Source: Geopsychrobacteraceae bacterium (GTDB lineage: Bacteria > Desulfobacterota > Desulfuromonadia > Desulfuromonadales > Geopsychrobacteraceae). From it: DNA of 64,000 nt. The notes under the pieces are model-generated. The model ran no database searches. It was not told where the DNA came from and was given only the letters and a program-made list of their open reading frames with translations. Of this stretch, positions 1 to 64,000 are shown one piece after another (within the stretch, counting starts at the first letter, position 1; the number at the start of each line of letters is the position of its first letter). A program made the position numbers and the translations under genes. The stretch covers positions 288,001-352,000 of the forward strand of contig OY759353.1 of NCBI GenBank assembly GCA_963662315.1, in the 5' to 3' direction.

Positions 1-1
1 T

Positions 2-592
2 TTCCTTGTTACTTTCGTAACATATCTACTCTGTGGTTCATGGCTGTGCTGGCAGGTTGTTGTTGGCGTATTTTGTTCCCATTTTTTAATTGATGGTATT
101 AAAATCGCGACAAACAATGATAGCGCTAAAGCCTTTTTGGCCGATCAGTCTGCGCATTTTTTTATTCTTCTGTTGATCGCGTTCTATTGGGTTCCACCAA
201 CGATACAGCCTTTCTGGTTAACTGTATTTCCGTTTTACAGCAAATGTCTATTACTGCTCAGTGGTGCTTTTCTGGTGATTCAAGTAGGGGGCTACTGGGT
301 CGGGAAAGCTGTTTCCGGGTTTCAGGGTGCCCTTGGCGCTCCGACTGGATTGCCAAATGCCGGACGTTTAATCGGGCAGCTTGAACGGGGTTTGATCTTC
401 TTGTTAGTTCTTGTCGGACAGCCCCAGGGGGTGGGTTTTTTGGTAACTGCTAAATCAATTTTACGGTTCGGTGAAATTAAAGATTCGGGGCAGCAGAAGG
501 AAGCTGAATATATCATCATCGGGACCTTGATGAGTTTTGGCTGGGCGCTTGCTGTCTCTTATGGTGTCAAGTGTCTTTGGGGGCTGATTTGA
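2..592 (+). CDS. DUF3307-like membrane protein, 5'-truncated by window edge
   Basis: Frame is open from position 2. Motifs HFLIDGIK...FLADQSAH and NAGRLIGQLER...AKSILRF...AEYIIIGTLMS are typical of this family. Confidence 0.75.
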   Translation, partial: FLVTFVTYLLCGSWLCWQVVVGVFCSHFLIDGIKIATNNDSAKAFLADQSAHFFILLLIAFYWVPPTIQPFWLTVFPFYSKCLLLLSGAFLVIQVGGYWVGKAVSGFQGALGAPTGLPNAGRLIGQLERGLIFLLVLVGQPQGVGFLVTAKSILRFGEIKDSGQQKEAEYIIIGTLMSFGWALAVSYGVKCLWGLI

Positions 593-798
593 TTTATTCC
601 AATCGCTAAGACCGACGGGTCCCGGCCCGCCAGCCTGTCGCAAATTGGAATCTAATTTTTTTATTAAAACTCTTGAATTCATGAAATATGAAGGATATTT
701 TTACATATTGATTTTTATATGACATAAATCTGGAGGGGAAATATGTTCTGTATCAAGCATCACTTCAGATCTTCCCATCCTCAAACATCCGGGCCGTT

Positions 799-1374
799 AT
801 GAACTATTACGATCAAAACGGCCAAGCATTCTTTGATAGTACTTTCCAGGTTGATATGGAAAGTATCTACGCACCATTTCTGAAAAAATTGCCGCCAGCG
901 GGTATCATTATTGATGCCGGTTGCGGATCAGGCCGGGACGCTTTGGCGTTCTCCCGGATAGGGTTTCAAGTTGTTGCTTTTGATGCCAGTGAGCAACTGG
1001 TGCAACTGGCAAGGGAAAACACCGGTCTTGATGTAAAGTGCTGTGCCTTTACGGATTTTAGAACTGAACCGCAAAGTATAGACGCCATCTGGGCCTGCGC
1101 ATCGCTGCTGCATGTTCCGTTTTCTCAGTTGGCAGAAACATTCAAACACCTGGCAACGTTTTTAGTGCCAGCAGGAACTTTCTACTGTTCCTTCAAATAT
1201 GGTGATGGCGAGTCTCATCAAGATAATCGTCGTTTCACCAATCTAAATGAAAAGCTCTTAGCAGATGTTATAACCGCAACCGGCCTGCAGATCGAAAAGA
1301 CCTGGCAGAGTGAAGACCTGCGACCTGAACGGGTAGGGGAGATGTGGTTGAATGCGATTTTGGTTAAATGCTGA
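799..1374 (+). CDS. Class I SAM-dependent methyltransferase
   Basis: IIDAGCGSGRD motif I; IWACASLLH motif. Confidence 0.9.
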   Translation: MNYYDQNGQAFFDSTFQVDMESIYAPFLKKLPPAGIIIDAGCGSGRDALAFSRIGFQVVAFDASEQLVQLARENTGLDVKCCAFTDFRTEPQSIDAIWACASLLHVPFSQLAETFKHLATFLVPAGTFYCSFKYGDGESHQDNRRFTNLNEKLLADVITATGLQIEKTWQSEDLRPERVGEMWLNAILVKC

Positions 1375-1384
1375 TGAGGAGCTT

Positions 1385-1519
1385 ATGGCGCTTGAGGATT
1401 ACATTGATAAGTTCAGCCATCTGAACATGAACGCCAATGGCGGGCGCAAAAGTCCCCATAAAGTGTGCATGTTGTTGGCGGTGATGGATCTGATCCTGGC
1501 GTTAAAAACTGGGGAGTGT
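1385..1519 (+). pseudogene. N-terminal fragment of a putative SBD/HNH-type restriction endonuclease
   Basis: GAGGAG RBS, then MALEDYIDKFSHLNMNANGGRKSPHKVCMLLAVMDLI, resembling the PHK..LLLAV.DLI start of sulfur-binding-domain HNH nucleases. Similarity ends inside the 43-bp repeat. Confidence 0.55.
1477..1519 (+). repeat. 43-bp direct repeat, copy 1 (copy 2 at 3138-3180)
   Basis: ggcggtgatggatctgatcctggcgttaaaaactggggagtgt vs ggcggtgatggatctgatccaggcgttaaaaactgggaagtgt; 41/43 identical. Confidence 0.95.
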
Positions 1520-1559
1520 CTCTCATTTTGTACCACTCTTTTAAATATTAGGGGGAAAA

Positions 1560-2567
1560 ATGCCTAGCGGGATTTCGCACATTCTTTTAAGCCGTTATCT
1601 TGATATTCCAGATGATCGGCTGTATCGGTATCAACTTAAGAAAAATGCACGTTACTTTCAGATTGGTAGCATAGCTCCTGATTTGCCGTATGCAAGTTTG
1701 GTCGATGATGATTTCCTTGATTCGGATAGTGAACTTGCCAATTTGTTCCACTATACCCATCCCAATCAAGATCCTGATTTATCGCCAAATCGTTTGCCTT
1801 TGCTGGGGTTAAATCAAGTACAGAAACGGTTGTTGGCAGGTGAGAACAAAAGAGAATGCGACGCTTTTTTTTGGTTTATGGTTGGTTATGCCTCTCATCT
1901 TATTGCTGATGGTGTTTGTCATCCCTTTGTTATGGATAAGGTAGGTCGTTATGAAGGGGATAATAAAGCAGAGCATCGAGCTTTAGAAATGGGGATTGAT
2001 GTTCTTCTTTTTAAATTTTTTACTGAGCTCAGTGGGCATGAAATAGAGGCGAGTTATGCCAGAGAGGATAGTTATATAAAGGGCTTTAACCAGTTAACAT
2101 ATTCTGGATCTGTATGTACATATTTCTCTGATCTGATCCATACGATATATGGGATTGATGTTGCTCCAAATGAAGTTTCTGGGTGGGTTGAAGGTATGGG
2201 ACGGCTTTTTTGTTTATCAACCGGGAAATGGCCAGCATGGCTTCGTAATCTTGATGAAACCCGTCCATATGTGTTTCGGCAAATAAAGGACCTTGACGGA
2301 ATAAAGGATGACTACCTTGTCTTAGAATCGCCAAAATTTTGGGATGCTAATTTCCTTGGGAAAAATAGGGTTCACTTTTTTGAAGATTGCCTTCCTCGAT
2401 TTGATAAATTGATGCTCGCTTTCATAGATAAGGCTTGGGCATTTGTTTACGAACAAGGTCCTGCACTAACTGAAGCCGATTTGCCCGCATATAGCCTGGA
2501 TACAGGACGTGTTGTCGCCGACTATGACAATATCGAGCTTACCCCTGCTCAGTGGGAGGTCGCATGA
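1560..2567 (+). CDS. Zinc-dependent phospholipase C-like family protein
   Basis: MPSGISH N-terminus, GSIAPD, HY, GYASHLIADGVCHPFV and HRALE metal-ligand motifs. Confidence 0.8.
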   Translation: MPSGISHILLSRYLDIPDDRLYRYQLKKNARYFQIGSIAPDLPYASLVDDDFLDSDSELANLFHYTHPNQDPDLSPNRLPLLGLNQVQKRLLAGENKRECDAFFWFMVGYASHLIADGVCHPFVMDKVGRYEGDNKAEHRALEMGIDVLLFKFFTELSGHEIEASYAREDSYIKGFNQLTYSGSVCTYFSDLIHTIYGIDVAPNEVSGWVEGMGRLFCLSTGKWPAWLRNLDETRPYVFRQIKDLDGIKDDYLVLESPKFWDANFLGKNRVHFFEDCLPRFDKLMLAFIDKAWAFVYEQGPALTEADLPAYSLDTGRVVADYDNIELTPAQWEVA

Positions 2568-3010
2568 AACCTTTTGGCAAGCTAATTATTCTGAGTTTTC
2601 TCCTGCTTTGCACCTCCTGCGCGTACTTCACAGGTGGGGTTGATGATGTCGAGAGAGATGAATTTTTCAATAAACTTCCCATGATCAACGAAGAAATATT
2701 GGGGAACTTAAAATACGATGACCCGACTCTCAATTTGCAATCACTTGGGATAAATAGTTATGCCGAGCTTTTTTCGCAGCTTGATATGACGGATGATTAT
2801 CAGCGAGTTATAACTTATATCGATAAAAGTGCTGCTGAGAAAAAACTCCTTATTTTGAAAGACACTTTTGTCGTTTGTCTTCGTTCGGAGAAAAAACAGT
2901 ATCTGCTTTGTGACGATGCCGAGAGCACAGGGGCTGATAAGGTCTTGGTCGATCGAGAGTTGCCACTGTTGCAAGATGCTTTTGACAGTTTTTCCAAGTC
3001 CTTTGAGTAA
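2564..3010 (+). CDS. Predicted lipoprotein, translationally coupled to the PLC-like gene
   Basis: ATGA overlap with upstream stop; MKPFGKLIILSFLLLCTSC signal peptide with lipobox-like Cys. Confidence 0.7.
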   Translation: MKPFGKLIILSFLLLCTSCAYFTGGVDDVERDEFFNKLPMINEEILGNLKYDDPTLNLQSLGINSYAELFSQLDMTDDYQRVITYIDKSAAEKKLLILKDTFVVCLRSEKKQYLLCDDAESTGADKVLVDRELPLLQDAFDSFSKSFE

Positions 3011-3137
3011 ATATATATGCTGAGCTAGTTGACTTTGGAATCAATTGATACCGTACTTGTTTTGTGGCTTGGCCATATCCAGAAGCAAAATCGAATATGA
3101 AACGACCAAGTCATAAAGAATTGTCAGGCAAGCTTCA

Positions 3138-3180
3138 GGCGGTGATGGATCTGATCCAGGCGTTAAAAACTGGGAAGTGT
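3138..3180 (+). repeat. 43-bp direct repeat, copy 2; its end is the left half of the IS110 target site
   Basis: 41/43 identity to 1477-1519; ends in the GT core at 3179-3180, adjacent to the IS. Confidence 0.95.
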
Positions 3181-3289
3181 TTGAATGCATAAGTAACGAA
3201 AGAGGAAGCCTCCAGATGGCGGACAGTTCATAATATGAACAGGCGGGGTCGAATTCATCGCCCCGAGTCAGACCCAAAAGGAGGCTTCC

Positions 3290-4318
3290 ATGGAAAGTAT
3301 TCACTACATTGGCCTGGACGTCCACAAGAAAACCATCGCCTATTGCATCAAGAACATGAGCGGCAAAATGATTGATCAAGGGATCGTTGGAACTGAGCGC
3401 AGGGCTCTTCGGACGTGGCTATCGGCCTTGCCTGGCCCCTGGATGGGGGCTATGGAAGCGACACTGTTCACTGGCTGGATTTACGATTTTCTCAAACCAC
3501 ACGCGATTGAGCTGAAGGTTGCTCATCCGGAAATGCTCAAGGCGATTACTGCGGCAAAGAAGAAAAATGACCGGGCAGATGCTGAAAAGCTGGCGGATCT
3601 TCTACGAGTCAATCTTCTGCCCGAATGCACCATGATGTCCGAAGAGCTCCGGGAATTACGGCGTATTCTTCGTTATCGGAATATGGTGGTCCGCACGGCA
3701 GTGCAAATGAAAAATAAAATGGCCGGATTAATGATGGAAGTCGGCGCGACCTACGACAAAAAACGGTTGTATGGGAGCAAATACTTCAATCAACTGATGG
3801 AGCGGGTAGGCGATGTGCCCGATTCGGTCAAAGAGCTGTTACAACTGAGCCGCAGTAATCTAGAGCTGTTTACCGCCATCCAGAAGAAATTGGTTCGGAC
3901 TCTCCGGGAAAATGAACTGATTCGGCAGAGAGTTGAGCTTTTGATGAGCATTGCCGGGGTTGGAGAAATTATGGCTTTGACCTGGGTGTTGGAGATCGGT
4001 GATCCAACCCGCTTTCCCTCCAGTCGGGAAGCCATCAGCTATTGCGGACTCTGCAGTGCACAACGGGAATCGGCCGGGAAAGATCAACGAGGGCCACTCT
4101 CCAAAAAACGCAACAAGCACCTGCAGACCATGCTCATTGAAGCCGCTAAGCTAGCCCCACGATGGAATATTCAACTGGCGGAATTGCATGAAAAAGAGTT
4201 GACCAAAGGCAATCGCAACCGAGCCACTTTAGCTGTTGCACGCAAGCTGGTTGAATATCTGTTGGCCGTTGATCGACGTGGTACAGCTTTTGAGGAGAGA
4301 CAATCTCAGGTCGCCTGA
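3290..4318 (+). CDS. IS110-family recombinase/transposase
   Basis: YIGLDVHKK, MEAT and KKNDRADA (DEDD RuvC-like domain); C-terminal IAGVG...YCGLCSAQRESAGK...LSKKRNKHLQTMLIEAA with the catalytic Ser region. Confidence 0.95.
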   Translation: MESIHYIGLDVHKKTIAYCIKNMSGKMIDQGIVGTERRALRTWLSALPGPWMGAMEATLFTGWIYDFLKPHAIELKVAHPEMLKAITAAKKKNDRADAEKLADLLRVNLLPECTMMSEELRELRRILRYRNMVVRTAVQMKNKMAGLMMEVGATYDKKRLYGSKYFNQLMERVGDVPDSVKELLQLSRSNLELFTAIQKKLVRTLRENELIRQRVELLMSIAGVGEIMALTWVLEIGDPTRFPSSREAISYCGLCSAQRESAGKDQRGPLSKKRNKHLQTMLIEAAKLAPRWNIQLAELHEKELTKGNRNRATLAVARKLVEYLLAVDRRGTAFEERQSQVA

Positions 4319-4354
4319 GTTGGAGAAAAACAGATACTCTTTACATCAAACGAT

Positions 4355-4512
4355 CTTCCCGCCGGGCCTTGCGGACTAGGGACTACGTGAGCTTCGCTGC
4401 ACGACATTGGGAGTGTTTCAAGGCTGGCGGGTTGGCCCAAACTCAATCTTCTGTGAAGGGATGATATCCCGGAGACAGCACATGGATGTCTGGTCGCTGA
4501 TTTAGCGGACCA
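4355..4512 (+). ncRNA. Predicted bridge/seek RNA of the IS110 element
   Basis: Two stem-closed internal loops carry segments matching the target flanks (4375-4383, 4409-4416) and the donor junction (4438-4442, 4481-4489). Boundaries approximate. Confidence 0.85.
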
Positions 4513-4649
4513 AAAGAATAGATTAAAAAGATCGAAGGATGCAAAGGACAAGGAAAAACAGAGTCGCCACCGGGAGTAGGCCCGCGAGGTAAAGGGAAAC
4601 CTCCGCTTTCCCCTTGACTTTACTTATCATGGATGTCCCTAGTTTTCCC

Positions 4650-4826
4650 AAATATGGTGATGACCAGGTCGAACGTAATGATCGTCATTTTACCAACCTA
4701 AATGAAAAGCTCTTAGCAGATGTTATAACCGCAACTGGGCTGCAGATCGATACGACCTGGCAGAGCGAAGACCTGCGCCCGGATCGGGTAGGGGAGATGT
4801 GGTTGACTGCGATTTTGGTGAAATAA
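4650..4826 (+). pseudogene. Diverged duplicate of the 3' end of the methyltransferase gene (1195-1374)
   Basis: KYGDDQVERNDRHFTNLNEKLLADVITATGLQIDTTWQSEDLRPDRVGEMWLTAILVK vs KYGDGESHQDNRRFTNLNEKLLADVITATGLQIEKTWQSEDLRPERVGEMWLNAILVK. Confidence 0.9.
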
Positions 4827-4895
4827 TCTTACAGCAAATGCTATAAAAGCCCTTTTGATTGCCTGCTAGATTTAAGGGAAGAGTCTGTTAGTAAA

Positions 4896-6455
4896 ATGAG
4901 AATACCTATTATTGATTTGTTTGCAGGGCCGGGAGGATTAGGTGAGGGATTCAGCCAAGTTGGTTGGCGTGAGGGAAATCCGTTTTTTAGGATTGGGCTT
5001 TCTGTTGAAAAAGAAGTTTTTGCACACAGGACTTTAAGGTTGCGGAGCTTTATCCGTCAATTTCCTTATAACGAAATTCCGGAAGAATATTTTCAATTTC
5101 TGAGAGAAGGTAAACAGCCCGAAGAATTGTTTTTAATAGATAAATATAAGGAGCAGGCCGATTCTGCAGAAAATGAAGCTTGGCACGAGACTTTACGAGA
5201 TGATGCTGATTTTAATAAAAAACTGGACGAGCGTATTAGTCTTGCTCTTGATGGAAATAAGAATTGGGTATTGATTGGAGGCCCTCCTTGCCAAGCATAC
5301 TCACTGGCTGGACGGTCACGCAATAAGGGAAAGAAAGATTATATTCCTGAAAAAGATCATCGTCATTTTCTCTATCAGGAATATTTACGAATTATTGGTG
5401 AGCACAAGCCGGCAGTGTTTGTCATGGAAAATGTTAAAGGGATTCTTACCTCTAAGGTAGGCGGGAGCCCTATTTTTAAACAGATCCTTAATGATCTAAG
5501 AAGTCCAATGAACGGTAATGGCTGTAAGTATAGAATATTTTCATTGGTTGCTCCTGCCGAAGAAGTCAATGAAAACGGTGATCCTCTTTTTGATGATCGT
5601 GACTTTATTATCAGGGCTGAAGAGTATGGAATTCCGCAGGCGAGGCATAGAGTTATTTTACTTGGCGTAAGAGAAGATATTGTTGAAAAAGGGATTATTC
5701 CAGAAATTTTACAAAAAAGAAAACAGGTAAGTCTTTATAAAATTCTTACTCTTCCTCCCTTAAGAAGTGGTATTTCCAGGGGGAACTTTACCGGGGAAGA
5801 ATGGTTAAGGGCAGTAAAAAGTTTTCGAATTAAAGAACTGAGAAACGAGATCGTAAAGATCTCTGACCACAGAACAATGGATCGGCTTTGGGACGCTTTG
5901 AAGGAACTCAGCATTCCTGCAAGTGATATGGGGGGGAACTTCGTGACGAAATCGCCGACTCGGATTGCAGACATATTTTTGGAAGGTTGGTATGAAGATT
6001 CTAGAATTGGCGGTGTTTATAATCATTTAGCACGGACGCACATGGTCTCCGATCTTCATAGATATATATATGCAGCCAGTTTTGCCAAATCCAGAGGGAT
6101 ATCTCCACGGATGGCTGAATTTCCGGAGGATCTTAAGCCGGATCACAAAAATAGGGACACTGGTGATTTTAATGACCGCTTCAGGGTTCAGGTGACAGGG
6201 AAGCCTGCAACCACAGTAACCTGTCATATTTCAAAAGACGGTCATTATTTTATTCACCCCGATCCATCTCAATGCAGGAGTTTGACTGTCAGGGAGGCTG
6301 CTCGTATTCAGACTTTCCCGGATAACTATTTTTTCTGTGGAAACAAGACAGAACAATACATACAGGTTGGAAATGCTGTTCCGCCACTTCTGGCCAATAA
6401 AATTGCGCTGATTGTTAAAAAAGTGCTTGTTGAGGCGTTTGGTAACAATGGCTGA
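4896..6455 (+). CDS. dcm: DNA (cytosine-5) methyltransferase
   Basis: IDLFAGPGG, GGPPCQ, MENVKG, PQARHRV, RSLTVREAARIQTFPD, QVGNAVPP. Confidence 0.95.
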   Translation: MRIPIIDLFAGPGGLGEGFSQVGWREGNPFFRIGLSVEKEVFAHRTLRLRSFIRQFPYNEIPEEYFQFLREGKQPEELFLIDKYKEQADSAENEAWHETLRDDADFNKKLDERISLALDGNKNWVLIGGPPCQAYSLAGRSRNKGKKDYIPEKDHRHFLYQEYLRIIGEHKPAVFVMENVKGILTSKVGGSPIFKQILNDLRSPMNGNGCKYRIFSLVAPAEEVNENGDPLFDDRDFIIRAEEYGIPQARHRVILLGVREDIVEKGIIPEILQKRKQVSLYKILTLPPLRSGISRGNFTGEEWLRAVKSFRIKELRNEIVKISDHRTMDRLWDALKELSIPASDMGGNFVTKSPTRIADIFLEGWYEDSRIGGVYNHLARTHMVSDLHRYIYAASFAKSRGISPRMAEFPEDLKPDHKNRDTGDFNDRFRVQVTGKPATTVTCHISKDGHYFIHPDPSQCRSLTVREAARIQTFPDNYFFCGNKTEQYIQVGNAVPPLLANKIALIVKKVLVEAFGNNG

Positions 6456-6858
6456 CAGGATAACCAAAGAACGACGCAGCTGGAATATGTCCAGAATTCG
6501 TTCCAAGGATACCACTCCTGAAATGCGTGTGAGATCTTTTCTTCATCGTAAAGGTTACCGCTTCAGACTTCATGATAAAAAACTCCCAGGCAGTCCCGAT
6601 ATTGTTCTCAAAAAATATCGGACTGCCATTTTTGTTCATGGGTGCTACTGGCATAGACATACAGGTTGTAAAAACGCTTACTCTCCCAAGAGTCGTGTTG
6701 AATTCTGGGAGGAAAAATTCAGGCAGAATGTTGAAAGAGATCAAACGAAAGAAAGGCTGCTTTATGATGCGGGATGGAATGTTCTGACTGTATGGGAGTG
6801 TGAAACGAAATCACCTGAGCAGATTGAGCATGCTTTACGTGTATTTCTTAGAAAATGA
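6448..6858 (+). CDS. vsr: Very short patch repair endonuclease
   Basis: MADRITKERRSWNMSRIRSKDTTPE, LPGSPDIV, FVHGCYWHRH, VWECE. Confidence 0.95.
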   Translation: MADRITKERRSWNMSRIRSKDTTPEMRVRSFLHRKGYRFRLHDKKLPGSPDIVLKKYRTAIFVHGCYWHRHTGCKNAYSPKSRVEFWEEKFRQNVERDQTKERLLYDAGWNVLTVWECETKSPEQIEHALRVFLRK

Positions 6859-8349
6859 ATGGAGCTTTTAATGCGGGAAGTGCCACTACCACCACGAGCA
6901 GCTGCATTATCCGAGTCGATGAGGGACTTGGGATACTCTCTTGATGCTGCCGTTGCTGATCTGATAGATAACAGCATCACTGCGGGAGCATCTCGGGTTG
7001 ATATCTATTCTGATGTTCTCAGTTCAGGTGCTTGCCTGGCAATTGTTGATGATGGATCAGGCATGAGTGATGAGGAACTACAGGTAGCCATGCGCCATGG
7101 TTCCAGAAGTCCGCGTGAAAAAAGGTCGAAAGATGACCTCGGACGGTTTGGTCTTGGATTGAAGACCGCTTCTTTTTCGCAATGCAGCAAGCTAACTGTG
7201 GTCAGTTGTAAGAATGGCAAGAGGTCCGCTGCTTTATGGGACCTAGCTCTGGTTACTGAACGCGATGACTGGATTATCTGTGTGCTGGATGATGGTGAAA
7301 TTTTAAACCTTCCATATATAGACAAACTTGTAGGCGATGGGACACTAGTACTCTGGCAGGATCTGGATCGATTGTGTGAAGGCGATAATGAGGTTGTTAA
7401 CGAGAAGCTGGTAAATGAAAAAGTCAGGGAAGTAGCGAAACATCTTTCACTTGTATTTCACCGGTACCTATCTGGTGAAATCAAAGGAAAAAAACTTAAG
7501 ATATTTATAAATTATCACATGCTGGAGGCTTTTGATCCGTTCTGTATTTCTAATAAAGCAACGGACTCTCTTCGACAGGAAGTCATCCGAATTGATGGAG
7601 AGAAAGTTGTCATCCAACCATTCATACTGCCGCATCACAGCAAATTATCTGAGAAAGAAAAGGACTTCTATAACAGCAGAAGTGATTTTCTTAATAATCA
7701 GGGCGTCTATGTGTACAGGAATGGCAGGTTGATGGCTTGGGGTGACTGGTTCCGTCTGATTCCCAAAGGTGAGGCAACCAAGCTTGCTAGGGTAAAGATA
7801 GATTTTCCAAATACTATGGATGAGCATTGGACAATTGATATCAAAAAATCCAGAGCATACCCTCCTCATCAGGTAAGAGAACAGATTCGTAAGATAATTG
7901 GCAATATCGCAGAGGGCAGCACACGTGTAATCAAAGGGAAGGGGAAAAGGCTGTACGACAGAAATCCGAAGCCGATCTGGGTTAGAACTGCAGGGCAGGG
8001 AGTAATCGAATATTCTCTTGATCGTGCACATCCTGTGATCAGTTCCGTACAGGAGTCACTTGAGGATTATGAACGCAGGAAAGTAGAAGAGGTCCTTTCT
8101 ATTGTCGAAGATTCGCTTCCTATTGAGTCTATTTATGCTGACTACACAGTCAGCCCTCGGGATTTTGAAAAAACAACCGATGTTGAAATAGATGAGATTA
8201 TTAGAAGGCTGGAAGATGTCTGGAGTATTCTGTCTGTCACTCAGGGCATTTCAGAAAAATCTTTCAGGGACGTTGTCAGTTCGGTAAAGCCGTTTTCTGA
8301 TTATCCGGAAATTATTAATGAGTTTGTTGGGGGGAAATATAATGCTTAA
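6859..8349 (+). CDS. GHKL/MORC-type (MutL-like) ATPase of a restriction-like operon
   Basis: GYSLDAAVADLIDNSITA, DDGSGM, DLGRFGLGLKTASFSQ, QGVYVYRNGRL, WTIDIKKS. Confidence 0.9.
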   Translation: MELLMREVPLPPRAAALSESMRDLGYSLDAAVADLIDNSITAGASRVDIYSDVLSSGACLAIVDDGSGMSDEELQVAMRHGSRSPREKRSKDDLGRFGLGLKTASFSQCSKLTVVSCKNGKRSAALWDLALVTERDDWIICVLDDGEILNLPYIDKLVGDGTLVLWQDLDRLCEGDNEVVNEKLVNEKVREVAKHLSLVFHRYLSGEIKGKKLKIFINYHMLEAFDPFCISNKATDSLRQEVIRIDGEKVVIQPFILPHHSKLSEKEKDFYNSRSDFLNNQGVYVYRNGRLMAWGDWFRLIPKGEATKLARVKIDFPNTMDEHWTIDIKKSRAYPPHQVREQIRKIIGNIAEGSTRVIKGKGKRLYDRNPKPIWVRTAGQGVIEYSLDRAHPVISSVQESLEDYERRKVEEVLSIVEDSLPIESIYADYTVSPRDFEKTTDVEIDEIIRRLEDVWSILSVTQGISEKSFRDVVSSVKPFSDYPEIINEFVGGKYNA

Positions 8350-11053
8350 GGAAGATTTTGAAGTTATAGCGCTGTTGATGTGTAAAAACCTTGGTGATGA
8401 AATTGACAGAACAGCGATTGAACAGAAGGTCAAGGAGCTTGGTGTTCCATATGGTTTTGATGATGATGTTATCTATGAAGTGGTCAGAAAGGTTGAATCT
8501 AGACTTGTTACAACAATGGATGAAGGTGTTTCACTCGTTGATCCTGAGGCGGATCATGATGAAGAGTGGATCAATCAAAAAGAAGGTCTGGAATGGAGCT
8601 ACTGGAATGAATACAGGGAGCAGCTTCTTCTTGAGGGGTGGGGGGATAAGGTTCTTTATTCTTTAGGGGAAGTTACCGATCGGATTCTTGGCCTGTTGAA
8701 AGACCCTGATACTCTTGGGGAATGGGATCGGAGGGGGCTTGTTGTTGGTCATGTGCAGTCAGGTAAAACGGCTAACTATATCGGCCTGATATCCAAGGCA
8801 GCAGATGCTGGCTATCGCTTTATTATCGTAATTGCAGGAATTCACAATAATTTAAGGAAGCAGACTCAGATTCGAATAGATGAAGGTTTTGTAGGTTTGT
8901 CTGCTGATGGTGATAAGACAGAGCGAGTCGGGGTCGGCAATAGAAACCGCTCCAGGCGGGATCCTGTTCCACTGACCAATACGGCCAGTGATTTCAATAA
9001 AAAAACTGCAGGCGTACATCAGAATGACCTTGAGCTTTACGAGCAGGCTGGACGGCCAGCCATCATGGTTATTAAGAAGAACGTGTCTACCCTCAAGCGT
9101 CTTTACAAATGGTTGACAGATCTCAATGCTGATCAGAATGGCCAGATCTCTAAAATCCCGATGCTTCTGATTGATGATGAAGCAGACAATGCATCTATTA
9201 ACACAAATAAAGCAGACCTCAACCCGACTCAGACAAATGCTTGGATAAGACAGCTTCTGAAGGTGTTCAATAAGAGTTGTTATGTAGGATATACGGCTAC
9301 TCCTTTTGCCAATATTTTCATTAATCCGAAAGATGAAGATGAAATGGTGGGAGATGACCTTTTTCCGAGTGACTTTATCTATTGCCTCGATGCCCCGAGT
9401 AATTATTTTGGTGCCGACAAAGTTTTCCTCGACAATGGCATCAGAAAATCTGTTCTTCGAACTATTGATGATGCAGAAGAGTGTTTTCCTCTGTCTCACA
9501 AAAGACATGATCCTGTTCCTGACATTCCTCCTACGGCTAAAAAAGCTATTCAGACATTCCTTATTGCCAAAACAATCAGGAACATCAGAAAGCAGGACAA
9601 TAAACACTGCACAATGATGGTTAATGTGTCTAGGTTCGTGGATATTCAGAGAGAAGTTAGGGGACATATTGCCCACTACCTTTCAGGGATTCAGGACGCG
9701 ATACTTGCTAACTATAAAAAGCCTGTCCACGAGGCACTTCGCAGCCCGATCATGGCTGGTTTAAAGGAAGTCTTTGATTCTGAATACGCAGAATGCCCCG
9801 AGTCATGGGAGTTGGTTCAAGGCTCTCTTTATCAGGCTGCAGATGGAGTTAAAACCTATCTTGTAAACAGCAAGTCTGATGAGTCTCTAGACTATGGAAA
9901 ATATGAAGCGGATGGTGATGCTCTCACTGCTTTAGCGGTTGGTGGACTCAGCCTGTCACGTGGGCTGACTCTTGAGGGTTTGACAGTCAGTTACATGTAT
10001 AGAAACACAAAAATGTATGACACTTTGTTTCAGATGGGTCGATGGTTCGGTTATCGGCCGGGATATGAGGATTTATGCAGGGTGTATCTTTCTGAAGAGT
10101 CACAAGGTTGGTATTCACATATCGCAGAGGTCTCAGAGGATCTCAGGCAGCAAGTAAAGCAGATGAGACGTGATGGATTTAAGCCTGTTGAATTTGGATT
10201 ATATGTTAGGTCTCATCCTGATGCCTTAATAGTAACTGCCTTGAATAAAATGAGACATGCTAAAAAAGTTACCCTCAAAGTTAGTTTCGATGGAGTCCTT
10301 AGGGAAACGCATATGCTTTCCAAGTCAGAGGACACAAGAATTAAAAATCTTATGGTCATGACTTTACTATATGAAACTCTCAATAATGAACAGAAAGCAA
10401 AACGAACTTCCGAGGACAGGGGAACCGTTTGGAGGGAGGTCCCCGCAGGCTATGCGATTGATTTTATTGATAGTTTTATTTTCCACAAAGCACTTCAGTA
10501 TCGTGAAATTGACTACAAAGAAGCGTTTACGAGTTATGCAAGAGAGGTAATAGATACTTATCCATATTGGGATATTGTTTTTGTGTCTTTGGTTGGAGAG
10601 GAACACGCTCATCCTGTATTGCCAATGGCGTTGCAGAAAAGACAGGTGGGTAAGGAAAATAATCGAATAAAGAAAACAGAATCAGAGGATGGGTGGCATG
10701 TTGGCGGTAGACAAAGAGTTTCAGGCAAGAATGTTGAGAGTATCGGTTTAACTGATATTGAAAAGAAAATTGCCCAAGATATTGCAGTGAAAAATAAAGA
10801 CAAAGAGTTAACGGACAGGCATTTCCGCTATGAAGCTGTAAGGGGCAGACCTTTACTGATGCTCCATTTGCTTAATCTTGTCGACGAAGACGATGGTGCT
10901 AATGAAATCCTAGGGAAGATGATGCCTGCAATAGGAATCAGCTTTCCATTCACCGGTCGCTACAGATCTATCGAATGTGTAGCAAATCCAGTTTGGCTGG
11001 AGGGGATGCTTGCCGACTCCCCGCTTGAGGAGGATGATTATGAAATCAACTGA
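8342..11053 (+). CDS. Z1-domain SF2-like helicase/endonuclease
   Basis: GHVQSGKT Walker A, IDDEADNAS, YVGYTATPFAN, LSRGLTLEGLTVSY, DTLFQMGRWFGYRPGYEDLCR. Confidence 0.92.
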   Translation: MLKEDFEVIALLMCKNLGDEIDRTAIEQKVKELGVPYGFDDDVIYEVVRKVESRLVTTMDEGVSLVDPEADHDEEWINQKEGLEWSYWNEYREQLLLEGWGDKVLYSLGEVTDRILGLLKDPDTLGEWDRRGLVVGHVQSGKTANYIGLISKAADAGYRFIIVIAGIHNNLRKQTQIRIDEGFVGLSADGDKTERVGVGNRNRSRRDPVPLTNTASDFNKKTAGVHQNDLELYEQAGRPAIMVIKKNVSTLKRLYKWLTDLNADQNGQISKIPMLLIDDEADNASINTNKADLNPTQTNAWIRQLLKVFNKSCYVGYTATPFANIFINPKDEDEMVGDDLFPSDFIYCLDAPSNYFGADKVFLDNGIRKSVLRTIDDAEECFPLSHKRHDPVPDIPPTAKKAIQTFLIAKTIRNIRKQDNKHCTMMVNVSRFVDIQREVRGHIAHYLSGIQDAILANYKKPVHEALRSPIMAGLKEVFDSEYAECPESWELVQGSLYQAADGVKTYLVNSKSDESLDYGKYEADGDALTALAVGGLSLSRGLTLEGLTVSYMYRNTKMYDTLFQMGRWFGYRPGYEDLCRVYLSEESQGWYSHIAEVSEDLRQQVKQMRRDGFKPVEFGLYVRSHPDALIVTALNKMRHAKKVTLKVSFDGVLRETHMLSKSEDTRIKNLMVMTLLYETLNNEQKAKRTSEDRGTVWREVPAGYAIDFIDSFIFHKALQYREIDYKEAFTSYAREVIDTYPYWDIVFVSLVGEEHAHPVLPMALQKRQVGKENNRIKKTESEDGWHVGGRQRVSGKNVESIGLTDIEKKIAQDIAVKNKDKELTDRHFRYEAVRGRPLLMLHLLNLVDEDDGANEILGKMMPAIGISFPFTGRYRSIECVANPVWLEGMLADSPLEEDDYEIN

Positions 11054-12002
11054 CAGTCTTCCTTGGTATGATATCCAGACACCTCAGAAGGGTTACAATA
11101 TCCAGAGGATAGACCCCAATCATCCGCATGGTTATTTCTGGGCGAAAGACTCTGAGGGGAGCTATCTGCTTTTTCTGGAGCTGACAAAAGAGCTGACAGA
11201 CTTTCTTGATAATAAGTTGGTAGATCTTCAGGGGGTTAAGGCAGATATTACATGGCACCCATCAACTTCTCAGTATTTCTTCAGCCTCAAGTTACAGAAT
11301 AAAGAGGATGCGGACATATTTTACCGGCTCTGCTTTGATCTGATTGATAGAACTGCTGATGTCCATGTACTGAAGGTTGCACTGGAAATTATCAATAACA
11401 GGTTGAAGCGATGGAAGGCGTTCTTGAGGGGAAAGAAGAAGAATATTCTCACTCCTCAAGAAGTCAGAGGCCTGTTTGCGGAATTGATTCTGTTGCAGAA
11501 GGGCCTTCTTGGCACCCAAGAACAGTTGGCCGTTATAGAGGGGTGGCAGGGGCCGTTAGGGGAACCTCAAGATTTTGTGTTTGGTGATTTTGCCGTTGAA
11601 GTTAAATCTATAACAGGTACACAGAAAAACCGGGTTAAGATTTCTTCAGAACACCAGCTGTTCACGCACCTTGATAAACTATACCTTCATGTCACATATC
11701 TTTCTGAATTTCATGATTGTAAAAATGGGCTCTCACTCAATCAACAGGTTGAGGCAGTGCGTGACGCAATCAGCGATCCAGACCACCTTGATGTCTTGGA
11801 AGCCCGGTTGCTGAAAACCGGGTATCTTGAACTCAAGGACTATGACTCTCCCAGCTTTACTGTTTCCCGATGTAAAAGTTTTCTGGTAACGGAAGCTTTC
11901 CCGCGAATCGTACCTGGGGACCTGAAAGACGGTGTGTCCTGCGTAACATATGACTTGGATCTCAAATCAATCGAAAGCTATTTATGTGAACCGCCGATGT
12001 AG
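11040..12002 (+). CDS. DUF4420 PD-(D/E)XK-motif protein
   Basis: GLFAEL, WQGP...QDF...VEVKS, ISSEHQL, FPRI; position between Z1 and AIPR. Confidence 0.88.
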   Translation: MKSTDSLPWYDIQTPQKGYNIQRIDPNHPHGYFWAKDSEGSYLLFLELTKELTDFLDNKLVDLQGVKADITWHPSTSQYFFSLKLQNKEDADIFYRLCFDLIDRTADVHVLKVALEIINNRLKRWKAFLRGKKKNILTPQEVRGLFAELILLQKGLLGTQEQLAVIEGWQGPLGEPQDFVFGDFAVEVKSITGTQKNRVKISSEHQLFTHLDKLYLHVTYLSEFHDCKNGLSLNQQVEAVRDAISDPDHLDVLEARLLKTGYLELKDYDSPSFTVSRCKSFLVTEAFPRIVPGDLKDGVSCVTYDLDLKSIESYLCEPPM

Positions 12003-12013
12003 CAGGGGGACCT

Positions 12014-14089
12014 ATGAGCGATTTTACTCTAGAGGACTATTTTCAAGATATTCGTCAGAGTGCACTTGCCGGATCTGAAGCACGTCAGGATTATCTGGAA
12101 GAAGAATTTCTGTTGAATCTCACAACTGAGCTGGAAGGTTCTGGTGTCTTAGACGGTTTTGAGCCCCGTCATTATAAACCTCCACGTGGTGGGATGAGAG
12201 TCGATGGATATTGGTTTAAGGAGGAAGAGTCTGCTCTCGATCTTTTTATCCTAGATTTTGAAAATAGAGACTCGATTGAATCTCTTACAATGACAGAGGT
12301 TAAAAGTATATTCAAACGCTTGGAAAATTTCTTTACTGGCAGTATTGAAAAGAGACTTTTCAACGGCTTGGAAGAGGCTTCTCAGGGATATGGTTTGTCA
12401 CGAGATATCTTCGACCGCCGTGCTAACTACTCAAAAGTAAACTTTTACCTAATCTCTGAACGTAAGCTCAGTGACCGTGCTGTTGCCTTGGGAGATATCC
12501 AGTTTCTACACTGGAACCTGACTTATCACGTCTGGGACATTTCACGTTTTTACAAGCAACAGATGTCTAGAGGTGCTAAAGAAGATCTGGTTGTCGATCT
12601 GAAGCAATTATGTGGGAGAGGGCTGCAATGCTTGCCTGCACATCTCAACAATGATGACTATGAGTCGTATCTTCTTGTCATGCCAGCCACAGTTTTGTCT
12701 GACCTGTATGGGAAATACGGTGCAAGATTGCTCGAGCAGAATGTGCGTTGTTTTTTACAGGCTCGCGGGAATGTTAATAAGGGCATCAGGGCAACCATAA
12801 TGAATGACCCTGGGATGTTCTTTGCCTACAATAACGGCATCACAGCTACGGCTAAGGAAGTAATTACGAGGGTGAGTTCAGGCGCAATGTTTGTTGAGCA
12901 AATAAGAGACCTTCAGATAGTCAATGGCGGCCAGACGACAGCATCGTTGTTTCACACAAATAAAAGGGATAAAGCAGCTCTTGACCAAGTGTTTGTTCAG
13001 ATGAAACTTTCAGTTGTCGATGAAGAGAAAAGTGAAGAAGTTGTTCCAAGAATATCAGAATATGCGAATACTCAAAATAAGGTCAATGCCGCTGATTTCT
13101 TCTCAAATCATCCTTTTCATGTACGAATGGAAGAGTTTTCCAGAAGACTGTGGGCTCCGCCGATGCCCGGTGCTCTGAGAGATTCCAAGTGGTTCTACGA
13201 AAGAGCTCGTGGGCAATATGCTGATGCACAATCCAAGCTGACCCCGGCTGGACGTAAGAAGTTTCAGGCGGAGAACCCCAAGTCCAGAATGTTTACTAAG
13301 ACCGATCTGGCCAAGTTTGAAAACGTCTGGGATGAGAAGCCTACGTTCGTGAACCTTGGTGCCCAGAAGAACTTTGCAAAGTACGCAGAGAGAATAGGGA
13401 AGGCGTGGGAAAAATCCCAAGACTCCTTCAATGAGTTCTATTTCAAGCGTGCAATTGCCCGGGCAATTATCTTTAAGAGAACTGAAAAGCTTGTTTCCGC
13501 ACAGCCTTGGTATCAAGGTGGATATAGGGCGAATATCGTTGCCTATACATTAGCAATGTTTTCTGAGTACTGCAGAGCAAAGAACCTCTCTCCTGACTTT
13601 GCTTCTATATGGAAAAATCAGGATGTTTCAGCGGCTACCGTTGATTCATTGGAAATGATCGGAAAGTTTGTTTCGGATGACATATCCGTACCACCTGCAG
13701 GTATTTCGAATATTTCTGAATGGTGCAAAAAAGACGCTTGCTGGTCGCGTCTAAAGGACAAATTGTCAGAATTGGACAGCTTGCTTCCTAAGAAGTTTAT
13801 AAGTGAACTGGTTTCAATTGGGGAAATCAAAGAGGTAGCAAAAGAGTCTAGCAAAGCTCAGAAAATAGATAATGGAATTATGGCTCAGGTGCGAGTTGCT
13901 CAGATACCTTCCGATCAATGGGTTTATGTTCTTGAGGCGTGTACGGAGAAAGGAATCTTATCTCCAATGGAAATGGAAATATTGAAGGTGGCGGCCTATT
14001 CAAAAAGGCCCCCTTCAGAAAAACAATCTGTTATATTGCTCGAGACTTTATCAAAGGCTGAACTCGAGGGTATTGTTGTTACCGTATAA
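12014..14089 (+). CDS. AIPR family protein
   Basis: LLEQNVRCFL, FFAYNNGIT, QIVNGGQTT, ANTQNKV, WFYERARGQY. Confidence 0.92.
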   Translation: MSDFTLEDYFQDIRQSALAGSEARQDYLEEEFLLNLTTELEGSGVLDGFEPRHYKPPRGGMRVDGYWFKEEESALDLFILDFENRDSIESLTMTEVKSIFKRLENFFTGSIEKRLFNGLEEASQGYGLSRDIFDRRANYSKVNFYLISERKLSDRAVALGDIQFLHWNLTYHVWDISRFYKQQMSRGAKEDLVVDLKQLCGRGLQCLPAHLNNDDYESYLLVMPATVLSDLYGKYGARLLEQNVRCFLQARGNVNKGIRATIMNDPGMFFAYNNGITATAKEVITRVSSGAMFVEQIRDLQIVNGGQTTASLFHTNKRDKAALDQVFVQMKLSVVDEEKSEEVVPRISEYANTQNKVNAADFFSNHPFHVRMEEFSRRLWAPPMPGALRDSKWFYERARGQYADAQSKLTPAGRKKFQAENPKSRMFTKTDLAKFENVWDEKPTFVNLGAQKNFAKYAERIGKAWEKSQDSFNEFYFKRAIARAIIFKRTEKLVSAQPWYQGGYRANIVAYTLAMFSEYCRAKNLSPDFASIWKNQDVSAATVDSLEMIGKFVSDDISVPPAGISNISEWCKKDACWSRLKDKLSELDSLLPKKFISELVSIGEIKEVAKESSKAQKIDNGIMAQVRVAQIPSDQWVYVLEACTEKGILSPMEMEILKVAAYSKRPPSEKQSVILLETLSKAELEGIVVTV

Positions 14090-14224
14090 AGTTGGATGCG
14101 GCTTAGGGGTAGATGCGATGAGAAATGATGATGCTCAGAGAGTTCTTGGACAGTATACTTATTCGTTCTATATCTTACCTCTATATTTACTAGTTCGCCC
14201 TAGGATTCAACACATTCGCACGTA

Positions 14225-14350
14225 AATCTGTTTTTAGCCACTGATGCACACAGATAAACGCGGATAGAAAACTGAACCATGGTCAGGCCATTCAATCAGT
14301 GCTGATCTGTGAAAATCTGTGGCTGATTTTCTCTGCGTCCACCGCGTCTC
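14225..14350. repeat. Palindromic repeat type B, copy 1 (short)
   Basis: aatctgtttttagccactgatgcacacagat...atcagtgctgatctgtgaaaatctgtggct; near-identical to the cores at about 15903-16010 and 16961-17070. Confidence 0.9.
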
Positions 14351-14357
14351 TGGGGTC

Positions 14358-14427
14358 ATATGCAGGGTCACGTCTTGCAATCCAGTATCAAAATGTGGAA
14401 AAGCAAGACGTTCCCCTGGTGATTTTA
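14358..14427. repeat. REP-like hairpin type A, copy 1
   Basis: gggtcacgtcttgc-N24-gcaagacgttcccc; homologous to 17132-17201 and 18837-18901. Confidence 0.9.
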
Positions 14428-14437
14428 CTGTTAAATG

Positions 14438-15670
14438 TCATTCATACCGCCCCCAAAAGCTGGTCTTACGCCCATGTTTTGCCTTAAGACCATCAAAGTA
14501 ATCCTTATGTGGCTGGAAACCCCGCCAATCGCTGATAACGTCGCTTAACAGATCCAGCTTTTTCAGGTAGCGCGCGCCGTGACCGTAGGTTTTGGTCTGG
14601 GCTCTGGCAAGAATGGAATCAAGCAGGGCACGGTAGATGAGGGTAGCGGACAGAGAGCGGCCGACCGTCTCAAGGTCTGCGGCCAGGTTCGGCAGGGCGT
14701 GATAGTGGTCGCCATTAAGCTGATCGGCACGATTGAAGATGTAGCTCTCTGTTGCCTCCCACTGTTTCATCTGGATGAGAAAACGCAGATCGGTCAGATT
14801 GAGAGTGGTTTGTTGTTGTATAAGGTCAATCTCTTCCATCAGCAGCCGGTCTTTTTGATCTTCGCCGATCAGTTTAATCAGGGTGGTAAAGCCCGCGACA
14901 TCGCGCTGAAAGCGGAACAGCCGCCAGGCGGTTTCGGTCTCAAGTTTTTTGTCTCCGGTTTTGCGGCAGATGTCTAGAAGCAGTCTGTCTCGGTCATGTC
15001 GCCAATGGCTGTCTTTTTCCTGATGACCAAGAAGTTTCTCGCAGGCTACCTGCGGCTGGCCGGATTCCAGATAGACTCGTGCGATATCGAGCCAGACCCT
15101 TAAGCTTGGTTCTTTGCCCCAACTGGCCAGTTCAATCTGTTCAAACAGCTGCGGATCTTTGATCTGGCGGGCCAGGGTGGCGGCGAGGGTGTAATGTGAG
15201 CGGCTGCGGTATTCGTCTGTGTGCTCTTCGGCTTGCCGGGTGAAACGGGCGATCAGGTTGCGGCATGTAGTTGTATCCAGATAGTCGGCGGCATGATCAA
15301 GCAGACTGTCTCGGACGCCATAGGCATCGTCGCTGATGGTTTTACTGACGAGTGCTGCCAGCCACTCTTTGTCGTCACAACGGCGGGCATAGTCGCAGAA
15401 CAGGTCTGTCGCATAATAGCGATAGACATCCCCGACCGTACCGCTGGAATCGTCACATCGGTCAAAGACACTGCGGTCGGTGGTGAAGAAATCTGCAATC
15501 AGGGTTGCTCCGCTTTGGGGATCAGCGACCTGTTCTCGGATATCGCTGAGAAGCTCTTCAAGTTCACGGGCCAGGTATTTTGATTGTCCCCAGGGGACAA
15601 AACGACGGGCACGTTTGAGGGTGCTGAGCTGTTTTTTGATATCCCTGATAAGCGGATTGGCTGGCGGCAT
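14438..15670 (-). CDS. DUF6880-like helical protein
   Basis: 410-aa ORF with RCDDSSGTVGDVY and C-terminal YGHGARYL...HGRKTSFW motifs; GGAG RBS. Confidence 0.75.
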   Translation of the reverse strand: MPPANPLIRDIKKQLSTLKRARRFVPWGQSKYLARELEELLSDIREQVADPQSGATLIADFFTTDRSVFDRCDDSSGTVGDVYRYYATDLFCDYARRCDDKEWLAALVSKTISDDAYGVRDSLLDHAADYLDTTTCRNLIARFTRQAEEHTDEYRSRSHYTLAATLARQIKDPQLFEQIELASWGKEPSLRVWLDIARVYLESGQPQVACEKLLGHQEKDSHWRHDRDRLLLDICRKTGDKKLETETAWRLFRFQRDVAGFTTLIKLIGEDQKDRLLMEEIDLIQQQTTLNLTDLRFLIQMKQWEATESYIFNRADQLNGDHYHALPNLAADLETVGRSLSATLIYRALLDSILARAQTKTYGHGARYLKKLDLLSDVISDWRGFQPHKDYFDGLKAKHGRKTSFWGRYE

Positions 15671-15831
15671 GTCCGAACTCCTATAACTAATAATTTTAAT
15701 AGTTATTTGATGGGCTTGAAGTATGACATCTGTTGAGGATTGATGCCAGTTGCTAAATTTATGTTTGTGTTCCCCTTATATTTAATTATCCGGGGCAGAC
15801 CAAGGGAAATTGCTGTAATCGTTTGTTGATC

Positions 15832-16057
15832 TCTCTTTTTGACGGTTATTTGTGTTTCTAAAGCCTGTTTTTGAGCTCGAAACGATATTTGAATAACCCT
15901 CAATCTGTTTTTAGCCACTGATGCACACAGATAATAGCGGATAGAAAACAGAACTATGTCAGGCCATTCAATCAGTGCCGATCTGTGAAAATCTGTGGCT
16001 GCTTTTCTCTGCGCCTTTTGCGTCTCTTTGTGAGATTGATTTGATTCCCTTTCCGTG
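15832..16057. repeat. Palindromic repeat type B, copy 2 (long, about 225 bp)
   Basis: Direct repeat of 16888-17116; the two copies flank the TA module. Confidence 0.92.
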
Positions 16058-16241
16058 GACAAGTTATGGTCTGATCCTCATTGATCCTCGCCTGAAAGTT
16101 TTTCTAGCTCTTGCCTGGGGCTTTGGCCGGAGAGGTTAGCCAGTTTTTCTAACTTGTCGTAAAAGAGGTTTTTAATTCTTCTGTTTCAGTTACCGGAAAG
16201 GCGAGGCTCTACCCATATTTTAATGGAATTGGGCTGCAGAC

Positions 16242-16270
16242 TTGACGCTGTAGTCAATATTGAATAATTT
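16242..16270 (+). promoter_or_regulatory. Putative TA promoter with palindromic operator
   Basis: TTGACG-N17-TAATTT, with palindrome TCAATATTGA (16254-16263) in the spacer. Confidence 0.5.
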
Positions 16271-16301
16271 TGATACAAACTGTCTTCAGGAGAATACGAA
16301 T

Positions 16302-16562
16302 ATGGCACAAACGACAATGACGGTTCGTCTCAGTGGTCCTTTAAGTGACTTTGTCGCTCAAAACGTTGGTGAGAATGGTTCCTATGAGAATACGAGTGAA
16401 TATATCCGGGACCTTATTCGTCGCGACAAAGAGCGTACAGAACAACAGATGTTTGAACGGCTCAAGGCGGAATTGACGCTTGCTTTTTCTGCTGATGAGG
16501 AAACTTATCGCCCGCTGACCGCTGCAGACGTTATTAAGCGGAATCAGGAAGCACAGGGTTGA
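16302..16562 (+). CDS. ParD-like ribbon-helix-helix antitoxin
   Basis: MTVRLSGPLSDFV...GSYENTSEYIRDLIRRD; AGGAG RBS; coupled to the toxin gene. Confidence 0.85.
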   Translation: MAQTTMTVRLSGPLSDFVAQNVGENGSYENTSEYIRDLIRRDKERTEQQMFERLKAELTLAFSADEETYRPLTAADVIKRNQEAQG

Positions 16563-16873
16563 TGGCCCGGTTTCTGGTTCAGCAGAGTGCCTTGCTGAGA
16601 ATTGATGAAATTTATCGCTATACTCTGAAGGAATGGGGCGCGGCCCAGGCAGAAGCTTATATCATCGGTCTGTTTGACGTTTTTGCGAAAGTGGGTACGC
16701 AGGAAATTATTTCCCGCCCGGTTCCTGCCGAGTTCGGAGTGGACGGCTTTTTCTTCAGGTATGAAAAGCACTTTGTTTCCTGGCGATATTTGAGTAACCA
16801 TAAAATCGGAATCGTCACTATTTTACATGAGCGTATGCATAAGATTGATCGCTTCAAAGATGATTTTGGCTAA
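16562..16873 (+). CDS. ParE/RelE-family toxin
   Basis: IDEIYRYTLKEWGAAQAEAYI...HFV...ILHERM; TGATG overlap with the antitoxin. Confidence 0.88.
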   Translation: MARFLVQQSALLRIDEIYRYTLKEWGAAQAEAYIIGLFDVFAKVGTQEIISRPVPAEFGVDGFFFRYEKHFVSWRYLSNHKIGIVTILHERMHKIDRFKDDFG

Positions 16874-16887
16874 TAACCTTCTAAATT

Positions 16888-17116
16888 TCTCTTTTTTGAC
16901 GGTTGTTTGTGTCTTAAACGCCTGTTTTTGAGGGCGAAATGATATTTGAAAATAACCCTCAATCTGTTTTTAGCCACTGATGCACACAGATAAACGCGGA
17001 TAGAAAACTGAACTATATCAGGCCATTCAATCAGTGCCGATCTGTGAAAATCTGTGGCTGCTTTTCTCTGCGCCCTTTGCGTCTCCGCGTGAGATTGATT
17101 TGATTATATTTCCGTG
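16888..17116. repeat. Palindromic repeat type B, copy 3 (long)
   Basis: Direct repeat of 15832-16057. Confidence 0.92.
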
Positions 17117-17131
17117 AACGGTTGAAAGCAA

Positions 17132-17201
17132 ATATGCGGGGTCATGTCTTGCAATCTAGAATTAAAGTATGGCAAAGCAAGACGTGACCCTAGTGATTTT
17201 A
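17132..17201. repeat. REP-like hairpin type A, copy 2
   Basis: gggtcatgtcttgc-N24-gcaagacgtgaccc. Confidence 0.9.
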
Positions 17202-17234
17202 TTTCGGCCACATATTTCCAATAGGTTTGTTGCT

Positions 17235-17591
17235 ATGCAGAACTTAAATTTAAAAGAAATCAGTCAGCGACTACGTGAATTCGCTGACGCGCGCGATTGG
17301 GAGCAGTTTCATTCGCCTAAAAATTTGTCCATGGCCTTAAGTGTTGAGGCGGGAGAATTGGTGGAATGCTTTCAATGGCTTACTGAAGAACAGTCGTATG
17401 ATCTAAGCGCTAGTCAACTGAATGCTGTTGCCGAGGAAATCGCTGATGTACAGCTTTACCTGATTCGTCTAGCAGACAAACTGGGTGTCGACATTGCTGA
17501 TGCCGTTGAGAAGAAAATTGAGAAAAACGGCGCTAAATATCCCGCGGACAGGGTCAAAGGCAGTTCGAAGAAATATACAGAGTACAAATAA
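17235..17591 (+). CDS. MazG-like nucleotide pyrophosphohydrolase
   Basis: FADARDWEQFHSPKNLSMALSVEAGELVECFQW...EEIADV...KYP. Confidence 0.9.
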   Translation: MQNLNLKEISQRLREFADARDWEQFHSPKNLSMALSVEAGELVECFQWLTEEQSYDLSASQLNAVAEEIADVQLYLIRLADKLGVDIADAVEKKIEKNGAKYPADRVKGSSKKYTEYK

Positions 17592-17654
17592 GAGCGGATG
17601 GGGGACGTGCAACTCCGGAACCGGGGAAGCCTTGATAAAGGAAGAAACATAGTT

Positions 17655-18836
17655 ATGGACAGAAAAATTGGTCAGGGGACACGTGCGGTCTGGGCCGGTG
17701 AGGAAGAGTTACTACTCGGTGCAACCCAGGTTCCGGTCGTGCACAGTGCCGCTTTCGGCTTCAGTGATATGGATGAATGGCTCGATGTGGCTACGGGAAG
17801 GAAAGAGGGGCATATCTACACCCGCAACAGCAATCCGACCGTTGCGGTCTTCGAGGAAAAGGTCCGTATTCTTGAAGGGGCCGAGGCCGCAACCAGCGCC
17901 GCTTCCGGAATGGGAATCATTAGCAGTACCCTGTTTGGACTGCTGGCAAGTGGCGACCGGGTCGTTTCGGTCAAAGACACCTATGGCGGAACCAGCGCCA
18001 TCTTCACCGAATTCATGCCCAGGTTCGGGATCGAGGTCTGCCAATGCGACACTCTCGATGAGCAGCAGATAGAGGAGGAGATCGCCAAGGGGTGCTGTTT
18101 GCTCTACCTGGAGAGCCCGACCAACCCGACCACCAAGGTGACCGACATTGCCAAGCTGGCGCAAGCAGCCCATGCAGTTGGCGCCTTGGTTGTGGTTGAC
18201 AATACTGCGGCAACGCCGATCAACCAGAATCCCCTCGCCCTGGGTGCCGATGTCGTGGTCCACAGCGCCACCAAATATCTCGGTGGCCATGCCGATGCCC
18301 TCGGCGGCGTTGCCTGTGGCAGCAGGGAGTTGATCGGAAAAATCTATCATTACCGCGAAATCCATGGCGCCATCCTGGAGCCGATGTCCGCTTACCTGCT
18401 GCTGCGCGGAATGAAAACCCTCGCTCTACGCATCGAGCGCCAGAACAGCAATGCGCTGCAGATTGCCCGCTTCCTGGAGCAGCATCCGGCCATTGAGCAG
18501 GTGAATTACCCTGGACTTCCGTCCCATCCCGGACATGACATCGCCCGCAGACAGATGAAAGGGTTCGGCGGCATCCTCAGCTTCATGCTCAAGGAGAACA
18601 GCCTGGATGCTGTCGGCAGGTTCATCGCGCGGCTGCGTTTTGCCCATGCCGCCGGCAATCTGGGAGCGGTCGAAACCATCGTCGCCCCGCCCGCAACCAG
18701 CAGTCACGTCGAATGTACCCCTGAAGAACGTGCCCGCCTGGGAATACCGGAGGGGCTGATCCGTTATTCGACCGGGATTGAAAATGTGGAAGATCTTATC
18801 GGCGACCTGGAAGCTGCCTTGAAACAGTTTATCTAG
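17655..18836 (+). CDS. Cystathionine gamma-synthase/lyase family PLP enzyme
   Basis: YTRNSNPT, SGMG, ESPTNP, VDNT, HSATKYLGGH (PLP lysine), IRYSTGIE. Confidence 0.92.
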   Translation: MDRKIGQGTRAVWAGEEELLLGATQVPVVHSAAFGFSDMDEWLDVATGRKEGHIYTRNSNPTVAVFEEKVRILEGAEAATSAASGMGIISSTLFGLLASGDRVVSVKDTYGGTSAIFTEFMPRFGIEVCQCDTLDEQQIEEEIAKGCCLLYLESPTNPTTKVTDIAKLAQAAHAVGALVVVDNTAATPINQNPLALGADVVVHSATKYLGGHADALGGVACGSRELIGKIYHYREIHGAILEPMSAYLLLRGMKTLALRIERQNSNALQIARFLEQHPAIEQVNYPGLPSHPGHDIARRQMKGFGGILSFMLKENSLDAVGRFIARLRFAHAAGNLGAVETIVAPPATSSHVECTPEERARLGIPEGLIRYSTGIENVEDLIGDLEAALKQFI

Positions 18837-18901
18837 AAAGCAAGACGTGGGGGGCACGTCTTGCAATCCAACATCAAAGTATGGCAAGCAAGTCTTGCCC
18901 T
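18837..18901. repeat. REP-like hairpin type A, copy 3 (with an extra arm)
   Basis: aaagcaagacgtggggggcacgtcttgcaatccaacatcaaagtatggcaagcaagtcttgccct, starting immediately after the stop codon. Confidence 0.85.
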
Positions 18902-19014
18902 TTATCGAAGATATCCGGATCGGACCAAGGAAAATTCTGTAATGACAATTGAATCTCTGGCTTTGGGGCTGATCTCAAACCCTTGCCTGGCTCTCTCCGG
19001 ACAGGCGAAGAAGA

Positions 19015-19521
19015 TTACCAATCCTCCGGATAATCGACGACGGTGGCAGGGTCATTATAGATCAACACCGCCTTCTCATCACGCTCCATGACCTTGAGCG
19101 CTGTATCCACGGGGATCAGCACCAGCTTGTCCTGGTGACTGGCAAGGGCTATTTTTCCCGCCTCAAGCTTGTCAGCGATCTCTTTGGTTGCATAAAAGCG
19201 CTTGATCTTTTTGCCATCGACGTAGTTGTAGGGTTCATCACCCTCTTTTAAGGGCTGATAATTATTGGCGATTAACTGCTTGGCTGCGGCTTGATCGGCT
19301 TTGAGTTTATCCTGCTGTTGTCGCTCGATATTGCGCTGGCGATCAGCAGCGGCCTGCTCTTCACGCTGTTTTTTCAAGCGGGCTTTGGCTTCGGCATCAG
19401 CATTAGCGCTCTGACCCTTCTTGTTCTTTGTCTGCTCCATGCGCTTATCGTGAGCGGCTTTTTTGACCTGTTTTTTATTGACCATGCCAGCTTTAAGCAG
19501 TTGATCTTGCAATGAACCCAT
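19015..19521 (-). CDS. DUF2058 (YaiL-like) protein
   Basis: SLQDQLLKAGMV N-terminus, YNYVDGKKIK. Confidence 0.85.
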   Translation of the reverse strand: MGSLQDQLLKAGMVNKKQVKKAAHDKRMEQTKNKKGQSANADAEAKARLKKQREEQAAADRQRNIERQQQDKLKADQAAAKQLIANNYQPLKEGDEPYNYVDGKKIKRFYATKEIADKLEAGKIALASHQDKLVLIPVDTALKVMERDEKAVLIYNDPATVVDYPEDW

Positions 19522-19767
19522 CTTCACTTCCCTTTGTTTGGTGTTTCAATCCCATGTTAGTGCCTGGAGAGAATAGACTATTTTGTTGATGGTGGGCAAA
19601 CTGAAAAGGGTTCAGTTAATACGCGAAGTTGGTAGTGGCCCAAGAGGACAGAGTGATTGCAAATACATCAGGCTTACGGGAAAATCCCCTTCCACCTTGT
19701 CCACAAGAGCCTGACCGTCCCCACCTCTGTTCTGTCAGTTCCGGTCAGGTCGTCAAGCGGTTGTGCT

Positions 19768-20766
19768 TCAGCCTGGTATTGTGGACTTTTTTTCCCGTTC
19801 AAAGCCTTTACGGCTGTTGTATCCTCGTTCGTCAAATGGTTGCAGCTTTTCCTGCCAGCGCAGTTTCAGCGCCATGAGCTGGCGATCTGCCTGGCCCGTA
19901 GGTTCCTGTACTTTAAGCGTGTCCAGAACTTCAAAAACAAAATTTTCTGCACCCTGTTCGCGCAATTCTGCCTGCAATTCACGATTAAAGACAATTTTAC
20001 CCATCTTCAGCTGGAATTCTCGACTTTTTCTTTCTGTTTCAAGGTTGCTGGTGCTGTCGATGTAGATTTTGCCATTACTTAGGTTGCGGATCTGAAAAAT
20101 TCCCATAATGTGCGGCTTGTCCATATATTGGCGCTTCAGTTCTGCACGTTGTGCCTGTGATAGGGAATGGGTAGACGGGGCATTTGTCTGTTTCACTTCT
20201 GGGTCCTCCTTGGGGGCAGCTTCGCGCCAGTACGTTGTTGCTTCGCGCTGTAGCATGTTTTCTTCGATGAGCAGCCGCCGGATGGTGCAGTAATCGTCGA
20301 ACAGCGGCCTGATCAGTTCTGTCACTTCATTCTCTGTATAACGGCGTCCTGGCTCAAAACGTTGGACAAACTGTTCCAGAACGATGAGGCGTTTTTTATG
20401 CTGGGCCGGAAGTTTTTCCAGAATTCCGTGGCGGAAAAAACTGTTCAGGACTTTGCTGCGGTATTCATCAATGCGCTTCTGCTGCAGTTTATTATCTCCC
20501 TGGACTGCGGAAATAATCTCTTTGAGCGGGGTTTCAAGCAGCTCTTTGTTTGCTTCGAGCATGACGTAATACTGCTCTTTTTTACTCCGGATAATTCCGG
20601 CTTGTTCCAGTTTTTTCAGATGAAAAGAAACCGTTGAGGGCGCAAGGCCGTGTCGCTTAGCCAGCTCTTCAACGTATTGGTGGCGCTCCAGTAACGAATT
20701 AACAATAGCCAGCCGCGATTTGTCGGCCAAGGCTTTCATAATGGCAATGCTTTGTTCGGCGTTCAT
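19768..20766 (-). CDS. ArsR HTH + DUF2087 + GIY-YIG-like fusion regulator
   Basis: KALADKSRLAI...TVSFHLKKL; LPAQHKKRLIVL...YTENEV...DYCTIRRLL; MGIFQIRNLSNGKIYI...ELQAE...FVFEVL. Confidence 0.8.
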   Translation of the reverse strand: MNAEQSIAIMKALADKSRLAIVNSLLERHQYVEELAKRHGLAPSTVSFHLKKLEQAGIIRSKKEQYYVMLEANKELLETPLKEIISAVQGDNKLQQKRIDEYRSKVLNSFFRHGILEKLPAQHKKRLIVLEQFVQRFEPGRRYTENEVTELIRPLFDDYCTIRRLLIEENMLQREATTYWREAAPKEDPEVKQTNAPSTHSLSQAQRAELKRQYMDKPHIMGIFQIRNLSNGKIYIDSTSNLETERKSREFQLKMGKIVFNRELQAELREQGAENFVFEVLDTLKVQEPTGQADRQLMALKLRWQEKLQPFDERGYNSRKGFEREKKSTIPG

Positions 20767-20988
20767 GTTGTTCTCCTGATTCGATATGTATCGAAATAAA
20801 AAGATAGATGTATGCACCGCTGAAGTCAAATTAAATTTATATTTATCGAATTAAATATGTTGGCGATGTGCTATCTATGTGGGATCAGAATCGCACTTAT
20901 GTTTGCTTAGGTGCTATAATTAGCGGCGAGACAATGGCTAATATTTTCAGTACAAAAAATTTTAAGTTACGCTCAATTGGAGGAAATA

Positions 20989-21471
20989 ATGAAAATATCT
21001 ATAATTCTAATACTTCTCAGTCTGTTAACCGCTCCGGCATTCGCCGAGGACCTGAACATCACCATCAAACACGACCAGTCAGGTGTCGCGGACGAAATCA
21101 TCAAACTGAAGGATTTTGATTTTGAGCTTCAGCAGCGGGAACGGGAGCGGATGAAGCGCTGGAATATTGAAGATTCCAATGATGCCGTAAAAGTGGGGGA
21201 TGGTTATTTCAATGAAGGTGAAATTGACGATGCGCTGTTCTTTTATCAAATGGCGATCAAAATTGACCGGACCAATGCTGATGCACACAAAAAGTATCTT
21301 GCGGCCAGAAAAGCAGAGAAGGAAACCTCTTCTCCCCGGTACCACCGGGCGATGGAATATGACCGCAAGGGGATGAAGGATAGGGCGATTGATGAGTTGG
21401 TCCAGGAGCTTAAGGAGCATCCGGATAATGAGCAGGCGCGGATTAAGTTGAATGAGATTGAGAGTAAATAG
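20989..21471 (+). CDS. Secreted TPR-repeat protein
   Basis: Signal peptide ending in APAFA; TPR-like GDGYFNEGEIDDALFFYQMAIKID and HPDNEQAR; GGAGG RBS. Confidence 0.7.
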   Translation: MKISIILILLSLLTAPAFAEDLNITIKHDQSGVADEIIKLKDFDFELQQRERERMKRWNIEDSNDAVKVGDGYFNEGEIDDALFFYQMAIKIDRTNADAHKKYLAARKAEKETSSPRYHRAMEYDRKGMKDRAIDELVQELKEHPDNEQARIKLNEIESK

Positions 21472-22603
21472 TGCGGGGGGCACAGCCCTGTGACTTTGCT
21501 CGTTTCATTTAAATTATAAAAGACAAAGTCGCCGGGTCCCGGCCCGGCAGCCGGGTTCATTTTTCCCAGCGATGGAAAAACGAACCAAAAAGATCTTTGA
21601 AGGTCAAGGTAACTGACGATAACAGTGAAGGGCTACGGTTGAACGTTGCAGGATGCAATTAAGCGGCAGCCCACGCTGCTTCGCAGCTAACGGGCAAGGA
21701 CGTTAGTTGGAAGACGAAGTATAGAGTTTCTATCGATTTTCGCTACTAAACCCATCATCAATAAATAATGCGGTTCTGGCCATCAGGCGGGTTTGAGCCG
21801 TCAGGCCGGTCAGTCAAAAGCTGGCAGCTTTTTGGTGCCCAACGACGCCCGAACGCGGACATATTAAAGAGGGCTTTTTGTGCTTACTATTTTTAGCCTG
21901 ATTGTGAAAAATAGTAAGGCGCAGTGCGGGGGCGCAACACCGCGACTTTGCTTGTTTCTTTCAAATCATAAAAGACAAGGTCGCCGGGTCCCGGCCCGGC
22001 AGCCGGGTTCATTTTTCCCAGCGATGGAAAAACGAACCAAAAAGATCTTTGAAGGTCAAGGACACTGACGATAGCTGTGTTGGGCTAGGTTTGAACGTTG
22101 CCGGGTGAATTTAACCGGCAGCCCACGCTGCTTCGCAGCTAACGGGCAAAAGGCGTTAGTTGGAAGACGAAGTATAGAGTTTCTATCGATTTTCGCTACT
22201 AAACCCATCATCTATCAATAATGCGGTTCTGGCCATTAGGCGGGTTTGAGCCGTCAGGCCGGCTGGTCAATTTCTGGCTGTTTCTTGAAAAACAACGACG
22301 CCCGAACACGGACATATTAAAGAGGGCTTTTTGTGCTTACTATTTTTAGCCTGATTGTGAAAAATAGTAAGGCGCAGTGCGGGGGCGCAACACCGCGACT
22401 TTGCTTGTTTCTTTCAAATCATAAAAGACAAAGTCGCCGGGTCCCGGCCCGGCAGCCGGGTTCATTTTTCCCAGCGATGGAAAAACGAACCAAAAAGATC
22501 TTTGAAGGTCAAGGACACTGACGATAGCTGTGTTGGGCTACGTTTGAACGTTGCGAGGTGGAATGAACCGGCAGCCCACGCTGCTTTGCAGCTAACGGGC
22601 AAG
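21470..22603 (+). repeat. Tandem array of a 453-bp structured non-coding unit (about 2.5 copies)
   Basis: Units start at 21470, 21923 and 22376 (period 453); multiple internal hairpins; inverted homolog at about 60527-61025. Confidence 0.95.
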
Positions 22604-22669
22604 AGCACTTATTGTGAGTTTGTCCTCGCAACTCCGTGACTTTGGTATTGACTGTTGTGATATAAACGC

Positions 22670-22712
22670 AAAAGGCCGTCATCATCTGCACAACAGACAA
22701 TGACGGCCTTTT
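22670..22712 (-). terminator. Intrinsic terminator-like hairpin after the NSS transporter
   Basis: aaaaggccgtcat...atgacggcctttt. Confidence 0.75.
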
Positions 22713-22736
22713 AACATAAAACATCACGCACAACTG

Positions 22737-24122
22737 TTAGCCAAACAAAGACCCGATATAAGCAAACAGCCCCGACTCCTTCACCTTGGCATAAAGCACA
22801 AACGCCACTGCCAGTGGAGAAATAAAGCGAATGGTGAAATGCCAGAGCGGGAATACCCAACCACAGTTTCCCGAAACCAGTTCAGCTTTCTCCTCTGTTC
22901 CTTTCCAGAACCAACCGACATAAATAGCAATAAACAGTCCGGCAATGGGGAGCAGGTAGTTGGAGGCGATCAGGTCGATACTGTCGAAAAACGCCCGCTC
23001 ACCAAGGAATGTCATCTCACCAAGAACGTTGTAGGACAAAGCAGACGGAATACCGACGATAAAACAGAGCAACGCCAGGAAAGCAGTAGCCGGTTTTCTG
23101 CCCCAGCCACGCTCATCGATCAGATAGGCGACCTGGGCTTCAAGCAGAGAAATGGTACTGGTCAGGGCGGCAAAGGCAATCAGCAGGAAGAACAGGATGG
23201 CGAGGAAATAGCCTCCTGGAATTTGGGAGAAAACGACCGGGATAGTTTTGAAAACCAGTCCAGGTCCCGCCGATGGATGCATCCCGACAGCAAAAACAAT
23301 GGGGAAAATGGCCAGCCCGGAAATAAGCGCAATCAAGGTGTCGAGACCGGCGACCCGCAGACTCACTCCGACCAGATTGGTATCTTTCTGCAGGTAAGAC
23401 CCATAAGTAATCATGATCGCCATACCCAGAGAGAGGGTATAGAAGGAGTGCCCCATGGCTTCCAGAACTGAGGCCGTCGTTAATTTGCTGAAGTCCGGGT
23501 AAAACATGAACCGCAGCCCCTCAGCGGCGCCATCACTGAGCATGCCGTTAATGAAGAGCAGCAGCAGCAAGCACAACAGTAATGGCATAAGGATTTTGCT
23601 CCAGCGCTCAATCCCTTTCTGGATACCGCCAATAACGATGGCCAGAGTCAGAATAATAAAGCCGAAGTGGCAGATAATCTGACGCGAACCGTCACCAATA
23701 AGGCCACCGAACATCCCCTCGATGGTTTCCGGGGATTGGCCGACAAAGGCACCCTGTATGGCCCGCCAGACATAATCCAGAGTCCAGCCGGCGACGACGG
23801 AGTAGTAGGAGAGAATAATAAAGGAGGTAATAACGCTGACCCAGCCGACCAGCTGCCAGGGGGAGCGTTTGCCTTCCAGGGCAATAAAGGCGCCGACGGC
23901 ATCCTTTTGGGTATGGCGGCCAATCATCAGCTCTGCAATCATGATCGGCAGGCCGACAATAGCGATACAGATAAGATAGACGATTACAAAAGCCCCACCG
24001 CCGTTCTGGCCGGTGATATAGGGGAACTTCCAGATATTACCAAGGCCGATGGCGCTACCCGCCGCAGCCAGAATAAAGCCCAGGCGTGATGCCCATTGTC
24101 CTCGTCTTTGAGGAGTTGTCAT
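22737..24122 (-). CDS. Sodium-dependent transporter, NSS/SNF family
   Basis: RGQWASRLGFILAAAGSAIGLGNIWKFPY...GGGAF; multiple TM segments. Confidence 0.95.
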   Translation of the reverse strand: MTTPQRRGQWASRLGFILAAAGSAIGLGNIWKFPYITGQNGGGAFVIVYLICIAIVGLPIMIAELMIGRHTQKDAVGAFIALEGKRSPWQLVGWVSVITSFIILSYYSVVAGWTLDYVWRAIQGAFVGQSPETIEGMFGGLIGDGSRQIICHFGFIILTLAIVIGGIQKGIERWSKILMPLLLCLLLLLFINGMLSDGAAEGLRFMFYPDFSKLTTASVLEAMGHSFYTLSLGMAIMITYGSYLQKDTNLVGVSLRVAGLDTLIALISGLAIFPIVFAVGMHPSAGPGLVFKTIPVVFSQIPGGYFLAILFFLLIAFAALTSTISLLEAQVAYLIDERGWGRKPATAFLALLCFIVGIPSALSYNVLGEMTFLGERAFFDSIDLIASNYLLPIAGLFIAIYVGWFWKGTEEKAELVSGNCGWVFPLWHFTIRFISPLAVAFVLYAKVKESGLFAYIGSLFG

Positions 24123-24540
24123 GCTGTGAATCCTTTCCTGTTTGTTTGATGACGATATGATTAAGCCATCAGGCTAAAAAACAAAGGCGCGATAGTAACA
24201 CTGAGTTTGCTGAGGGGGAATACAAAATGTTCATAAAAATTCCCCGGCACGGACGACGTGCCGAGCCGGGGCGATCGATCGGTGCAGTCGCGCAGATTGA
24301 GCGTGAAGGAATTGCCAGTGGCGAAGAGGGGCTGTTGTCGTTAAATGTGTGCTCTAATGCGCAGTGTCCTTGGAAAAAATTAATGGTTGGGCTACTATCA
24401 TGGGTATTCTGTTATTATCTAGCGACACTACTGTGGAAAAGAGAAGGGTCGGCATTTTGAGTGGATTAAATACCCGTGCTGTGATGGTTTTGACATTTTT
24501 TCTTCCTGAAAATCAATTTTTCCATTAATCCGGAGATTTT

Positions 24541-26487
24541 ATGGCCGATAAAGACCTATCAACAATCGATTGGTTTGAAATGGAAAGTGATTTTTTCAAA
24601 CAAACCATTGAAGCATCAAAAGAAGCCATTTTTTGGCTGAAGGATTCAGGACAGTTCGCCTATGTCAATAAAAGCGCCTGCGACTCCCTTAATTATTCCA
24701 GAGAAGAATTACTTTCTAAGTATTTATGGGATATTGATCCTGATTATAGCGAGGAAACATTTCAATCGTTATGGGGAAAATTGGCCATTAACGAAACAGT
24801 TCAACATGAAACAAGGCATCAGCGTAAAGATGGAACAACCTTTCCGGTTGAGGTCTATTCCACCGTTCTTTCCTATAAAGGCAAGATATATCACACCTCT
24901 TTTGTCAGGAACCTTAGCGAGCGTAAGGCTGTCGAGGCGACTTTAAGGGAAAGTGAAAATCGTTTCCGGGCTCTGTTGGATACGATTCCGGACTATATCT
25001 GGCTCAAGGATGGTGATGGGGTTTATCTTTCGTGTAACGCCAATTTTGAAAAACTCTATGGAGCTAAAGATATCATCGGGAAAACCGATTATGATTTTGT
25101 CGATAAGGATTTAGCAGACTTTTTCCGGCAGAACGACAAGATTGCCATGCAGGCCAGCAAACCGATGACCAACGAAGAATGGCTCACTGTTGCTGTGACT
25201 GGTGAAAAAATTCTAATGCTGACAACCAAGGTGCCTATGTATGCTCCAGATGGGAGTATTATCGGCGTGTTAGGAGTCGGTCGCGATATCACAGCGTTAA
25301 AAAAGGCCGAAGAAGAAAAGAGCGAATTGGAAAACCAGCTTTACCAGACGCGCAAGATCGAATCCATCGGGCAGCTTGCCGGTGGTATCGCGCATGATTT
25401 TAATAATATGCTTGGTGTCATTCTTGGCCACTGCGAGTTGGTGCGGCTAAAAGGTCAGGGCGATAATCCCTTTGATTTTCATATACAGGAAATACAAAAA
25501 GCGGCCCGACATTCAGCGGACTTAACCAAGCAATTATTAACCTTTGCACGCAAACAGACTATTTCTCCGCAGTCGATTGATTTAAATGAAACGGTGCCAA
25601 GCATGCTGAAAATGCTGCAGCGGCTTATTGGTGAAGAAATAAAATTGTTTTGGTCGCCAGCACCTCAGCTTTGGCCGATCTATGTCGATCCGTCTCAGGT
25701 TGACCAGATCCTGGCCAACTTATGTGTCAATGCTCGCGATGCGATCAATGGGAGCGGCAATATTTATATAGAAACTGAAAATATCAGCTTTCAGGAAGTT
25801 CCTGATAAATTTAAAGCCTTCGATGTGATGCCGGGACACTATGTCAAAATAGCTGTCACTGATAATGGCTGTGGCATGACGAAAGAGATTCTGGCTCATA
25901 TATTTGAACCCTTCTATACCACCAAGAGCGTTGGCTCTGGAACCGGATTGGGCCTCGCAACGGTATACGGGGCCGTGAAACAGAATGACGGCTTTATCGA
26001 TGTGCACAGTGAACCAGGGGCAGGGACAACATTTGACATTTTCTTCCCTCGTAATACGGCGGTCAAGGTTTCCGTGCCAAATAACGAAGGAAGTCATTTT
26101 TTTCATGGCAATGAAACGATTCTGCTCGTGGAAGATGAAGAAATGCTCCTCAATATGGAGTCTGCTATCCTCGCGCAGTGCGGCTACCAGGTTTTAGCTG
26201 CAGGTAATGCTGAAAGAGCTGTTGCGATCGCTCAGACTCATTCCGGGCCAATTCACATTTTAGTCACCGATGTTGTCATGCCGGAAATGAATGGCTGGGA
26301 ATTAAGTAAAAAGTTGGAAGCAATCAGGCCTGAGATGAAAGTCCTTTTTCTCTCAGGCTATTCGGCGGATATTCTGTCAAATAAAAGAAATGTCAGTCAG
26401 GGGATCAATATTCTTAAAAAACCAATCTCCATGACCTCTTTAACGTTAAAAATTAGAAATATACTCAATGACCTAGAGAACCCTTAA
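24541..26487 (+). CDS. PAS-PAS hybrid histidine kinase/receiver
   Basis: Two PAS domains; GIAHDFNN H-box; NLCVNARDA; GTGLGL; C-terminal ILLVEDE...TDVVMP. Confidence 0.93.
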   Translation: MADKDLSTIDWFEMESDFFKQTIEASKEAIFWLKDSGQFAYVNKSACDSLNYSREELLSKYLWDIDPDYSEETFQSLWGKLAINETVQHETRHQRKDGTTFPVEVYSTVLSYKGKIYHTSFVRNLSERKAVEATLRESENRFRALLDTIPDYIWLKDGDGVYLSCNANFEKLYGAKDIIGKTDYDFVDKDLADFFRQNDKIAMQASKPMTNEEWLTVAVTGEKILMLTTKVPMYAPDGSIIGVLGVGRDITALKKAEEEKSELENQLYQTRKIESIGQLAGGIAHDFNNMLGVILGHCELVRLKGQGDNPFDFHIQEIQKAARHSADLTKQLLTFARKQTISPQSIDLNETVPSMLKMLQRLIGEEIKLFWSPAPQLWPIYVDPSQVDQILANLCVNARDAINGSGNIYIETENISFQEVPDKFKAFDVMPGHYVKIAVTDNGCGMTKEILAHIFEPFYTTKSVGSGTGLGLATVYGAVKQNDGFIDVHSEPGAGTTFDIFFPRNTAVKVSVPNNEGSHFFHGNETILLVEDEEMLLNMESAILAQCGYQVLAAGNAERAVAIAQTHSGPIHILVTDVVMPEMNGWELSKKLEAIRPEMKVLFLSGYSADILSNKRNVSQGINILKKPISMTSLTLKIRNILNDLENP

Positions 26488-26598
26488 GCGAACGGCCTAT
26501 TGCGGGCAAAGAACAGGCCCTGGGGAGGGGAACCTGCGCGGCTTGTTCTCTAACCATGATCAAGATACCTAGCTTAATAGTTAAGAAAATATACCTTC

Positions 26599-28143
26599 AT
26601 GTTTGAATTGCACTTAAACAGTCTGCCATCGTTTTCTATTCTGCTGCTTGTTATTGCCGCTTTTGAGATTTTTTTTACTGCCCTCGCATTTCATCAACGG
26701 AGAACTGTTGGGGGGAGTTCTTTTTTGTGTTTGATGCTGGCAATGATTGTTTATACCGTAGGGTATGCTTTTGAAATAGCGTCAGCAGATCTGCACACGG
26801 CCCTGTTTTTTTCCGATATTCAATATCTTGGCATACCGTTTATTCCGTTTTTTCTCTATTCTCTGGTCCGGAAATATCTGACCAATACCAATAGCATTCC
26901 TTCTAAATTAGCGGTTTTTTTGCTTATTATCCCGCTATGTACTTTCTTTTTGCACTTAACGCTTTTCAAGCACAATTTATTTTACATAGATCCATCCCTT
27001 ATCTTTAAGGACGGTTGTTCCATCCTGCAGTTCAAAAAAGGGGCATGGTATTACATCGATTCGGCATATAAGATCATTCTTGTTCTCATGTCCTTGGTTT
27101 ATAGTGTTTTTCGCTTTGCTAAAAATAAAAAGTATAGAAATAATGTTTCGCTAATCATATTAGCAACAACTTTCCCATTCTTAGGTTATGTCTTATATAT
27201 TGCCGAGCTGACGCCTAAATATATAGATATCAATCCCCTTGTATTTGGGGCCTCATGTCCTATTTTAGCTATAGCGATTTTCCACCTGTCCCTCTTTGAA
27301 ATTGTTCCGGTTGCAAGAGATCATATTTTTGAAAACCTAGACCATGGACTTCTGGTAACAAATACAGAGAACAAAATGGTTGACTACAATGTGTCAATAA
27401 AATCAATGTTCCCGGAAATTGAAAACTATCGAATTGGAACCAATATTAATGACATTTATCTCCAGAATAGAGGAAAAAAAGAGAATCTCTTTACTCTTCT
27501 GAATGAGAATAAGACATTTATCATTAATAATTATGGGCTAGAACATTATTACAACATAAAACGAAATCATATATCGAATAACAATAAGTTTAATGGCGGA
27601 ATCATTTATATCCTTTCCGATGTAACAGAGGAGAAGACCCTCGAGAAGAAACTTCATACCATGGCCACGACTGATGCTTTAACAGGTGTAGAAAACCGGC
27701 GTAATATTATTGAGGTTGGAGAGAAAGCACTTGAATATGCTATGCGCTACAAGCGGGAGATGAGTCTTCTTATTTTTGATATTGATCACTATAAAAATAT
27801 CAATGACACTTGGGGACATCAGTCTGGCGATAAAGTATTGATGGGCATGATCCAACTCTGCAAACAGTATATTCGCGAAAACGACTCTCTGGGCCGCTAT
27901 GGTGGGGACGAATTCATTCTTATTTTACCGGAAGCTTCCCATTCAACAGCATTGATTGTTGCCGAAAAGTTGCGTAAAGCGATTGCGGAAACAGCCATCT
28001 CTCTGGAAAAAGGACGGATTAATGTGACTGCAAGCTTCGGAGTCGCAACGCTGATAAAAGGCGAGACCTTCAATGACCTTTTTAATCGTGCTGATCAACA
28101 GTTATATCGGGCCAAAAGTGCAGGCAGGAACCATGTCTGCTAA
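26599..28143 (+). CDS. 7TM-PAS-GGDEF diguanylate cyclase
   Basis: Hydrophobic N-terminus; TDALTG, DIDHYKNINDTWGHQSGD, RYGGDEF, AKSAGRN. Confidence 0.92.
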   Translation: MFELHLNSLPSFSILLLVIAAFEIFFTALAFHQRRTVGGSSFLCLMLAMIVYTVGYAFEIASADLHTALFFSDIQYLGIPFIPFFLYSLVRKYLTNTNSIPSKLAVFLLIIPLCTFFLHLTLFKHNLFYIDPSLIFKDGCSILQFKKGAWYYIDSAYKIILVLMSLVYSVFRFAKNKKYRNNVSLIILATTFPFLGYVLYIAELTPKYIDINPLVFGASCPILAIAIFHLSLFEIVPVARDHIFENLDHGLLVTNTENKMVDYNVSIKSMFPEIENYRIGTNINDIYLQNRGKKENLFTLLNENKTFIINNYGLEHYYNIKRNHISNNNKFNGGIIYILSDVTEEKTLEKKLHTMATTDALTGVENRRNIIEVGEKALEYAMRYKREMSLLIFDIDHYKNINDTWGHQSGDKVLMGMIQLCKQYIRENDSLGRYGGDEFILILPEASHSTALIVAEKLRKAIAETAISLEKGRINVTASFGVATLIKGETFNDLFNRADQQLYRAKSAGRNHVC

Positions 28144-28186
28144 AGGGGCATCCCCCGACTGAGGGGCGGAGCAAGAAAAAAAGACA

Positions 28187-28223
28187 AAAAAAAGCCCCTG
28201 ACAAGTCAGAGGCTGTTTTTTTG
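28187..28223. terminator. Bidirectional terminator-like hairpin between DGC and tRNA
   Basis: aaaaaaagcccctgac-aa-gtcagaggctgtttttttg. Confidence 0.7.
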
Positions 28224-28227
28224 TTTA

Positions 28228-28312
28228 TGGTACCGAAGGCCGGAGTCGAACCGGCACACCTTGCGGCAACGGTGTTTGAGACCGTCGTGTCTACCAATTC
28301 CACCACTTCGGC
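28228..28312 (-). tRNA. tRNA-Leu(CAA)
   Basis: GCCGAAGTGGTGGAATTGGTAGACACGACGGTCT-CAA-ACACCGTTGCCGCAAGGTGTGCCGGTTCGACTCCGGCCTTCGGTACCA; long variable arm, encoded CCA. Confidence 0.97.
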
Positions 28313-28324
28313 ACGTGAGGGCTG

Positions 28325-28352
28325 ATTATAGTTACGCAGAGCCGTTTGTCAA
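28325..28352 (-). promoter_or_regulatory. Sigma-70 promoter of tRNA-Leu
   Basis: Perfect TTGACA-N16-TATAAT on the minus strand just upstream of the tRNA. Confidence 0.85.
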
Positions 28353-28494
28353 CCCTGTATTCATTGCACATCTAAAAAAAATAGTATCTGGCCGTCCATC
28401 ATCACGCCGGGCGACCCACCGAGAATAGCAATCTGTGCTGCCAAGGCAGAGTCGAAGTGGGTAGCATCACAGAGAAATCACTTTGAGGCCATAT

Positions 28495-29334
28495 TTAATC
28501 GACTTTAGGCAGCGACTGTTTCAACAAGATCAACAGCATTTGCCAGGTTTCGGCTCCTGCCAGTAGCGTTCCGTCAAGGCTGGCAATCGGTCTGACGCCG
28601 ATCAGGGAGTTGGTGATAAAGGCCTCATCTGCATCCAGCAACTCTTGAAGGGTGATATCCTGTTCGACCACCTGCATGTCGAGCAGTGGGATCAGCTGCA
28701 GCAGCTTTTGCCGGACAATACCGTTCAGCACCAGGTTGCCGCATGGCGGTGTCAACAGCGTACGGTTTTTACGGATAAACAGGTTGGTGGTGGCGCCCTC
28801 CAGAACATGGCCATTGTGATCAACGAAGATGGCCTCATCAGCCTTGTTCTCACTGGCATAGTGCCGCGCATACAGGCAATCTGCATAATTCCCCCGCTTC
28901 ATCTGCGGGAGGTGGCTGGTTGGGTTGACCCTGTGGTTGGGGGCGGTGACGCAGGTGACCGGCGTGGGCCACCTACCGTCTTTTGTTTCCTGATAAGGGG
29001 TGGCGGTAATACAGAACCAGGCCTCCTTGTCGTCCGGATATTCAAGGCCGTGAAATTCCCCGCGACTGATGGTCAGGCGCAGGCGTGAACAGGGGCAGGT
29101 GATCTTTGTGCAGACCTGCTGCAGGGCGGTTTCAATGGCAGCACGATTGCAGGGGAAGTTGAGGGCCTTGGCTGATTGCTCAAGACGGTCCAGGTGTTCC
29201 TTTTGCAGCATGATGGTTGTGCCATAGGCTTTCATGGTTTCGAAAAGGGTTTCACCGAACAGTACGCTGCCGTCACTGATAGAGACGTTGGCTTCGTGGT
29301 CGGCGACAAAATGGCCATTAATGTTGATCAGCAT
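28495..29334 (-). CDS. Aminotransferase class IV (4-amino-4-deoxychorismate lyase-like)
   Basis: GETLFETMKA, HLDRL, RLTISRG, EGATTNLF, LNGIVR, ADEAFITNS; downstream of the PabB-like gene. Confidence 0.88.
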   Translation of the reverse strand: MLININGHFVADHEANVSISDGSVLFGETLFETMKAYGTTIMLQKEHLDRLEQSAKALNFPCNRAAIETALQQVCTKITCPCSRLRLTISRGEFHGLEYPDDKEAWFCITATPYQETKDGRWPTPVTCVTAPNHRVNPTSHLPQMKRGNYADCLYARHYASENKADEAIFVDHNGHVLEGATTNLFIRKNRTLLTPPCGNLVLNGIVRQKLLQLIPLLDMQVVEQDITLQELLDADEAFITNSLIGVRPIASLDGTLLAGAETWQMLLILLKQSLPKVD

Positions 29335-29338
29335 GAGG

Positions 29339-30700
29339 TTAGCCTTTCACCTGTTCCAGAACGGTGCGCATGGCTTCCCCTTTGGCGAGACACTCATGCC
29401 ATTCATTTTCGGGGATGGAGTCAGCGACAATTCCGGCGCCGGTCTGGTAGGTCAGAATATGGTTAAAACGTTGAAAGCTGCGAATCAGAATGTTCAGGTC
29501 CATGGCGCCGGTCACGCTGATATAGCCGGCACTGCCGGTATAGCTGCCACGGCCGACCGATTCCAGTTCATCGATAATCTCCATGCAGCGCTTCTTGGGC
29601 ACCCCGGTAATGGTTCCGCCGGGGAAGGTGGCCCGCAGCAGCCCGAAGGGGCCGCAGTCGTTTCTCAGTCTGCCACGGACGTTGGAGACAATGTGGGTGA
29701 CGTGGGAGTAGCGCTCCAGAACCATCAGCTCGTCAACTTCAACGCTTCCGGCCTGACAGACTTTGCCCAGATCATTGCGCTCCAGGTCGATGAGCATAAT
29801 ATGCTCGGCCCGCTCTTTGGGGTGACCGAGCAGCTCTTTGCCAAGCTGGTGATCCTGAGGTGGGCTAAACCCGCGTGGCCTGGTGCCGGCGATGGGGCGT
29901 GTTTCGGCCAGGCCGTCCTCACTTAAGGAGACCAGTCGTTCCGGGGAGCTGGAAATAATCTCCAGACCGGGGAAGTTCAGATAACAGGCAAAGGGGGAGG
30001 GGTTAAGCTCGCGCAAATGGCGGTAGAGTTGCGTTGATGAACCGCTGATGCGCCCATCAAAGCGGCACGACAGATTGACCTGATAAATATCACCGGCGGC
30101 AATATATTCTTTTCCCTGTTCCACCATCGCCATAAAGGTTTCTTGACTGATGATCGGTTGTGGCAGCATATCAACTTGCAGGGGCAGAGGGGCTTCGTCA
30201 GGTTGGATCTGCTTGATCCGTACCGCCATTGCCTCCAGATCAAAATCATCAGCAACGGTAGCGATGATCAGGTTCTTATGCTGATGATCGTAAACGGCCG
30301 TGGCATCGACCCAGTAGAGGTCCAGGTCCGGAGTTGGCAGATCGCGCCGCGCTCGCTGCGGTAAGCGTTCGATGGCGGCGGCCAGATCGTAACTGAAATA
30401 GCCGAAAAAACCACCGGGAAAAGGGGACGGCGAAGCCTGTTGATGTTGCGCCGCCAGAATATCTTCAAGAATGCTGAAGGGATCGCCCGGTAGCTCACTG
30501 TATAGATCTCCATCAAGGCAAAACAGCTTGCCCGCTGCTAGTACGTAGCGTTCAGTTGTGCGCAGTGGCACGATGGAATAGCGTCCGGTTTTGGGTAACG
30601 GGTTCAACGTTTCCAGAAAGCCGGGTCCGCCGGGGCATAAATGGTTATAGATGGCCAGAGGATCAAAGCTGTCCATAGCCATGGTCAGATGACGAATCAT
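29339..30700 (-). CDS. Aminodeoxychorismate/anthranilate synthase component I family (PabB-like)
   Basis: GDIYQVNLS, SSPERL, TRPIAGTRPRG, KERAEHIMLIDLERNDLG, FPGGTITGVPK, GAGIVADS. Confidence 0.92.
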   Translation of the reverse strand: MIRHLTMAMDSFDPLAIYNHLCPGGPGFLETLNPLPKTGRYSIVPLRTTERYVLAAGKLFCLDGDLYSELPGDPFSILEDILAAQHQQASPSPFPGGFFGYFSYDLAAAIERLPQRARRDLPTPDLDLYWVDATAVYDHQHKNLIIATVADDFDLEAMAVRIKQIQPDEAPLPLQVDMLPQPIISQETFMAMVEQGKEYIAAGDIYQVNLSCRFDGRISGSSTQLYRHLRELNPSPFACYLNFPGLEIISSSPERLVSLSEDGLAETRPIAGTRPRGFSPPQDHQLGKELLGHPKERAEHIMLIDLERNDLGKVCQAGSVEVDELMVLERYSHVTHIVSNVRGRLRNDCGPFGLLRATFPGGTITGVPKKRCMEIIDELESVGRGSYTGSAGYISVTGAMDLNILIRSFQRFNHILTYQTGAGIVADSIPENEWHECLAKGEAMRTVLEQVKG

Positions 30701-31299
30701 TGGTTAGCTTCCAGTTTGAGATTGAGTGGTTTTCTGGCAATGATCCCGACTAGCGATCCTCCCTTTTTCGACGCTTCAACGCCTTCTTCATAAACAAGGA
30801 TTTCCCAGCCGTTGAACAGCTGGCGCAGCGCTCCTGTTTCCATAACCATGGCCGGAGCGAGGCGGCACGGCTCGAAATCACCTGCGTGACTGAAGGTGCG
30901 GATAATAATGAGCCCCCCCGGTTTAACCAGTTTCTGCATCGATGGAAGCAGCGGGCGGTGCATATAATAAAAGTTGATCACCAGGTCAAACTGTTGCGCA
31001 GGGAGGTCCGGTTGTTGCTCCAAGTCAATCAGCCGGGTGGTCAGTTTCAGCCCGCGCCTGGCCCCTTCTTCCTGTAATTGATTCAAAGCCACCCGGGAAT
31101 AATCAACGGCGGTTACCTGGTAGCCATGCTCGGCCAGGAACAAGGCATTACGTCCTCGCCCACAGGCGAGGTCAAGCGCGGTGCCCTGTCTAAGGATATG
31201 ACGGTGAGCAGCCAACCAGCTGTCGACCTGCCAGCCGTCGCTGAAGCTCTTTTTCTGCCAGCGCTGATCCCAGGTCTGTTGTTCTTTATTGTCGGGCAT
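30697..31299 (-). CDS. Class I SAM methyltransferase (TehB-like)
   Basis: ALDLACGRGRNALFLA...VDYS...KPGG. Confidence 0.88.
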   Translation of the reverse strand: MPDNKEQQTWDQRWQKKSFSDGWQVDSWLAAHRHILRQGTALDLACGRGRNALFLAEHGYQVTAVDYSRVALNQLQEEGARRGLKLTTRLIDLEQQPDLPAQQFDLVINFYYMHRPLLPSMQKLVKPGGLIIIRTFSHAGDFEPCRLAPAMVMETGALRQLFNGWEILVYEEGVEASKKGGSLVGIIARKPLNLKLEANQ

Positions 31300-31306
31300 A
31301 GTCTCT

Positions 31307-32164
31307 CTACTGTTTCATCAGGGCTACGGCAATCAGGGCCAGTACAATGGCGGCGATGCGTGGCCTGGACAAGTGTTCACGGTACAGAATAACCGAAAGG
31401 ATAATGGCAATAATAAACTGCATGCCGGTGATCAGCATCACGGCTGACAGCGGACCGGTTTCCATGGCGCAGAGCAGGGCATAAAAACCGACAAAGTTGA
31501 GCGCACCCATGGTCAGGCCCAATGTGAGTGCGGCTTTGTTGTTGCCAGCTCCCGGCGATTTTTTCCAACGCAGGTTAATCCCCAAAGAGAAAACAGTTGC
31601 CAGCAGGTAAGTCAGTGCCATGAAGGCGGCTTTATCGGTTTGTATGGCGGCAAATTTACAGGATATGGAGGACAGGGCCGCGCAGCTGATGTTGGCAGCG
31701 ACAAACCATAAACCGGTCATCTGGCTGGCGTTGATCTTCCGACTGCGCAGTTCACTGAGCAAGACCCCGACAACGGCGAAAGCCGACAGCATACCGAGCC
31801 ATTGAATCGAACGCAGATGGTCGCCAAAATAGCTGAGGGAAAACAGGATAACCAGCACCATGGTCAGGCGGGTCAGGGGGAAGGTAACGCTGGCCGGCAG
31901 GCGTTTCAGGGCTTCAATATTAAAGATAGTGGCCGCGGCAAAGGTGGTGCTGTTGATCAGTGACCAGAGGATCAGCGCCCCGGGGTTAACGATGACGGTG
32001 GCCTTGCTGACATAGGTGACGGTGCTGAGCAGGGTGACGGTCCCCATGAAGATGGTCGTTGTCAGCACCGAGCCGCAACCGCGCTCGGCGGCAACCTTGT
32101 AAAGAAAGCGCTGACTGCCGAGCAACAACAGCGCAGCGATGCTGTAGAGATACCAGGTAGCCAT
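31307..32164 (-). CDS. EamA/DMT family transporter
   Basis: About 10 hydrophobic segments in two repeats; ILSVILYREHL motif. Confidence 0.85.
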   Translation of the reverse strand: MATWYLYSIAALLLLGSQRFLYKVAAERGCGSVLTTTIFMGTVTLLSTVTYVSKATVIVNPGALILWSLINSTTFAAATIFNIEALKRLPASVTFPLTRLTMVLVILFSLSYFGDHLRSIQWLGMLSAFAVVGVLLSELRSRKINASQMTGLWFVAANISCAALSSISCKFAAIQTDKAAFMALTYLLATVFSLGINLRWKKSPGAGNNKAALTLGLTMGALNFVGFYALLCAMETGPLSAVMLITGMQFIIAIILSVILYREHLSRPRIAAIVLALIAVALMKQ

Positions 32165-32191
32165 AATGATAAAAGTGTCCGGATGAGAATT

Positions 32192-32304
32192 CCTTTTCCC
32201 TCTGGGAGAAGGTGCCCAGCGGGCGGATGAGGGAGTTGTGAGACCTTGCCCCTCACCCGGTGTTGCGCACCCCCCCCCCTCTCCCCGTGGGGAGAGGGGG
32301 GGGG
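32192..32304. repeat. BoxC-like inverted palindromic repeat pair
   Basis: ccttttccctctgggagaagg...gatgaggg followed by cccctcacccg...ccctctccccgtggggagaggg. Confidence 0.7.
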
Positions 32305-32309
32305 AATAG

Positions 32310-34346
32310 TTAGTCGCGCAAAATCCAGTGGATTACCCGCCGTGGGCCATGGACGCCGACGGTCATGGTCCCTTCGATATCGCCAGTGCGGCTTGGTCCG
32401 CTGATCTGGGTTAATCGCGAAGGCATCGGATCTTTCATCTGGGCGAAGTAAGTATTCAGATCCGCCAGCAGTGCTGACTCCGGACTGATACCGACATGCA
32501 CCTCAGGCAGTAACGAGGCCAGGGTCCCTTTGCCTGCCGCAGCGGGGAAGATCATCGATCCGGTTTCCGCGATATAGGCAGGACTGTAGGTGATACCCAG
32601 ACGCGCGGTGATCAGATCGTCCATGTGCCAGCCGGTGCCGTGAACATTGTCTTCGGTTGCGGCGACGTGGCAATCGGCCTGATCCAGAATGGTTGCGATC
32701 TGATCGTGCAGGTCCTGGGGCCAGCCCCGGCTCGGCAATGCGGTGCAGGAGACGGATTCTTCCTGCAACAGGTCGGTGATCAGTTGGGGCAGGTTGGCAC
32801 GGCTGATTTCCTTGATTTCAACGCCCAGAGCTCCGGCGCGCTGCTGATAGAGAGCAAACAGCTCTTCAGTGCTTGGCGCTGGTGGAGCTGCGACCGCCTT
32901 GGTGGTTGCTTGCTCCGCTGGGGTTTCCAGGCGTTTGAGCTTGGGCCCCTTGCGCTCGGGTTGATGTTGTTGCCACCAGCTACGGAAATCCTGATCGTTT
33001 TTTGGTACCGGAAGTTCCCGGCAACTTGACCAGTTGGCCGCGCTTTTGTTCAATTTCGGCAGCATCCCTGCGATGGTCTGGGCACGCAGGACACGGCGTA
33101 AACTGTGAACCCCACGCCGATAAGCAAACGGTTTGGTGGCCATCCGCGCGGCAAGGGTGGATGCAGTGTTCGGTTGCTGGCTACGGTTACGCAGCGTGCG
33201 GTGGTATTCCGGCAGGGGAATTTTCACGGCACATACCTCGGCACAGCGACCGCACAGGGTACAGGCATTGGCCAGGTCGGGGTAGATGGTATCCCCCCAG
33301 ATCAGTGATGACAGGATTGTCCCCATGGGGCCCGAATAGGGGGATTCATAGGCATGGCCACCAACCGCATTATAAACCGGGCAATGGTTAAGGCAGCTGC
33401 CACAGTGCAGGCAATGCAGAATTTCGCGCCACGGGCTGGCCGAAATGCTGGTCCGGCCATTATCCAGCAGGACGACGTGCAGCTCTTCGGGGCCTTCTGT
33501 TTCGCCGGGACGCCGTGGTCCGGTGGTCATGCTGATATAGCTGGATGCCCGCTGTCCAGTGGCTGAACAGGTGAGCAACGACAGAAAGTCGGGCAGGTCG
33601 GCTAGGGTCGGTATAATCTTTTCCATGCCGACCAGAGCGACATGAACCGGAGGGAGGGAGGTGCACATGCGGCCGTTCCCCTCGTTGGTCACCAGAGCGA
33701 TGGTCCCGGTATCGGCCACGGCAAAGTTGCAGCCGGTAATCCCCATACCGGCGTCCAGAAAACGATGCCGCAGAACCTTACGGGCAAAGCGCACCATTCC
33801 TTCAACATCAAGATTGTTCGGCGCTCCCAGTTTTTCGGCAAACAGGTGGCGTACTTCATCCTGATTACGGTGAATGGCCGGTGCCAGAATGTGGGATGGA
33901 TGCTCTCCGGCCAGCTGAATGATAAATTCACCCAGATCGGTCTCGGTAACTTCAACACCGACGGCCTGCAGAACCTGGTTAAGGCCGACCTCTTCCGTGG
34001 TCATCGATTTTGATTTGACCGCCGTCTGGATACCGCGGTTGCGGGCGATCTGAGTAATAATCTGTCCGGCTTCGGTGGCGTCTTTAGCGCGGTGTACAAC
34101 GCCGCCAAGGGCTTCGACCTTGGCGCTGAATTTTCCGGCCCAGTGTTCAAGGTTGCCGGATACCGGCAACTTGCGGAAGCGGCCCCAGGCGCGCAGATCC
34201 TCAAAGCCTGGTTTGGTGCTGATGGTATTGGCGCGCATGCGGGCCAACAGGCCGGCTGTTTTACGCACCGCAGCCTGCAGCCGTTTGTTGGGAATAGCTT
34301 GCGCGCTGCTGTCACGAAAGTTATGACGAATGACTGATCTCTTCAT
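32310..34346 (-). CDS. lutB: Lactate utilization LutB(LldF)-LutC(LldG) fusion
   Basis: KSKSMTTEE, ETDLGEFIIQL, NEGNGR, CLHCGSCLNHCP, CTLCGRCAEVC; extra C-terminal LUD domain with ISGPSRTGDIE...GVHGP. Confidence 0.9.
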   Translation of the reverse strand: MKRSVIRHNFRDSSAQAIPNKRLQAAVRKTAGLLARMRANTISTKPGFEDLRAWGRFRKLPVSGNLEHWAGKFSAKVEALGGVVHRAKDATEAGQIITQIARNRGIQTAVKSKSMTTEEVGLNQVLQAVGVEVTETDLGEFIIQLAGEHPSHILAPAIHRNQDEVRHLFAEKLGAPNNLDVEGMVRFARKVLRHRFLDAGMGITGCNFAVADTGTIALVTNEGNGRMCTSLPPVHVALVGMEKIIPTLADLPDFLSLLTCSATGQRASSYISMTTGPRRPGETEGPEELHVVLLDNGRTSISASPWREILHCLHCGSCLNHCPVYNAVGGHAYESPYSGPMGTILSSLIWGDTIYPDLANACTLCGRCAEVCAVKIPLPEYHRTLRNRSQQPNTASTLAARMATKPFAYRRGVHSLRRVLRAQTIAGMLPKLNKSAANWSSCRELPVPKNDQDFRSWWQQHQPERKGPKLKRLETPAEQATTKAVAAPPAPSTEELFALYQQRAGALGVEIKEISRANLPQLITDLLQEESVSCTALPSRGWPQDLHDQIATILDQADCHVAATEDNVHGTGWHMDDLITARLGITYSPAYIAETGSMIFPAAAGKGTLASLLPEVHVGISPESALLADLNTYFAQMKDPMPSRLTQISGPSRTGDIEGTMTVGVHGPRRVIHWILRD

Positions 34347-35092
34347 TATTTCGCTCCTTCCAGGGCTTCGGCAATCAACTCTGAAATGTGGGCGAAACGT
34401 AGCGCGTGCCCCTGTTTTTTGGCCCCGCCTGCCAGGTGAGTCATACAGCTTAAGTCGAGGGCGGTCACGGTTTCTGCTCCGGTACTGATAATATTGTCCA
34501 GTTTGTCCTGGAGCAGCTGACCTGACACTTCCGGCAGCTTGACCGAGAAGGTTCCACCAAAGCCGCAGCAGGTGTCGGCATCGGGCAGTTCAATGAATTT
34601 GTCACCGAGGAGCTGGCGCAGGTATTTTTCGGCAACGCCACGCAGCCCGATACCACGCAGGGTTGAACAGGTCGAATGATAGGTCGTCTTGACCGGAGCC
34701 GGGTGCGTAGGCAGATCGTGGACTCCGGCTTTGTCGAGGAACTCGCAGAATTCATAGGTTTTCTGCCCCATGGCGACAAAGCGGCCGTGCAGCTCCGGAT
34801 CATCGACAAACAGATCAGGATAGTTGTTTCTGATGGTATTGACACATGAAGAACTGGGGGCGACGATCACCTCGGCACTTTCAAAGACCTTGAGAAAATG
34901 GCGGGCCATCATTCGGGCTTCCTTGGTTTCGTTGGTATTGATCCATTTCTGGCCGCAGCAAGTCTGATCCTGACGGAATTCAACGGTAAAACCGGCCGCT
35001 TCCAGAACTTTAACGCAGGCCTTGCCAACGGCTGGATAGAGGGCTTCGGCAGAGCAGGTCAGAAATAATGAAACACGGTAGGGGAAGGACAT
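34346..35092 (-). CDS. lutA: Lactate utilization protein LutA (LldE), CCG domains
   Basis: QTCCGQ and CCGFGGTFSVK. Confidence 0.9.
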   Translation of the reverse strand: MSFPYRVSLFLTCSAEALYPAVGKACVKVLEAAGFTVEFRQDQTCCGQKWINTNETKEARMMARHFLKVFESAEVIVAPSSSCVNTIRNNYPDLFVDDPELHGRFVAMGQKTYEFCEFLDKAGVHDLPTHPAPVKTTYHSTCSTLRGIGLRGVAEKYLRQLLGDKFIELPDADTCCGFGGTFSVKLPEVSGQLLQDKLDNIISTGAETVTALDLSCMTHLAGGAKKQGHALRFAHISELIAEALEGAK

Positions 35093-35107
35093 ACTTAATA
35101 CTCCAGA

Positions 35108-36376
35108 CTAAAGTACCGAGGCGACGTAGGGACCTTCGGGGACAACGTAAATGGTGTCACTTTGAGCACACAGTTCACTCAGGGTCTGATCCAGGTTGGT
35201 TACCAGGGTAATGCCAAACGGATCGACCTGTTCCTGGTTCAGATTTGGTGAGTAGAGCAGAATGCGACCAGCCCGTTCAAGGGTTTGAAAATAGACCTGT
35301 GCTCCCCACTGGTCAACCACGAAATTGGCGGGATCACTGTAAATGTTGCGAAATTCGGCTGGTGACCCTTTGGCGCTGGCGATGATTTTGCGGTAGCTTT
35401 GACTGCCGAGACCTTCGCTGCTGCCGGATATGAGCAAAATGGTGCCGCCGGGACGGACGATTTCCCCTGCTGCTATCAGTCCTTTGGTCGACTGGTAGAA
35501 GGTGGCATCAAGAGGGTAGCCGCCACCACTGGTAATGACCAGATCTGCCGGTTTGCCGACATGCACGACGGCATTGTGTTCGGCAACCTGACATCCGGCG
35601 TTAAACGCTTGTATGACATCACCGGCAAACACATGGGTCGGTTGTTTGGCGTGGTCGACAATGACATTGACGATAAAATCAACACCGGCCTGGGCGCAAA
35701 TACTGTCGACGTGATGACGGAAAGGATTGTGCGTGACCTTGGCCGTGGCGACATCAGGATGGTCGACCAGGGCAAAGGAGTGCATGAACTTCATCGATTC
35801 AAAACTGCTGATACCGGGCAGGATCGACTTCCCGCCACCGGAAAATCCGGCAAACGGGTGCGGCTCAATCAGCCCGGTAAGAATTTTCAGGTCCGCATCA
35901 AGGTAGTGCTGATTCACCTCAATCGGATGACCGTCGATGGTCATGACCTGGCGCAAGGTGGTACGCTCTTCACAGTCGTGATTGATGATCCGGTAGCTGG
36001 CCGCAATCTCAGCGCCGACCAGTTCGACCAGTTCGTTCCCCAGGTTGGGGCGGTGCATACCGGTGGCGATGAGCAGGGTTATCGCCTCGTGTGCAATGCC
36101 TGCGGCCTGAAGGGTGGCCAGCATGGGGGGGAGCAGCAGCTTGTTGGGGACCGGTCGGGTGATATCGGAGATGACAATACAGGCTGATCGCTTCCCTCTG
36201 GCCAGGTCGGCCAGCGGGGCCGTGCCGATGGGGGACTGCAGCGCCGCACTGATGGCGTCAGCGCCAATCACTGGTGCCGCATGATTGGCTGTAGCTATGG
36301 TTTTTACGCGCGGACTGGCCGCCTGATCAAAACGAATGGTGACCTTGTCACGGTGGCAGGGAATGTCGATCTTCAT
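35108..36376 (-). CDS. larA: Nickel-pincer-dependent lactate racemase family protein
   Basis: SDITRPVP, ATGMHR, NHD, IEPHPFAGFSGGGKSILPGI, YQSTKG. Confidence 0.9.
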   Translation of the reverse strand: MKIDIPCHRDKVTIRFDQAASPRVKTIATANHAAPVIGADAISAALQSPIGTAPLADLARGKRSACIVISDITRPVPNKLLLPPMLATLQAAGIAHEAITLLIATGMHRPNLGNELVELVGAEIAASYRIINHDCEERTTLRQVMTIDGHPIEVNQHYLDADLKILTGLIEPHPFAGFSGGGKSILPGISSFESMKFMHSFALVDHPDVATAKVTHNPFRHHVDSICAQAGVDFIVNVIVDHAKQPTHVFAGDVIQAFNAGCQVAEHNAVVHVGKPADLVITSGGGYPLDATFYQSTKGLIAAGEIVRPGGTILLISGSSEGLGSQSYRKIIASAKGSPAEFRNIYSDPANFVVDQWGAQVYFQTLERAGRILLYSPNLNQEQVDPFGITLVTNLDQTLSELCAQSDTIYVVPEGPYVASVL

Positions 36377-36383
36377 GACGATC

Positions 36384-37661
36384 TTACCTCAAAAACAGCC
36401 TGGGGAGCAGCAACGACAGGTCTGGGATATAGGTTACCAGCAGCAGACAGCTGATCAGCAGCAGCAAAAACGGCAGCACGCCCCTGACCACGGTCCGCAT
36501 GTTTTCACCGGTAACCCCCATGGACACGAACAGGTTGAGTCCAAACGGCGGGGTCAGCATGCCGAACTCAATATTCAGCACCATGATAATGCCAAAATGG
36601 ACCAGATCGATATGATAGCCGGTCAGGGTATCAAGGAACAGGGGTGATAAAATCAGCACGGCGCTGACGCTGTCCATGAAACAGCCGAGGACCAGTAAGA
36701 ACAGGTTGATGACGAGCAGGAACAGCCAGGGACTGTGGATGTGCTCCATGACCAGACGGGCAACCATGGCCGGAATCTCTTCCGCTGTCAGCAGCCAGTT
36801 GAACGTCATGGCTCCTGCGAGCAGGAACAACAGGCACGAGGCCATAATGGATGATTCTTTACAAATGCCGGGAATCTCCCAGATGGTACATTCACGGTAA
36901 ATGACCAGCTCGACGAACAGGGCGTAGACAACGCTGATGGCGGCGGCTTCTGTCGGGGTGAAAATTCCTGAGTAGATACCCCCCAGGACCACGACCGGCA
37001 GCAGGATGGCCCAGAATCCTTCCGTGCCGGTTTTTACGACTTCCGCCCACGATGGCTTATGGTCAATTTTCCAGCCATGCTTGCGGGCACGGGTATAGGT
37101 GTAGGCGATCAAGACGGTGCCGATGAGCAGGCCGGGCAGAATTCCGGCCATGAACATTTCAGCAACAGAAACGTTCATTACCAAACAATAAAGAATCATC
37201 GGAATCGATGGCGGGATGACAATTCCAAGCGAGCCCGAGGTGGTGATCAGACCAATGGCAAAGCGCTTATGGTAGCCAGCCTGAATCAGGGCCGGAACCA
37301 TGATGGAGCCGATGGCGACGACAGTCGCCGGGCCCGAACCGGAGATGGCGGCAAAAAATATGCAGGCCAACACCCCGGAAATGCCCAGTCCGCCCGGAAT
37401 CCAGCCGACCAGGGAGTTGATGAAGGCAATCAGCCGCTTGGCAATGGCACCTTTGGTCATGATCGACCCGGCCAGCACGAAAAACGGAATGGCGAGCAGG
37501 ACAAAAGAATCAAGGGAGTTGAACAGCTGCTCGACAACGGCCTGGAGTGGCGTCCAGGAAAAGAAATGCAGGGCCAGCATTGTGACAATGACCAGCATGA
37601 AAGCTAGTGGTACCCCGGCCAGCATCAGGGTGGCAAAGCTGCAGATAATGGCGGTCATCAT
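36384..37661 (-). CDS. dctM: TRAP transporter large permease
   Basis: LLAIPFFVLAG, IPPSIPMILY, FTPTEAAA, TPPFGLNLFV. Confidence 0.95.
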   Translation of the reverse strand: MMTAIICSFATLMLAGVPLAFMLVIVTMLALHFFSWTPLQAVVEQLFNSLDSFVLLAIPFFVLAGSIMTKGAIAKRLIAFINSLVGWIPGGLGISGVLACIFFAAISGSGPATVVAIGSIMVPALIQAGYHKRFAIGLITTSGSLGIVIPPSIPMILYCLVMNVSVAEMFMAGILPGLLIGTVLIAYTYTRARKHGWKIDHKPSWAEVVKTGTEGFWAILLPVVVLGGIYSGIFTPTEAAAISVVYALFVELVIYRECTIWEIPGICKESSIMASCLLFLLAGAMTFNWLLTAEEIPAMVARLVMEHIHSPWLFLLVINLFLLVLGCFMDSVSAVLILSPLFLDTLTGYHIDLVHFGIIMVLNIEFGMLTPPFGLNLFVSMGVTGENMRTVVRGVLPFLLLLISCLLLVTYIPDLSLLLPRLFLR

Positions 37662-38155
37662 GATGGCTGACCTCCACCGGCTGGGGATTTACCAAGCAGC
37701 GCGAGTAGCGCAATGCGATAAAAGCGCAGGGCCATAATCGTGGCAAAAAAAGGTATGGGCAGGTAGGCGATATACATGGGCATCTGCATGGCGGCTGAGG
37801 TGTTGCCGAAGGTGTAATTGTTCTGAACCAGCGCAAAACCGTGATAGGCAAGCAGTAGCATCGCACTGCCGCACAGCAGTCCGATCAGCAGTTGCAGAAG
37901 ACGTCGTACTTGTGGTGCTGCATTGCTGACCAGCAGGTCCATAGCAAAGTGACTGGCGTATTTAACGCCCAGTCCGGCTCCGAGGAAGGTGGCAAAAATA
38001 CCGACATAACGGCCGGCTTCTTCAAACCAGGTAAAGCTGATGTCCAGGACATAGCGACAGAATACCTGAACAACGGCGACCAGAGCCAGACTCAGAAAGG
38101 TCAGGCTCAGGGTTAGTTCCTCGGTTTTCGCGAGAATCGTTAAAATGCGCTTCAT
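37658..38155 (-). CDS. dctQ: TRAP transporter small permease
   Basis: QVFCRYV...WFEEAGRY...HFAMD; 4 TM segments; between dctP and dctM. Confidence 0.9.
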   Translation of the reverse strand: MKRILTILAKTEELTLSLTFLSLALVAVVQVFCRYVLDISFTWFEEAGRYVGIFATFLGAGLGVKYASHFAMDLLVSNAAPQVRRLLQLLIGLLCGSAMLLLAYHGFALVQNNYTFGNTSAAMQMPMYIAYLPIPFFATIMALRFYRIALLALLGKSPAGGGQPS

Positions 38156-38287
38156 TACCGCTCCAGCCAAACATGCCAAAGGGAGGGGTGAATTACCCCT
38201 CCCTCAATGAAATTGAATCGTATACGTAATTGACGCCAACGGCGTGAAGCCGCTGGCGCTTATGTGTCTGCAATAAACGGGTGCTAT

Positions 38288-39310
38288 TTATTGCTTATGC
38301 TCGGTGATTTTGGCAAGCATAAAATCGAATATATCGTCACCGATAACGCCACGGTACTTATCCCACACCGGAATCATGGCTTTACGGAATTCTTCCCGTT
38401 CGGCATCGGTCAGATTGACAATATCAACACCTTTCTGCTTGCAGTATTCTTCGATGGAAATACCGAGCTGCGGCAGGTTCCTTTTGATCTCAGCGCTGCG
38501 TTCGCGGTTGACCTTGATTGCGATATCGGCAGCGTCACGGAAGATCTGCTGATATTCGGGGCTTAGGCGGTTCCAGAAGGCCGGATTGACCAGGATAATA
38601 CATTCGGTCAGTGCATGCTGAGTATTGGTGACATATTTGGTGACTTCCGGGAATTTCATCAGTACGGCAGTCATCAGCGGATTTTCCTGGGCATCGATAG
38701 TGCCAGTCTGCAGTGCGGTGTAGACTTCGGTAAAGGGAATGCCGACGGTTGATGCTCCCAGTTGGTTGAAGGTATCGAGGTAAGCAGGCGATTGCATAAC
38801 CCGTACTTTCAGACCTTTGATGTCGGCAGGGGTACGCACCGGACGCTTGGTGTTGGAAAAATCACGAATCTCATTTTCGACCCAACCAATACCGACATAG
38901 CCTTTTTTCGGCAGGTAAGAAAAAATTTTGTCTTTTACCGCCTGATCGTCCAGCACTGCGTAAGCTGTCGCACGATTCGGGAACAGGAACGGCATATCAA
39001 GGATAGCGACTTCGGGAACAAAGTTCTGCAGCACTGCGGTGGTTACAGCAGCAATCTGCAGGCTGCCGGACTGAACCTGGGATGCCATGGAGCGTTCGTT
39101 GCCAAGCTGTCCCTGGGGAAAGGTTGCAATGTCGATTTTGCCGTTGGTCTTTTCGCGAACGTAATCAGCAAATGCATCGATCCCTTTTGACATACCGTGA
39201 AAGGTCGGCGCAATATGGCCAAATTTTACTTTCGCCGCAAGAGTGGTTGTCGGAAGGGATGCGACAATTAGCAGGGCAACGAGGCAACCAAGCAATCTCT
39301 TCATAATCAT
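38288..39310 (-). CDS. dctP: TRAP transporter substrate-binding protein
   Basis: Signal peptide; QLGNE, GLKVRV, EVYTALQTGTIDAQENP. Confidence 0.95.
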   Translation of the reverse strand: MIMKRLLGCLVALLIVASLPTTTLAAKVKFGHIAPTFHGMSKGIDAFADYVREKTNGKIDIATFPQGQLGNERSMASQVQSGSLQIAAVTTAVLQNFVPEVAILDMPFLFPNRATAYAVLDDQAVKDKIFSYLPKKGYVGIGWVENEIRDFSNTKRPVRTPADIKGLKVRVMQSPAYLDTFNQLGASTVGIPFTEVYTALQTGTIDAQENPLMTAVLMKFPEVTKYVTNTQHALTECIILVNPAFWNRLSPEYQQIFRDAADIAIKVNRERSAEIKRNLPQLGISIEEYCKQKGVDIVNLTDAEREEFRKAMIPVWDKYRGVIGDDIFDFMLAKITEHKQ

Positions 39311-39664
39311 GATCTCCTGAAATTAAATAATGAACACCGCAAGCAGCCATTGCTATGCGCTACAAAAAACAAGACACTATTCCATGAGCATCAATTCCCC
39401 GCATGACACCCACTGTTTGGTGGTAGTAAACGTGGTTTTGGTGCGCTGAAAAACTATGTGAGTTCAGGGGCTTGCAAGATAATATGGCGAGTGCGGGCTG
39501 TCAAGATACTTTGCCTTTCATGCTGGTATTTGGTGCGATAAAACCGGTCGCAGGGGACGATGAAAACATTGCCAGAGAGGTGTTGTCATTGTTATGTTGA
39601 CGTTCGGTAGAGACGCACCTGTGACGGGTATTGAAGAGCTGCCGATGAAAAGGATGATTGCTGT

Positions 39665-41032
39665 ATGGGCAAGAGAGCTGAAGCCGGTTCTGTGACCGAG
39701 ACGATTCTGGAAAGCATTTCCGACGGTGTCTTCACTGTAGATAACCAGTGGCATATTACCTCGTTTAACCGGGCTGCGGAGGAAATTACCGGGGTGCCGC
39801 GCAGCGAGGCCATCGGGAGGCGCTGTGCGGAAGTTTTCCGGTCCAATATGTGTGACGGCGAATGCCCGTTGCGTCAGACCTTGGAGAGTGGCAAGCCACA
39901 GATCGGCACAGCAGGTTATATGATCAATGCCAAAGGCAAGCCCGTTTCCATCAGTGTTTCAACCGCAGTTTTGAGAGATCGTGACGGGAAGATCATGGGT
40001 GGTGCCGAGACGTTTCGGGATTTGACCGAAATCGAAGCGCTGCGTCAGGAACTGGCCGGACGTCATCGTCTGGGCGAGTTAATCAGCCGCAGTCCGCAGA
40101 TGCATCGCGTTTTCGAAATATTACCGGCCATTGCAGCCAGTCCAAGTACGGTGATGATCTTGGGTGAAACGGGGACCGGCAAAGAACTGGTCGCTCGTGC
40201 GATTCATTCCATGAGTTCGCGCAAAGGACCTTTTGTGGCGTTAAATTGTGCCGCCTTGCCCGATACCCTGCTGGAATCGGAGCTGTTTGGTTATAAAGCC
40301 GGGGCGTTTACCGGCGCTTTCAAAGATAAACCGGGGCGCTTTGCCATGGCGCGCGGCGGGACGATTTTTCTTGATGAGATCGGTGAAATCAGTTCCGCTT
40401 TGCAAGTCCGGCTGTTGCGGGTCCTGCAGGAGCGCACCTTTGAACCGCTTGGGTCCAACCGCCCGGAAACCACCGACGCTCGCGTGGTGGTGGCCACCAA
40501 TCGTGATCTGATGGCCTTGATCGGGAAAAAGATGTTCCGTGAAGACCTTTATTACCGGATCAATGTTATGCAGCTTGAGCTGCCGCCGCTGCGCCAGCGT
40601 AAGGAAGATATTCCTTTACTGGTTGAGCAGTTTATTGCCCGCTTTAATAAGTTGCAGGGTAAGCAGGTGCGGGGCATTTCCCCTGAGGCTCTGGCGCTGC
40701 TCATGGCGCACCGTTGGCCGGGTAACATCCGTGAACTTGAAAACGTTATTGAAAGAGCTTTTATCCTCTGTGGTGATGCTGCCATTGATATGGCCCATCT
40801 GCCTGCTGAACTGACGATGTTTGCCGCCACCGATCATCAGGACGGAACAATGCGCATGGCCCATGACACCCTTGACTCGCAGGCGATTCAGGCAGCCCTG
40901 AAGCGGAATCAATACAACCGGTTGGCGACCGCCCGGGAGCTCGGTATCCATAAAACCACGCTGTTTCGTAAAATCAAAAAGCTCGGGATTAATCTTCCCG
41001 GGCGCGACGGACGCCACAAAGAGTCACTGTGA
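39665..41032 (+). CDS. PAS-domain sigma-54 enhancer-binding protein (OrpR-like)
   Basis: PAS with C-x8-C-x3-C ([14 protein letters not shown]); [22 protein letters not shown]; Fis-type HTH. Confidence 0.92.
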
Positions 41033-41063
41033 GCCCTTCTCTTCAGCGCAGCTGTTTTGCAGG

Positions 41064-41113
41064 GTAGCTGATTTGCTACTCTTGTCATGGCAGTGGAGTA
41101 GCGGGCATGCTAC
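41064..41113. promoter_or_regulatory. Tandem palindromic candidate enhancer sites GTAGC-N6-GCTAC
   Basis: gtagctgatttgctac (41064-41079) and gtagcgggcatgctac (41098-41113), about 90-140 bp upstream of a -24/-12 motif. Confidence 0.65.
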
Positions 41114-41199
41114 TCCACTGTTTTTTTATCTTCTTATTTATAGCGTAAAAAATAACACAATTCTCATGGCTTGGAACTGTTTTTCCGCTTGGTGCCCGA

Positions 41200-41216
41200 T
41201 TGGTCCGTCTTTTGCT
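41200..41216 (+). promoter_or_regulatory. Sigma-54 promoter (-24/-12)
   Basis: TTGG-tccgtctttt-GCT (GG-N10-GC) upstream of the NifU-Mrp gene. Confidence 0.7.
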
Positions 41217-41307
41217 GAGTCATAACAGATAGATTCTTTAAAACTCGTTATGATGGTTTATTTGCTGTGGGGACGCTGCAGCAGTGCACTGCCAGGAGGT
41301 TTGGTTT

Positions 41308-42504
41308 ATGGAAGCATCTGAGTATGACATGTTTTCGGTCGTTGCGCAGGATCACGCAACGCGTCCGCGTAATCTTGGTCCTTTACCCGTCTACAATGGT
41401 CATTACCGGCTGACCGGACCCTGTGGCGATACCATGGAGTTCTGGGTGAATATCCACAACAATCAGGTGACGGAAGCCAGTTTTGTTACGGATGGCTGTG
41501 GATCCTCTTTAGCCTGTGGCAGTATGGCGACCGTATTGGCCAAAGGGGAAAGCGTCGCACAGGTTATTGCGACCAGACCTCAGGAATTGCTGGCGGCCCT
41601 GGCCGGCCTGCCGGAAGAGCTTGAACATTGTGCTTTTCTGGCTAACGACACTTTGCGTAAGGCGTGTGAAAATTATCTGAAAAATGCGCCGCCCGTGGCA
41701 GCTCCCAGCCCTGACGGGGATGTTTTAGCGCAACGTCTGGCCCGCATCAAACATAAGGTGGCGGTCTTTTCCGGTAAGGGGGGCGTCGGCAAAAGCACTG
41801 TCGCCGTAAACCTGGCCACCGCTCTGGCTCTGGCGGGCCACCAGGTCGGTTTGCTCGACACAGATATCCATGGGCCGAGTATTCCGACCATGCTGGGGTG
41901 TGAGAATTACTCTCTCGACGCAGATGGCGACGGTCTGCAACCCGCCTCGGTCGGTGGTCTGAAGGTTATGTCCCTGGGCTTTTTACTGCAAAATCCTGAC
42001 GACGCGGTGATCTGGCGCGGTCCCCGCAAAATGGCAGTGATCAAGCAATTCCTGCAGGATGTCGCCTGGGGGGATCTGGACTACCTGATCATCGATTCCC
42101 CGCCGGGGACCGGTGATGAGCCCTTGTCCCTCTGCCAGCTTATCGGTGCCATGGACGGTGCTGTCATTGTGACGACCCCGCAGAAAGTCGCCGCAGTCGA
42201 TGTGCGCAAATCCATCTCTTTCTGCCGTCAACTGCAGGTTCCGGTGCTGGGCATTGTGGAAAATATGAGCGGTTACGTCTGCCCGAAATGTGGTGATATC
42301 AGTCATATCCTGCCTGCCGGCGGGGGAGCGAAGATTGCCGCTGATATGAATATCCCTCTGCTTGGGGCTATCCCCATGGATCCGCAGGTAGCCTTTGCCG
42401 GTGACAATGGCACCCCCTATCTACAACAGTTTGCGGAAACCCAGACCGCAGCAATAATGCGCAACCTGATTGAACCACTGTTGGCACAACAACAGCCTCA
42501 ATAG
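41308..42504 (+). CDS. IscU/NifU-N domain fused to Mrp/NBP35 (ApbC) Fe-S carrier ATPase
   Basis: GPCGD...DGCG...EHCA, then SGKGGVGKST, WRGP, DSPPGTGD, ENMSGYVCPKC. Confidence 0.92.
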   Translation: MEASEYDMFSVVAQDHATRPRNLGPLPVYNGHYRLTGPCGDTMEFWVNIHNNQVTEASFVTDGCGSSLACGSMATVLAKGESVAQVIATRPQELLAALAGLPEELEHCAFLANDTLRKACENYLKNAPPVAAPSPDGDVLAQRLARIKHKVAVFSGKGGVGKSTVAVNLATALALAGHQVGLLDTDIHGPSIPTMLGCENYSLDADGDGLQPASVGGLKVMSLGFLLQNPDDAVIWRGPRKMAVIKQFLQDVAWGDLDYLIIDSPPGTGDEPLSLCQLIGAMDGAVIVTTPQKVAAVDVRKSISFCRQLQVPVLGIVENMSGYVCPKCGDISHILPAGGGAKIAADMNIPLLGAIPMDPQVAFAGDNGTPYLQQFAETQTAAIMRNLIEPLLAQQQPQ

Positions 42505-42590
42505 GCGTTTTTTAAAATCCGATGTGATTTTTAACTGCGGGTCCACTTTGAGTGGGTCTGAAATATCATCCTCAAAGGAGTCATAAACAG

Positions 42591-43943
42591 ATGAAAACTG
42601 ATGTTCTGGTCATTGGCAGCAGTGCTGCCGGCCTTGTTGCGGCCACTACGGCCAAGCGTGTTTATCCAGATAAAGACGTCACCGTTGTCACGCGTATGCC
42701 ACAGACCCTGGTTCCCTGCGGCATTCCATATATTTTCGGTACCCTCGGGTCAAGCGACAAAGATGTCATGCCCGTGGGCAAAATGTTTGAAGGCGCAGGT
42801 GTTACGCTGGTACATAACGAAGTCGTCAGCATTGACCGCGAGAATCGGCGTGTGTTACTGGCCGATGACAGTGAGATTTGTTATGACAAGCTGGTGCTTG
42901 GAACCGGTTCATTACCACATAAGCCCGGCTGGCTTGCAGGGCAGGACCTGGATCGGGTCTTTTATGTTCCTAAAGATAAGGACTACCTTGATCACATGCT
43001 GGAGACGCTGTCCGGCTGTCAGCAGGTTGTTGTTATCGGTGCCGGTTTTATCGGCGTCGAGGTGTCTGACGAACTGGTCAAGGCGGGCAAACAGGTCCAG
43101 CTGGTAGAACAATTGCCCCATATTCTCGGTATGGCCTTTGATGAGGATGTGGCGGTCCGTTTTGAGGATCTGGTTAAGGAACGTGGTGTTGAGGTTCTGA
43201 CCGGCGTTGGGGTCCAGAAAATTTTGGGGAGCCAGGCCGTCAGTGGCGTTGAACTGAACAACGGTCAGACGTTGAAAGCTGATGCAGTGGTGCTGGCCAT
43301 GGGCTACCGTCCCAATGTTGACCTGGCACAAAAGGCCGGCCTGCCTTTGAGCACCTTAGGGTTTATCAAGGTTGATGAATATATGCGTACCGAGGATCCG
43401 TATATTTTTGCTGTTGGCGATTGTGCCGAAAAGCGAGATTTTATCACGCGCAAGGCCGTCCCGACGATGCTGGCGTCAACCGCCTGTGCAGAAGGGCGGA
43501 TTGCCGGCATGAACTTATTTTACCTGTCCGCCATTAAAACTTTTAATGGAACTATCTCGATTTTTTCAACTGCGGTTGGTGACACAGGTGCTGGCGTTGC
43601 CGGGCTGACTGAAAAAGTTGCCACGCGCGAACATTTCAATTATGTCGTTGGGGCTTTTGAGGGGATTGATCGCCACCCGGGAACCCTGGCTGATACCCAT
43701 AGTCAGTTTGTCAAACTGGTGGTCGGTAAGGAATCCGGGGTCATTCTTGGTGGAGAGGTTTATGGGGGTTTGTCAACCGGTGAGTTGATCAACACGATCG
43801 GTTTGATTATTCAAGCCCGGATGACGGTTAATTCACTGCTGACGGCTCAAGTGGGATCCCACCCCCTGATGTCGGCGTCACCGGCGGGCTATCCTTTGAT
43901 TAAGGCTGCAGAAAGTGCCATGAGTAAAATGCTTGGAAACTGA
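42591..43943 (+). CDS. FAD-dependent pyridine nucleotide-disulfide oxidoreductase (NADH oxidase/CoA-disulfide reductase-like)
   Basis: VLVIGSSAAG, PCGIPY redox Cys, GAGFIGVE, IFAVGDC. Confidence 0.9.
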   Translation: MKTDVLVIGSSAAGLVAATTAKRVYPDKDVTVVTRMPQTLVPCGIPYIFGTLGSSDKDVMPVGKMFEGAGVTLVHNEVVSIDRENRRVLLADDSEICYDKLVLGTGSLPHKPGWLAGQDLDRVFYVPKDKDYLDHMLETLSGCQQVVVIGAGFIGVEVSDELVKAGKQVQLVEQLPHILGMAFDEDVAVRFEDLVKERGVEVLTGVGVQKILGSQAVSGVELNNGQTLKADAVVLAMGYRPNVDLAQKAGLPLSTLGFIKVDEYMRTEDPYIFAVGDCAEKRDFITRKAVPTMLASTACAEGRIAGMNLFYLSAIKTFNGTISIFSTAVGDTGAGVAGLTEKVATREHFNYVVGAFEGIDRHPGTLADTHSQFVKLVVGKESGVILGGEVYGGLSTGELINTIGLIIQARMTVNSLLTAQVGSHPLMSASPAGYPLIKAAESAMSKMLGN

Positions 43944-44037
43944 TCTGTCCTCGCTCAACGTTCTGTCGTCCAGAAGACTGGCAAAGCGTTGGGAGAGCTG
44001 TGCCAGGGGGAAATTATTACCCCTGGCTTTTTTTTGC

Positions 44038-44499
44038 CTAGAATGGTGCTTTAAGCTGCTGTTTAAAGCGCAAGTGTGCGCGGGCTTTTTTTACCCACAC
44101 GGGAATGTTCGTTTCACCATCTTCAAGATCGGCAGACAGCCAGGAAAAGCCGCCGTTACGTAGCAGTTCCAGATGGCCAAGATACTGTTCTCTGGCCCAC
44201 ATATCACCCTGATTGCCCCGATGTTTCAGGATCAGGCGCAAGCGCAGGTCCCAGTAGCGGGCCGCAGCGCCGCGACGTTCTGTGACTGGCCCCCAGATGC
44301 CGCCGAAATAAAAAGACAGATAAATGGCTGAGCGCAGGTAACCTCGCCGTGCTGAGGCGCGCAGATATGCAATCCCCTTGGGTATGTTGATGTTGCAGCC
44401 CTTACGCCCTTTAAGATGGGTTACGCCAAGGATAAACCCTGACTGCAGCCGTCCGGCCTGCCACTGGCGTTCTAGAAATCTCAGATCAACCTGTCCCAT
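44038..44499 (-). CDS. Hypothetical protein, Sel1-like helical motif
   Basis: 153-aa ORF with GGAGG RBS; LGVTHLKG...GIAYLRASARRG. Confidence 0.55.
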   Translation of the reverse strand: MGQVDLRFLERQWQAGRLQSGFILGVTHLKGRKGCNINIPKGIAYLRASARRGYLRSAIYLSFYFGGIWGPVTERRGAAARYWDLRLRLILKHRGNQGDMWAREQYLGHLELLRNGGFSWLSADLEDGETNIPVWVKKARAHLRFKQQLKAPF

Positions 44500-44515
44500 G
44501 GCTTAGATCCTCCGC

Positions 44516-44959
44516 TCAGATGAAGCTGATTTTATCATCATGATCAGACGGCAGAACTGTTTTACCTGCGTCATCTCTTTTCACGGACACTTCCTGGTTG
44601 GACAGGAGCTGCAGAATAATTTTCATCGCCGAGAGCCGGACTGGCTTCCATAGAAAATATTGACAGATGTCATTGTTGTCATTGTTGGCGCTAAAGTCAG
44701 CTTTTCCGGTCATCAGAATCCGTACAATTTTAGGATACTTCTGTTTGATGAAGGCCAGTAACTCGACGCCGCTGGTTCCCGGCATGTAGACATCAGAAAT
44801 GATGATTTCAACGTTGCCGTTCGCTATGACTTCGAGAGCTTGTTCGGCATTTTGGGCATAGCAGAACATCCAGGTTTTGGACAGGGGGTGCAGCATCCGT
44901 CTCAGACCATCTAAAGCGAGGGGATCATCATCTACAAACAGGATAGAGTTGGAAGTCAT
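44516..44959 (-). CDS. Single-domain response regulator
   Basis: ILFVDDD, SDVYMP, LMTG, KP. Confidence 0.88.
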   Translation of the reverse strand: MTSNSILFVDDDPLALDGLRRMLHPLSKTWMFCYAQNAEQALEVIANGNVEIIISDVYMPGTSGVELLAFIKQKYPKIVRILMTGKADFSANNDNNDICQYFLWKPVRLSAMKIILQLLSNQEVSVKRDDAGKTVLPSDHDDKISFI

Positions 44960-44998
44960 GGATTGCTCCTGTATTCGAAACGCATTGCTTCAGGTTGA

Positions 44999-46171
44999 CT
45001 ATTCATTGACCTGACGGCAGAACTCCAGGGACGCCTTAAGGTCGCGTTGTGAGTTCAGCACTTGATATTCTGGTTCTGACTTGTCCAGAAGCCCTTGGCA
45101 AATGCGGTTAGCATGCCAGACCGCAGTGGCGATGCTATGTTTGGCGTTGAATTTTATCGTATCTGGATCCAGATGGAAATAGATTGCTTCGACCAACTGT
45201 GGTGGCAGACCCCACAGCGCTGCCAGGTAAGCGCCTATCTCGGCGTGGTTGACCCCCATGATCTGTTCTTCAGCACTATGATAGGTTTTCTGCTGGGACA
45301 CCATGATGTTATGGATGTCCCAATATTTATCCGGAAAGCTGGTCATAATGACAAAGCGCCCAATATCATGAAGTATCCCGCCAATAGTGCAATAGGCTTT
45401 AAGGGTCGGATCACCCGAATCTCTGACCAGTCCTTCGGCGAGGCGTGCCGTCAGAATACTGTGCTCCCAGATTTTTGCTATCTCGCCACGCACCGCCTCG
45501 GGCAGATTGGCGGGCAGGGCATAAATCGTATGGGCCAAAACCAATCCGCGCAGGGTATTGATACCGAGGTATTGCAGGGCTTCTTCAAGGGAATTGATCT
45601 GGCGGACCAGTCCGATAAATGCAGAGTTCACCATCTTCAGGATCTGCATGGTCAGGCTGACATCATTGCGGATAATCTCGGCCAGCTGCTGGAAGTCACT
45701 TTCCGGCTGATCGAGTTGCGCGGTGAGGCGGACAAAATTCTCCGGCAGGGTGGGCAGGGTCGTCATGCCATTGATGGTGTCGATCAGGCTGTCTTTGGTC
45801 AAGATCCCCGACAATTGCTGCAGACGTTCGAGTAATGGTTTCAGAACCTCTATTTTTAGTGGTTTCCAGAGGAAATAATGACAGATATTGATTGATTCTG
45901 CGTAGGTTTCTTTGTCGGGCTGGCCAGTCAGCAGAATTCGGATGGTTTTGGGATGTTTAGCGCGGATTCGCGACAGGAGCTCGTGGCCGCTTATCTGCGG
46001 CATCCTGAAATCGGAAACGATGACATCGATCGGATTTGTCTCAATATAGTCAAGAGCCTCCTGGGGATGATTGAAAAAAGACATGGCCCATTCACTGCGT
46101 AAAGGATAAAGCCCTCTTTTTAAACCCTTGAGCAGGTTGGCGTCATCATCAACAAAAACGATCTTTTTCAT
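44999..46171 (-). CDS. Receiver-HDOD domain protein
   Basis: FVDDD...SDFRMP; LPTLP, ILKMVNSAF, GILHDIG, HAEIGAYLAALWGLP. Confidence 0.92.
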   Translation of the reverse strand: MKKIVFVDDDANLLKGLKRGLYPLRSEWAMSFFNHPQEALDYIETNPIDVIVSDFRMPQISGHELLSRIRAKHPKTIRILLTGQPDKETYAESINICHYFLWKPLKIEVLKPLLERLQQLSGILTKDSLIDTINGMTTLPTLPENFVRLTAQLDQPESDFQQLAEIIRNDVSLTMQILKMVNSAFIGLVRQINSLEEALQYLGINTLRGLVLAHTIYALPANLPEAVRGEIAKIWEHSILTARLAEGLVRDSGDPTLKAYCTIGGILHDIGRFVIMTSFPDKYWDIHNIMVSQQKTYHSAEEQIMGVNHAEIGAYLAALWGLPPQLVEAIYFHLDPDTIKFNAKHSIATAVWHANRICQGLLDKSEPEYQVLNSQRDLKASLEFCRQVNE

Positions 46172-46177
46172 AAAGGC

Positions 46178-49100
46178 TCATTTCTCCTGACCAGTCGGTA
46201 CGCGAATGGTGAATGTCGTGTGATCGTCGACAACGCTGTCGCAGTGAACTGTCCCACCATGTTTATTGACAACAATATCATAAACGATGGACAAGCCCTG
46301 ACCTGAGCCTTTTCCGACCCCTTTGGTGGTAAAAAAGAGGTCGAATATTTTATGCAGGTTGGCCTGCTCTATGCCACTGCCGGTGTCTGTAATTGTCAAC
46401 TCCAGGGTGTTTCTGGATATGGCTTTGGTGGTAATGGTAATTTTGCCCATCTCCCCGGCGGATTGTTTTTCTTTAATGGCATCAGCCGCATTGACAATCA
46501 GGTTCAGCAGGACCTGGCTCCAGGCACTGGCGTCGCACAGGAATAACGGCAGGTCGGGTTCCAGCTGTAAATCGACCGTTGCACAGTATTTCCATTCGTT
46601 ACGGGTGACGATAAGCGCATTGTCAATCAGCTTATTCAATTGTGCCGGTTCCTTGGTACCACTTCCGGGATGACTGAATTCCTTCATCGCGGCAACAATG
46701 CGGGTGACGTGCTCAATTCCGGTCAATGAATCTTCCAGACCCTCCGGGACTTCCTCACGGATAAAATCAAAATCAATACTGGATGCCTTATCGCGCAAGT
46801 CCCGGATGCAGGCTCCCTCATCCGGTTGCTGTTCGGCGAGCCAGCGACGCAAAGCAACAATCAAGGGTTCAACGCTTTGATAGGTGTTGCGGAAAAAGGC
46901 CAGATTATTTTGAATATACTGGATCGGAGTATTAATTTCATGAGCGATTCCTGCCGCCAGCTGACCGATCGATTCAAGTTTCTGAGCCTGAAGCAGTTGC
47001 TGCTGAAGGGTCCGTTCCTGGCGGACATCACGCCACAGCGAGACATAATGGGTGAGCTTGTTATTTTTGTCCCGGACCGGGGAGATGGTGAGTTCGACTT
47101 CAAAGAATTCTCCCTGTTTGGAACGGTTGGTCAATGATCCTTTCCAGACCCGTTCGGTTCTCAGGGTCGCCCAGATGTTTTTATAGAAATCTGCGCTGTG
47201 TGCACCACTTTTGAAGATAGAGATATCCTGGCCGATCAGCTCTTCCGTAAGATAACCGGACATGGCGGAGATAGCGATGTTGGCGAATTCAATGGTACCG
47301 TTGGTCGCCGAGACCAGAATTCCTTCAGAGGTTTGTTCAAACACGGTTGAAAGGAGTTTCTGCTGTGCTTCTGCATGGTGCCGTTCAGTCACGTCGTGAA
47401 TAAATAAAACTCTCCCGATCGTGCCTTGTAATTCGGTTTCTGAGGCGTGCAAAGCAATGAATAGTTCTCCGCACGGTGTGGCGATTGAAAATTCAACCGG
47501 AGAGGGGAGGGAAAGCTTATCTTTGATGCTGGATAGAATGTTCTCACGCAACTCGGCCGTTGGCATGGCGTATTCCCGGCTCCAAAGATCCAACTGCACG
47601 GCAAAGGTTTGATTGTGCTGCAATATGTTGCCAGCATTATCAATGACCAGTAAACCACCGGGGATGATATGCAGAATATTTTCGACGAAGTGCCGATGGG
47701 CTTGAGCTTCATTCAGCGCAGTTTTTAGTGCCGAGACATCCTTTGCACCGGCGACAACGCCTATGATCTCATCATGATCATTGCGCAGGGCGGATAGGTT
47801 GATGGATACCGGAAGCTGTTCTCCGCTGTGTTTTTTAAGCGTCAGTTCGATATTGCGCAGTGCCTGTTGCTGTTTATAGTCGGGCTGTTGATAAAATCTA
47901 AAATATTTTGCGACACTCGCGGCATCTTCCTGAAACAGATTGGTTACCGGTTGACCAATTATGGCGTTATCCTGATATCCCAGCAGGCTGCATGTTTCTT
48001 TATTGACCCGCATAATCGTGAGATCTTGGTTGACAACCAATAAGCTATCCAGAAAGCTGGAAATAACCGAATCAGCTTCCTGTCGTGCTTCCTGTGCATC
48101 ACGTAAGGCATTTTGCAGGGCCGTGATTTCAAGGTGGATGCCCAGTATTTCCCGGGGGCTGCCATCGGCTGTGTGGCTGATGACCTGGCCGGCATCGCGG
48201 ACCCAGATATAGTGCCCCTGTTTGTGACGCAGGCGATAATCTGCCCGAAAACGCTCACTTTCTCCTTTTAGATGGGTTGCCCATAAAGCTTCAACCCTGG
48301 GCCAGTCATCCGGGTGAACCAGCTCTACCCACGATTCAACATTGGGAATGATTTCATCTTTATTGAATCCCAGCATTTGCGCCCAGCCTTCATTGATAAT
48401 GAATTCTCCGGTACTGGCGTTTTTGACCCAGGTTCCGAGTTTGGCCGCATCAATAATCAGCCTTATTTCTTCATTTTTCTGGTGCAGTTTCTTTTTATTC
48501 TCTTTAAGGGTTTGAAGGCTTTCATTTAACGCCTGGCTTCGTGCGGTAGAACGGACCAGACGCAGCATGGTTACAATGATGATGATGGACAACAGTGAGG
48601 CCGTAGCGAAGTGCATTAGTGGTGCTTTGTCATTGAGCAGATTATCTGCGTCCATCACATGGATAAGAGTCAGGGGATAATTTTTCAGTGGATTGGTAAA
48701 TATAGCCGCACGGTGTGGGTAATCGTCATGTTGTACTTCAGCCTGCTTAAAAGAGCTGGCCAGGGTATACACTGTTTTCTCTGTCAGGTCGGTATAAGGC
48801 AGGACTTCTTTTACAGAGGTGGTGTTGGAAATCAGCAGCAACTGGAGCGGTTTTATCTGACGACTGTCAAGGGGACTGTGGTTGGGACGTTCCAATACTT
48901 TGGCCAGGGAATCCAGGTTGATCGTGGCAACCAGGTAACCGGGCTCATCGTTATTGTCTTTAACCGGGGCATACAGGTACAGCTGGCGCTGATCAACCGT
49001 ACTGTTGTCAGGAGTGCTTCGGGCGCGCTTTATCGCACGTTTATCCTGGCTGAAATCGGAATTCGGCCAGCTGACAAGCGGACTGTTCTGTCGGTCGTAA

Positions 49101-49489
49101 AGAACCAGGCTGGTTGAAATGTTCTGGGGCGGAACCTTAAGGTCGTAAAGGGATAAAATATGGTTGGCTTTATCGGCAAGGATTCGACGTATAACAACAA
49201 GCTGTTCGTTTATCTGGGTGTTGTGGTTCTGTTCACTTATTGACCGTTGGTTGAAAAATGCTTTGACAATGAGATGGTTGGCTGCACTGTTCAAGTCAAT
49301 GTGAATGTGTTTAAGGTAGAGATCAATTCGATCACGATCTAAGGCGAAGGCTGTCTCAATCTGCTGCAGGCTTTTCTCTTCAATGATGCCTGTGCAGTAG
49401 TAATTCGCGCCCAGAGTAGCACTGAGCAGCAATGCCAGGACAATAGTTGCAAATGAGACAGCTCTTAAGCTATTGGGGGCTTTTTGCAT
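46178..49489 (-). CDS. Membrane multi-PAS sensor histidine kinase
   Basis: Two TM segments, several PAS domains, GIAHEINTP, NLIVNAADA, GKGSGQGL. Confidence 0.92.
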   Translation of the reverse strand: MQKAPNSLRAVSFATIVLALLLSATLGANYYCTGIIEEKSLQQIETAFALDRDRIDLYLKHIHIDLNSAANHLIVKAFFNQRSISEQNHNTQINEQLVVIRRILADKANHILSLYDLKVPPQNISTSLVLYDRQNSPLVSWPNSDFSQDKRAIKRARSTPDNSTVDQRQLYLYAPVKDNNDEPGYLVATINLDSLAKVLERPNHSPLDSRQIKPLQLLLISNTTSVKEVLPYTDLTEKTVYTLASSFKQAEVQHDDYPHRAAIFTNPLKNYPLTLIHVMDADNLLNDKAPLMHFATASLLSIIIIVTMLRLVRSTARSQALNESLQTLKENKKKLHQKNEEIRLIIDAAKLGTWVKNASTGEFIINEGWAQMLGFNKDEIIPNVESWVELVHPDDWPRVEALWATHLKGESERFRADYRLRHKQGHYIWVRDAGQVISHTADGSPREILGIHLEITALQNALRDAQEARQEADSVISSFLDSLLVVNQDLTIMRVNKETCSLLGYQDNAIIGQPVTNLFQEDAASVAKYFRFYQQPDYKQQQALRNIELTLKKHSGEQLPVSINLSALRNDHDEIIGVVAGAKDVSALKTALNEAQAHRHFVENILHIIPGGLLVIDNAGNILQHNQTFAVQLDLWSREYAMPTAELRENILSSIKDKLSLPSPVEFSIATPCGELFIALHASETELQGTIGRVLFIHDVTERHHAEAQQKLLSTVFEQTSEGILVSATNGTIEFANIAISAMSGYLTEELIGQDISIFKSGAHSADFYKNIWATLRTERVWKGSLTNRSKQGEFFEVELTISPVRDKNNKLTHYVSLWRDVRQERTLQQQLLQAQKLESIGQLAAGIAHEINTPIQYIQNNLAFFRNTYQSVEPLIVALRRWLAEQQPDEGACIRDLRDKASSIDFDFIREEVPEGLEDSLTGIEHVTRIVAAMKEFSHPGSGTKEPAQLNKLIDNALIVTRNEWKYCATVDLQLEPDLPLFLCDASAWSQVLLNLIVNAADAIKEKQSAGEMGKITITTKAISRNTLELTITDTGSGIEQANLHKIFDLFFTTKGVGKGSGQGLSIVYDIVVNKHGGTVHCDSVVDDHTTFTIRVPTGQEK

Positions 49490-49981
49490 ATTCCTCTCGC
49501 CAAATCGTTAACCTGGTCTCAGGAAATTAATCCGCTTGTCGCTATGTTCGGATTCATAAGCAAGTGCTGTGTCCAATTATCCGTGTCCAAATATATGTTG
49601 CTGACTCTGGTGTCTTGTTTTTTATTTCCGCCTGAGACCACGTAATTTTGCAAAAGGATGTCATCCGATTTGCGAGGACTGTATGGCTTTACTTTGGAAC
49701 CCCTCCGGTGGAAATTTGGGTGGAAAATTGATGCTTAACGCTATTAGGTGATATTAATTCAATCAGGGTGAGAGATCAATTGTTTTTAATGGTTATGCTT
49801 GGCGAACGTCGAAAATAACAGGTATCAGGCTTCAATTCTCAGTGATATATGGATGTTACGTTTCTTCAAAAAGCGTGCGGATCTGCTGCCATTATTGATA
49901 TATAGATACAAGCCAGGAACGGACCTGATTGTGACTCATATAAATTGTGGTAGTTTTTAATAGGAAGCGAAAGGAGACTGT

Positions 49982-50302
49982 ATGTCAGATATCATTGATT
50001 TGAATGAATATCGTAAAAAACATCAGGATCTTGCCCGTGGTGTCACCAGTGAGATTGCGGCAGATATTGAGTCTGTCCTTAGCGCGTCAACCTATGAGGT
50101 CAAAGAGAGGATCAGACGTATAGAAGATACTCACTTTAACGGTGCTGCCCCGGATTTTTCCAGTAAAGAAGCCATGTGTAAAAAGCTGACGTCTATAAGG
50201 ATTGATTATAGCGCTCTGGTCCTAGACCTGTTTAAAAAAGTGATTACCCTGGAACGGCAGATGTGCTTTTTCAAGAAAGGGTTTTTCCCACCGAAAAAAT
50301 AG
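49982..50302 (+). CDS. Hypothetical protein
   Basis: 106-aa ORF with AAGGAG RBS; IIDLNEYRKK N-terminus. Confidence 0.6.
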   Translation: MSDIIDLNEYRKKHQDLARGVTSEIAADIESVLSASTYEVKERIRRIEDTHFNGAAPDFSSKEAMCKKLTSIRIDYSALVLDLFKKVITLERQMCFFKKGFFPPKK

Positions 50303-50412
50303 TGATCTGAACTTAAAAAAAGAGTTTTAATATAGAAAAGGTGATGTGGTTCAATGATCTCGGACACCAAAGTGCGTGCTATACTATACTCTGGCACGAA
50401 AGCGAGGTGTTC

Positions 50413-51575
<1,163 letters not shown>

Positions 51576-51583
51576 CCACTACA

Positions 51584-51620
51584 AGCACTTCGCGCCGAAG
51601 CGTGAAGTGCTTTTCTTTTT
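51584..51620. terminator. Terminator hairpin at the IS3 right junction
   Basis: agcacttcgcgc-cgaa-gcgtgaagtgct-tttcttttt. Confidence 0.75.
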
Positions 51621-51683
51621 AAGAGGCGCAATCCGGAAGCATCATCAGGGTTCTGATGCTGTTTCCGGGTAATCACGACAATA

Positions 51684-53186
51684 CTACTTTGCAGCGCCGC
51701 ACAGAACTTCAACGCGACGATTAAGGGCGCGACCTTCGCTGGTTTCATTGTCAGCAACCGGCAAGTCTTCACCGAAACCGCGGATCTTCAGTTTTTTCTC
51801 CGCGATAGCAAATTGTGAAATCAGGCTGTTCCTGACCGCTGAAGCGCGTTTTTCGGAAAGTTTTTGATTGTATTCCGCTGCACCTTTACTGTCGGTGTGA
51901 CCGTAGATTAACACTTCATTGCCCGGATAGTCGTTGATGCACTGCGCGGCAGTGGCCAGCTCAGCATGGTACTCTGGAGCAACCAGGCTGCTGTTATTGT
52001 CAAATTTGATCCGCAGCGTCAGTCTGGTTGGACAGCCATCAGAGTCGATAGACACTCCGGATGGTGTGGCGGGGCATTGGTCAAGGTAGTCTGCAACGCC
52101 GTCTTTATCGGAATCAAGAGGGCAGCCGTTGCTGTCGACCGGAGCGCCTTGCGGGGTGTCCGGACATTTATCAAGGTAATCAGGCACACCGTCAGCGTCA
52201 GAGTCGAGTGGGCAGCCAACCCTATTGACAACAACTCCGGCTGGGGTTGCCGGGCATTGATCAAGGTAGTCAGCGACACCATCCTTATCCGTATCCATGG
52301 GGCAGCCTGCTGCATCGACTTTTACGTTGGCCGGTGTGTTTGGGCATTTGTCCAGATAATCCGGAACGCCATCTTGGTCGGCATCAAGTGGACACCCTTT
52401 AACATCAACTGTCACTCCTTGAGGTGTGTTGGGGCATTGATCCATGGTATTCAGGACACCGTCCTGATCACTGTCTTTGACCTCAGAAACAAAAACCTTG
52501 TGAATAAAGGCCGACATTGAGGCTTCAGTATTTAGCTCGTGGGCTGAAACAGCGAAACCACAGGCTCCAGCGGCGGCAATTTTGCTCATGGTTGTTTTGC
52601 CGCTTTTCATGATGTTGCCGACAGTAATGGTATAAATGCACAGCTTGTCGCCCATCATGCTTTTTACGCGTTGTGCCGCCGCCGGGGCCGTGTCCATATG
52701 GAGACCATCACTGACGATAATCAGTGCTGAGTTACCGGTAAGCTTTGCCAGATCTGCGCCGGCGGCCTCAATGGTCGTGGCCATCGGTGATGCGCCGCCA
52801 ACATAATGGATGGAATTCAAAGCATTATGAAAAGCCTGCATGCGATATGTGTCCATGCCATAAAGTAGCGTTGTCGGGGCCTTGCTTTGAAAACTGCTGT
52901 GACCGAGACTTCTAAGCCCAGCGGTATAATTCAGGTTGGCCGGAATCCCTTCATTGATGCGGCGGACAATATCTCTGGCCGCTAAAAAGTTTCGCGCATT
53001 TTCATCCATACTTAAAGACGTATCGATAATTATTTCAAAGTTATCGATTTTAGTTTCATAATTCGGTCCCTGGCGGGGGGACGCTTGTGCATTGAACGGC
53101 TGCATAGGGGGCTGCATAGGAGGGGCACAACCGGCAAAGATGAGTAGCAGGGGGAACAGAAGTAACGACAATCTTCTCGTGATCAT
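51684..53186 (-). CDS. OmpA-family lipoprotein with vWA-like domain and TSP3 repeats
   Basis: FAGC lipobox; DTSLSM and SDG (MIDAS-like); five DxDxDGVxDxLDxCPxTP repeats; GHTD...NQKLSEKRA...NRRVE. Confidence 0.92.
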   Translation of the reverse strand: MITRRLSLLLFPLLLIFAGCAPPMQPPMQPFNAQASPRQGPNYETKIDNFEIIIDTSLSMDENARNFLAARDIVRRINEGIPANLNYTAGLRSLGHSSFQSKAPTTLLYGMDTYRMQAFHNALNSIHYVGGASPMATTIEAAGADLAKLTGNSALIIVSDGLHMDTAPAAAQRVKSMMGDKLCIYTITVGNIMKSGKTTMSKIAAAGACGFAVSAHELNTEASMSAFIHKVFVSEVKDSDQDGVLNTMDQCPNTPQGVTVDVKGCPLDADQDGVPDYLDKCPNTPANVKVDAAGCPMDTDKDGVADYLDQCPATPAGVVVNRVGCPLDSDADGVPDYLDKCPDTPQGAPVDSNGCPLDSDKDGVADYLDQCPATPSGVSIDSDGCPTRLTLRIKFDNNSSLVAPEYHAELATAAQCINDYPGNEVLIYGHTDSKGAAEYNQKLSEKRASAVRNSLISQFAIAEKKLKIRGFGEDLPVADNETSEGRALNRRVEVLCGAAK

Positions 53187-53386
53187 TGCGTTTTCCTTTC
53201 GCATTTTCAATTTCATGTTAAAAGATAAATGCTTTCAGCGGTCAGCACTTTTCTAATGAAAGAGTATACCACCTTTCGCAAAAATCCACTGCATTGTTGA
53301 ATTTCTAAGCTTGTGCGGACTTTTTGGTAGGGTGCCTGTTTAAATTATCTTTGTGGTTAATTGAAAAATACAAAATCCAAAAGCTA

Positions 53387-53421
53387 AACAAAAACCCGTA
53401 AATAAATTACGGGTTTTTGTT
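53387..53421 (-). terminator. Intrinsic terminator after the MCP gene
   Basis: aacaaaaacccgtaa-ataaa-ttacgggtttttgtt. Confidence 0.8.
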
Positions 53422-53491
53422 GGAAGAACGCTTCAGAAGTGCATAAGCAGGTGCGGATATGGGTATTTCTATTTCGTAATAGGGGGGGGGC

Positions 53492-55558
53492 TCAGAATCC
53501 GACGACTGCTAAGTGTCGTTCCGGTTCAGGTTTAAAAGTGTCATAGCGGAGTGGTATTACCGCCATCTCCTCCTGTTGGCGCAGGGTGAACCCTCGCAGC
53601 AGCTGCCTCATCTGTTCGGCCTGGCTTGAGAGTTCTTCCGCTGCGGCAGCGCTTTCTTCCGCACTTGCTGTGTTTTGCTGAGTGACTTGATCGACCTGTC
53701 CCAGGCCAACATTGATCTGACCGATTCCCTGGGCCTGTTCGTTGGTGGCGAGAGCAATCTCTTCAATCAGTTCATTCACCCTGCTGACGTTCTCTAAAAT
53801 ATCCTCTAACGATTTTGCTGTGTTTTCAGCGATAGCGACTCCGCTCTTCGCCTGTGTCACTGACGCTTCGATTAATTCGGCCGTTTCCCCGGCAGCTTTG
53901 GCACTGCGGGCGGCAAGATTACGCACCTCTTCGGCAACTACCGCGAACCCTTTGCCGTGCTGACCGGCCCGGGCCGCTTCGACTGCGGCATTAAGAGCCA
54001 GCAAGTTGGTCTGAAAAGCGATTTCATCGATAACCTTGATGATTTTACTGATATTTTGGCTCGACGCATTAATTGCGCCCATTGCCTGAATCATGACTTC
54101 CATCTGTTTTCTTCCGGCCAGCGCAGAAGTTTTTGCCTTTCCTGAAAGCTGGCTGGCTTGATTTGAGTTTTCAGCGTTAATACTGGTCTGATTGCTCATC
54201 TCTTGGACCGAACTGGAGATCTCCTCCAGCGAACTGGCTTGTTCGGTTGCTCCCTGGGAAAGACTCTGGCTTGTATCCGCGACTTGCAAGCTGCCCGATG
54301 CAATCTGCTCGCCGGCTGTTTGCAGTTGGGCCATAATATCGTTCAGGTTCACGACCATCGTCCTGAGTGCCTGCCCTAAGACATCTTTCTCCGAGGCCAA
54401 CTTGACATCGACATTCAGATTTCCTGCCGCAATTTGCTCAGCCGCCTGCGCATTGGCAAGCAAGCTGTCCGCCATCCCGTCCAATGCCGAGGCCAGTTTG
54501 CCAATTTCATCTTTGCGCTCCAACTTCAGCCTTTGAGAAAAATCCCCTTTGGCTATTTCCCCAGCCATGGCGACTCCTTGAACGATAGGCCTGGAAATCG
54601 AGCGCACCAGAATAATTGTAACAAGAACTCCAAAGACCAATGCAATACCAGTCAGAGCCTTGACGAAAAGGGATGACTGTTTATTGTCCGCCTGCAACCG
54701 CGGGCCAAGGATATCCTGTTGCTCTTTGATGGAAAGCTTAAGGGTTTCAACTGCTTCCGCGACTCGTGGCCCGACCCTGTCCATTGTCCCGGAAATCAAC
54801 GCATTGCGCTCATTGATCGTATCAACAACCTCGTCAAAGGTTCTAAAATATTCTTCTTGTGTTTTCTGTGCTTGTTTCAGTAGCTCACGCTGTTCCCCCT
54901 CCGCGATGTATTCAGTCAGGGCTTTCAGCTGACTTAGGAAAGAGTCCTTTTCCGTTTGCACTCGCTTAGCAGCATCCGGCGCGTTGGATTCGAGAAATTT
55001 AACAACATAGATACGAGCCAGCAGTAAATTCCGCAACCCTAATCCCGTATAAAAGGCGGAGTCCATAGCGCCACTTCTTTCAGCGGAAAACAAAATCTCC
55101 GTCAGGTTTTTTTCTAACCGTGGACCTTCGATATTAAGGATATCATTAACCAGGTGATCCTTTTTTGCCATTAAGACGGTCACCTTTTGAAAGGCGCTTT
55201 CGTAGCTGTCAAGGTCTTGTGCAATCGTTTGAATTTGTGTTTTTCGACTTTGTTCTATAATTTCTTGATCGGCATTGGCCACAAGCTTTCTGGTGAAGGC
55301 AAGTCGTTCAGAAAACTCCTTTTTTTCAGCTTCAGAGCCGGAGGCAATATAGTCTTTGGCTGCCAGACGGACATGGAGCATGTTACTCTCGATACCGCCG
55401 ACATAATTCGTCTCGCGAGCCAGATTTCGGTACTCGGAAAATCCTTCAACAGACGTTGAAATACTACCGATACCAACCAAACCGACTCCTAACAGCAGGA
55501 CCAGCAACAAGCCGAAACTCAGTGTGAGTTTTTTTCCAATCGATAAATTTTTAAACAT
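53492..55558 (-). CDS. Methyl-accepting chemotaxis protein
   Basis: Two TM segments, [38 protein letters not shown]. Confidence 0.96.
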
Positions 55559-55641
55559 CGTGACTCCTGTTATCTTTTAAATAATTCTTCCCATGTCTTG
55601 TGACGTTTTCAACCAAGTCGCTATATTTATTGAGATTTAAC

Positions 55642-55676
55642 AAAAAAGCCTCTCTTCGGATTTCGAAGAGAGGCTT
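55642..55676 (-). terminator. Riboswitch expression-platform terminator
   Basis: Minus strand aagcctctcttcg-aaatc-cgaagagaggctt-tttt, between the aptamer and the MCP start. Confidence 0.85.
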
Positions 55677-55691
55677 GGAAAAGTCTTTGTC

Positions 55692-55770
55692 ATCTTCGGC
55701 AACCCGGCTATCCCATAGGGACCCGCAGTTTTGCGTCACTGGATTGCTCCAGCTTTGCTCTTATCGGATA
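55692..55770 (-). ncRNA. GEMM-I (c-di-GMP-I class) riboswitch aptamer, A20 variant
   Basis: Minus strand cgataagAGCAAAgctggaGCAAtccagtGACGCAAAactgcgggtccctatgggatagccgggttgccgaa matches GEMM-I architecture. Confidence 0.9.
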
Positions 55771-55997
55771 ATATGAAAACATTCTAAGACTATTTGAATG
55801 CTCTTGTAAAGAATAAATATTACTGAATTGGTAATATTAATGTTTTGCTTCTAACCAAAGAAAATAATGACTCTTTTATAACGAGAGTGGATCGGTTCAG
55901 GGAACACCATTGAATAATTCGCAGGGGTGGGGTAGGGCTCTCTTCTATTCGTGAAAGATCTCTTGCGCCCATGTTGATTCCTGTGATTTTCAGAACA

Positions 55998-56185
55998 TAG
56001 CTAGTTTTCATCCGGAAACGGCCCTTTTCCGCTGTGGCTGTGTCAATCTGCGGGTTTTCTTGTGCGGCGTAAAGTACTACGCCTCCGCGCAACCCCCTGA
56101 TTTCCTTGCCACAACGAAAAATTTCTCGTTTCCAATCTTAAAACTTAGCCGTTACCCTTCGGAGTTTCCGGATGGCAACTAGCTA
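55998..56185. mobile_element. MITE-like non-autonomous element (188 bp)
   Basis: Terminal IRs tagctagttttcatccggaaac / gtttccggatggcaactagcta (20/22 match), TA at both ends, internal hairpins, no ORF. Confidence 0.75.
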
Positions 56186-56335
56186 GGAAGTGTGAAGAGA
56201 TAGAAAAATAGCCCCAAAACACACATAAAAGTAGCAAGCAAATACCATTATATGATAAAAAATATTAAATAATGTTTTCTTATTGAATTTTTCTTACCCA
56301 ATCAATAAAACTAACGGAATATGAGGAGGGGTCCT

Positions 56336-57967
56336 ATGCGAACAACAGTATATCTACTATTATTTTTGGCCGTTTTGTGTCTGCCCGGTTGTCAGGGCGG
56401 CTCAAGTTCACACAACAGTACGACCGGAAGCGATCCCGGATATGATCCCGGAACAATTGATTATGCCGCTTTAGAAGATCTCATCCTGAAAGATGATCCA
56501 GCATATGCCTACGAAGTCGGATCCGTCGCCTACTATGTTGATGCCAGCAACGGATCGGATACGAATGATGGTAGTGAAAATTACCCATTTGCCACAGTTT
56601 TGTACGCGTTAAATCAGGCTCATGGGGGGGAAGTCATATATGTTGCCGATGGTGATTACGGTGACTTGTCCTTTGGGGCCATCTATTCCAGCACCAGTGA
56701 TAAAGCAGTTCCGATCCCAGAAGTATTTACCGATTGGGTGACCCTGAAGGCTATGGATGGACAACAGCCGACTTTGGATCATGTCAAATTGGGAACTTCA
56801 ACCGATGAAGGGGGTTGGTTATCTATTCCTTTTGATCGAATATACAATAGTAACCTGCGCTTGCGTATTGATGGCTTCAGAATTACGGACACTGTCACTA
56901 TTACCGGCAGCCGTTATGTAGAAATTCGCAATTGTAAGATATCCAAAAAGGGTGATTTTTCAGCCATGACCAATGCTGAAAAACACAAATATATGGATGA
57001 AACCGGTATCAGTGTTCGCAATGGCCAGTATGTCAAATTACTCTACAACGAAGTTACTAGTACCGGTCGAGGGATTAGCGGAATGACAACTGATTTTGTT
57101 GTTAAAGGGAATCACATTCATCATATTACTCACGATGGCATACAGGTGCATGGCGGTACAAACTGGCTGATTGAAAATAACATTATCCACGACCTGGATG
57201 ACGGCGTTAGTGATACTGATGCGTTTGCTACTGAATATAACCAGCATGTTGACGGCATGCAGCTCTATTTAATTGCCAGTAGCCACCCTGAGATATATGC
57301 CAATAAACTGGAGAACTTTACCTTTCGCGGCAACTTGATCTACCATGTTGAAGCGATGGACATTATGCTGAATGATGATAGTGTCAAAGACAGTGGGTAC
57401 TATAACGTTGTCTGGGAAAACAATATCTTTGGCCCTTCTAACGGGTATTTGTTCATTATGGGGGCAGTTATTGAACGAGGACATGTCTTCCGCCATAATA
57501 CCATTTTGTATACTCCAAATGATCAATGGACCAGTCAGTGGGGGCGGGAGCTGGGAGCCAACTTTGGCTCGCCCGATAGCACCAGTTACTACGTTCAGAC
57601 ATGGTGGACCGCCAGTAACCATACTGATTATTATTTTTACAATAACATCCTAGTCAAATCACAGATTTCACCTTGGTTCAGCCTGGATAGCCACAGGCTC
57701 GCCTACAATAACATTTATTACACCGGCAATTCTGATTTGACACTGGCCGATGATGCAGGATTCACCGTATCGGACTTGCCCTATGCTCCGATTGAGACAA
57801 GCGTGTTGGACGCTATTGAAAGCGGTATTGTTCCTGGAGCTTTAGTTACAGACAGCCCGGCTATTGATGCTGGCGATATGGTTATTCCCGGACTTATTTC
57901 TTACAACCGAGATTTTTTAGGACAAAAGCGGGATGAATTTCCCGATGTCGGGGCGATAGAAGAATAA
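56336..57967 (+). CDS. Lipoprotein with right-handed parallel beta-helix (pectin-lyase-like fold)
   Basis: LPGC lipobox; YYVDASNGSDTNDGSENYPFAT; repeated xxxNxIH turns; HVDGMQ; C-terminal SPAIDAG...PDVGAIE. Confidence 0.8.
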   Translation: MRTTVYLLLFLAVLCLPGCQGGSSSHNSTTGSDPGYDPGTIDYAALEDLILKDDPAYAYEVGSVAYYVDASNGSDTNDGSENYPFATVLYALNQAHGGEVIYVADGDYGDLSFGAIYSSTSDKAVPIPEVFTDWVTLKAMDGQQPTLDHVKLGTSTDEGGWLSIPFDRIYNSNLRLRIDGFRITDTVTITGSRYVEIRNCKISKKGDFSAMTNAEKHKYMDETGISVRNGQYVKLLYNEVTSTGRGISGMTTDFVVKGNHIHHITHDGIQVHGGTNWLIENNIIHDLDDGVSDTDAFATEYNQHVDGMQLYLIASSHPEIYANKLENFTFRGNLIYHVEAMDIMLNDDSVKDSGYYNVVWENNIFGPSNGYLFIMGAVIERGHVFRHNTILYTPNDQWTSQWGRELGANFGSPDSTSYYVQTWWTASNHTDYYFYNNILVKSQISPWFSLDSHRLAYNNIYYTGNSDLTLADDAGFTVSDLPYAPIETSVLDAIESGIVPGALVTDSPAIDAGDMVIPGLISYNRDFLGQKRDEFPDVGAIEE

Positions 57968-58259
57968 GTCACTCTGCAATGAACCCCAACGCTCAACATG
58001 TCAACCGTCGCCTTGCCCCCTCCATAGTTCTTCCTGCTTGGCAGAAGGAGGTGAGCTGATATCAGTAATGAATGTCTATTATAAATTGAGTCATTTCAGA
58101 ATCTCCGGTAAAACCAATTTGAAAAGGAGATTTGCGGTAGAGATCCGAAACACTTCTATTGCCAGGGCAAGTGATAGTCATGGATATCAATGGGTTTCTC
58201 TTTATCGATTACGGAAAGAGGACTGATGTTTTCTTTATTGAAAAAAAGGGGGAAATTAT

Positions 58260-59840
58260 ATGGTAACTGCCAATATAAAAACACCTGGAGTGTATATCGC
58301 TGAAATCAATGCATTCCCTAATTCGGTAGTACCTATAGCCACTGCTGTGCCGGCTTTTATCGGTTATACGCCAACAGCCGAATACCAAGGAAAATCTTAT
58401 TATAATCGGCCTCAAAAAATCACTTCCTTTGCCGAATTTCAGGCGATCTATATGAAAGCCAATCCGGCTCCGCCGGCTGATCCTGCTGTACAATACAGTC
58501 CTGAGTATTATCTTGTCGAGCAAAAGGAACAACCTGACAATGGTAATTATCTGCTTATCGGAGGGAGCTATTATTCCATTGTGCCCGATCCCAATACGAT
58601 CTATTACCTGTACAACAGTATCCGGCTTTTTTACCAGAATGGAGGAGGGGACTGTTATATCGTTTCTGTTGGGACCTATGGTGCGGCAAGCGGCAAACCG
58701 GGGGATGTGGGTTCCCAGATTGTAAACCCGAATGTCAAATTGGCGGATTTGAAAAGTGGACTGGAATTATTGAAGAATGAACAGGAACCGACGATGTATA
58801 TCTGCCCTGAGGCGACATTGCTTTCTGTTGATGATAATGCGACCTTGATGCAGTCCATGCTGCTTCAGGCAGAAGAAATGCAGACCGCGATGTGTTTGTT
58901 TGACATTATCGGGGGAAATGCACCTGATCCGATTATGTATCCCGACGACATTGAAGCTTTCCGAACTGGTACCGGCAGTAACGGACTGAAATTCGGAGCC
59001 GCTTATTATCCCTTTATCGGGACAACCATTATGCAGGGTTCGGATATTAATTTTACCAATCTTTTTGGAGGCGATACCAAACAATTGGGTACTTTGCTGA
59101 ATCCGGCGGCCGCTCCCAATGCGGTGGCTGAAAAGATTCTGAGCCTTATAGAGAGTCCGCCTGCCAATCCAATGACCAATTCGCAGCTTAACTCAGCTCT
59201 TCTCAACGCCTCAAAAACCTACAGCCAGATTGTCAGGCATGTGTTGGCTGATGTCAATATTCTGCCTCCCAGCGGCGGTATGGCTGGTGTTTATACGGTA
59301 AATGATAATGAAAATGGAGTTTGGCATGCTCCGGCCAATACAAGTATTGTCGGTGCGGCTCACCTGCCTATCCGCCTGACAGACTCACAGCAGGAGAATC
59401 TCAATGTGGATGCTGTTTCCGGAAAGTCGGTTAATGCCATTCGTTTTTTCAACGGTCAGGGAATCCTTGTCTGGGGAGCCAGAACCCTGGATGGAAATAG
59501 TCAGGATTGGCGTTACATTGCGGTACGCCGTACTATGACCTTTCTTGAACAGTCTATAAAGCTGGCAGCAAGGGCTTATGTCTTTGAGCCCAACACGACC
59601 AATACATGGGCTGCCATCAAGAGTTCCATCAGCAGTTTTTTAACCGATGTATGGAAGGAAGGCGGGCTGCAAGGGGCTAACGCCTCGGAAGCGTTTCAGG
59701 TTGAATGTGGCCTTGGTTCCACCATGACCGCTGAAGATATTCTCAATGGATTTCTGAAAGTAACCGTTTTGGTGGCTGTTGTGCGTCCGGCGGAGTTTAT
59801 TGTCATTAGTTTTGAGCAGGAAATGGCGAAATCCGGCTGA
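58260..59840 (+). CDS. Contractile tail sheath protein (eCIS/Afp-like)
   Basis: KTPGVYIAE, TAVPAFIGYT, FYQNGGG, PPSGGMAG, GVWHAPAN, WGARTL, YIAVRRT, FEPN, RPAEFI. Confidence 0.93.
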   Translation: MVTANIKTPGVYIAEINAFPNSVVPIATAVPAFIGYTPTAEYQGKSYYNRPQKITSFAEFQAIYMKANPAPPADPAVQYSPEYYLVEQKEQPDNGNYLLIGGSYYSIVPDPNTIYYLYNSIRLFYQNGGGDCYIVSVGTYGAASGKPGDVGSQIVNPNVKLADLKSGLELLKNEQEPTMYICPEATLLSVDDNATLMQSMLLQAEEMQTAMCLFDIIGGNAPDPIMYPDDIEAFRTGTGSNGLKFGAAYYPFIGTTIMQGSDINFTNLFGGDTKQLGTLLNPAAAPNAVAEKILSLIESPPANPMTNSQLNSALLNASKTYSQIVRHVLADVNILPPSGGMAGVYTVNDNENGVWHAPANTSIVGAAHLPIRLTDSQQENLNVDAVSGKSVNAIRFFNGQGILVWGARTLDGNSQDWRYIAVRRTMTFLEQSIKLAARAYVFEPNTTNTWAAIKSSISSFLTDVWKEGGLQGANASEAFQVECGLGSTMTAEDILNGFLKVTVLVAVVRPAEFIVISFEQEMAKSG

Positions 59841-59933
59841 TTCGTTTTTTATGCGGCTTTTTCGGAGAACTCAACAGGATTCAGGGCAATGGCGCTGAGT
59901 ATAAAGTAAGCAATTAATGTAAGGGGAACTATT

Positions 59934-60398
59934 ATGGCCGATGATGGCAGTGCGGAAGGGACAATATGGCCCATGCCGAAATTCCGGTTCGAAGTGGATT
60001 TGGGAGATGAACTTCAATGTGTCGCATTTCAGGAAGTTTCTGGATTGGATCAGGAAGTACAGGTTATAGAGTACCGGGCCGGTGACAGTCCTTTATTGTC
60101 TACAATCAAAATGCCGGGAATTTTGAAGTACGATAATATCACCATGAAACGAGGTGTGTTTGTCAATGATAACAACTTCTGGGAATGGATGAACGAGATC
60201 AAGATGAACATTGTCAAGCGACGGACAATGCTGATAAAACTGCTGGATGAAGCAGGGGCAGTAACCATGCAGTGGCAGCTGAATAATGCCTGGGTCACGA
60301 AAATTACAGGAATAGATCTGAAATCAGATGCGAATGAAGTAGCTGTTGATACACTGGAAATTGCTCATGAGCAACTGATTGTTTTAAATGGCTCATAG
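59934..60398 (+). CDS. Contractile tail tube protein (gp19/Afp1-like)
   Basis: PKFRFEV, FQEVSGL, EYRAG, KMPG...ITMKRG, WQLNNAW, NEVAVDTLEIAHE. Confidence 0.93.
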   Translation: MADDGSAEGTIWPMPKFRFEVDLGDELQCVAFQEVSGLDQEVQVIEYRAGDSPLLSTIKMPGILKYDNITMKRGVFVNDNNFWEWMNEIKMNIVKRRTMLIKLLDEAGAVTMQWQLNNAWVTKITGIDLKSDANEVAVDTLEIAHEQLIVLNGS

Positions 60399-60409
60399 GG
60401 AAGCCTACT

Positions 60410-60466
60410 AATCTCAAAGGCACCAACGGCGATAAGATAAACGCCATCCTGGGCGCATGTGGTTTC
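60410..60466 (+). pseudogene. Tiny remnant of an IS5-family transposase C-terminus
   Basis: Translates as NLKGTNGDKINAILGACGF, resembling the LKGxxGDxxNAxLxAxGxN motif. Confidence 0.55.
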
Positions 60467-60526
60467 TGATAAATAGGGGGGCTTGTTTTCCTTGTTTTCA
60501 ATTTGGCTCTGCCCATGGATGCGTCA

Positions 60527-61025
60527 GCATCGTTGGAAAAAATGAAGCCGTCTGGCGGGCCGGGACCTGGCGATCTTAAGACTTTATTGATGGAATGAGA
60601 CAAGCAAAGTCACGGGGTCGCGCCCCCGCACTGCGCCTTACTATTTTTCACAATCAAGCTAAAAATAGTAAGCACAAAAAGCCCTTTTTAATATGTCCGT
60701 GTTCGGGCGTCGTTGTTTTTCAAGAAACAGCCAGAAATTGACCAGCCGGCCTGACGGCTCACCCCCCGCCTGATGGCCAGAACCGCATTATTGATGGATA
60801 ATGGTTTTAAAAACGAATACCGATAATCCCACGGCATTCCGCACCAACTGACGCCCTTGCCCATTAGCTGCGACAGCAGCGTGGGCTGCCGGTTAATTGC
60901 ACCTGGCAATCTTTAACCGTAGCCCAACACAGCTATCGTCAGTTACCTTGACCTTCAAAGATTTTTTTGATTCGTTTTTTCATCGCTGGAAAAAATGAAT
61001 CCGGCTGCCGGGCCGGGACCCGGCG
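60527..61025 (-). repeat. Inverted copy of the 453-bp structured unit (about 1.1 units)
   Basis: Reverse complement shares all conserved blocks with 21470-22603, e.g. gccgggtcccggcccggcagccgg, cagcccacgctgct and cttactatttttagc...aaaaatagtaaggcgcagtgcggggg. Confidence 0.93.
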
Positions 61026-61207
61026 GTTTTGATGTGATTTTCTGCAGATGGATTCCACAATTTCATACCGAGCCAAGAAGGCCGCCCTTGAAACTCTTGC
61101 TAAACATCTTGACTCAAGCTAAAAAAACACTATCCTCTCCTCTCATTAAAACTTTCCAGATAGTTATTTCTTATAGCAACTTATTTTATCCTTGAGGGGG
61201 GATACCG

Positions 61208-62401
61208 ATGAAACTTGTTGCTGCCAGAGATATTACGGTTGCTGACCTGCCGTATATTTCCAATCCTTTTTTCGCTAAAAACGATGTCCGTGACGCCTAT
61301 TGTGGCGGTTTTACCAGCATTCACAATCTAAACGAATTTGTTCCTTGGCAGTGGCGCAATTATCAACAGGGCCTTGATGAGCTGCTAAAAAAAATTGACA
61401 AGATGGAAGTCTGCCTCGTCTACTCTATGAAGCTCCCCTTCTTGGGGGTCGTCTACTGGCAGCAGGACCCTGACTCCCCAAACAATCCTCAAAAAGGCCG
61501 CTGGGTCGCCAGCCTGTCAGGAATAAACCAATATGCAAACCTGCAGGGAATAGTCTCATCTGCTTACAGTAAAAACATGGTCCCACAAACCCACAGCCAG
61601 CAGAGCTCTTTGCAAAGCAGCACAGCCAAAACGGTGGTCAACCAAGGGTTTGAGAACAGTGTCGAAGGCGGCAGCCGTAAGACTCTGAGTCAGAGACCGG
61701 TGATGGCTAAGCCTGCGGAGGCCGAAAGAGGCGATCACGTATTGCAAGAGGCTACTGCATTTAAGCAAGCTGACTTTGCAAGTACCTACAGCATGCGACT
61801 TTCTCAGACGCCCGCTGAGACAAATGACGTTGTTGGCACAGCGTTGACCGCTGGTGGTTTGAGAACTGGGCTTGGACTTTCGAGGGGGACTGTAGTATCA
61901 TCTTCCGGTGAGAGGGTGGTTCCAGACAACGAAGCTGTGCTTTCTAGGTTGTCACAGCCGGGTGGCTTAGTGGCGACAGAAGGAAATCAAGTCCTTAAGT
62001 TCAATGGAAAGTTGAGCAACCCAACTCACCCGTTATTCAAACATGGCCCAGATGTAACTGACCAATACATTTATGACCGCGTGGCAAATGAATTAGTGGC
62101 AAAAAACCGTACGGGGTTAAGAACGGCGTTTAATGACAGAGCGCAAATGGAGTCAGCTATTTCTGAAACATTTTCGCTTAAGCAAAAAGAAATAAATGCT
62201 TGGATAGCATCAAACCCAAAAGCCGGAATTCCTCGAGCATTCGAAGCGAATCCGGGTATGGGTAACTTAGGGCGAGGTTATGAAGTTACAACAAAGGGTG
62301 GCCCAGTTGTTCCTATTAATCAATCCATGCCAAACGTGAACTTAGTCCTGATACCCGATGGTAAAGGTAGTTTCTTAATTCATACGGCACATCCATTTTA
62401 G
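61208..62401 (+). CDS. Polymorphic toxin with putative C-terminal RNase domain (bacterial RNase A-like CdiA-CT type)
   Basis: C-terminal HPLFKHG...TAFND...INAWI...GRGY...LVL...IHTAHPF; low-complexity linker; small gene immediately downstream. Confidence 0.7.
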   Translation: MKLVAARDITVADLPYISNPFFAKNDVRDAYCGGFTSIHNLNEFVPWQWRNYQQGLDELLKKIDKMEVCLVYSMKLPFLGVVYWQQDPDSPNNPQKGRWVASLSGINQYANLQGIVSSAYSKNMVPQTHSQQSSLQSSTAKTVVNQGFENSVEGGSRKTLSQRPVMAKPAEAERGDHVLQEATAFKQADFASTYSMRLSQTPAETNDVVGTALTAGGLRTGLGLSRGTVVSSSGERVVPDNEAVLSRLSQPGGLVATEGNQVLKFNGKLSNPTHPLFKHGPDVTDQYIYDRVANELVAKNRTGLRTAFNDRAQMESAISETFSLKQKEINAWIASNPKAGIPRAFEANPGMGNLGRGYEVTTKGGPVVPINQSMPNVNLVLIPDGKGSFLIHTAHPF

Positions 62402-62412
62402 GAAAATAATTA

Positions 62413-62715
62413 ATGATAGGTGAAGATTTTGATTGGCGATCAGCACTGCTGCAACTATTTTCGGCAACAGTTAATCAGCAAACCTTGGAGGAGGCTGCTG
62501 AGTTGATGGTGTCAGTAAGTGCTACTGATAAAAATTATCATGAAGAGTGCATGTTTACACTGGAACAAGCTGTGCAAGCAGCCGAAAGTGGAGACGAATC
62601 TATTAAAGACTACATCAATAAGAGCGGTTATCAGGTCGGAAATCTTTGTGATGCAGTAGAACTTTTGAATGACTTTCACCATGTCTATTCCGAGGAGTAT
62701 GCACGAAATTCATAG
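62413..62715 (+). CDS. Putative cognate immunity protein
   Basis: 100-aa acidic ORF 11 bp after the toxin stop. Confidence 0.65.
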   Translation: MIGEDFDWRSALLQLFSATVNQQTLEEAAELMVSVSATDKNYHEECMFTLEQAVQAAESGDESIKDYINKSGYQVGNLCDAVELLNDFHHVYSEEYARNS

Positions 62716-62722
62716 TGGCTGA

Positions 62723-63130
62723 GAGTTTTATGTTGTTCCAAACAAAAACTTCGATGTTTTAAATCAATCTGGACGTACAGAACTGGATGCAAATGGTTTC
62801 TACAGAACGGAAGGTCTTAGCACTCATTCGTCTATGGCAGAACTTATGGAAACGGGAGCACTGCCGGGTAGTAAAGGTGTAACTCTTACTGACCGGATGG
62901 CGAGATTCGGAGATGTCTACGATTTAGGACGTTTGGACGGTAGGAATATTGAGTTCTCATTAGTGACCGAAAGAGTCGAAGGAAAATTAATTAAAAGGCT
63001 TTATAGCGGTAATGCTTGGACGAGTCCTGTCCCTAGAGATTCAAGATTAATTGGCCACGGTCATCCGAATGAAACTGCAACCCAACTCTGGCCTTCTCCG
63101 GGCGATATGAATACGGTCAATGCCAGGGTA
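62723..63130 (+). pseudogene. Orphan toxin C-terminal module with JAB/MPN-like motif, 3'-truncated
   Basis: Frame open from 62723 (EFYVVPNKN...) with no start codon before the internal ATG at 62834; IEF...HGHPN...PSPGD; runs into the tandem 22-mer. Confidence 0.6.
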
Positions 63131-63135
63131 AAACT

Positions 63136-63180
63136 AGTACCACAAAGGGGACGCTCTAAGTACCACAAAGGGGACGCTCT
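63136..63180. repeat. Tandem 22-bp duplication near the RAYT 3' end
   Basis: agtaccacaaaggggacgctct at 63136-63157 and 63159-63180. Confidence 0.9.
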
Positions 63181-63214
63181 TAAAAGCTTAACTCATCGTG
63201 TATGACAGCACAGT

Positions 63215-64000
63215 CTACAGTTCGGGATACTCTGCCAGCAATTTTTTCCCGCGCCTTGCCGCAATCGTGACCCCAGAGCCAGTAATACCAAGGCGTCGTG
63301 CTATGTCAACACCTCGATGACCGCTTGCAAAGGCTTTATGGCAGATAATGCTTCTGGTGTTGGCAATCTGTTGCGAGCGACTCTGCGATGTCAGCTCTGT
63401 TATCGACAGGCCAGTTTTGGCACAAACCTGCTTAACGATCTCGTCCAAGGAGAGTTCTGCAACAGACGGTTTTTCTTCCACTTGCTGCAGGAGTTGTTCA
63501 ACAAAATCTCCGCGCCCCAAGACCCGCGCATCCCGAAAATTATCTTCCGGTTGTTCCGCCGCTGCCTGGCGTCGCTGCGAGCCGGAACCAACTAGATCGT
63601 TTCTGTGCCCCATGGCGATGCCATCTGCAACAAAAGTACAGTAACCTTGACGTGAAGTTTTCATGGTTTCACCAAACCGCGCCAGCACTTCGGTTGTCAC
63701 TTGTCCCGGCAGGGTTCGTTGACCGAGCAACACAGAGTGTCCGCACCACGGATAAAGATCCAGTTCTTCAAGGGTTGAGATGATTCCTGCACGTAGCGGA
63801 TTCAGGTGGATGTAACGCACCAGTTCCAGCAGATACTCTTCTTCGTCACAGACAATCGATTTATAACGATTCTGGAAAAGATGGCCGGAACGTTGATGCC
63901 GGTGGTTGAAGGTGACAGCGTAACCGGTCAAGAGTCGCCGCATGAATTTAGCCAGAGGAGTCGAATGTGGGCAGAATAAAAGATGGACGTGGTTGTCGAG
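63215..64000 (-). CDS. REP-associated tyrosine (HUH/Y1) transposase with C-terminal DnaA-like HTH, 5'-truncated by window edge
   Basis: Frame open to 64000: LDNHVHLL (HUH), FNHRHQRSGHLFQNRYKS, LVRYIHLNP (catalytic Tyr), YPWCGH. Confidence 0.92.
   Translation of the reverse strand, partial: LDNHVHLLFCPHSTPLAKFMRRLLTGYAVTFNHRHQRSGHLFQNRYKSIVCDEEEYLLELVRYIHLNPLRAGIISTLEELDLYPWCGHSVLLGQRTLPGQVTTEVLARFGETMKTSRQGYCTFVADGIAMGHRNDLVGSGSQRRQAAAEQPEDNFRDARVLGRGDFVEQLLQQVEEKPSVAELSLDEIVKQVCAKTGLSITELTSQSRSQQIANTRSIICHKAFASGHRGVDIARRLGITGSGVTIAARRGKKLLAEYPEL

Follow-up and report, generated by a model that had tools for sequence, protein, structure and literature searches.

An IS1111-group insertion sequence with a predicted guide RNA, inserted at the loop edge of hairpins that flank a RAYT-like Y1 transposase gene

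An insertion sequence (IS) of the IS1111 group was found at positions 3181-4636 of the analysed DNA, a 64,000-nucleotide stretch of a Geopsychrobacteraceae genome (hereafter the window). We consider it highly probable (roughly 0.87) that the element is intact and recently active and that its right-end RNA is programmed for the loop edge of the terminal hairpins of a Y1 transposase unit. This reading is based on the anatomy of the element, its copies, natural empty sites and covariation between guides and flanks, all documented here. The element and the two halves of its target are composed as follows:

3181..4636, plus strand: IS110-family (IS1111-group) insertion sequence, 1456 bp, with four 100% identical copies in the genome and copies of 88-92% identity in the congeners G004-G006
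3290..4318, plus strand: transposase/recombinase gene, 342 aa, with Pfam and NCBIfam matches
3185..3196, plus strand: left subterminal inverted repeat ATGCATAAGTAA, 12 nt, its extension beyond the core read from the sequence
4620..4630, plus strand: right subterminal inverted repeat TTACTTATCAT, 11 nt
3163..3180, plus strand: left half of the target hairpin, TTAAAAACTGGGAAGTGT, comprising the left arm, the AGTG loop and the common TGT
4637..4646, plus strand: right half of the target hairpin, CCCTAGTTTT, as judged from sequence, flanks, folding and congener matches

The left flank ends in gcgttaaaaactgggaagtgt, the element begins with ttgaatgc and ends with catggatgt, and the right flank continues with ccctagttttccc. 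Because TGT is common to the left flank and the right end of the IS, the placement of the boundaries is ambiguous by 3 nt (3178-4633 to 3181-4636). This trinucleotide is all that IS and target have in common and no further duplication was found, i.e. insertion was precise at a short core, as is typical of the IS110 family. The transposase matches DEDD_Tnp_IS110 (PF01548, E 2.2e-18) over residues 7-149 and Transposase_20 (PF02371, E 8.9e-21) over residues 216-298, and the NCBIfam model for IS110 family RNA-guided transposases (NF033542) is covered from position 1 to 342 of 343 with 186.5 bits (cut-off 140). Its best match in the plasmid collection searched, with 65% amino acid identity, is unannotated, and that collection yielded no named close relative. 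Assignment to the IS1111 group follows from the non-coding ends, of which the left is short (109 nt, 3181-3289) and the right is long (318 nt, 4319-4636); a long non-coding region 3' of tnp together with a short one 5' is the distinguishing feature described in PMC11208160 and PMC11187229. The subterminal repeats have a perfect core of 8 nt, ATAAGTAA being complementary to TTACTTAT, and extend to 12 and 11 nt with one indel. If TGT is counted on the left, 7 bp (TGTTTGA) lie outside the repeat on the left and 3 bp (GGA) on the right, which agrees with the IS1111 rule given in PMC11187229 (subterminal inverted repeats measuring about 7-17 bp, extended by 7 bp on the left and 3 bp on the right).

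The first-pass annotation had proposed that removal of 3181-4636 restores a hairpin with the core at its loop edge, and both the sequence and its folding bear this out. Deletion of the element in silico yields aaaactgggaagtgtccctagtttt, with the common TGT at the loop edge, and as single-stranded DNA this IS-less site forms a 10-bp interrupted stem with an AGTG loop at a dG of -6.8 kcal/mol, compared to -1.5 +/- 1.3 kcal/mol for shuffled sequences, only one of 300 of which folds as well. The reconstruction, too, corresponds to natural uninterrupted sites in the congeners: when the flanks of copies c1, c2 and c4 are joined in silico, the products are identical to uninterrupted hairpins of G004 over 25, 28 and 27 nt, respectively, spanning the junction, and the left half-hairpin of the window is the same as the left half of uninterrupted Y1 3' hairpins in G004 (25-nt exact match across the junction). 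An empty allele of the window locus itself was found neither among the 41 genomes searched nor in the five congeners queried with each flank, where the flank queries matched only methyltransferase, HNH and phospholipase-C-like genes in other arrangements. Neither a joint between 3180 and 4637 nor an RE-LE junction, the mark of excision as a double-stranded circle in the IS110 family, was present in contigs of four sequencing runs, which says little about the locus, since these contigs break at the repeat.

All four copies of the IS in the genome (G000) are 100% identical across the 1456 bp. Three of them are preceded by ...GGG[A/C]AGTGT and followed by CCCTAGTTTT, and the fourth has the left flank of another copy by way of an 1817-bp duplication. 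The right-hand sequence as such is not overrepresented, with seven occurrences on both strands of the 4.7-Mb genome vs. 9.4 expected, and three of the seven adjoin the IS. Seven full copies with 88-92% identity were identified in G004-G006, six of which are flanked by ...GGG[A/C]AGTGT or GGGACTGT on the left and by CCC[T/A/G][A/G][G/A]TTTT on the right; the site of the seventh, L021, is aberrant. Thus related flanks accompany 3/4 copies in the genome and 6/7 in the congeners, as expected from the earlier suggestion that the element targets a family of repeated palindromes. Hairpins matching the pattern GGGNAGYGYCCCNRRTTTT with at most one mismatch number 4, 14, 6, 8 and 6 in G000, G004, G005, G006 and G001, respectively, and the reversed pattern, used as a control, gave 2, 1, 1, 0 and 0 matches in the same genomes.

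Such flanks could in principle belong to a longer insertion sequence with terminal inverted repeats (AAAACTAGGG...CCCTAGTTTT) instead of being a target, since they are inverted repeats of each other and accompany three of the four copies. This is very improbable, and we regard it as effectively refuted: no copy differs from another within the 1456 bp, whereas the left flanks differ at 1-4 positions, and the two halves are found joined, with nothing between them, around Y1 genes in G004-G006 and also in G001, a genome which has the hairpins and no match to the IS query.

In the congeners the hairpins are the inverted termini of a unit of about 0.75 kb encoding a RAYT-like Y1 (HUH) transposase. 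Loci L122, L124 and L125 contain five Y1 genes in all, each lying between two hairpins in inverted orientation, and the full-length Y1 copy of G000 is likewise flanked by the palindrome in inverted orientation. The Y1 protein matches the NCBIfam model for REP-associated tyrosine transposases (NF047646) with an E-value of 1.9e-21 and 76.5 bits, just under the cut-off of 80, and the IS200 model with 16 bits only. The palindrome family had been called REP-like in the first-pass annotation, and in one strict sense the term applies: inverted copies bracket a RAYT-like Y1 transposase gene. The family does not amount to a genome-wide REP, however: REPs are defined by high copy number in extragenic space (PMC2817692), usually with more than 100 dispersed, extragenic copies per genome, whereas 4-14 pattern matches were counted in the five congeners, and the hairpin relatives in G000 cluster at 4.20-4.27 Mb, apart from the window. 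REP sequences also have a conserved GT(A/G)G head beside the stem (PMC2817692); such a head is not evident at the foot of the hairpin. Integron attC sites, palindromes that bound gene cassettes beside an integron integrase, were considered solely since gene fragments adjoin the hairpins; this reading was set aside when Y1 genes turned out to lie between the hairpins. Copies c2 to c4, L018 and L026 are inserted in the upstream hairpin of the Y1 unit, and L010 and L011 in the 3' hairpin. RAYT-like units are disrupted by IS insertions in G000.

The long right end of the element contains the following predicted parts of a guide RNA:

4339..4546, plus strand: predicted bridge/seek RNA core, comprising an outer stem, an internal loop for target binding and a multi-loop that contains donor-matching stretches
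4373..4383, plus strand: right-target guide GGACTAGGGAC, complementary to GT+CCCTAGT(TT) of the top strand; inverted repeat I21
4409..4416, plus strand: left-target guide GGGAGTGT, in the same sense as the left target
4481..4489, plus strand: left-donor guide candidate CATGGATGT, identical to the right tip of the IS (4628-4636)

An outer inverted repeat (I1) is formed by 4339-4357 and 4528-4546. RNAalifold applied to 48 relatives returned 37 pairs, 18 of them with compensatory changes; the minimum free energy of the right end is no better than that of shuffled sequences (z 0.14), so that it is covariation that argues for the RNA structure. No Rfam family was matched in a scan of window positions 1-8000 at E<=1. 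The left target guide was evaluated with 41 and the right one with 44 unique guide-flank pairs from about 40 relatives. For the left guide, identity to the left flanks at positions -4 to -8 is 0.66-0.85, vs. 0.30-0.44 after permutation (0/1000 permutations reach the observed value), and for the right guide, pairing with the right flanks at +3 to +8 is 0.64-0.86 vs. 0.46-0.74 (0-7/1000). Judging from these relatives, the guides appear to pair with 8 nt on the left, of which the invariant TGT is part, and with about 8-10 nt on the right. Pairing is imperfect at real targets, as all occupied G000 sites mismatch the left guide at -6 (GGA/C... vs. GGG...), and the right flank of copy c3, TCCAAACAG, is a poor match to its guide. 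We also considered a 1-nt bulge at -6 of the left target; over the 41 pairs, the shifted registers fit worse than the contiguous one. The right guide (4373-4383) precedes the left guide (4409-4416), in agreement with the order described for IS1111 seekRNAs, where the complement of the top strand precedes the match to the bottom strand (PMC11187229). On the donor side, the stretch at 4481..4489 shows little or no variation among the 48 aligned sequences, and no convincing right-donor guide could be assigned, the candidates pairing with 5-7 nt only.

We propose that the DEDD/serine recombinase of the element would be guided by an RNA from the 318-nt right non-coding end; by analogy with published work on IS621, ISEc11 and ISPa11, the RNA is probably expressed, the chemistry RNA-guided and the intermediate circular. 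The stretch 4373-4383 would pair with the top strand of GT+CCCTAGT, to the right of the insertion point, and the stretch 4409-4416, which runs in the same sense as the left target ...GGGAGTGT, would pair with the bottom strand. Crossover would occur inside the TGT common to target and IS tip, and insertion would therefore be precise, without duplication beyond the core. The programmed target would be the asymmetric loop edge of an imperfect palindrome of about 28 nt, which forms both inverted termini of the Y1/HUH element of about 0.75 kb and also exists as a few solo copies, the window site being one of these.

Upstream of the occupied site lies a related site without an insertion, together with several gene fragments:

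1477..1529, plus strand: sister site, consisting of a 43-bp repeat (25 bp of an HNH gene and the left half-hairpin) and a decayed right arm
3138..3180, plus strand: second copy of the 43-bp repeat, adjoining the IS, 95.3% identity with 2 differences
1385..1501, plus strand: 5' fragment of an HNH endonuclease gene, 39 codons, ending exactly where the hairpin sequence starts
4649..4824, plus strand: second SAM-methyltransferase copy, of which a 3' fragment follows directly on the right arm of the hairpin; 87% identical to 1194-1369

The sister site, 1.66 kb upstream and unoccupied, and the occupied site are local paralogues, the former with a decayed right arm. The sister site reads aaaactggggagtgtctctcatttt at 1505-1529, and its right arm, CTCTCATTTT, is identical to CCCTAGTTTT at 7 of 10 positions; the site has no fold of its own (dG -0.9, with 156/300 shuffled sequences folding as well). 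The earlier view of it as a related empty site with a perfect left-target match is correct in that it matches the left guide at 8/8 positions and carries right-side mismatches at +5 and +6. It is, however, not an independent member of the family, as 1477-1519 and 3138-3180 have 43 bp in common (95% identity, E 1e-13). Similarity upstream of this repeat is not significant (score 16 vs. 14.3 +/- 2.2 for shuffled sequences, 249/1000 of which score at least as high).

One possible explanation for this pair, although a rather unlikely one, is that a rearrangement or copying event at the hairpin's outer foot gave rise to both sites, e.g. through a Y1/HUH enzyme that cleaves and transfers a hairpin with 25 nt of 5' flank; the pair would then not consist of an old target and one that was never used. 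This concerns the origin of the pair and not the choice of site by the IS. The 43-bp repeat does begin 25 bp upstream of the hairpin, within sequence whose counterpart in G001 and G004 clearly belongs to an HNH gene (the orthologous full-length gene there, 374 aa with a Pfam HNH_2 match, lies 3' of the methyltransferase gene), and the loss of significant similarity further upstream fits a copied segment. Moreover, gene fragments (the HNH 5' end, the methyltransferase 3' end and a 5'-deleted Y1 gene) meet the hairpins exactly at their outer edges, and the repeat has 2 differences per 43 bp compared to none among the four IS copies, which indicates that the duplication predates the IS insertions. 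Against copying, the mechanism and the Y1 cleavage sites are purely putative, and a right arm differing at 3/10 positions, when the left part differs at 2/43, is odd for a simple copy. The ORF at 1352-1567 was also considered as a decayed Y1 C-terminus; BLASTP gave an E-value of 0.18 only, and the orthologues in G001 and G004 show the 5' end of the HNH gene.

It had further been suggested that the match to the right guide decides which family members are occupied, so that the sister site would be empty as its right half, now degenerate, has lost the ability to pair. This is possible, if on balance doubtful. Within G000 the suggestion fits: the sister site retains TGT and the 8/8 left match, and its right side combines a G:T wobble at +2 with the mismatches at +5 and +6; each of the three sites in which TGT is intact and the right side pairs throughout carries the IS; and five other unoccupied relatives each have a changed TGT (CGT twice, TGC twice and TGA once). 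In G004, however, where the guides are the same, at least six equal or better sites are empty, with one perfect match on both left and right (CGGGAGTGTCCCTAGTTTT at 4621184), and in G006, which has near-identical IS copies, four GGGCAGTGTCCCTAGTTTT sites are empty. Conversely, L021 is inserted at a site with three consecutive right-side mismatches and L019 at one with a mismatch and a wobble. With only three independent insertions in G000, chance and a low transposition frequency are sufficient to account for the pattern there. A guide match looks necessary and is clearly not sufficient, equal or perfect targets being empty in congeners that carry the IS; a role of the right guide in deciding occupancy is thus not established.

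Some observations would fit a specialised hyperparasite co-evolving with the RAYT-like Y1 unit, in which case the 43-bp repeat may be the trace of a solo hairpin that the Y1 enzyme mobilised along with 25 nt of foreign sequence on its 5' side; we regard this only as a speculative extension of the main reading and consider it improbable. Guide variants track hairpin variants (GGGAGTGT here, GGGAAGTGT in L085/L016), and in G000 all hairpins with intact TGT and right arm are occupied, the surviving empty ones carrying changes in the core or the right arm. Were the element such a hyperparasite, these changes would act as escape mutations.

Insertion into a palindrome at a transposon end is a well-known kind of targeting and fairly ordinary, and no new mechanism is revealed by the present case. 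It offers, from Desulfuromonadales-type bacteria, a clean natural example of an IS1111-type element in which target, guides and empty sites can be read from genomes, and one mobile element uses the ends of another, the RAYT-like unit, as a landing pad. The approximately 40 relatives with re-programmed guides could help to establish the rules by which IS1111-type bridge/seek RNAs pair. An IS1111-type element that has the end of another mobile element as its target has reportedly been the subject of one study, to judge by its title. The host in that case is a DDE transposon of the Tn3 family, targeted at its end, whereas here it is a Y1/HUH (RAYT-like) unit with hairpin ends.

Targeting of REPs, attC sites and Tn21 ends by the IS110 family has precedent in PMC11208160 and PMC12288879. 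IS621 has 144 of 173 mapped insertions in REPs (PMC11208160), ISPpu9 inserts at a fixed position within a REP (PMC12288879), and ISPa11 is IS1111-type with its seekRNA 3' of tnp (PMC11187229). The element described here resembles ISPa11 and ISPpu9/ISPpu10 of Pseudomonas and IS621 of E. coli in that it inserts into a short repeated palindrome at a specific site and in a specific orientation, shares a di- or trinucleotide core with its target, causes no target duplication and is present in several identical copies per genome. In contrast to the REPs targeted by ISPa11, ISPpu9 and IS621, the palindrome family has 4-14 members per genome and not hundreds, and most of these members form the very ends of a RAYT-like gene unit that is itself multi-copy; the collections searched contain no named entry to which the transposase is close. 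Natural re-programming of relatives, described for the ISEc11/ISXne4 seekRNA (PMC11187229) and the IS621 bridge RNA (PMC11208160), is also seen across the approximately 40 relatives here, although, unlike those RNAs, the present one is predicted, matches no Rfam model and has donor-side pairing that is only partly assignable. As in RAYT/REP systems, where a Y1 gene lies between two inverted palindromes, the 3' one located at the stop codon or extending over it (Nunvar 2010, PMC2817692), the same arrangement of Y1 gene and palindromes occurs here. With several Y1 copies and few palindromes per genome, it resembles the IS-like RAYT groups described by Bertels (2017, PMC5581495) and not domesticated RAYTs with hundreds of REPs.

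The analysis supports a hairpin that forms the end of a RAYT-like unit as the target of the insertion sequence (IS) in the window, and thereby sharpens the proposal of the first-pass annotation that the element targets a repeated palindrome family, which is borne out by the flanks shared among its copies and by uninterrupted sites in congeners. The element has the anatomy of the IS1111 group:

3181-4636, IS, with a single long ORF inside (3290-4318, 342 aa)
3185-3196 and 4620-4630, subterminal inverted repeats of the IS, with an 8-nt perfect core

The ORF matches Pfam DEDD_Tnp_IS110 and Transposase_20 and scores 186.5 bits (cut-off 140) against the NCBIfam model "IS110 family RNA-guided transposase"; the non-coding ends measure 109 nt (left) and 318 nt (right). 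The junctions read ...GCGTTAAAAACTGGGAAGTGT / TTGAATGCATAAG...ACTTATCATGGATGT / CCCTAGTTTTCCC, and because the left flank and the IS both finish in TGT, the boundaries can be moved by 3 nt. With TGT assigned to the left, the extensions beyond the repeats are 7 and 3 bp, features that count among the IS1111-group criteria of PMC11187229 and PMC11208160.

Excision of 3181-4636 restores an imperfect palindrome, identical to the string first proposed. As single-stranded DNA this IS-less site folds with a dG of -6.8 kcal/mol, equalled by 1 of 300 shuffles, with TGT at the 3' edge of its AGTG loop. The genome holding the window (G000, one 4.71-Mb contig) carries four IS copies of 1456 bp each, 100% identical, with these flanks in IS orientation:

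c1 (window copy), left AAAACTGGGAAGTGT, right CCCTAGTTTTCCC
c2, left AAATAGGGGAAGTGT, right CCCTAGTTTTTCC
c3, left as in c2, right TCCAAACAGTAA
c4, left AAATAGGGGCAGTGT, right CCCTAGTTTTCAA

The left flank of c3 equals that of c2 because the IS plus 360 bp of flank was duplicated (1817 bp, 99.5%), and its right flank is not target-like. An IS-less allele of the window locus was not found among 41 genomes, nor with either flank in five congeners. Nevertheless, in silico joining of the c1, c2 and c4 flanks gives sequences that equal homologous uninterrupted ones of the congener G004 exactly over 25, 28 and 27 nt across the junction, though at other loci; therefore the reconstructed empty site is right and insertion is precise. 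A search with GGGNAGYGYCCCNRRTTTT (at most one mismatch) matched 4 sites in G000, 14 in G004, 6 in G005, 8 in G006 and 6 in G001, versus 2, 1, 1, 0 and 0 for the reversed pattern, and the uninterrupted matches include GGGAAGTGTCCCTAGTTTT and GGGCAGTGTCCCTAGTTTT. The string CCCTAGTTTT occurs 7 times in G000 (9.4 expected), three of these adjoining an IS. A target variant with a longer loop, AAACTAG...GCGCCATTCGGGA[C/G]TG[T/C]CCCTAGTTTT, was seen in the left flank of locus L009 and at G000:C1:4270050-4270104. In G004 it lies just 3' of an ORF ending ...RPGRSEPRCVKRRPKNY..., an ending that may mark an IS4-like transposase C-terminus.

IS copies with 88-92% identity occur in G004, G005 and G006, and the search of congener genomes gave no match in G001. 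Six of the seven full congener copies have ...GGG[A/C]AGTGT or GGGACTGT on the left and CCC[T/A/G][A/G][G/A]TTTT on the right, the exception being L021, flanked by GAGAGTGT and CCCCTTTAAG. Unrelated flanks at the other copies would have spoken against palindrome targeting; the flanks observed do not refute it.

Most of the hairpins belong to units with a Y1 (HUH) transposase gene. In four extracted loci of G004 and G001, all five Y1_Tnp-related genes lie between two inverted hairpins about 727 bp apart. The full-length gene of G000 is as follows:

L005:14788-15606, Y1 gene, with a hairpin near its 3' end, within the called ORF

Its protein scores 76.5 bits (E 1.9e-21) against the NCBIfam "REP-associated tyrosine transposase", slightly below the cut-off of 80, and only 16 bits against an IS200 model. 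An inverted hairpin 55 bp upstream of the gene holds c4, and c2 and c3 occupy the hairpin that precedes a 5'-deleted Y1 paralogue; the two such paralogues in G000 end ...GKTGE*, with a hairpin across the stop codon. A Y1 match was found in 4 of 15 loci of relatives, with the IS upstream of the gene (L018, L026) or in the 3' hairpin (L010, L011). The window site has the 3'-type hairpin sequence and is a solo hairpin, since no Y1 gene adjoins it.

In total, G000 carries over 10 Y1 paralogues. A distant one (35% aa identity to the hairpin-flanked Y1) lies at window ~63740-64000 (G000:C1:351740-352168) and runs past the window end. By eye, those at L005:8503-8530 and in L006 (~G000:C1:4236286-4236573) are in decay, each with an internal deletion at a short repeat: one paralogue has a 5' deletion at TATTTA, from the upstream hairpin to codon ~115, and the other has lost ~50 codons at GCCGG. 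At L005:7044-10891 (G000:C1:4201044-4204891) the 1817-bp unit, comprising IS, 5'-deleted Y1 gene and 3' hairpin, is present in duplicate (99.5%) with a 215-bp spacer, and is not a simple tandem duplication; the right junction of c3, GT/TCCAAACAG, pairs poorly with the right guide.

The right end of the IS contains a predicted guide RNA:

4373-4383, right guide (GGACTAGGGAC), complement of GT+CCCTAGT
4409-4416, left guide (GGGAGTGT), same sense as the left target
4481-4489, match identical to the IS right tip

The comparison drew on 80 extracted loci of relatives (titled Geopsychrobacteraceae, Desulfuromonadales and other Thermodesulfobacteriota MAGs); among 81 elements examined, 52 showed a recognisable right tip with both anchors, 14 were without an anchor and 15 without the tip motif. 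Left flanks (41 unique pairs, positions -4 to -8) were identical to the guide at 0.66-0.85 (permuted 0.30-0.44; 0 of 1000 permutations reached the observed value), and right flanks (44 unique pairs, +3 to +8) paired with it at 0.64-0.86 (permuted 0.46-0.74; 0-7 of 1000), counts that overstate independence as the pairs are related sequences. TGT is practically invariant. In 48 aligned right ends constant stems surround the variable guide stretches, and RNAalifold predicted 37 pairs, 18 with compensatory changes, including the stem closing the two-guide loop and the hairpin between the guides. A single-sequence fold of the IS right end was no better than shuffles, and Rfam gave no matching family.

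It had been suggested that the right-guide match decides which hairpins are occupied. The pattern fits within G000, where TGT is intact and the right side pairs fully at all three independently occupied sites (each with one left mismatch, at -6), the empty sister site pairs perfectly on the left with true right mismatches at +5 and +6, and five other empty relatives have CGT (2), TGC (2) or TGA (1) for TGT. However, in G004, whose guides are the same, six or more equal or better sites are without an IS, including one that matches perfectly left and right; G006 has four such empty sites, and the occupied sites of L021 and L019 have three right-side mismatches and one mismatch plus one wobble, respectively. 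A deciding role thus appears unlikely: the match looks necessary and is far from sufficient, and the empty sister site needs no special cause.

The sister site (1505-1529) has the sequence first described, but it does not stand as an independent family member, since it shares with the occupied site a 43-bp repeat that includes part of an HNH gene. In G001 and G004 a 374-aa HNH endonuclease gene comes after the methyltransferase gene (799-1374 in the window), whereas the HNH gene of the window ends after 39 codons, exactly at the start of TTAAAAACTGGGG... The repeat consists of the last 25 bp of the HNH fragment and the 18-bp left hairpin half, and recurs at 3138-3180 with two differences; no significant similarity was found upstream of it. 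On its right, the occupied site directly adjoins the 3' remnant of another methyltransferase copy (4649-4824; 87% identity with 1194-1369). HNH fragment and hairpin were probably duplicated before the IS arrived, because the repeat copies differ twice and the four IS copies not at all; one guess is that the Y1 enzyme made the copy and cut 25 nt 5' of the hairpin. In the sister site, 3 of the 10 right-arm positions are changed and folding is lost (dG -0.9). The HNH-derived part (3144-3152, 1483-1491) holds GATGGATCT, alike at 7 of 9 positions to the IS right tip/left-donor guide CATGGATGT, which may be chance.

C5 cytosine DNA methylase, Vsr mismatch endonuclease and HATPase_c_3 genes follow the IS (4896-8349) and, with the truncated HNH endonuclease (1385-1501), look like a decaying restriction/defence island. 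Just upstream of the three clustered copies are ABC-three-component (ABC-3C) defence-type genes (CTD6, MC2, AAA/SMC-like ATPase; L005:3202-6606), and around them a polymorphic-toxin region (L005:11131-19098, G000:C1:~4205100-4213100) encodes CdiA-CT RNase A and colicin-DNase/WHH C-terminal domains and a DUF6985 protein, with ~0.7-1 kb of upstream sequence present three times (92-96%). In G004-G006, right-end-only IS remnants of 60-188 bp (L023, L025, L027, L028) adjoin right-target-like sequence; in L025, IS nt 1269-1456 begin immediately after a complete hairpin (…GGGAAGTGTTCCGGTTTT), a joint also seen as a loose end in sequencing run X6.

By analogy, the element would use the RNA-guided mechanism known from the IS1111 type, with transcription, circular intermediate and chemistry as in published systems. 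The guide order, right before left, is that of IS1111 seekRNAs, top-strand complement first, as reported in PMC11187229. The right-end remnants are reminiscent of the modular circles reported for ISPpu9 in PMC12288879. A gene between two inverted palindromes defines the RAYT/REP unit in PMC2817692; unlike the usual high-copy REP criterion, the present hairpin family has only 4-14 members per genome, and resembles the IS-like RAYT groups outlined in PMC5581495. Targeting of REP, attC and transposon ends by the IS110 family is already reported in PMC11208160, PMC12288879 and PMC11187229.

Follow-up and report, generated by a model that had tools for sequence, protein, structure and literature searches.

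Behind the transposase gene of an insertion sequence in a Geopsychrobacteraceae bacterium (Desulfobacterota) lies a long stretch without a gene, raising the question of what this stretch encodes. The locus was analyzed within a window of 64,000 nucleotides (contig OY759353.1, positions 288,001 to 352,000 of the forward strand), to which all coordinates below refer. As judged from comparative sequence analysis, the non-coding stretch very probably encodes a guide RNA that chooses the insertion site of the element. With high confidence, we interpret the locus as an intact IS110-family element with an IS1111 layout, whose right end would encode a folded RNA of ~200 nt, most likely a bridge RNA/seekRNA. 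A first-pass annotation made from the letters of this DNA had already proposed that the element belongs to the IS110 family and carries a guide RNA in its long right end, a proposal supported by the protein families, the RNA fold and the guide covariation, and every string that it quoted was reproduced exactly by a script run on the window.

The insertion sequence, its copies and its transposase

The insertion sequence occupies 3181..4636 on the + strand (1456 bp if the GT core is counted once, at the right end) and is present in the genome in four copies that are mutually 100% identical. Flank comparison among these copies set the element ends, with ...GT followed by TTGAATGC on the left and CATGGATGT followed by CCC on the right. 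In contigs from four sequencing runs, which show copy-number-like depth and divergent flanks and from which RNA ends are not readable, the depth within the element was ~4x that of the flanks, and the contigs parted ways at 3172-3180 and 4636-4648; neither a circle junction nor an empty site was seen in them. The GT core given in the first-pass annotation is consistent with each of the four copies and with some 60 homologues.

The left target half together with the core GT (3179-3180) lies at 3171..3180 (+), and the left flanks of the four copies finish with (a/g)ggg(a/c)agtGT. The right target half (CCCTAGTTTT, 4637..4646, +) is seen in three of the four copies, the fourth being inside a tandem duplication. 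Three of the four copies sit in sites of a single consensus, and the right flank of one copy (L004) is mismatched to the guide described below. By inspection of the flanks, the target is a short imperfect palindrome. A sister repeat at 1504..1529 (+) is an unoccupied, diverged target-like site, in which, by inspection, the left half agrees with the guide at 8/8 positions and the right half with the core at 6/9.

Between its ends, the element has a left end of 109 bp (3181-3289) and a non-coding right end of 318 bp (4319-4636), the latter finishing with the right end proper and the core GT (4628..4636, +; core at 4635-4636), as placed by string match and flank comparison. Subterminal inverted repeats of 8 bp, inset 8-9 nt from the element ends, are formed by a left arm (ATAAGTAA, 3189..3196, +) and a right arm (TTACTTAT, 4620..4627, +), which pair over 8 nt with 100% complementarity. 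The left-end hexamer TTGAAT (3181..3186, +) is a candidate -10 of a circle-junction promoter, reading TTGAAT in 59, TAGAAT in 5, TTAAAT in 4 and TTGGAT in 2 of 70 left ends, and TATAAT in homologues L041 and L043. The corresponding candidate -35 is TTGACT (4614..4619, +), 17 nt before the element's end, a position held by TTGACA (30) or TTGACT (23) in 53 of 54 homologues. A strict sigma-70 promoter scan of 3100-4700 found no promoter. A leader hairpin lies over the ribosome-binding site (3204..3289, +), its arms at 3204-3213 and 3280-3289 being 100% complementary over 10 nt; by eye, matching changes on both sides of these arms were seen in the leaders of homologues. A terminator-like hairpin near the right end (4594..4612, +) came from a consensus scan only, with a hit number not above that of shuffles; its sequence is kept in the homologues compared.

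The gene at 3290..4318 (+) encodes a transposase/recombinase of 342 aa, identified by Pfam (DEDD_Tnp_IS110, 2.2e-18; Transposase_20, 8.9e-21) and by the NCBIfam model NF033542 'IS110 family RNA-guided transposase' (score 186.5 bits, cut-off 140). Its residues D10, E56, D94, D97 and S261 align by phmmer to the catalytic positions of ISCro4 and IS621, a mapping that leans on ISCro4, the N-terminal alignment to IS621 being weak (2.6 bits). The catalytic residues reported for IS621 are D11, E60, D102, D105 and S241 (PMC11208158). Similarity to IS621 is weak (26 bits) and limited to the C-terminal part, and similarity to IS5075 is full-length but weak (24.3% identity over 98% of the query, E 1e-7). 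From a reference title, we take IS5075 and IS4321 to be members of the IS1111 family. The serine motif reads GLCSAQRESAG as against GL-P----S(t)G, with the P replaced and SG reading SAG. An ORF on the minus strand at 4306-4551 (81 aa) matched no Pfam family.

On these sequence features, the element is assigned to the IS110 family, and its short left end, subterminal inverted repeats and long non-coding right end give it an IS1111 layout, the IS1111 subgroup being defined by subterminal inverted repeats of 7-17 bp (PMC11208160). The element also looks intact, as the first-pass annotation had held, with four identical copies, a full ORF and five aligned catalytic residues.

A covarying RNA fold in the right end

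The RNA had been placed at 4355-4512 by the first-pass annotation. The conserved fold proves wider, spanning about 4339..4546 (+) and closed by a long-range stem, as delimited by pair counts, an alignment-free duplex test and an inverted repeat. Among 65 distinct homologous RNAs (pair counts on 64 sequences), the proposed fold of 50 pairs has 87.4% of cells paired, compared with 35-48% when the partners are slid by 1-3 columns, and compensatory changes are found at 41 of the 50 pairs; none of 500 shuffles reaches any of these measures. In addition, G.U cells exceed A.C cells (186 vs 51), pointing to the + strand.

The closing stem consists of two helices, with their 5' strands within 4339..4357 (P0a 4339-4347, P0b 4351-4357; + strand), supported by covariation and the duplex test, and their 3' strands within 4528..4546 (P0b 4528-4534, P0a 4538-4546; + strand), supported by the inverted repeat, pair counts and the duplex test. 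P0b has 7 pairs with 91.3% of cells paired and both-side changes at 6 pairs, and for P0a the duplex of an RNA's own 5' and 3' strands averages -11.5 kcal/mol as against -7.4 for cross-pairings (0/10000 permutations). Within this stem, the outer stem of the target loop, P1, pairs 4358..4371 (CCCGCCGGGCCTTG, +) with 4419..4431 (CAAGGCTGGCGGG, +) in 13 pairs with one bulged G, with 98.4% of cells paired and both-side changes at 9 pairs, and encloses the inner hairpin P2 (4386..4403, +), whose 7 pairs all have compensatory changes (e.g. CG 29 / UA 29). The second module contains P3 (4451..4478, +), a hairpin between the donor strands with helices 4451-4454/4475-4478 (94.5% paired, CG 29 / UA 28 at one pair) and 4458-4461/4467-4470 (76.9% paired), and the hairpin P4 (4492..4511, +), in which 6 pairs have 89-95% of cells paired and 3 of them both-side changes.

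RNAalifold independently gave P1, P2 and P3. Two extra pairings that it returned were rejected: GATC (4352-4355) with GGTC (4492-4495), which is without compensatory changes and competes with the covarying P4 and P0b, and ACTC with GA.GT, likewise without compensatory changes. Folding of the single sequence (4319-4636 and 4345-4520) recovered P1 and P2, with an energy not beyond that of shuffles (z = 0.55 and -0.18), so the structure rests on covariation and not on energy. The folding and covariation analysis suggested by the first-pass annotation supports its RNA through the compensatory changes, whereas the energy of the single sequence stays at shuffle level.

Every homologue that has enough downstream sequence carries the RNA, at protein identities of 59 to 94%. 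When the first domain was searched for with a covariance model, 7 loci outside the training set of the model were detected, with E values of 1e-11 to 1e-22, and in the most distant of the held-out loci (63% protein identity) the 3' target strand equals the left flank at 8/8 positions. The model gave no hit on the right end of IS5075, a result that carries no information at a protein identity of 24%; visual inspection shows AAAACGGAA in that right end, complementary to its own right flank TTCCGTTTT. Rfam 15 gave no match at E <= 1 in 3000-4900 and none at gathering score in six related loci, meaning that no curated model fits, and a curated match is not a defining feature of the bridge RNA/seekRNA class.

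Correspondence of the RNA to target and donor DNA

Two strands of the target loop correspond to the DNA on either side of the element. The 5' strand (4375..4383, +; ACTAGGGAC) is the exact reverse complement of 4635-4643 and thus a candidate guide for the top strand of the core and right target half. The 3' strand (4409..4416, +; GGGAGTGT) is a candidate guide for the left target half and core on the bottom strand, matching 3173-3180 at 7/8 positions and the sister repeat (1512-1519) at 8/8. The top-strand (right) guide therefore precedes the bottom-strand (left) guide in the RNA. An invariant TT after 4416 is the same as the first two left-end bases, neither side varying.

In the homologues, both strands follow the flanks of their own elements. 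Own flanks match the strand at 4375-4383 at 5.29 of 7 positions as against 4.05 when shuffled, and the strand at 4409-4416 at 5.09 of 6 as against 2.90 (0/20000 permutations for each), results that hold when each distinct guide is entered only once (n = 40 and 19), in shuffle controls that leave phylogenetic relatedness in place. At the level of single bases, the best-covarying columns for right-flank positions +3, +4 and +6 are 4379, 4378 and 4376, all complementary, and left-flank positions -2 to -6 map one-to-one onto 4413-4409 in the same sense, being 73-89% identical. An unbiased scan of all RNA columns against all flank positions gave two diagonals, exactly at 4409-4413 and 4376-4379, which is where the first-pass annotation had put its two target guides, and the covariation of guides with flanks that its reading entailed is thus found for both strands.

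The matches might in principle be fortuitous, or result from the repetition of end sequences, without any functional RNA being made. In keeping with this, the energy of the single-sequence fold and a five-base match discussed below (CAAAC) are at chance level. Among 5000 dinucleotide-preserving shuffles of 4319-4627, the left-flank 8-mer (<=1 mismatch) recurs in 598, making it marginal alone, the right-flank 9-mer in 6 and the right-end 9-mer in 7. Against coincidence, the three are seen jointly in 0/5000. Coincidence is already contradicted by the covariation of the fold and by that of guides and flanks across dozens of different targets, and we regard it as hardly tenable.

A second alternative is that a functional RNA is made but acts as a passenger or regulator, either as a hitch-hiking small RNA like Ssr9/MITEPpu9 of ISPpu9 or as the 3' UTR/terminator of the transposase mRNA. 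The internal copy of the right-end 9-mer at 4481-4489 would suit such an origin, as would homologue L038, which stops just past this copy. However, the RNA accompanies every homologue with enough downstream sequence, compared with only three strains for ssr9, and neither a solo copy of the RNA nor an internal left-end box was found in the genome. Moreover, the loop strands track flanking host DNA, for which a passenger or a terminator would have no reason. This alternative is accordingly judged very improbable, and a guide RNA for the target site is retained as the preferred reading.

Correspondence to the element's own ends is found in the second module. The donor 3' strand (4481..4489, +) has the same sequence as the right end and core, CATGGATGT (4628-4636), its last 8 nt (4482-4489) being conserved and C4481 specific to the lineage of this element. 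Of 65 elements, 54 have an RNA 8-mer equal to their right end, 3 by way of a shared G-to-A change, and L041 has a further G-to-A change common to RNA and right end; in the other 11 of the 65, a right-end variant has no counterpart in the RNA. For the 5' donor guide, the first-pass annotation had named CAAAC (4438-4442). This string occurs twice in the real region and likewise in 326/5000 shuffles, which is not significant, and in homologues it reads CAAAC, CTAAC, CGAAC, CACAC or TAAAC with the left end unchanged; varying apart from the left end and without covariation, it was rejected. The donor loop of the first-pass annotation is thus upheld in its 3' strand and not in its 5' guide.

A different candidate 5' donor guide, ACTCAATC, was placed at 4441..4448 (+), because 4444 alone among the RNA columns shows complementary covariation with the left end: position 3 of the left end (G or A) is complementary to 4444 in 57/57 cases (53 C-G, 4 T-A; 0/2000 permutations). 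In this register, 6/8 pairs form with the core and left end in this element and in most members, with 8/8 in L079, 7/8 in L078 and 4/8 in the held-out L041, the natural mismatches being at 4447 and 4442. No complementary partner column was found in the RNA for left-end position 8, the most variable, and the T-to-A variants at left-end position 2 are mirrored in the RNA in neither register.

These donor data bear on a third alternative, in which the RNA guides target choice only. A short seekRNA would then consist of the first domain (about 4349-4431), the protein would read the ends via the subterminal inverted repeats, and the internal ATGGATGT and ACTCAATC would be kept for other reasons, such as RNA-protein contacts. 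The predominant RNAs co-purifying with IS1111-type transposases measure 82-96 nt, and the published text drawn on here describes target matches only (PMC11187229); the first domain of the present RNA measures 83 nt. IS1111 elements are also reported to have long subterminal repeats (PMC11208160), and both the imperfect 5' donor pairing (6/8) and the 11 unmirrored right-end variants are what this alternative would allow. Against it, 54 of the 65 elements have an RNA 8-mer identical to their right end, with the common G-to-A changes, and column 4444 is complementary to the left end in all 57 cases. In addition, P0a and P0b, the closing stems that covary, join the two modules in a single fold, and donor-complementary loops are described in the bridge RNAs of the IS1111-group elements inspected by Durrant et al. 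(PMC11208160). We therefore consider a target-only RNA unlikely and favor a bispecific RNA that would read both target and donor.

Proposed mechanism and comparison with known systems

In the proposed mechanism, an RNA of about 200 nt (roughly 4339-4546) would be made on the transposase strand. By analogy with the IS621 and IS1111 literature, the element would leave as a circle, in which the junction of right end, GT and left end serves as the donor and may assemble a promoter from TTGACT, a 17-nt spacing and TTGAAT; the 342-aa DEDD/serine recombinase would bind the RNA. The first loop would then pair with both strands of the target GGGAGT-GT-CCCTAGT, with 4375-4383 complementary to the top strand of the core and right flank and 4409-4416, being identical to the left flank and core, complementary to the bottom strand. 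The second module would pair with the junction through 4482-4489, which equals the right end and core, and through 4441-4448, which is imperfectly complementary to the core and left end. Strand exchange at the GT core would insert the element. From the natural variation of guides and targets we infer, with the first-pass annotation, that the system may be reprogrammable.

Such an RNA would account for the 318-bp 'empty' stretch behind the transposase gene and for the confinement of the copies to one short palindromic site type. Recombinases with a bridge RNA or seekRNA insert, invert and delete DNA at guide-chosen sites without double-strand breaks. These systems were described in 2024 (PMC11187229, PMC11208160), and the solved bridge-recombinase structures that we found in the literature are of the IS110-group enzymes IS621 (PMC11208158) and ISCro4. 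With the present element, an IS1111-type example with clear boundaries becomes available from an uncharacterized branch, as does a base-by-base map of RNA positions against the DNA positions that they would read. Its about 60 natural relatives, with guides and targets that change together, form a test panel for the targeting rules of IS1111-type elements, and they also serve the question of how the IS1111 subgroup reads its own ends. If active outside its host, the system would be a compact recombinase of 342 aa and ~200 nt of RNA, and its orthogonality to IS621 and ISCro4 would be a guess from weak protein similarity.

By its sequence features, the RNA is a well-supported addition to the known IS1111-type bridge RNAs/seekRNAs, not a categorically new type, from an undescribed branch in sediment bacteria. 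Most members keep mismatches at the second core base and left-end position 5. A more tentative view, to which we give limited credence, is that this Desulfobacterota clade has a distinct IS1111 bridge-RNA architecture, comprising a single closed fold of ~200 nt, donor recognition in a multi-helix junction and a deliberately imperfect right-donor guide, with a natural series of ~40 target guides of 8 + 9 nt.

The closest known systems are the IS1111-type seekRNAs studied for ISEc11, ISPa11, ISKpn4 and ISPst6 (Siddiquee et al. 2024, PMC11187229), and IS1111 bridge RNAs have also been reported in the right end (PMC11208160). As there, the RNA region is non-coding and lies downstream of the gene for the transposase, the inverted repeats are subterminal, the transposase is of similar size (342 aa here, 330-350 aa there) and the first domain falls within the length range of the predominant RNAs given above. 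Two short segments, which overlap where the crossover falls, match both target strands, and the match to the top strand lies 5' of that to the bottom strand, so the right-before-left guide order of the first-pass annotation agrees with the published rule for IS1111 (PMC11187229). The element differs in its protein, with ~24% identity to IS5075, the sole named IS110-family element compared, and with the serine motif described above. Moreover, the published seekRNAs are experimental, whereas the present RNA is known from its sequence, and the right end of IS5075 is undetected by the covariance model. The RNA described here also conserves a closing stem and a second module that has donor-like strands, features that the long published seekRNAs may share.

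With IS621 (Durrant et al. 2024, PMC11208160; Hiraizumi et al. 2024, PMC11208158), the element shares a DEDD and serine recombinase and an apparently bispecific RNA in which two short RNA strands, overlapping at a 2-nt core, would read each DNA partner on its two strands. In both systems the right donor guide has natural mismatches; in IS621, the pairing of nine RNA bases with seven donor bases is discontiguous, positions 53 and 161 being non-canonical (PMC11208160, PMC11208158). The targets reported for the family include repetitive extragenic palindromes, comparable to the short imperfect palindrome here. In contrast to IS621, the RNA lies in the right and not the left end, the guides follow the opposite order (top-strand first), the core reads GT and not CT, and the donor strands lie in a multi-helix junction (P1/P0, P3, P4) and not in a simple internal loop. 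By inspection of the window, the handshake-guide complementarity of IS621 is not evident beside the top-strand guides, UA after 4383 and UUC after 4448 showing no complementarity to the partner DNA.

In ISPpu9 with Ssr9/MITEPpu9 (Pares-Guillen et al. 2025, PMC12288879), an IS110-family transposase gene likewise has a small-RNA gene downstream of it, boxes resembling the ends recur within the element, and the target is a palindromic repeat. There, however, the downstream RNA is dispensable and self-mobile and the bridge RNA lies upstream (PMC12288879), whereas here there are no solo copies and the downstream RNA itself carries the target-matching strands.

Structure and setting of the element

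The element has four copies, 100% identical, in its own genome (single contig, 4.7 Mb), and comparison of their flanks set the ends at ...GT/TTGAATGCATAAG and ...CTTATCATGGATGT/CCC, so that the insertion sequence, whose core is GT, covers 1456 bp (3181-4636). Of this, 109 bp form the left end and 318 bp the right, with an 8-bp subterminal inverted repeat (3189-3196/4620-4627). The transposase ORF (3290-4318, 342 aa) carries the Pfam domains DEDD_Tnp_IS110 and Transposase_20 and scored 186.5 bits on NCBIfam NF033542 'IS110 family RNA-guided transposase' (cut-off 140). Among proteins of solved structure it is closest to the bridge recombinases ISCro4 (E 9e-7) and IS621 (E 4e-5), and D10, E56, D94, D97 and S261 fall on catalytic motifs in these alignments, the IS621 residues being those named in the consulted sections of PMC11208158.

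All four left flanks end in (a/g)ggg(a/c)agtGT, and three of the four right flanks start with CCCTAGTTTT; the fourth copy (L004) sits within a tandem duplication comprising the element and about 585 bp. By our own reading of these flanks, the target would be close to AAATAGGGGAAGT-GT-CCCTAGTTTT, a short imperfect palindrome. Vacant near-targets with 1-3 mismatches each occur at about 4204872, 4209433, 4270082 and 4236289 of the own genome, and the sister site in the window (1512-1519 region) is a further one, also with 1-3 mismatches. The tandem (G000:C1:4201034-4204542) joins two of the four copies, L002 and L004, in repeats of a 2041-bp unit, and the right end of its first copy adjoins TCCAAACAG, not the usual CCCTAGTTTT. 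In the homologues L020, L021, L027, L042 and L077, further intact copies of the target, in direct or inverted orientation, are found at a distance of 30-45 nt from the occupied site, with two arms making a long hairpin in L077; the targets in these genomes appear to be clustered extragenic palindromic repeats.

The flanks of the window copy are paralogous to sequence further left (3138-3180 to 1478-1519, 95%; 4640-4720 to 1182-1265, 79%), but their order is swapped. On the right, the flank corresponds to the methyltransferase gene 799-1374 without its 5' part; on the left, a portion of the small ORF 1352-1567 is repeated. This places the target site at a junction of reshuffled gene fragments. 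To the right, 4896-8349 is a restriction/defence-type neighbourhood encoding a C-5 cytosine DNA methylase (1.1e-44), a Vsr mismatch endonuclease (1.4e-31) and HATPase_c_3 (5.3e-32).

In contigs from four public runs, depth inside the element is about fourfold and sequences diverge just beyond 3172-3180 and 4636-4648; no circle was seen in them. Judging from the sequence, a circle junction would create a promoter, with TTGACT (4614-4619) and the left-end hexamer TTGAAT set 17 nt apart by 4620-4636. At the -35-like position, 53 of 54 homologues have TTGACA or TTGACT, and hexamer variants approach TATAAT (TAGAAT, TTAAAT, and TATAAT itself in L041); junction promoters are known in relatives, according to the discussion in PMC12288879. 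A leader hairpin (3204-3289, GGAAGCCTCC/GGAGGCTTCC) occludes the ribosome-binding site of the transposase gene and probably restricts translation of transcripts entering from outside the element; its arms change jointly in homologues, e.g. GGAAACCTCC/GGAGGTTTCC and GGGAGTCTCC/GGAGACTCCC.

Predicted target guides and insertion-site flanks

The first-pass annotation had read 4375-4383 and 4409-4416 as the guides of a target loop. A script check of the window bore out all its strings and coordinates: 4375-4383 and the reverse complement of 4635-4643 are identical, and 4409-4416 agrees with 3173-3180 at 7/8 positions and with 1512-1519 at 8/8. The proposed 3' donor strand, 4481-4489, likewise equals 4628-4636 exactly. 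Against 5000 dinucleotide-preserving shuffles of 4319-4627, the right-flank and right-end 9-mers were rare (6 and 7 shuffles), the left-flank 8-mer with one mismatch was marginal (598), and the three together never occurred (0/5000).

When one genome per species was scanned, 172 relatives of the transposase emerged, of which 80 loci with 59-94% protein identity were kept, mostly from Desulfuromonadales, Desulfobulbales, Syntrophales and related metagenome bins. Their ends are conserved (left TTGAATG.ATAAG, right CTTATCATGGATGT) and their flanks vary widely. The window and these loci gave alignment A1, with 65 distinct RNA sequences over 4349-4523, after omission of five loci with a failed anchor motif (L027, L039, L046, L048, L069), six duplicates (L008, L009, L012, L054, L081, L082), and L041, L043, L049, L058 and L073, whose downstream sequence was short or 3' motif not recognisable.

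Both target strands track the flanks in homologues. In the 54 of 65 rows whose left flank could be used, the hexamer just before the core agreed with the RNA 3' strand at 5.09/6 positions (shuffled 2.90, 0/20000); identity was 72-89% at positions 4-8 and fell to background at position 9, indicating a 3' target guide of 8 nt, exactly 4409-4416. The RNA 5' strand matched the reverse complement of core plus right flank at 5.29/7 (shuffled 4.05, 0/20000) in the 41 of 65 rows whose right end fitted a strict pattern, the other 24 having been dropped for end detection and not for outcome. Both results persist when each distinct guide is represented by a single row (n = 40 and 19).

Since shuffles leave relatedness in, two more checks were made. 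When every variable RNA column was scanned without bias against every flank position, the best partners of left-flank -2, -3, -4, -5 and -6 were 4413, 4412, 4411, 4410 and 4409 in the same sense, and those of right-flank +3, +4 and +6 were 4379, 4378 and 4376, complementary; +5 chose an adjacent column in the 5' strand, which is length-variable and aligned less well. A covariance model of the first domain detected all of the seven held-out loci, drawn from those omitted from A1 (E 1e-11 to 1e-22). In L041 and L043, whose proteins are 63% identical to that of the window element, the left flank and the 3' strand GAAACTGT agree at 8/8, and the 5' strand agrees with the right flanks at 10/12 by our own count.

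A small-RNA gene downstream of a transposase may instead be a dispensable hitch-hiker, as the consulted part of PMC12288879 describes for ISPpu9. That explanation does not fit here, as the RNA has no solo copies in the genome, is found throughout the family, and has strands that follow host flanks.

Fold of the RNA and the donor strands

The target-loop stem 4358-4371/4419-4431 is exact, with 13 pairs and one bulged G. Single-sequence folding recovered it and the inner hairpin, at ordinary energies (z = 0.55 and -0.18). Comparative analysis found compensatory changes: RNAalifold on A1 returned the outer stem P1, the inner hairpin P2 and the donor-module hairpin P3, with such changes in 21 of 34 pairs. 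Because an inverted repeat (4339-4357/4528-4546) and the homologue tails indicated a long-range closing stem, the alignment was widened to A2 (64 sequences, 4337-4552), on which 50 pairs in P0a, P0b (the closing stems), P1, P2, P3 and P4 were scored. Paired cells amounted to 87.4%, vs 35-48% with partners slid by 1-3 columns; 41 of the 50 pairs changed on both sides, and none of 500 shuffles attained any of five measures. P0a was only 61% paired, with poor MAFFT alignment there; a test free of alignment supported it, duplexes between the 5' and 3' segments of one sequence averaging -11.5 kcal/mol vs -7.4 when segments were cross-paired (0/10000 permutations). Outside P0a, G.U cells exceeded A.C cells (186 vs 51), indicating the + strand as the folding one. 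The conserved fold thus covers about 4339-4546, and the span 4355-4512 proposed earlier was too narrow. Instead of a simple internal loop, the donor strands occupy a junction among P1/P0, P3 and P4.

Six homologues (L046, L048, L080, L083, L084, L086) carry about 55 extra nucleotides, in which the conserved cores ..CCTCCGACGAGC.. and ..GCCCATTCTCGG.. lie within a GC-rich outer stem; depending on the element, this small insertion is placed within P3, in the right end or 5' of the RNA. It resembles a tiny module, mobile or structured, and had no Rfam match at the gathering score.

For the 3' donor strand, the RNA 8-mer 4482-4489 is identical to the right end with its core in 54 of 65 elements, and three of these share a G-to-A change in both; L041 has one more shared G-to-A change, plus an unshared one. 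In the remaining 11 of 65, right-end variants are not mirrored by the RNA (nine single changes, two indel-like). The ninth base, C4481, is specific to the lineage of the window element, most relatives having A. A right-end variant with A for T three bases from the end (ATGGAAGT or ATGAAAGT) recurs in several lineages (L008, L009, L055, L075, L041, L043), the RNA retaining T.

CAAAC (4438-4442), first taken as the 5' donor guide, is the exact reverse complement of 3179-3183, but its role as guide was not supported: its two occurrences in the real region are at chance level (likewise in 326/5000 shuffles), and relatives read CAAAC, CTAAC, CGAAC, CACAC or TAAAC with the left end unchanged. The column scan gave one clean signal, pairing left-end position 3 (G 53, A 4) with column 4444 (C 53, T 4), 100% complementary (0/2000 permutations), the four A/T cases (L034, L055, sister pair L078/L079) representing at least three lineages. 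This covariation points to the register ACTCAATC (4441-4448) against GTTTGAAT, which makes 6/8 pairs with mismatches at the second core base and left-end position 5, and reaches 8/8 in L079, 7/8 in L078 and a weak 4/8 in L041; left-end position 2 variants among the relatives showed no compensation in the RNA. Such imperfection does not disqualify the pairing, since the right donor guide of IS621 is itself discontiguous and partly non-canonical in the sections consulted of PMC11208160 and PMC11208158. The candidate 5' donor guide 4441-4448 is the part of our reading held with least certainty.

In L038 (1380-1420), an element copy stops right after the internal ATGGATGT of the RNA gene, where the target-like flank CCCCGGAATT adjoins; it lacks the last ~147 nt and with them the genuine right end, the -35 box, P4 and the 3' strands of the closing stem. 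This reflects either loss of DNA between the two 8-bp repeats or use of the internal donor-like site as an end.

Comparison with known guide RNAs

The first reading is amended as to the 5' donor register and the RNA extent. The RNA region is a genuine gene for a bridge RNA/seekRNA, with good support, in an IS1111-type element that looks intact; its function is predicted from sequence comparison, and no Rfam family fits it. The protein is distant from named elements, its identity with IS5075 being 24.3% across 98% of the sequence. The element has the same layout and guide order as the IS1111-type seekRNA systems in the consulted part of PMC11187229. In PMC11208160, as far as its consulted sections go, bridge RNAs of the IS1111 group are located in the right end, and 93% of the group's elements have a predicted one; the RNA of the window element likewise lies in the right end. 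The gene is of an already known kind, and this individual member is new.
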